13,216 nt of DNA, from assembly GCA_029856365.1 (NCBI GenBank), contig JAHQWW010000108.1, forward strand, positions 1 through 13,216, given 5' to 3'. A model generated the notes under the pieces. It saw only the letters and a list, made by a program, of their open reading frames with translations. It was not told where the DNA came from and searched no databases. The translations under genes were made by a program, and so were the position numbers. Positions within the stretch are counted from its first letter, which is position 1. Each line of letters starts with the position of its first letter. Of the stretch, positions 1 through 13,216 are shown one piece after another. Source of the DNA: Candidatus Hodarchaeota archaeon (lineage in GTDB: Archaea > Asgardarchaeota > Heimdallarchaeia > Hodarchaeales > Hodarchaeaceae).

Positions 1-2
1 GA

Positions 3-3000
3 AACACCACCAAAGGTGAGAAGTGGTATTTCACGGTTCAAGCATATGATGGGGAAGGCCTATCTACCATTATATCCCTAGCTGAAAACGTCACAATTCT
101 GAATACAGCCCCTTTGGCGAGTAACCTGACTCTCACAGCTAATCCCACCACTCTTGATGATTTGGTTGCAGCTTGGGACTACTTTGACATTGATAATGAC
201 CTCAGAGATGATGCTTTGGCACAGATTTATTGGTTCAAAAATGGTGAGAATCAAACTGCTTTGGCTAATCAAAAAGCTATTGGGTTCACCAATACCTCCA
301 AGAATCAGGTCTGGTGGTTTACCGTTCGTGTATCTGATGGTCAAGACTATTCTGGGCTTTATGAGTCAGCTCACATCCAGATTCTGAATAGTATTCCTGT
401 GGTCGAAAACTTGACAATTAGTATTTCAAATCCCAAGACGACAGATAAGTTAGTTGCACAGTGGGATGATAATGATAATGATAGCGACATCTTAAGCTAT
501 ACAATTAAATGGTATATCATGGGTGTGGGATTACAATCCGCCTATTCCGATTTAACAGCCGTTCCTGCCAGTGCTACTTCAAAGGGAGAGATTTGGTATT
601 ATACTCTGAAAGCGTTTGATGGGAGCGACTACTCCTCTGAAGAGACCCTTAGTCCTGGTGTACTCATCCTCAATACTGTTCCCATTGTTGAAGACTTTGC
701 TTTAACCCTGGATCCTCAAACAGCAAATGACCTCGTGGCTAGTTGGGATGCTGCTGATAATGATACTAGTGATACATTAACCTTCAATATCACATGGTAT
801 TTAGATGGGGAAATGAATTGCAGCTGGTTTACATCGGCGAGTAGTGCGATACTGGATGCAGGAAACACCACCAAAGGGGAGAAGTGGTATTTCACGGTCC
901 AAGCTTATGATGGAGAAGGGGTGTCCAGTATTATATCCCTAGCAGCGAATGTCACCATTCTAAACACCGCCCCAACGGCGAGTAACTTAATTATTACGTC
1001 CAATCCCACCACTCTTGATGACTTAACTGCGGATTGGGATTACTTCGATATTGACAATGATCTCAGAGATGACACATCAGCCCGGATTACTTGGTTCAAG
1101 AATGGGTTGAATCAAACCGTCTTGGCCAATCAGAAAGTCGTTGGAGCCACCAATACCTCTAAGAATCAGGTTTGGTGGTTCACAGTCCAAGTATTTGATG
1201 GGGAGAACTATTCGATAGGGATCTACGAGTCTGCCCACATTTCCATTCAGAACACAGTCCCCTATAGTTCCTCCGCTCTTCCCCTTCCCATGGATCCTAC
1301 GAAAGCGAATGGATTAGTGTTGAGTCTTCCTGCAATACTGTCTGTATTCTCGGACCCAGATCCGAGCGATGATCTCGAAGTGGTGCAAATTTGCTGGTAT
1401 AAAGAAGGTATTTTACAGGGAACGTTAAATGACTCGTTAATTGTACCTGGTACCCGCTTAACCAAAGGAGAGACGTGGAACTATTCGATTGTGCCTTTCG
1501 ATGGGGTTGACTATGGGGCGGTCTGTGTTTCTACTGAAATAGTCATCTTAAACTCGAAGCCAACGATTATCAACACCTATTTCATAGAAACAACCGTTAC
1601 TACCATTAGCGATCTCGTGATCAGCTTTCAAGCTGAGGATGCCGATGGAGATAATATTACCGTCTCAGGGGTGCACTGGTATCGATGGGAATTTCCAATT
1701 TGGGAGTACAATGCTACTTATGATGATTATGTGAGTCTCCCCGCTTCTGCCACCACCAAAGGAGAGAGCTGGAAATTTGAGCTTGCGGTCTCTGATGATA
1801 CAGATCAATCGGTATGGAGAGAGGCCGCGAAAGAGGCGGATATTATCAATAGTAGACCTCGCATTGATCCCTTTAGTATCACTCTGACGGGGGGCACCAC
1901 CACCTCGGATCCTTTACAGGTGAATTATACGTGGTCTGATGATGATCCTGGGGATAGTAATACCCAGACGATTATTACCTGGGAGAATAGTGGCGACTAT
2001 TTAGAGGATACTTATAGCACCACTTTGTCTGCAGAAAACACCACCGCGGGTGAACGGTGGTGGGTGACGATCACTCCGTATGATGGTGAGGCAGAGGGCG
2101 ACTCTGTCAACAGTAAACGGTATGGGATAAGTATTATTATTGGCAACACCCCTCCCAGTCTCGCGCCCGAGGACATCGAGATTAAGGGAGAGTTAAATGA
2201 GACAGAATATCAGGGGACGAGTTTTGGGACGGTATTCAATCTCAACCTTCACTACTCTGCGTCCGATCTGGATGGTGACCAGGGGGTTCCTGCGTATGAC
2301 TTATCTATCGTTGATGGGTTTGCCGTGGGCTCTGAATATCGGTGGTATCGAAATCGATCAGGAACAGTTATCAGTATTTCAGCTTTGAATGATAAAACAA
2401 CTGTCCCATTTTACTATACGCAAAAAGGGGATATTTGGTGGGTGCATGTGCGCCCCCGAGACTTTTATGGGGATTTTGGGGCGCCTCAAAATTCTTCACA
2501 GATTATCATTGGAAATACCGCGCCTCAAATAGTTGAATTACACTGGGTACGTCTTACCTATTATACCACCAACAACTTGGTGTTTGGTTATACGTTCTAT
2601 GACTACGATACCAAGGATACCCAACAGGGAGCATTTATCCGCTGGTATCGGAATGGCACTTATGTACCAGGCTTCGATAACACTACTGCAATTGCCTCTC
2701 AATTTACTAGAAAAGGGGAGGCATGGTATGCGAATATTAGTGTCTTTGATGGCGAATCCTATAGTACTTGGTATTATTTACTCAATATTACGATCCAGAA
2801 TTCTCCCCCGACTGTAACAAGTATTTTGTTGACCCCTATTTTTCCCAACACCACCCAACCTCTGATTACAACCTGGGCCTTTGTCGATGCCGATAATGAT
2901 TCCGAAAATCAAATTGAGGCGCTCATTCAATGGTACCGTAATGGGATCCTTGTAAACAGTCTTACGAATCACTCTAATGTTCCTTTTGAGTTGACTAACC

Positions 3001-3671
3001 GAGGGGAAAGCTGGTACTTCACGGTGCAAGTTACTGACGGGTATAATTACTCCATAATCGTTTATATGTCGAATGCCATTACCATTATTAACTCAGCGCC
3101 GACCGCGTTTGATCTTCAGATCAACCAGGGGGCCCTTAGTATCTATACAACTGACAGTCTAGCTCTGACCTGGAACTTTACAGATCCAGACGTTTTTGAT
3201 ATTGAGGATACATCCTCTGCTTTAATCCTTTGGTATTTGAATGGCATTGAGCAGTCAGCGTTCACAAATGCCACGGAGATTCCCGCCACGTATGTGATGA
3301 AAGGGCAACAGTGGATAGTTTCGATCAAAGTCTGTGATAATGGGGGGCTATGGAGTGAGTTCCTGAATTCGTCTCTTATGGTGATCAAGAACTCTGTTCC
3401 CACAATTACCATTCATGGAACTGCCCATCCTGAATTTATCATTGAGGATGAAGCGTTAGAAATTAACAGTAGCTTTTATAGCTATAACGATGAAGATGGG
3501 GACGAGAATCAACCAGTGATCGTGTGGTATTGTAATAATGAATTGATGCACCAAAACATCTGGGTTCTCTTGGCCAATGATACTGTTCCAGGGGATGTCT
3601 GGTATTATACGATTCAACCCTTTGATGGTACTGATTTTGGGGTCGAATGCATCTCACCCGAAATCTATGTT
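3..3671 (+). repeat. Tandem ~95-120-aa Ig/cadherin-like (AIR9 A9-like) repeats in gene 1: 12 complete + 1 partial
   Basis: Units start at the N-x-x-P motif at 102, 387, 672, 963, 1251, 1551, 1848, 2145, 2514, 2799, 3090 and 3390. Each has an acidic DxDxD-type loop and a strand-C Trp (mostly WY/WF); most end with (T)KG-x-x-W-x-(F/Y/V)-x-(V/I)-x-x-x-DG. Confidence 0.9.
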
Positions 3672-5084
3672 GAAAGTCGACCTGTGATCCATAGTTTTGT
3701 CGCGACCGCCCTTCCTGACACTGAGGGACACTATGAATTGGAAATCAATGTTACAGATTCTTACAATGAGATCAAACAGGTGGAATTCCTCTTGAGCCTC
3801 AATACCACCACGGAACTCTCTCCTTTCATCATTACTTCCCCTAAAAGTCCTGGTTCAACTCTTTGGCTCCTCGATTATACATTAGCTACTTATTCTTATC
3901 TCGAGACCCCAATTCTTGTCACCGTGACCGTTGTGACCAAAGTCACCTATTCTATCACCTATGAAATCCAATTGATCCAGTCTTTCACCTTTACACTCGA
4001 AGATAAAGCGCCTCCGCGCGTCCTCAATGCCTATTTTGAGATGAATGATGAGCTCAATCCCACCAACTTGACCTTTTATGCTGAGGTCCAGGACTTTGGT
4101 TCGGGGGTGGCAGAAGTCATTCTCTCTTATTACTTCCGCCCGAGTGAGGAGATCAACCAGACAGGGGGGAATGGTGCCGCCCTCCTCCAAGACGACCTGG
4201 AGTGGCTGGAGGTACCCATGACAGCTCAAGTAGCCAATGAAACGGGCCAGTTCCTCCTGTATATGGTGACAGTGGACTTTGTCCATGCTACCTCCAACCT
4301 CGATATTATCTATCGCCTCTCGACCGAAGATATGGCTGGCAATAGCAATCCAGTGGCGTTTGACATTCGAGACTATCCCCAACGCATTGATGCTCAACGA
4401 TTTATCTATCAAGCCCCAGGGCTTCCTGAATGGGTTCTCCTCGTGGCTGGTTTAGCTGTGTTCGTCATCTTTGTTGGCTCCATAGTCTACGTGAAATTCA
4501 TCCGTAAACCAGAGCTTGTTGGCCTGGATAAAGAATTAGTTCTAGCCAAAGTCCCGGACATCACTGAGGCGGAGGTGTTGGCAGCACTGGATACCCATAC
4601 TATTGGCGTGATCGTCAGCTTTTTCGATCAGAGACATGGCCCGATCCCGATTATCATCATACCTGAGATTCTGAAAGACAACTTTAACAAGCTGGTGGAT
4701 CTCTCGGATCGTTCGTTTAGTGGGACTGGGTTTGCTGATGACTTTGGTGTTGAGATCCCCTCGAGTTATGACTTTGTGTTGTCCCATGGAGTTCGTACCA
4801 GTGTGATGTCCTTCGGCTTTGCCCTAGAGCGGCCTGACTCTAGAGGAGGCCAAGAGAACCTTACCTGCAATATTATTGTCCATCAAGATCTCTTTCCATT
4901 GGTTCAATCTTTCCAGAAAGAGCTTCAACGTAAAGTCCACTCTCTTCATGTGAGAATGGACAAGAACCCCTCGGAAAAAGCCAAGATCCGCAAACAAGTT
5001 TTTGAGCTTAGGAAATTCGTGTCTAATATTATATTATCCTATACGAGCATTTATGGCACCACTGAATTACTAGAAGAAGACTAA
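3..5084 (+). CDS. Giant single-pass membrane protein, 5'-truncated: Ig/cadherin-like repeat stalk + TM helix + cytoplasmic uDENN/longin-like domain
   Basis: The frame of the track ORF 114..5084 is open from position 3 (NTTKGEKWYFTVQAYDGEGLSTIISLAENVTILNTAPL...). The TTG at 114 is therefore an internal Leu and the true start lies upstream of the window. Stop TAA at 5082-5084; at least 1693 aa. Repeats with N-x-x-P, DxDxD, WY/F-x-N/D-G, T-x-KG-x-x-W and (Y/F/S)DG motifs; hydrophobic WVLLVAGLAVFVIFVGSIVYV followed by KFIRK. Confidence 0.95.
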   Translation, partial: NTTKGEKWYFTVQAYDGEGLSTIISLAENVTILNTAPLASNLTLTANPTTLDDLVAAWDYFDIDNDLRDDALAQIYWFKNGENQTALANQKAIGFTNTSKNQVWWFTVRVSDGQDYSGLYESAHIQILNSIPVVENLTISISNPKTTDKLVAQWDDNDNDSDILSYTIKWYIMGVGLQSAYSDLTAVPASATSKGEIWYYTLKAFDGSDYSSEETLSPGVLILNTVPIVEDFALTLDPQTANDLVASWDAADNDTSDTLTFNITWYLDGEMNCSWFTSASSAILDAGNTTKGEKWYFTVQAYDGEGVSSIISLAANVTILNTAPTASNLIITSNPTTLDDLTADWDYFDIDNDLRDDTSARITWFKNGLNQTVLANQKVVGATNTSKNQVWWFTVQVFDGENYSIGIYESAHISIQNTVPYSSSALPLPMDPTKANGLVLSLPAILSVFSDPDPSDDLEVVQICWYKEGILQGTLNDSLIVPGTRLTKGETWNYSIVPFDGVDYGAVCVSTEIVILNSKPTIINTYFIETTVTTISDLVISFQAEDADGDNITVSGVHWYRWEFPIWEYNATYDDYVSLPASATTKGESWKFELAVSDDTDQSVWREAAKEADIINSRPRIDPFSITLTGGTTTSDPLQVNYTWSDDDPGDSNTQTIITWENSGDYLEDTYSTTLSAENTTAGERWWVTITPYDGEAEGDSVNSKRYGISIIIGNTPPSLAPEDIEIKGELNETEYQGTSFGTVFNLNLHYSASDLDGDQGVPAYDLSIVDGFAVGSEYRWYRNRSGTVISISALNDKTTVPFYYTQKGDIWWVHVRPRDFYGDFGAPQNSSQIIIGNTAPQIVELHWVRLTYYTTNNLVFGYTFYDYDTKDTQQGAFIRWYRNGTYVPGFDNTTAIASQFTRKGEAWYANISVFDGESYSTWYYLLNITIQNSPPTVTSILLTPIFPNTTQPLITTWAFVDADNDSENQIEALIQWYRNGILVNSLTNHSNVPFELTNRGESWYFTVQVTDGYNYSIIVYMSNAITIINSAPTAFDLQINQGALSIYTTDSLALTWNFTDPDVFDIEDTSSALILWYLNGIEQSAFTNATEIPATYVMKGQQWIVSIKVCDNGGLWSEFLNSSLMVIKNSVPTITIHGTAHPEFIIEDEALEINSSFYSYNDEDGDENQPVIVWYCNNELMHQNIWVLLANDTVPGDVWYYTIQPFDGTDFGVECISPEIYVESRPVIHSFVATALPDTEGHYELEINVTDSYNEIKQVEFLLSLNTTTELSPFIITSPKSPGSTLWLLDYTLATYSYLETPILVTVTVVTKVTYSITYEIQLIQSFTFTLEDKAPPRVLNAYFEMNDELNPTNLTFYAEVQDFGSGVAEVILSYYFRPSEEINQTGGNGAALLQDDLEWLEVPMTAQVANETGQFLLYMVTVDFVHATSNLDIIYRLSTEDMAGNSNPVAFDIRDYPQRIDAQRFIYQAPGLPEWVLLVAGLAVFVIFVGSIVYVKFIRKPELVGLDKELVLAKVPDITEAEVLAALDTHTIGVIVSFFDQRHGPIPIIIIPEILKDNFNKLVDLSDRSFSGTGFADDFGVEIPSSYDFVLSHGVRTSVMSFGFALERPDSRGGQENLTCNIIVHQDLFPLVQSFQKELQRKVHSLHVRMDKNPSEKAKIRKQVFELRKFVSNIILSYTSIYGTTELLEED
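3672..4430 (+). other. Two membrane-proximal beta-sandwich (Ig-like) domains of gene 1
   Basis: ESRPVIHSF... (3672) and DKAPPRV...AEVQDFGSGVAEV...TEDMAGNS (4002 onward). The D-x-x-PP / D-x-x-SGV / D-x-AGN pattern is typical of prokaryotic Ig-like domains. Confidence 0.6.
4431..4493 (+). other. Transmembrane helix of gene 1
   Basis: 21 uncharged, mostly hydrophobic residues WVLLVAGLAVFVIFVGSIVYV followed by K-F-I-R-K. The positive-inside rule places the C-terminus in the cytoplasm. Confidence 0.9.
4596..5081 (+). other. Cytoplasmic uDENN/longin-like domain
   Basis: beta1-turn-beta2 motif IGVIVSFFDQRHGPIPIII (4602 onward), helix NKLVDLSDRSF, strand-loop-strand VMSFGFALERPDSRGGQENLTCNIIV (4803 onward), then amphipathic helices. 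This resembles the F-D/H-x-x-x-G-P and x-R-G signatures of uDENN/longin domains in folliculin/SMCR8, NPRL2, Avl9/Afi1 and DENND6-type proteins. Confidence 0.7.
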
Positions 5085-5128
5085 GTACGTATGTATATAT
5101 CAAACTACTATTATTGATTGTTATCAGA

Positions 5129-5168
5129 TAGAATAATCCAAAAGGAGGGATTATCTAGAATTTTTCTT
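5129..5168 (+). terminator. Possible terminator of gene 1 (weak hairpin + oligo-T)
   Basis: ATAATCC (5133-5139) pairs with GGATTAT (5148-5154), extendable by TAG/CTA with a 1-nt bulge, followed by TTTTTCTT at 5161-5168. The stem is AT-rich, so support is weak. Confidence 0.3.
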
Positions 5169-5379
5169 AAACTCTTAATCCAAAAATATCGCAGCTTGAT
5201 TGACATATTGATCCAATGTGTAAAAATATCCCTTGCAATCAATCTGGTAAATTTCGCTGGATATGATCATACTAGATGAGTTTCCAAAGCTGAGCGTGAA
5301 TACTAAGTGAAATTATCTTAGTTCAGGAAAATGAATTCCGATCCTTACCTATCTATCAATTTGAATAGTCTAAGGGTTT

Positions 5380-5385
5380 AGGAGA
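5380..5385 (+). promoter_or_regulatory. Shine-Dalgarno-like site for gene 2
   Basis: AGGAGA ends 9 nt upstream of the ATG at 5395. Confidence 0.55.
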
Positions 5386-5394
5386 AGAAAATTA

Positions 5395-5478
5395 ATGAAA
5401 TATCACAAAAAAAATCTTATATCTATTTTTTTTCTTCTTATTTTTATAACTAATATTCTTATAATACTTACCCCCGTT
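5395..5478 (+). other. N-terminal signal peptide / signal anchor of gene 2
   Basis: Basic N-region MKYHKK followed by the hydrophobic stretch LISIFFLLIFITNILIILTPV. No obvious A-x-A cleavage site. Confidence 0.75.
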
Positions 5479-8400
5479 CAACGTGAAGGTTTTTTTGACT
5501 CCAATGGATTCATGGTAGAGCTATTAAAGGGATTTGGATTTATTAGGGAGAGAAAGGAGACTTATCATGATGTACCTCGCCTTTTGGGCACAAATTCTCA
5601 TTCTAATAACACTGATCGTTTTGGAATTCGTGCTGCAACTCAATCAGAGAACTATGTTCCTGGTTGGGCTGATAGTAGATGGAAATTTCGCAAAAATATC
5701 ACTATTGACTATTCTAAAGTTAGTGCTGATTTAACTAATTTTCCTGTACTTATTAATGTCTTCGATAGTGATCTTCAAAGCGACGCTCAAGCCAATGGTA
5801 ACGATATTATGTTTTCTGATGCTTCAGGAAACATCTTAGATAATGAAATAGAATTATATAATAGAATATACAACTCTACTCATGCTCATTTAGTAGCCTG
5901 GGTTAAAGTTAATCTTTCTAGCACCCAAGACACAATGATTTCCATGTATTTTGGCAATCCTACTACTTCTAATCAAGAAAATGTAAATGATGTTTGGGGC
6001 GACAATTATGTAGGAGTTTGGCATCTAACAGAGAGTGGTACTGGAACTCTTAATGAATTTAAAGATAGTAGTCAATATAATAACCATGGACAGGGAGGAG
6101 AGGGGAACTCTTCTTTTGTTCCTACCAAAGTGGGGGGAAAAATAGGTTATGGTCAGGATTTCAACAATTTAGATGGGAAATATGATTTAATTGACTGTGG
6201 CAACGATTCAAGCTTCAATATAACAGGATATTCTATTACCTTAGAAGCCTGGATACACCATAATATTACTCCTCAATCCGTTTTTTATGGAATCATGAAT
6301 CATAAAGGTTGGTATGATGGATATAGTTTATGGATAGAACAAGATTCATTAAAACTCGCATTTAATTTACCTGGAGAGACACATAAATTACTGAGTGCAG
6401 CAGATATCACCACAAATACATGGCATCACATTGTTGCAACGTATGATGGTGCATGGATGAGGATTTACATTGATGGAGTACAGGATCTAAATACTTTAGC
6501 CAAAAGTGATAGTATTGAACCCTCATCCTCTGAACAGGATTTTTGGATTGGTCACGGGGATCAACCGAAAGATAAAGGTTGGAGCGCTGAATGGGATGGA
6601 CAAATCGATGAAGTTCGCATTTCTAACATCACTCACAATTCAGATTGGATCAAAACTGAATATGAGAACCAAAATGATCCACAATCTTTCTATTCTGTTG
6701 GTACAAAACAAAACTATGAAAATTATAATTGGGCATTCCCAATGTTAAACAATCGAAAAAAGATTGTAATAAATGCTAATAAAGTCAGTTCTGACTTAAC
6801 AGATTTCGCTTTACTCATTGATTTATATGATACCGATTTGCACAATACTGAGAAAGTCCAAGCTGATGGTGATGATATTCTCTTTACCGATGTTTCTGGT
6901 ACCAAGTTAAATCATGAAATAGAATCCTTTGATCAGAACTCTAATTCAAGTCATGCTCATTTATTGGCATGGGTTGAAATTCCAAATCTTTCAAAAACAG
7001 AAGACACATCAATTTTCATGTATTATGGAAATGATGAAGTTAGTTCTCTAGAGAATCCTTCTGCTGTGTGGAATAACAATTACATAGGTGTATGGCATTT
7101 AAGTGAGACGAACGGACCCGTTTATGACTCAACCTCACATGGATATGATGGTTTGGTTACAGGGGCATCATATAGTTCTCCTTCCTTCATAGATGGTGGA
7201 TATGAATTTATCAGGTCAGAAACAGACTTAATAGAGATGCCTGAAACTGCCAATGCCCTTCAATTAACAGATTTTACTGTTGAGGCTTGGATAAAAACTC
7301 CAGACTCAACTGTACCAGATGATTACTATATTGTTACGCAAAGTCTATATAGTGCTACTACTTCATGGGCCCTTAATATAGCTGATGATTCGGGGCATGA
7401 AAACGAGGCTAGATTTACAACAAGAGTAGCCAGTCAACAAATTGTATATTCGAATTTTCCAGTTACTGGTAATGAATGGCATCATCTTGTTGGAGTAAGA
7501 AATTCTACATCGCTTCTCATTTATGTGGATGGTTCGTTAGCTGGTTCAGAAACTGATAACGAGGCAGGCCAGACTCTCCAATCACCTGTAAATGTTTCAA
7601 TTGGTTCAGCTATTAATACTAGTTCAGAAGATTTTAATGGTATTATTGATGAAGTTCGGATTTCTAATATTGCCCGTTCTGCAGCTTGGCTTGAAACACA
7701 GTATAACAATCAATTTGACCCTAATAGTTTCTACTCGGTTGAAATGGAAGAGTACTCACCTATTGAAGATGATTGGGCATTTCCACAGTTTAACTATAGA
7801 AAACCTATTACAATAAAGTCTGATCAGGTGAGTGCTGATCTAACTAATTTTCCAGTTCTCCTTAACATCACTGATCCTGACCTTCATGATAATGGAAAAG
7901 TCCAAGTTGATGGTGATGATATTCTTTTCACAGATAACTTAGGAACCAAACTTGATCATGAAATTGAACTCTTCGATCAGACCGGGAACGGTAGCCATGC
8001 ACATTTGGTCGCTTGGGTGAGGGTGCCAAATCTATTGTCAACTTATAACACCAATATTACCATGTACTATGGAAATGATGTTGTTGATTCCCAAGAGTAT
8101 CATCAGGGCGTTTGGGATACAAATTATGTTGGAGTGTGGCATATGAATCAAAATCCTCCTCTGATCGAAGATAGTACCTCCCCAAATAGTGATGGGACTA
8201 CTTATGGATCAATGACTTCCGCAGATCAGATAACAGGACAAATAGATGGCTCACTTGATTTTGATGCTACAGATGACTATGTAGATTGCGGAGATCCAAC
8301 TGAACTGCAAATAACAGGCGCAATGACAGTCGAAGCTTGGTTGTATGCTGATTTTGTTGGTAATGACTACCTAGTTGGAAGAAACGGTCCAACGAATGAA

Positions 8401-13216: not shown

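Follow-up and report, generated by a model that had tools for sequence, protein, structure and literature searches.

A tandem array of giant Hodarchaeal surface proteins with a conserved longin-type tail and recurrent Rag-family GTPase gene neighbours

The window, meaning the whole 13.2-kb stretch of DNA analysed, is an entire contig (C135 of genome G000) of a Candidatus Hodarchaeota MAG. Our results support reading it as one junction within a tandem array that encodes about five giant surface proteins, each of which spans the membrane once and measures roughly 4,000–4,800 residues. Starting from what was observed, namely the architecture, the topology signals, the longin fold with its GP motif and arginines, the array and the linkage to GTPase genes, we lean towards regarding the family as an array of giant receptors whose longin tail docks and regulates Rag-family GTPases.

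Gene 1 ends and gene 2 begins within the window (Table 1). Since the window is the complete contig, neither gene can be extended within it; the MAG consists of 204 contigs and is 83.6% complete, with 4.2% contamination. A sequence-only reading of this DNA had proposed two tandem paralogues, the first represented by its C-terminal half and the second by its N-terminal half. Both ORFs indeed lie on the plus strand, one open at its 5′ end and the other at its 3′ end, and they are divided by a stop codon, a 310-bp spacer with boxes, an ATG and a signal-like segment. Within the source genome, the 27-bp box of the spacer occurs only upstream of head genes. A search of the window against Rfam gave no match. 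Minus-strand ORFs of 81–176 aa inside genes 1 and 2 were taken as chance frames.

Table 1. Positions of the genes, protein regions and spacer elements in the window.
Feature	Position	Strand	Description
Gene 1	3..5084	+	5′-truncated by contig end; 1693 aa; stalk, membrane-proximal region, TM helix and tail, then stop
Gene 1 stalk	3..3671	+	13 units of about 95 aa, the first partial (self-profile search)
Gene 1 membrane-proximal region	3672..4430	+	Non-repeat ectodomain region, about 250 aa
Single transmembrane helix	4431..4493	+	WVLLVAGLAVFVIFVGSIVYV, then KFIRK (positive-inside)
Predicted cytoplasmic longin domain	4494..5081	+	FLCN/NPRL2/SMCR8-like, 196 aa
Tail residues	4638-4643; 4842-4844; 5010-5012	+	GP motif; Arg117; Arg173
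Intergenic spacer	5085..5394	+	310 bp, AT-rich, GC about 32%
Conserved 27-bp box	5149-5175		In spacer, upstream of gene 2
GGAG box	5381-5384		Precedes the gene 2 ATG at 5395
Gene 2	5395..13215	+	3′-truncated by contig end; 2607 aa; signal, five lectin-type modules, linker domains, stalk start
Hydrophobic signal or anchor segment	5410..5481	+	N-terminal in gene 2, after MKYHKK
Five DUF2341 + Laminin_G_3 modules	5665..10929	+	About 350 aa each
Head-to-stalk linker	10930..11514	+	Probable Ig-like domains; weak Big_13 and Big_7 matches below cut-off
Gene 2 stalk, first six units	11518..13212	+	Units 3-6 collinear with gene 1 units 1-4

The paralogy had been proposed from one pair of stalk units (672–962 and 12670–12960), which BLASTP aligned as originally described, with 65/97 identical residues and 0 gaps (E 4e-45). 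In an alignment of 16 stalk units, this pair reached 67% identity, compared with mostly 19–40% between other units. Over a longer stretch, window positions 105–1253 and 12103–13215 share 196/373 identities (53%, 2% gaps, E 5e-123), and the repeat order is common to both genes, as had also been suggested. The tail-spacer-head junction recurs on contigs C147, C158 and C155 of the same MAG; C136 carries only the start of a head and C90 only a piece of a tail. Counted together with the window, these contigs give five heads and five tails. The heads are 37–45% identical and the tails 73–88%, in agreement with the proposal of different heads on a common tail, and heads this divergent are not strain variants. 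Tail-to-head junctions were also retrieved from other genomes (L024, L025 and L029). The combination of divergent heads and a conserved tail in a tandem array shows how such receptors diversify.

Complete relatives indicate the length of the full genes. P0201, a complete ORF of 4196 aa from a same-genus genome, is collinear with both halves: gene 1 corresponds to its residues 2507–4196, gene 2 ends at residue 2045 and C147 starts at residue 2064, which leaves a gap of about 18 aa. With C147 as its continuation, gene 2 would end in a TM helix and a longin, as had been predicted, and would measure about 4,757 aa in all. No exact overlap of the C135 ends with any other contig was found, so gene 2 is joined to C147 solely through collinearity with P0201. 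Other complete relatives span 3065–4342 aa; one of 3112 aa carries DUF2341, LamG and the tail together, and in named database relatives PF13385 and PF10102 occur together with the tail. The proposed gene of some 4000 aa or more, running from a signal through (DUF2341-LamG)n modules and a stalk to a TM helix and a tail, thus exists in P0201 as one gene. It is very improbable that the arrangement in the window is an assembly artefact, whether from false circularisation or joining of a single gene or from binning together strain variants of the same locus. Although the contig ends inside repeats at both sides, the MAG is fragmented, and the end of gene 2 and the start of gene 1 both map onto the single gene P0201, these two ends do not abut there, C147 being the contig that abuts gene 2. 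Moreover, gene 1 closes with a clean stop codon and gene 2 opens with a start codon and a signal segment, the conserved box and the GGAG box lying in between; the same junction is found on four contigs with different heads, as well as in the other genomes named above.

The five modules in the head of gene 2 start near 5665, 6730, 7774, 8821 and 9886. Laminin_G_3 (PF13385; E 1.9e-92, 307.7 bits) and DUF2341 (PF10102; E 4.2e-43, 146.1 bits) were each detected by Pfam in five stretches, above the gathering score, and the other heads of the MAG contain three to four LamG modules. The N-terminal pattern of gene 2, with the only hydrophobic segment of that gene, is common to all five head genes. The linker that follows the modules closely resembles its counterpart in P0201.

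The stalk units of gene 1 carry the motifs P..L, W.D.D.D, I.WY.NG, T.KG..W and DG, and they include a three-unit super-repeat (window 1–600 matches 862–1240 at 78%). A DxDxD pattern may be a Ca-binding site. An Ig-like nature of the stalk is weakly suggested by fn3/Big sequence matches: a 499-aa stalk piece of gene 1 scored 28.6 bits with fn3, for which the cut-off is 25, and the whole protein only 17.2. Against the PDB, the stalk-unit profile matched no solved structure significantly, retrieving only Ig domains of titin and VEGFR2 at E 0.35–1. Look-alikes of the stalk unit in the Atlas are mostly unnamed, with Ig_2 or Big_9 present in 10–15% of the members of a few. The membrane-proximal region of gene 1 contains no stalk-profile units, and a Pfam search of 3639–4493 returned no family, but the region is conserved in the paralogues and in P0201. 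In gene 1, only the TM helix exceeds 2.0 in hydrophobicity over a 19-mer window. N-glycosylation sequons are enriched outside (42 observed and 17.7 expected in the gene 1 stalk; 62 and 39) and not in the tail.

No part of the protein family is better conserved than the tail, which is always C-terminal (147 clusters). It had been taken for a longin, and modelling points to the same fold. AF2 reached a pLDDT of 38.5 from the single sequence and 90.7 with an alignment, and only the latter gave a usable model. The modelled topology, b1-b2-a1-b3-b4-b5-a2-a3 (bb-a-bbb-aa) with an antiparallel sheet of five strands, is that of the longin fold, with elements E36-45, E49-56, H58-78, E88-95, E101-112, E120-130, H131-157 and H162-187. 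Longin domains headed two structure searches with this model. The top Foldseek matches were FLCN-FNIP2, a Lokiarchaeal longin, GATOR1 and Lst4. VIA, a search independent of Foldseek, retrieved the Lokiarchaeal longin (Z 13.6), FLCN (11.8), SMCR8/C9orf72 (11.1), NPRL2 (10.9) and a further longin (10.8), and essentially all of its top 34 rows were longin-type domains. A LOV/PAS reading of the tail was rejected on the grounds of Foldseek rmsd values of 11–42 Å and its absence from the top of the VIA results. The "uDENN" part of the earlier proposal did not hold: the tail is a longin only, the protein ends after helix a3, 196 residues past the TM helix, with no core DENN domain behind it, and DENND1A matches the tail through its longin part only. 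Pfam found nothing meaningful in the tail alone (DUF1664, E 0.051), and Folliculin (PF11704) did not match the tail of the window; among 41 family tails, three matched PF11704 at E up to 1, the best (0.0082) being below the cut-off. A profile of the 41 tails compared with PDB sequences retrieved no longin and only spurious reverse gyrase matches.

In the tail sequence HGPIPI, G49-P50 are the first residues of strand 2 of the model. G49 is present in 162/162 family tails and P50 in 159/162; R117, in the b4-b5 loop (RGG.EN), is found in 159/162 and R173 in 160/162. In GAP-type longins, a catalytic arginine finger sits beside the GP motif; R117 is a candidate for this role, FLCN R164 and NPRL2 R78 being the arginines with which it can be compared. 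By its GP motif, the tail belongs to the GP-motif class of longins. A GP motif in the loop before the second strand, or at its start, is a signature of GAP longins; it marks a class of Heimdallarchaeial longins and is frequent in Heimdallarchaeia (PMC12290439). A soluble tail paralogue without R117, encoded on contig C49, could be a candidate partner of the tail.

The window contains no GTPase gene. Nevertheless, Gtr1/RagA-family GTPase genes are conserved neighbours of the family's genes, a linkage that is new here. Rag-family ORFs occur in 18/39 related loci, often 27–89 bp from the stop of the giant gene; typically, a 740-aa Rag-family ORF lies convergent at this distance, with a 300-aa ORF beside it. 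In L033 and L034, a 300-aa Rag-family ORF is encoded on the same strand, 57 bp downstream of the giant gene. In the same genus, a tail gene is found 39–100 bp from almost all copies of the 740-aa gene, with several such pairs in one genome. The neighbouring GTPases pass the Pfam Gtr1_RagA (PF04670) cut-off and match this family more strongly than Arf or Roc. Scores were 137.2 and 102.3 bits for the 300-aa and 737-aa members of the Rag pair on C12, 134 bits for the 300-aa protein of L034, 107.3 and 127.2 bits for the 755-aa and 312-aa proteins of L035, and 92.4 bits (E 3.9e-26) for a 312-aa protein encoded on C136, divergent to the head gene.

This linkage has its bounds. The linked loci come from related genomes and are not independent events, and no Rag gene lies within 10 kb in roughly half of those related loci whose flanks are complete. 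Only nine strong PF04670 matches occur in the 4.9 Mb of the closed genome G002, and a Rag pair lies near only one of the four tail loci found there. In the source MAG, direct adjacency is seen only at C136, on the head side, and C12 is linked only by synteny with a relative. The tails of C135, C147 and C90 are all about 73–79% identical to both candidate orthologues for the tail preceding C12, and the source MAG contains no close copy of the metallophosphoesterase gene that separates the tail gene from the Rag pair in the relative.

A possible, though on balance improbable, account is that these proteins are purely structural adhesins or surface fibres of an S-layer or glycocalyx. Their tail would then only anchor, sort or oligomerise them, for example through longin-longin dimerisation or a cytoskeletal or trafficking factor, with no GTPase regulation, and the Rag genes would be inherited synteny without coupling. 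The ectodomain makes up > 95% of the protein and is adhesin-like in its LamG modules, repeats and sequons, and cultured Asgard archaea commonly possess giant fibronectin-like proteins of adhesin type (bioRxiv 10.1101/2025.07.22.663070). Longins of SNAREs and of adaptor sigma/mu subunits work without GTPases and rank lower in the VIA list, and the loci without a Rag neighbour would also fit. However, tails are far better conserved between paralogues than heads are, the invariant loop residues GP and R117 would be typical of catalytic longins and not of SNARE or adaptor longins, and the tail-Rag gene pairs recur in several copies per genome at a short spacing.

It is unlikely that the tail is instead a GEF or a scaffold (TRAPP, Mon1-Ccz1 or DENN-like), or acts on an Arf-like or Rab-like class, and is not a Rag GAP. 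DENND1A, TRAPP and Mon1-Ccz1 longins were indeed among the lower VIA matches (Z 6.7–9.0), longin platforms are mostly GEFs (PMC10933270), and Asgard genomes encode many Arf- and Rab-like GTPases. Nevertheless, GAP-type longins are the top structural matches, TRAPP, adaptin and DENND longins have no GP motif (PMC12290439), and the conserved neighbours pass the Gtr1_RagA cut-off with scores above those for Arf.

In the receptor reading that we prefer, the protein runs from a predicted signal peptide through a variable DUF2341-LamG head, a few probable Ig-like linkers, the stalk and the membrane-proximal region to the TM helix and the longin, as a type-I membrane protein. The stalk, made of acidic repeats of about 95 aa, is predicted from its sequons to be heavily N-glycosylated. 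The heads may bind glycans or surfaces outside the cell, and the longin tail, tethered to the membrane, may dock and regulate Rag-family GTPases, most likely as a GAP-type platform and possibly as a dimer. Different heads would in this way report to one cytoplasmic GTPase switch, or bring the switch to sites of surface contact. A "common cytoplasmic output" had been suggested before; we infer it likewise, and the Rag-family neighbourhood gives it a concrete candidate. Gtr1/RagA-family GTPases are the substrates of FLCN and GATOR1. Our most specific proposal, put forward tentatively, is that the tails are membrane-tethered longin GAPs of FLCN/NPRL2 type, or docking platforms, for the Rag-family pair, in a prokaryotic outside-in Rag pathway through which lectin-headed receptors at the archaeal surface would switch an internal Rag-like module. 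If true, such a pathway would have the topology of signalling from lumen to cytosol at the lysosome of eukaryotes, and it could be an ancestor of nutrient sensing through Rag/GATOR/folliculin.

Small GTPases are numerous in Asgard archaea, as are longin or roadblock proteins. In general, the GTPase genes do not share operons with longin genes there, and genome layout rarely tells which regulator belongs to which GTPase (PMC10933270); the question of whether Arf-like or Rag-like GTPases are the targets of the GP-motif longins in Heimdallarchaeia was left open (PMC12290439). The family described here offers a hard-wired candidate pair, as a membrane-fixed longin is repeatedly encoded beside Rag-family genes. 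As small soluble domains, the tail and its putative GTPase partners lend themselves to expression and assays, which makes the receptor-to-GTPase link testable. If the link holds, a Rag-type switch would be coupled to surface sensing in the organisms known to be closest to eukaryotes, with a bearing on the origin of lysosomal Rag/GATOR/folliculin signalling.

Neither a longin fused through one TM helix to a LamG/repeat ectodomain of 3000-10000 aa nor a conserved pairing of such longin genes with Rag-family genes was found in the literature searched. The likeness to animal LamG/cadherin receptors (neurexins, FAT/CELSR-type) is one of general logic only, with LamG modules and probable beta-sandwich repeats outside, a single membrane pass and a putative signalling tail. 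It is analogy and not homology, as the sequence-only reading had also stated: no cadherin, EGF or GPCR domain was detected in genes 1 and 2, and cadherin (PF00028) specifically was absent from both proteins at Pfam E up to 0.01 and from the first 499 aa at E up to 10. Bacterial and archaeal surface proteins with DUF2341 and Laminin_G_3 resemble gene 2 in its five DUF2341-LamG_3 modules after a signal sequence. Here, however, these modules form only the head of a far longer protein that ends in a predicted cytoplasmic domain of eukaryotic type.

Asgard longin proteins of FLCN/SMCR8 and NPRL2 type have been reported (Liu et al. preprint 10.1101/2020.10.19.343400; PMC12290439), and the known Asgard forms comprise soluble longins, FLCN-like longin-DENN proteins and fusions to two-component signalling domains or GTPases. 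The best match of the tail model overall is the Lokiarchaeal Roadblock-Longin structure 8yqg (Z 13.6, rmsd 3.0 Å over 141 residues). Its best eukaryotic matches (Z 10.9–11.8), with the same predicted fold, are FLCN of FLCN-FNIP, NPRL2 of GATOR1 and SMCR8 of C9orf72-SMCR8. Like these longin GAP complexes, the tail carries a GP motif where strand 2 begins; it also has a near-invariant arginine that may correspond to theirs, and the genetic linkage of its family to Gtr1/RagA-family GTPases adds to the likeness. It differs from FLCN, NPRL2 and SMCR8 in having no DENN or other C-terminal domain after the longin and no significant sequence similarity to them. Whereas the eukaryotic counterparts are soluble complexes recruited to lysosomes, the tail is tethered to the membrane as part of a giant extracellular protein.

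The window is the complete contig C135 (13,216 bases) of a fragmented metagenome-assembled genome (MAG; 204 contigs, 4.24 Mb, 83.6% complete, 4.2% contamination), and its closest database relatives are labelled Hodarchaeales, Hodarchaeum, Heimdallarchaeota and other Asgard lineages. A self-profile retrieved stalk units of ~95 aa, 13 in gene 1 and six in gene 2. Pairs of units are mostly 19-40% identical in a unit alignment, whereas the pair at 672-962 and 12670-12960, which a sequence-only reading had aligned without gaps, shares 65 of 97 residues, likewise without gaps, when re-aligned (67%; E 4e-45). The repeat order proposed to be common to both genes was also recovered, as they are collinear over four successive units (53% over 373 aa). 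This run, together with the exceptional identity of the pair, indicates positional similarity beyond repeat noise. Gene 1 additionally contains a three-unit internal duplication (862-1240 matches window 1-600 at 78%). GC content is 32-40% in the spacer and LamG head (5001-11000) versus 43-49% in stalk and tail (1-5000, 11000-13216), a difference that could stem from amino-acid composition or from stalk/tail segments being exchanged among paralogues.

All the parts are united, in sequence, in P0201, a complete 4196-aa ORF from a same-genus genome (G001, = G140). It has a signal, a head with LamG and MAM, the linker seen in gene 2, a stalk and a TM helix, and its tail shares 88% identity with that of gene 1. 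This bears out the proposed size of ~4000 aa and the head-stalk-TM-tail order. The last 150 aa of gene 2 align with P0201 residues 1897-2045 (84%) and the first 150 aa of gene 1 with residues 2507-2656 (79%). Contig C147 of the source MAG starts at P0201 residue 2064 (77%), 18 residues past the point where gene 2 stops, and its 2132-aa reading frame ends in a TM helix and tail. Since C147 continues where gene 2 stops on P0201, the full-length gene 2 would most likely be ~4757 aa and end in TM and longin, as had been predicted; comparison of the contig ends found no sequence overlap proving the join. Other complete relatives measure 3065-4342 aa, one of 3112 aa combining DUF2341, LamG and the tail; PF13385, PF10102 and the tail also occur together in several named database proteins. 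ORFs bearing this tail can be as long as 10,431 aa.

N-glycosylation sequons exceed expectation in both ectodomains (42 versus 17.7 expected; 62 versus 39) and are not enriched in the tail, which fits an outside-N, inside-C topology.

Features of the window and of related loci (C, contigs, of the source MAG G000 unless stated; G, genomes; L, related loci)
Feature	Location	Strand	Description
Gene 1 ORF	3..5084	+	1693 aa; 5' end open
Gene 1 membrane-proximal region			250 aa, non-repeat, between stalk and TM
Gene 1 TM helix	window 4431-4493		single; KFIRK directly after
Gene 1 tail	window 4494-5081		196 aa, C-terminal
27-bp box	window 5149-5175; G000:C136:7350-7376; C155:5969-5995		GATTATCTAGAATTyTTCTTAAAAyCT
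Gene 2 ORF	5395..13215	+	2607 aa; 3' end open
Gene 2 N-terminus	residues 6-29		basic start, then single hydrophobic segment
Gene 2 head			five DUF2341 + Laminin_G_3 modules (PF13385, E 1.9e-92; PF10102, E 4.2e-43)
Gene 2 linker			~195 aa between head and stalk; weak bacterial Ig-like matches
C155 head (L074)	2-5734	minus	four DUF2341-LamG modules + jelly-roll lectin-type module
Second tandem set	G000:C52:8666-16742; G140:C13; G120:C87; G131:C14		three tail-bearing genes (~1000, 1550 and 2200-8800 aa)
Stand-alone tail paralogue (L020)	G000:C49:5473-6033		186 aa, soluble; no TM segment or ectodomain
GTPase + HEAT/TPR pair	G000:C136:3096-7144 (L071); L032:1722-5732; L036	orientations differ	312-316-aa Gtr1/RagA GTPase and ~900-1030-aa HEAT/TPR protein, beside a longin-tailed giant gene in each of three genomes
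Three-gene module (L075)	G000:C12:43-9425		syntenic with L022:8561-16600; between expected giant-gene position and Rag pair
Tail remnant	G063:C101:14866-15138		same-genus genome; four in-frame stops
Rag-family gene adjoining remnant	G063:C101:15130-16638		intact, 737 aa

The layout of the window (a tail gene open at its 5' end, a spacer and a co-oriented head gene open at its 3' end) recurs on C147, C158 and C155. On C136 a 3'-open head is preceded by unrelated genes, and C90 carries a tail fragment, giving five heads and five tails in the source MAG. Heads are only 37-45% identical to one another, with varying numbers and types of modules, so the array members represent distinct paralogues rather than strain variants of one locus. 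Tails are 73-88% identical, in agreement with the proposal of different heads on a common tail. Tail-to-head junctions occur in further genomes (loci L024, L025 and L029), and an assembly artefact is a very unlikely source of the tandem genes. The heads are mosaics of differing lectin-type modules. In the C155 head, the jelly-roll module matches Pfam Toxin_R_bind_N (E 1.3e-13) and there is a weak pentaxin-like match; P0201 has its MAM domain instead. The second tandem set is more distant and conserved across the genus, where tail-bearing ORFs reach 10,069 and 10,431 aa.

An N-terminal pattern is common to the five head genes, as are a GGAG box ahead of the start codon and a 27-bp box ~220 bp 5' of the start; C147 and C158 have diverged copies of the latter. 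No further site was found in the 4.2-Mb assembly at up to two mismatches. The box might serve all five genes as a regulatory site or belong to a long leader.

In sequence searches the tail is always C-terminal, in proteins of 200-5809 aa. Among 1.84 billion representatives, 147 clusters (50% identity) have it. Of 150 genomes sampled from the phylum, 34 carry the tail, and it is present in all seven genomes of its own genus (3-11 copies each). The AF2 model (41-sequence alignment; pLDDT 90.7) shows two short helices followed by b-b-a-b-b-b-a-a. The best Foldseek matches were FLCN-FNIP2, a Lokiarchaeal Roadblock-Longin protein, GATOR1, Lst4 and SEA-complex longins. Independently, VIA gave the highest Z to the Lokiarchaeal Roadblock-Longin structure 8yqg (13.6), followed by FLCN (11.8), C9orf72-SMCR8 (11.1), NPRL2 (10.9), Lst4 (10.8), DENND1A (9.0) and VAMP7 (8.4). 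Pfam and profile searches found no significant sequence match to FLCN-type families. Among 162 tails, G49 and P52 are invariant, and P50 (159), R117 (159) and R173 (160) nearly so. G49-P50 lies at the beginning of strand 2, the site of a 'GP motif' that has been described as confined to FLCN, NPRL2, SMCR8 and C9orf72, which are catalytic longins, and to a class of Heimdallarchaeial longins (PMC12290439). The b4-b5 loop contains a candidate arginine finger, R117. Of the earlier 'uDENN/longin' designation the longin part stands; the tail has no DENN core and is properly named a longin of FLCN/NPRL2/SMCR8 type. The stand-alone paralogue retains the GP motif and has SESPDNKD replacing RP.ARGG.EN, hence no R117; it could serve as a partner longin without catalytic function.

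When the ORFs of 39 related loci were all clustered, a Rag-family GTPase proved to be the neighbour present in the most loci (27 ORFs in 18 loci), the linked genomes being kin and about half of the loci having no such neighbour. Typically, a ~740-aa Rag-family gene converges on the giant gene 27-89 bp from its stop, accompanied by a divergent ~310-aa Rag-family gene; L033 and L034 have a 300-aa gene 57 bp downstream of the giant gene and co-oriented with it. Pfam confirmed both size classes as Gtr1_RagA. Within the genus, the ~740-aa gene is nearly always 39-100 bp from a tail gene, and the several separate pairs in some genomes suggest that the two duplicate as a unit. A closed relative has just nine strong PF04670 matches in 4.9 Mb, making chance adjacency unlikely. 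The giant genes are thus linked to Rag-family GTPase genes. On C136, a 312-aa Gtr1/RagA GTPase gene (PF04670, E 3.9e-26) is divergent from the head gene and followed by one for a 1030-aa HEAT/TPR protein, a pair that also adjoins family genes in L032 and L036. The source MAG has a 737-aa and 300-aa Rag pair on C12, behind a module encoding a 313-aa protein, a 1143-aa protein and a 448-aa tubulin/FtsZ-family GTPase (PF00091, E 6.8e-20); C12 begins where synteny with the region downstream of a relative's giant gene begins. The G063 tail remnant, directly adjoining its Rag-family gene, may be a decayed receptor gene.

The family thus comprises giant surface proteins of type I, encoded in tandem, whose lectin-type heads vary and whose cytoplasmic GAP-type longin domain is conserved. 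The tail would dock and regulate the neighbouring Rag-family GTPases, and binding or clustering outside the cell could change the GTPase switch inside or recruit the GTPase. The chief competing explanation is that the protein is a structural adhesin, with a tail that serves only for anchoring or oligomerisation; alternatively, the tail might be a GEF or scaffold, or act on a different GTPase class. We found no description of a giant ectodomain-longin fusion, or of its Rag linkage, in the literature searched, the coverage of which was incomplete. Its elements have precedents: Rag-like GTPases, longins of the NPRL2 and FLCN types and fusions of these longins to signalling domains have been described in Asgard archaea (10.1101/2020.10.19.343400; PMC12290439; PMC10933270), as have giant adhesin-like proteins (bioRxiv 10.1101/2025.07.22.663070).

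What the first reader, a model, noticed from the sequence alone, without database searches (positions are those of the whole stretch)
4431..5084. Giant adhesin fused through one TM helix to a cytoplasmic uDENN/longin-like domain: candidate outside-in signalling to small GTPases
Seen: after the TM helix and KFIRK there is a ~196-aa tail, not the short anchor tail usual for prokaryotic adhesins. It has IGVIVSFFDQRHGPIP and FGFALERPDSRGGQENLTCNIIV. Known: eukaryotic uDENN/longin domains (folliculin, SMCR8, NPRL2, Avl9/Afi1, DENND6) begin with a hydrophobic strand + F-x-x-x-x-GP, and several carry an x-RG loop between later strands. In folliculin and SMCR8 the Arg of that loop is the catalytic GAP arginine finger for small GTPases. 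Inference: the Arg of SRGG (codon 4842-4844) may be the equivalent residue, making this a single-pass receptor that couples surface contact to small-GTPase regulation in a prokaryote. Longin fusions may already appear in broad Asgard domain surveys, so novelty needs a literature check.
Basis: partly seen in the sequence, partly recalled or inferred. Interest (0 to 1): 0.88.

Follow-up and report, generated by a model that had tools for sequence, protein, structure and literature searches.

The report
Surface protein with folliculin-type longin tail
A giant surface protein of an Asgard (Hodarchaeales-type) archaeon crosses the membrane once and ends inside the cell in a domain with the predicted fold and key residues of the part of folliculin, NPRL2 and SMCR8 that switches off Rag and Arf GTPases; sister genes sit next to Rag-like GTPase genes, but no binding or activity has been measured.

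Summary
ORF 3..5084 (+, 5'-open) has a single TM helix (4431-4493), then KFIRK and a 196-aa tail.

- **Motifs:** G49-P50 opens strand 2. R117 (codon 4842-4844) lies in the β4-β5 loop, where the FLCN R164 and SMCR8 R147 arginine fingers lie. Both are conserved in at least 98% of 122 family members.
- **Homology:** a profile comparison links the family to Asgard proteins carrying Pfam Folliculin (E 2.8e-6), with GP and Arg aligned.
- **Distribution:** 147 clusters, almost all at the C-terminus of giant TM proteins. They are concentrated in one genus of one Asgard class.
- **Neighbours:** 17 of 51 sister genes in that genus lie within about 250 bp of a Gtr1/RagA-family gene. This gene's own ortholog does not.

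GAP activity, the partner and the direction of signalling are inferred. Soluble Asgard FLCN-type longins with GP and Arg are already published (Traffic 2025). I did not find the membrane-tethered form in the literature searched. This scan had already flagged the same family on other DNA, both paralogs in this genome and other genomes.

The parts
3..4430 (+). Extracellular part of the giant protein (5'-open; N-terminal part missing). It holds about 95-100-aa repeats ending in I-x-N-[ST]-x-P, then a non-repeat membrane-proximal region.
   Evidence: Translation. Repeat register. A two-repeat AF2 model (pLDDT 79) matches tandem FN3 domains of neogenin, titin and Robo at Foldseek E about 1e-7. Weak Pfam fn3 hit. 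42 N-x-S/T sequons.
4431..4493 (+). Single transmembrane helix WVLLVAGLAVFVIFVGSIVYV.
   Evidence: It is the only 19-aa window with mean Kyte-Doolittle hydropathy of 1.8 or more in the ORF. 114 of 132 assessable family members have such a helix just upstream of the domain.
4494..4598 (+). Positive-inside stop-transfer KFIRK and juxtamembrane linker (tail residues 1-35), with two short helices.
   Evidence: DSSP on the model gives H13-18 and H25-35. The KPELVGLDKELV motif is conserved among paralogs.
4599..5054 (+). Longin domain (tail residues 36-187): β1 36-45, β2 49-56, α1 58-78, β3 88-95, β4 101-112, β5 120-130, then helices 131-138, 141-157 and 162-187.
4638..4643 (+). GP motif (G49-P50) at the start of β2, within F44-x4-G-P. 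Human FLCN has the same spacing and the same H-G-P: F10-x4-G15-P16.
   Evidence: G49 is kept in 122 of 122 and P50 in 119 of 122 family members. The FLCN N-terminus was verified in PDB 6ulg_L. The role of the GP motif is taken from PMC12290439.
4701..4721 (+). Conserved L-S-D-R-S-F-S motif at the end of α1 (D72, S74, F75, S76). FLCN has V-R-S-L-S at the corresponding place in its sequence.
   Evidence: Conservation counts. FLCN residues 126-130 are seen. That the two motifs correspond is my inference.
4830..4850 (+). β4-β5 loop R-P-D-S-R-G-G, with the candidate arginine finger R117 (codon 4842-4844).
   Evidence: R117 is kept in 119 of 122 members, P114 in 113, G118 and G119 in 108 each, E121 in 117 and N122 in 113. 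R117 aligns with the invariant R94 of the Asgard PF11704 family. The best, though not significant, alignment to FLCN 115-186 puts it on R164. SMCR8 R147 and FLCN R164 lie in the βL4-βL5 loop.
5082..5084 (+). Stop codon. The domain ends the protein and no DENN module follows.
   Evidence: In the 119 family members whose match reaches the end of the domain model, the domain ends within 20 residues of the C-terminus.

Best explanation
ORF 3..5084 is the C-terminal 1693 aa of a type I, single-pass, probably N-glycosylated giant surface protein of a Hodarchaeales-type Asgard archaeon.

Architecture:
- Outside the cell is a long stalk of FN3-like repeats. By analogy with the 4204-aa ortholog and with the neighbouring gene, the stalk is probably headed by DUF2341/LamG lectin-type modules.
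- One TM helix follows.
- Inside the cell is a 196-aa tail whose residues 36-187 form a folliculin/Lst7-type longin domain without a DENN module.

The longin carries the two marks that distinguish GAP-type longins (FLCN, NPRL2, SMCR8) from other longins: the GP motif at β2 and an arginine in the β4-β5 loop (R117).

Most likely function (inferred): the tail docks a Rag-like (Gtr1/RagA-family) GTPase at the plasma membrane and stimulates its GTP hydrolysis, with R117 as the arginine finger. It would act as a longin dimer. The dimer could be a homodimer formed when the ectodomains cluster, a heterodimer with another tail, or a heterodimer with a soluble Arg-less paralog such as C49:5473-6030.

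Shown here: sequence, topology signals, predicted fold, motif conservation, profile-level homology to Asgard Pfam-Folliculin proteins, and family-level synteny with Rag-like genes.

Inferred: binding, catalysis, partner identity and the direction of signalling.
For: - **Motifs:** G49 is kept in 100%, P50 in 98% and R117 in 98% of 122 domains. FLCN has the same F-x4-(H)GP and A-R-G.
- **Arg position:** the arginine finger lies in the βL4-βL5 loop (preprint 10.1101/2020.04.16.045708). GP plus Arg define GAP longins and a class of Asgard longins (PMC12290439).
- **Homology:** hhalign of the tail family against the Asgard PF11704 family gives 88% probability and E 2.8e-6, aligning GP with GP and R117 with the invariant R94. 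BLASTP of the tail against the genome's own PF11704 protein gives E 3e-4. The tail HMM finds that protein in a whole-genome scan at E 3e-6. Pfam Folliculin is the only family hit by several members, 4 of 33, at E-values down to 3.6e-4; two paralog tails hit it below its cut-off.
- **Synteny:** Gtr1/RagA-family genes (Pfam E 1e-30 to 1e-39) directly flank tail genes in L017, L022, L027 and L030. They lie within about 250 bp of 17 of 51 tail genes in other genomes of the genus, in at least three different arrangements.
- **Own genome:** a Rag-like gene sits head-to-head with a 3'-open giant gene of the same ectodomain family on C136.
- **Architecture:** 114 of 132 assessable members are TM-anchored and the domain is always C-terminal.
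Against: - There is no experimental evidence, and the fold is a prediction.
- The window's own tail gets no Pfam, NCBIfam or PDB sequence hit. The direct alignment to the FLCN fragment is not significant (E 0.13).
- Eukaryotic GAP longins work only as heterodimers with a second longin; the SMCR8 longin alone is inactive. No partner has been identified here.
- No GTPase gene lies in the window, on its contig, or next to its ortholog. The nearest Arf/Rag-like gene in G071 is about 12 kb upstream.
- Most longins act as GEF platforms or adaptors, not as GAPs.
- The near-invariant E121 and N122 after the loop are not features I could tie to FLCN, so the loop may serve another role.
- Related genomes are not independent, so the synteny count overstates the number of independent events.
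Confidence: 0.5

Rival explanations
1. The tail is a non-catalytic longin platform. It recruits a small GTPase, Rag-like or other, or acts as a GEF or scaffold, as TRAPP, Mon1-Ccz1, DENN uDENN and Ragulator-type domains do. This would tether GTPase signalling to the surface protein without GAP chemistry. R117 would serve binding or loop structure.
Against: GAP-type longins score 2-5 Z units above generic longins. The GP motif and loop Arg, which the literature reports as specific to GAP longins and absent from TRAPP, adaptin and DENND longins, are conserved in at least 98% of members. The family links by profile to Pfam Folliculin proteins.
Confidence: 0.27
2. The tail serves the giant protein itself rather than signalling. 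It would be a sorting, anchoring or clustering module, for example coupling to the cytoskeleton, to ESCRT or vesicle machinery or to neighbouring tails, with no regulation of a GTPase cycle. This would resemble the longin domains of SNAREs.
Against: It does not explain the near-invariant GP and Arg. It does not explain why a third of sister genes abut Gtr1/RagA-family genes, which are few per genome at 2-10 strong matches. Soluble, TM-less members exist (10 of 132).
Confidence: 0.15
3. The similarity to folliculin is convergent or fold-level only. The tail would be an unrelated α/β sandwich, PAS/GAF/LOV-like, that binds a small ligand.
Against: Those matches have high rmsd and low TM in Foldseek and rank well below the longins in VIA. 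Profile-profile homology to the PF11704 family with matching motifs argues for common descent.
Confidence: 0.03

Closest known systems
Folliculin longin domain (human FLCN with FNIP2; yeast Lst7-Lst4), the GAP for RagC/D (Gtr2); PDB 6NZD, 6ULG, 8DHB
   Different: The tail is tethered to the plasma membrane as the end of a giant extracellular protein, whereas FLCN is a soluble lysosome-recruited complex. It has no DENN module, no FLCN-type Cys/His insert and no identified FNIP-like partner. The window's tail does not reach Pfam PF11704. Activity is untested.
Soluble Asgard 'Folliculin/SMCR8 longin domain-containing' proteins (PMC12290439; Liu et al. preprint 10.1101/2020.10.19.343400); this genome's copy is G000:C9:52650-53981
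   Same: Profile-profile E 2.8e-6, with GP and the loop Arg aligned. They come from the same organisms (Heimdall/Hodarchaeales). The same GP + Arg logic is proposed in the literature.
   Different: Those proteins are cytosolic, about 430 aa, with extra C-terminal domains, and they pass the Pfam Folliculin cut-off. The window's family is a separate, TM-anchored clade with its own motifs (LSDRSFS, RGGxEN). I found no description of it in the papers searched.
Longin domain of a Lokiarchaeota Roadblock-Longin protein (PDB 8YQG)
   Different: It is part of a soluble roadblock-longin fusion. Neither a sequence search nor a profile search of PDB found it. I could not check whether it has the GP and Arg motifs.
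NPRL2-NPRL3 (GATOR1) and SMCR8-C9orf72 longin heterodimers
   Different: Sequence identity is only 8-10%. They are obligate heterodimers within large soluble complexes. The eukaryotic substrates are RagA/B, Arf and Rab.
Giant FN3-rich adhesin-like surface proteins of Asgard archaea (e.g. Nerearchaeum marumarumayae, bioRxiv 10.1101/2025.07.22.663070)
   Same: Both have a signal peptide, many fibronectin-like domains, one membrane-spanning segment and very large size (for this protein).
   Different: The passages retrieved from that preprint describe no cytoplasmic longin tail on these proteins. Here the tail is the conserved, defining part.

Membership tests
GAP-type longin domains (FLCN/Lst7, NPRL2, SMCR8) | Longin fold β-β-α-β-β-β-α-α | tested here: met
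GAP-type longin domains (FLCN/Lst7, NPRL2, SMCR8) | GP motif at the loop/start of β2 (reported as specific to GAP longins, PMC12290439) | tested here: met
   G49-P50 opens β2. It is kept in 122 of 122 and 119 of 122 family members. The spacing is the same as FLCN F10-x4-G15-P16.
GAP-type longin domains (FLCN/Lst7, NPRL2, SMCR8) | Arginine in the β4-β5 loop equivalent to FLCN R164, SMCR8 R147 and NPRL2 R78 | tested here: met
   R117 is in the β4-β5 loop and is kept in 119 of 122 members. It aligns to the invariant Arg of the Asgard PF11704 family and to R164 in a weak alignment. No residue-level 3D superposition was available.
GAP-type longin domains (FLCN/Lst7, NPRL2, SMCR8) | Significant sequence-model match (Pfam PF11704 Folliculin) | tested here: not met
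   The window's tail gets no PF11704 hit at E up to 10. Four of 33 family members hit it, best E 3.6e-4, and two paralog tails hit below the cut-off. The link is indirect, through hhalign to PF11704-positive Asgard proteins (E 2.8e-6).
GAP-type longin domains (FLCN/Lst7, NPRL2, SMCR8) | Works as a dimer with a second longin (FNIP, NPRL3, C9orf72) | not testable with these tools
   No multimer prediction was available. Candidate partners, noted only: other tails, and the Arg-less soluble paralog C49:5473-6030.
GAP-type longin domains (FLCN/Lst7, NPRL2, SMCR8) | Arg-dependent stimulation of GTP hydrolysis by a Rag/Arf/Rab GTPase | not testable with these tools
   This needs biochemistry. The indirect support is family-level synteny with Gtr1/RagA genes.
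Full folliculin/SMCR8/DENN architecture (longin + DENN) | DENN/dDENN module C-terminal to the longin | tested here: not met
   The model's last helix ends at tail residue 187 and only 9 residues follow before the stop. It is a longin-only protein.
Prokaryotic surface adhesin / receptor-like type I membrane protein | Signal peptide, tandem Ig/FN3-like repeats, ligand-binding modules outside, single TM helix | tested here: inconclusive
   The FN3-like repeats are modelled and the single TM helix is seen. The signal peptide and DUF2341/LamG modules are seen only in the ortholog and in the neighbouring ORF2, because this gene is 5'-truncated. Adhesion or ligand binding itself is untested.

The most novel reading that the evidence does not exclude
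These proteins are true outside-in receptors. Ligand or cell contact at the lectin/FN3 ectodomain would cluster the tails. The longin domains would then dimerise into an active, R117-dependent GAP for a Rag-like GTPase heterodimer at the plasma membrane. That would be an archaeal, surface-wired forerunner of the eukaryotic FLCN/GATOR-Rag nutrient switch, in the lineage closest to eukaryotes.
Probability: 0.2. Interest if true: 0.92.

Novelty: new variant of a known kind. Interest (0 to 1): 0.68.

Why it matters
Eukaryotic longin GAPs (folliculin, GATOR1, C9orf72-SMCR8) control Rag and Arf GTPases in nutrient sensing, cancer and neurodegeneration. Their origin is traced to Asgard archaea, but only as soluble proteins of unknown partners.

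This family hard-wires such a domain to the inner end of giant surface proteins. In many sister genes it sits right beside Rag-like GTPase genes. That gives candidate regulator-GTPase pairs that can be expressed and assayed, which the literature says is otherwise hard to predict in Asgard genomes (PMC10933270).

If the GAP activity is real, receptor-to-small-GTPase signalling across a membrane existed before eukaryotes. If it is not, the family is still a large, unannotated, lineage-specific class of Hodarchaeales surface proteins with a eukaryote-type cytoplasmic module.

Tried and rejected
**Direct annotation gave nothing**
- Pfam and NCBIfam found nothing meaningful for the tail.
- phmmer of the tail and a profile of the family against PDB sequences found nothing relevant.
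- A profile of the Asgard PF11704 family against PDB did not reach folliculin either.
That alignment is not significant (E 0.13) but places R117 on R164.

**Residue-level 3D superposition could not be done**
- The fold-search tools return ranges only.

**PAS/LOV/GAF reading rejected**
- These are lower-ranked and poorly superposed.

**'Cadherin-like' ectodomain not supported**
- This label was used in earlier notes of the scan. The repeats model as FN3-like.

**GTPase neighbour of this gene not found**
- None lies on C135 or on the other short contigs that carry tail genes.
- None lies beside the ortholog in G071.

**Contigs could not be joined**
- I tried to join C135, or C136, to the other 5'-open tail contigs. 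No nucleotide overlap was found.

**Literature**
- Searches for a longin fused to a transmembrane or adhesin protein in Asgard found no description. The library does not cover most subscription journals.
- The supplementary sequence list of PMC12290439 is not held, so I could not check whether any of its 15 Asgard longins belongs to this family.
Full report
**1. What is in the sequence**

The window is contig C135 of a 4.24-Mb, 84%-complete genome. ORF 3..5084 (+) is open at its 5' end and encodes 1693 residues. It has only one hydrophobic segment, WVLLVAGLAVFVIFVGSIVYV (nt 4431-4493). KFIRK follows, and the tail runs 196 residues (nt 4494-5081) to the stop.

The Arg of SRGG is codon 4842-4844 and GP is nt 4638-4643. 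N-x-S/T sequons number 2.85 per 100 aa before the helix and 0.5 per 100 aa after it. Together with the basic residues after the helix, this fits an N-out, C-in topology.

**2. The organism**

The genome has 59 matches to Pfam Ras and 10 to Roadblock/LC7, plus matches to Gtr1/RagA and Arf that include several strong ones each. Close homologs of its proteins are labelled Hodarchaeales, Heimdallarchaeota, Kariarchaeaceae or Promethearchaeota. It is therefore an Asgard archaeon of the Heimdall/Hodarchaeales type.

**3. The tail is a real, conserved domain family**

- The same tail ends about ten other giant ORFs in this genome. There is also one stand-alone 186-aa copy.
- An exhaustive HMMER search of 1.84 billion representatives found 147 clusters. 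Nearly all carry the domain at the extreme C-terminus of proteins of up to 5809 aa.
- Of 132 assessable members, 114 have a TM helix just upstream and 10 are soluble. Some soluble ones have an N-terminal C-P-I-C-G zinc-ribbon-like start. In the 119 members whose match reaches the end of the domain model, it ends within 20 residues of the C-terminus.
- Across 399 genomes of the phylum, the domain is found in 19 of 21 genomes of the same genus, at up to 8 scored copies each. It is also found in two other families of the same class (21 of 31 and 8 of 12), once in another family of the same order (1 of 2), and in 2 genomes outside the class.
- Every source name seen is 'hypothetical protein'.

**4. 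Fold**

With a 33-sequence alignment (A1), AlphaFold2 gives mean pLDDT 92.9 and pTM 0.88. The elements are two short helices, then β1 36-45, β2 49-56, α1 58-78, β3 88-95, β4 101-112, β5 120-130 and C-terminal helices. This is the longin topology.

|---|---|
| 8yqg, longin of a Lokiarchaeota Roadblock-Longin protein | 13.6 |
| 8dhb_J (active FLCN GAP complex) | 12.7 |
| 6nzd_H and 6ulg_L (folliculin chains) | 11.8 |
| GATOR1 entries | 10.2-11.5 |
| C9orf72-SMCR8 entries | 10.6-11.4 |
| Lst4 longin | 11.3 |
| DENND1 uDENN | about 9 |
| TRAPP, AP5 sigma, VAMP7, Sec22b | 7-8 |

For the folliculin chains, rmsd is 2.6-2.7 Å over 135-140 residues at 17-18% identity. PAS/LOV/GAF chains score at most 6.8. 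The tail is thus a longin, and it is closest to the GAP-type class. There is no DENN module, because the protein stops 9 residues after the last helix.

**5. The two diagnostic motifs**

A 2025 survey (PMC12290439) reports that a GP motif at the start of β2, together with the loop arginine finger, marks the GAP longins. According to that paper, GP is present in FLCN, NPRL2, SMCR8 and C9orf72 and absent from FNIP2, NPRL3, TRAPP, adaptin and DENND longins. The same pair occurs in a class of soluble Asgard longins.

A cryo-EM preprint places SMCR8 R147 and FLCN R164 in the βL4-βL5 loop. It also shows that the SMCR8 longin alone is inactive without C9orf72.

In the window's tail:
- G49-P50 opens β2, within F44-x4-G-P.
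- R117 lies in the β4-β5 loop.

Among 122 family domains, G49 is kept in 122, P50 in 119 and R117 in 119. P114, G118, G119, E121, N122, D72, F75 and S76 are also strongly conserved. The few exceptions include the stand-alone C49 copy, which keeps GP but has SPDNKDS in place of the Arg loop.

I verified in PDB 6ulg_L that folliculin begins MNAIVALCHFCELHGP, with the same F-x4-HGP spacing. I also verified that residues 159-168 read KDSLARGFQR, with R164. The best alignment of the family profile to FLCN 115-186 puts R117 on R164, but it is not significant on its own (E 0.13).

**6. Homology, not only shape**

- The genome encodes a soluble 443-aa protein (C9:52650-53981) that passes the Pfam Folliculin cut-off. 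The match runs across its β4, Arg loop and β5 region.
- Its family (A2) has invariant G26-P27 and R94.
- hhalign of A1 against A2 gives 88% probability and E 2.8e-6. It aligns GP with GP and R117 with R94.
- BLASTP of the two single proteins gives E 3e-4 in the same register.
- My tail HMM picks up the C9 protein in a whole-genome ORF scan (E 3e-6).
- Pfam Folliculin is the only family hit by several tail-family members, 4 of 33 with best E 3.6e-4. Two paralog tails hit it below its cut-off.
- The window's own tail does not hit it. Membership in the Pfam family as defined is therefore not met, although descent from the same longin class is well supported.

**7. The rest of the protein and its neighbour**

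- The visible ectodomain consists of repeats of about 95-100 aa ending in I-x-N-[ST]-x-P. A two-repeat model (pLDDT 79) matches tandem FN3 domains of neogenin, titin, Robo and L1CAM.
- The 78%-identical ortholog (G071:C1, 4204 aa) starts with a signal-peptide-like segment.
- ORF2 of the window (5395-13215, 3'-open) starts with a signal peptide. It carries five DUF2341 + Laminin_G_3 (ConA-like lectin) modules, followed by the same repeats.
- ORF2's modules resemble residues 76-712 of the G071 ortholog. The full protein is therefore most likely signal peptide, lectin-type head modules, FN3-like stalk, TM helix and longin tail.
- 'Adhesin' or 'receptor' is a reasonable label, but it is untested.

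**8. Gene neighbourhood**

No GTPase gene lies in the window, on its contig or beside its ortholog. The family as a whole shows a clear pattern.

In 20 fetched loci from four related genomes, Gtr1/RagA-family genes directly flank the tail gene in L017, L022, L027 and L030. These genes come as a form of about 300 aa with a roadblock-like C-terminus, and a form of about 740 aa.

Using coordinates, 17 of 51 tail genes in other genomes of the genus have such a gene within about 250 bp. At least three arrangements occur:
- convergent with the roughly 750-aa gene;
- the roughly 300-aa gene immediately downstream or upstream on the same strand;
- divergent.

Each genome has only 2-10 strong Gtr1/RagA matches, so this is far from chance. 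The genomes are related, however, and are not independent.

A quick FastTree, which I treat as indicative only, places Rag-adjacent genes on both sides of the window's clade. In the window's own genome, a 312-aa Rag-like gene on C136 is head-to-head with a 3'-open giant gene of the same ectodomain family. That gene's tail must lie on another contig.

**9. Interpretation**

The best-supported reading is a single-pass giant surface protein whose cytoplasmic end is a folliculin/Lst7-type longin. This longin docks, and probably acts as a GAP on, a Rag-like GTPase at the plasma membrane. It would use R117, and it would do so as a longin dimer.

- Shown: fold prediction, motif conservation, profile homology, architecture and family-level synteny.
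- Inferred: binding, catalysis, dimer partner and the direction of information flow.

The rivals are a non-catalytic docking or GEF platform, a sorting or anchoring module for the giant protein, and, least likely, a merely fold-level resemblance.

**10. Novelty**

FLCN-like and NPRL2-like longins in Asgard archaea, including fusions to two-component signalling domains, were reported by Liu et al. (preprint 10.1101/2020.10.19.343400). GP plus Arg in soluble Asgard longins was reported in PMC12290439.

I found no description of this TM-anchored family on giant surface proteins, nor of its pairing with Rag-like genes. The library has gaps. I class it as a new variant of a known kind.

This scan had already flagged the same family on paralogous contigs of this genome and in other genomes. 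My tests were run independently and agree with those notes, including the Rag-like neighbourhood. They differ on the repeat fold, which here is FN3-like rather than cadherin-like.

Noticed in passing
window 5395-13215 (+): A second giant gene, 3'-open. It has a signal peptide and five DUF2341 + Laminin_G_3 (ConA-like lectin) modules, then the same FN3-like repeats as ORF1. It is probably the head of another tail-bearing paralog whose 3' end lies on another contig. No nucleotide overlap with C147, C155, C158 or C90 was found.
   Followed up: partly
G000:C9:52650-53981 (L009:625-1956, - strand): A soluble 443-aa Pfam-Folliculin protein of this genome with GP and ARG motifs. Its middle region (residues 247-300) gives a weak sequence match to BBS5 (PDB 6xtb, E 0.0025). 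A roadblock-like 164-aa ORF lies just upstream of it on the same strand.
   Followed up: no
G000:C49:5473-6030 (+): A stand-alone 186-aa paralog of the tail. It keeps GP but has SPDNKDS in place of the Arg loop. The same protein (P0132) is seen on several contigs elsewhere. It is a candidate non-catalytic longin partner, analogous to C9orf72, FNIP or NPRL3.
   Followed up: no
G000:C52:8552-25091 (- strand): Three tail-bearing genes in tandem (997, 1556 and over 2971 aa). The tandem arrangement recurs in relatives (L020, L024, L029), and one search lists giants of up to 10,431 aa among that divergent group. The 997-aa gene has a divergent tail without GP (EGVSS) and with a GRGQG loop. Two of these tails hit Pfam Folliculin weakly (E about 0.01).
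   Followed up: partly
G000:C136:6209-12912: A Rag-like 312-aa gene (- strand) lies head-to-head, about 480 bp away, with a 3'-open giant surface-protein gene (7624-12912, +) of the same ectodomain family. A 1030-aa ORF of unknown nature lies downstream of the Rag-like gene.
   Followed up: partly
P0048, P0066, P0078: Soluble family members of about 280-350 aa. They replace the ectodomain and TM helix with an N-terminal C-P-I-C-G zinc-ribbon-like motif and a probable coiled coil. They get no Pfam hit.
   Followed up: no
L027:5861-8080 and homologs (about 730-760 aa): The larger Rag-like partner has a Gtr1/RagA GTPase domain at residues 18-188, followed by about 550 residues with no Pfam match. 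What this extension is was not examined; it could be roadblock or longin modules.
   Followed up: no
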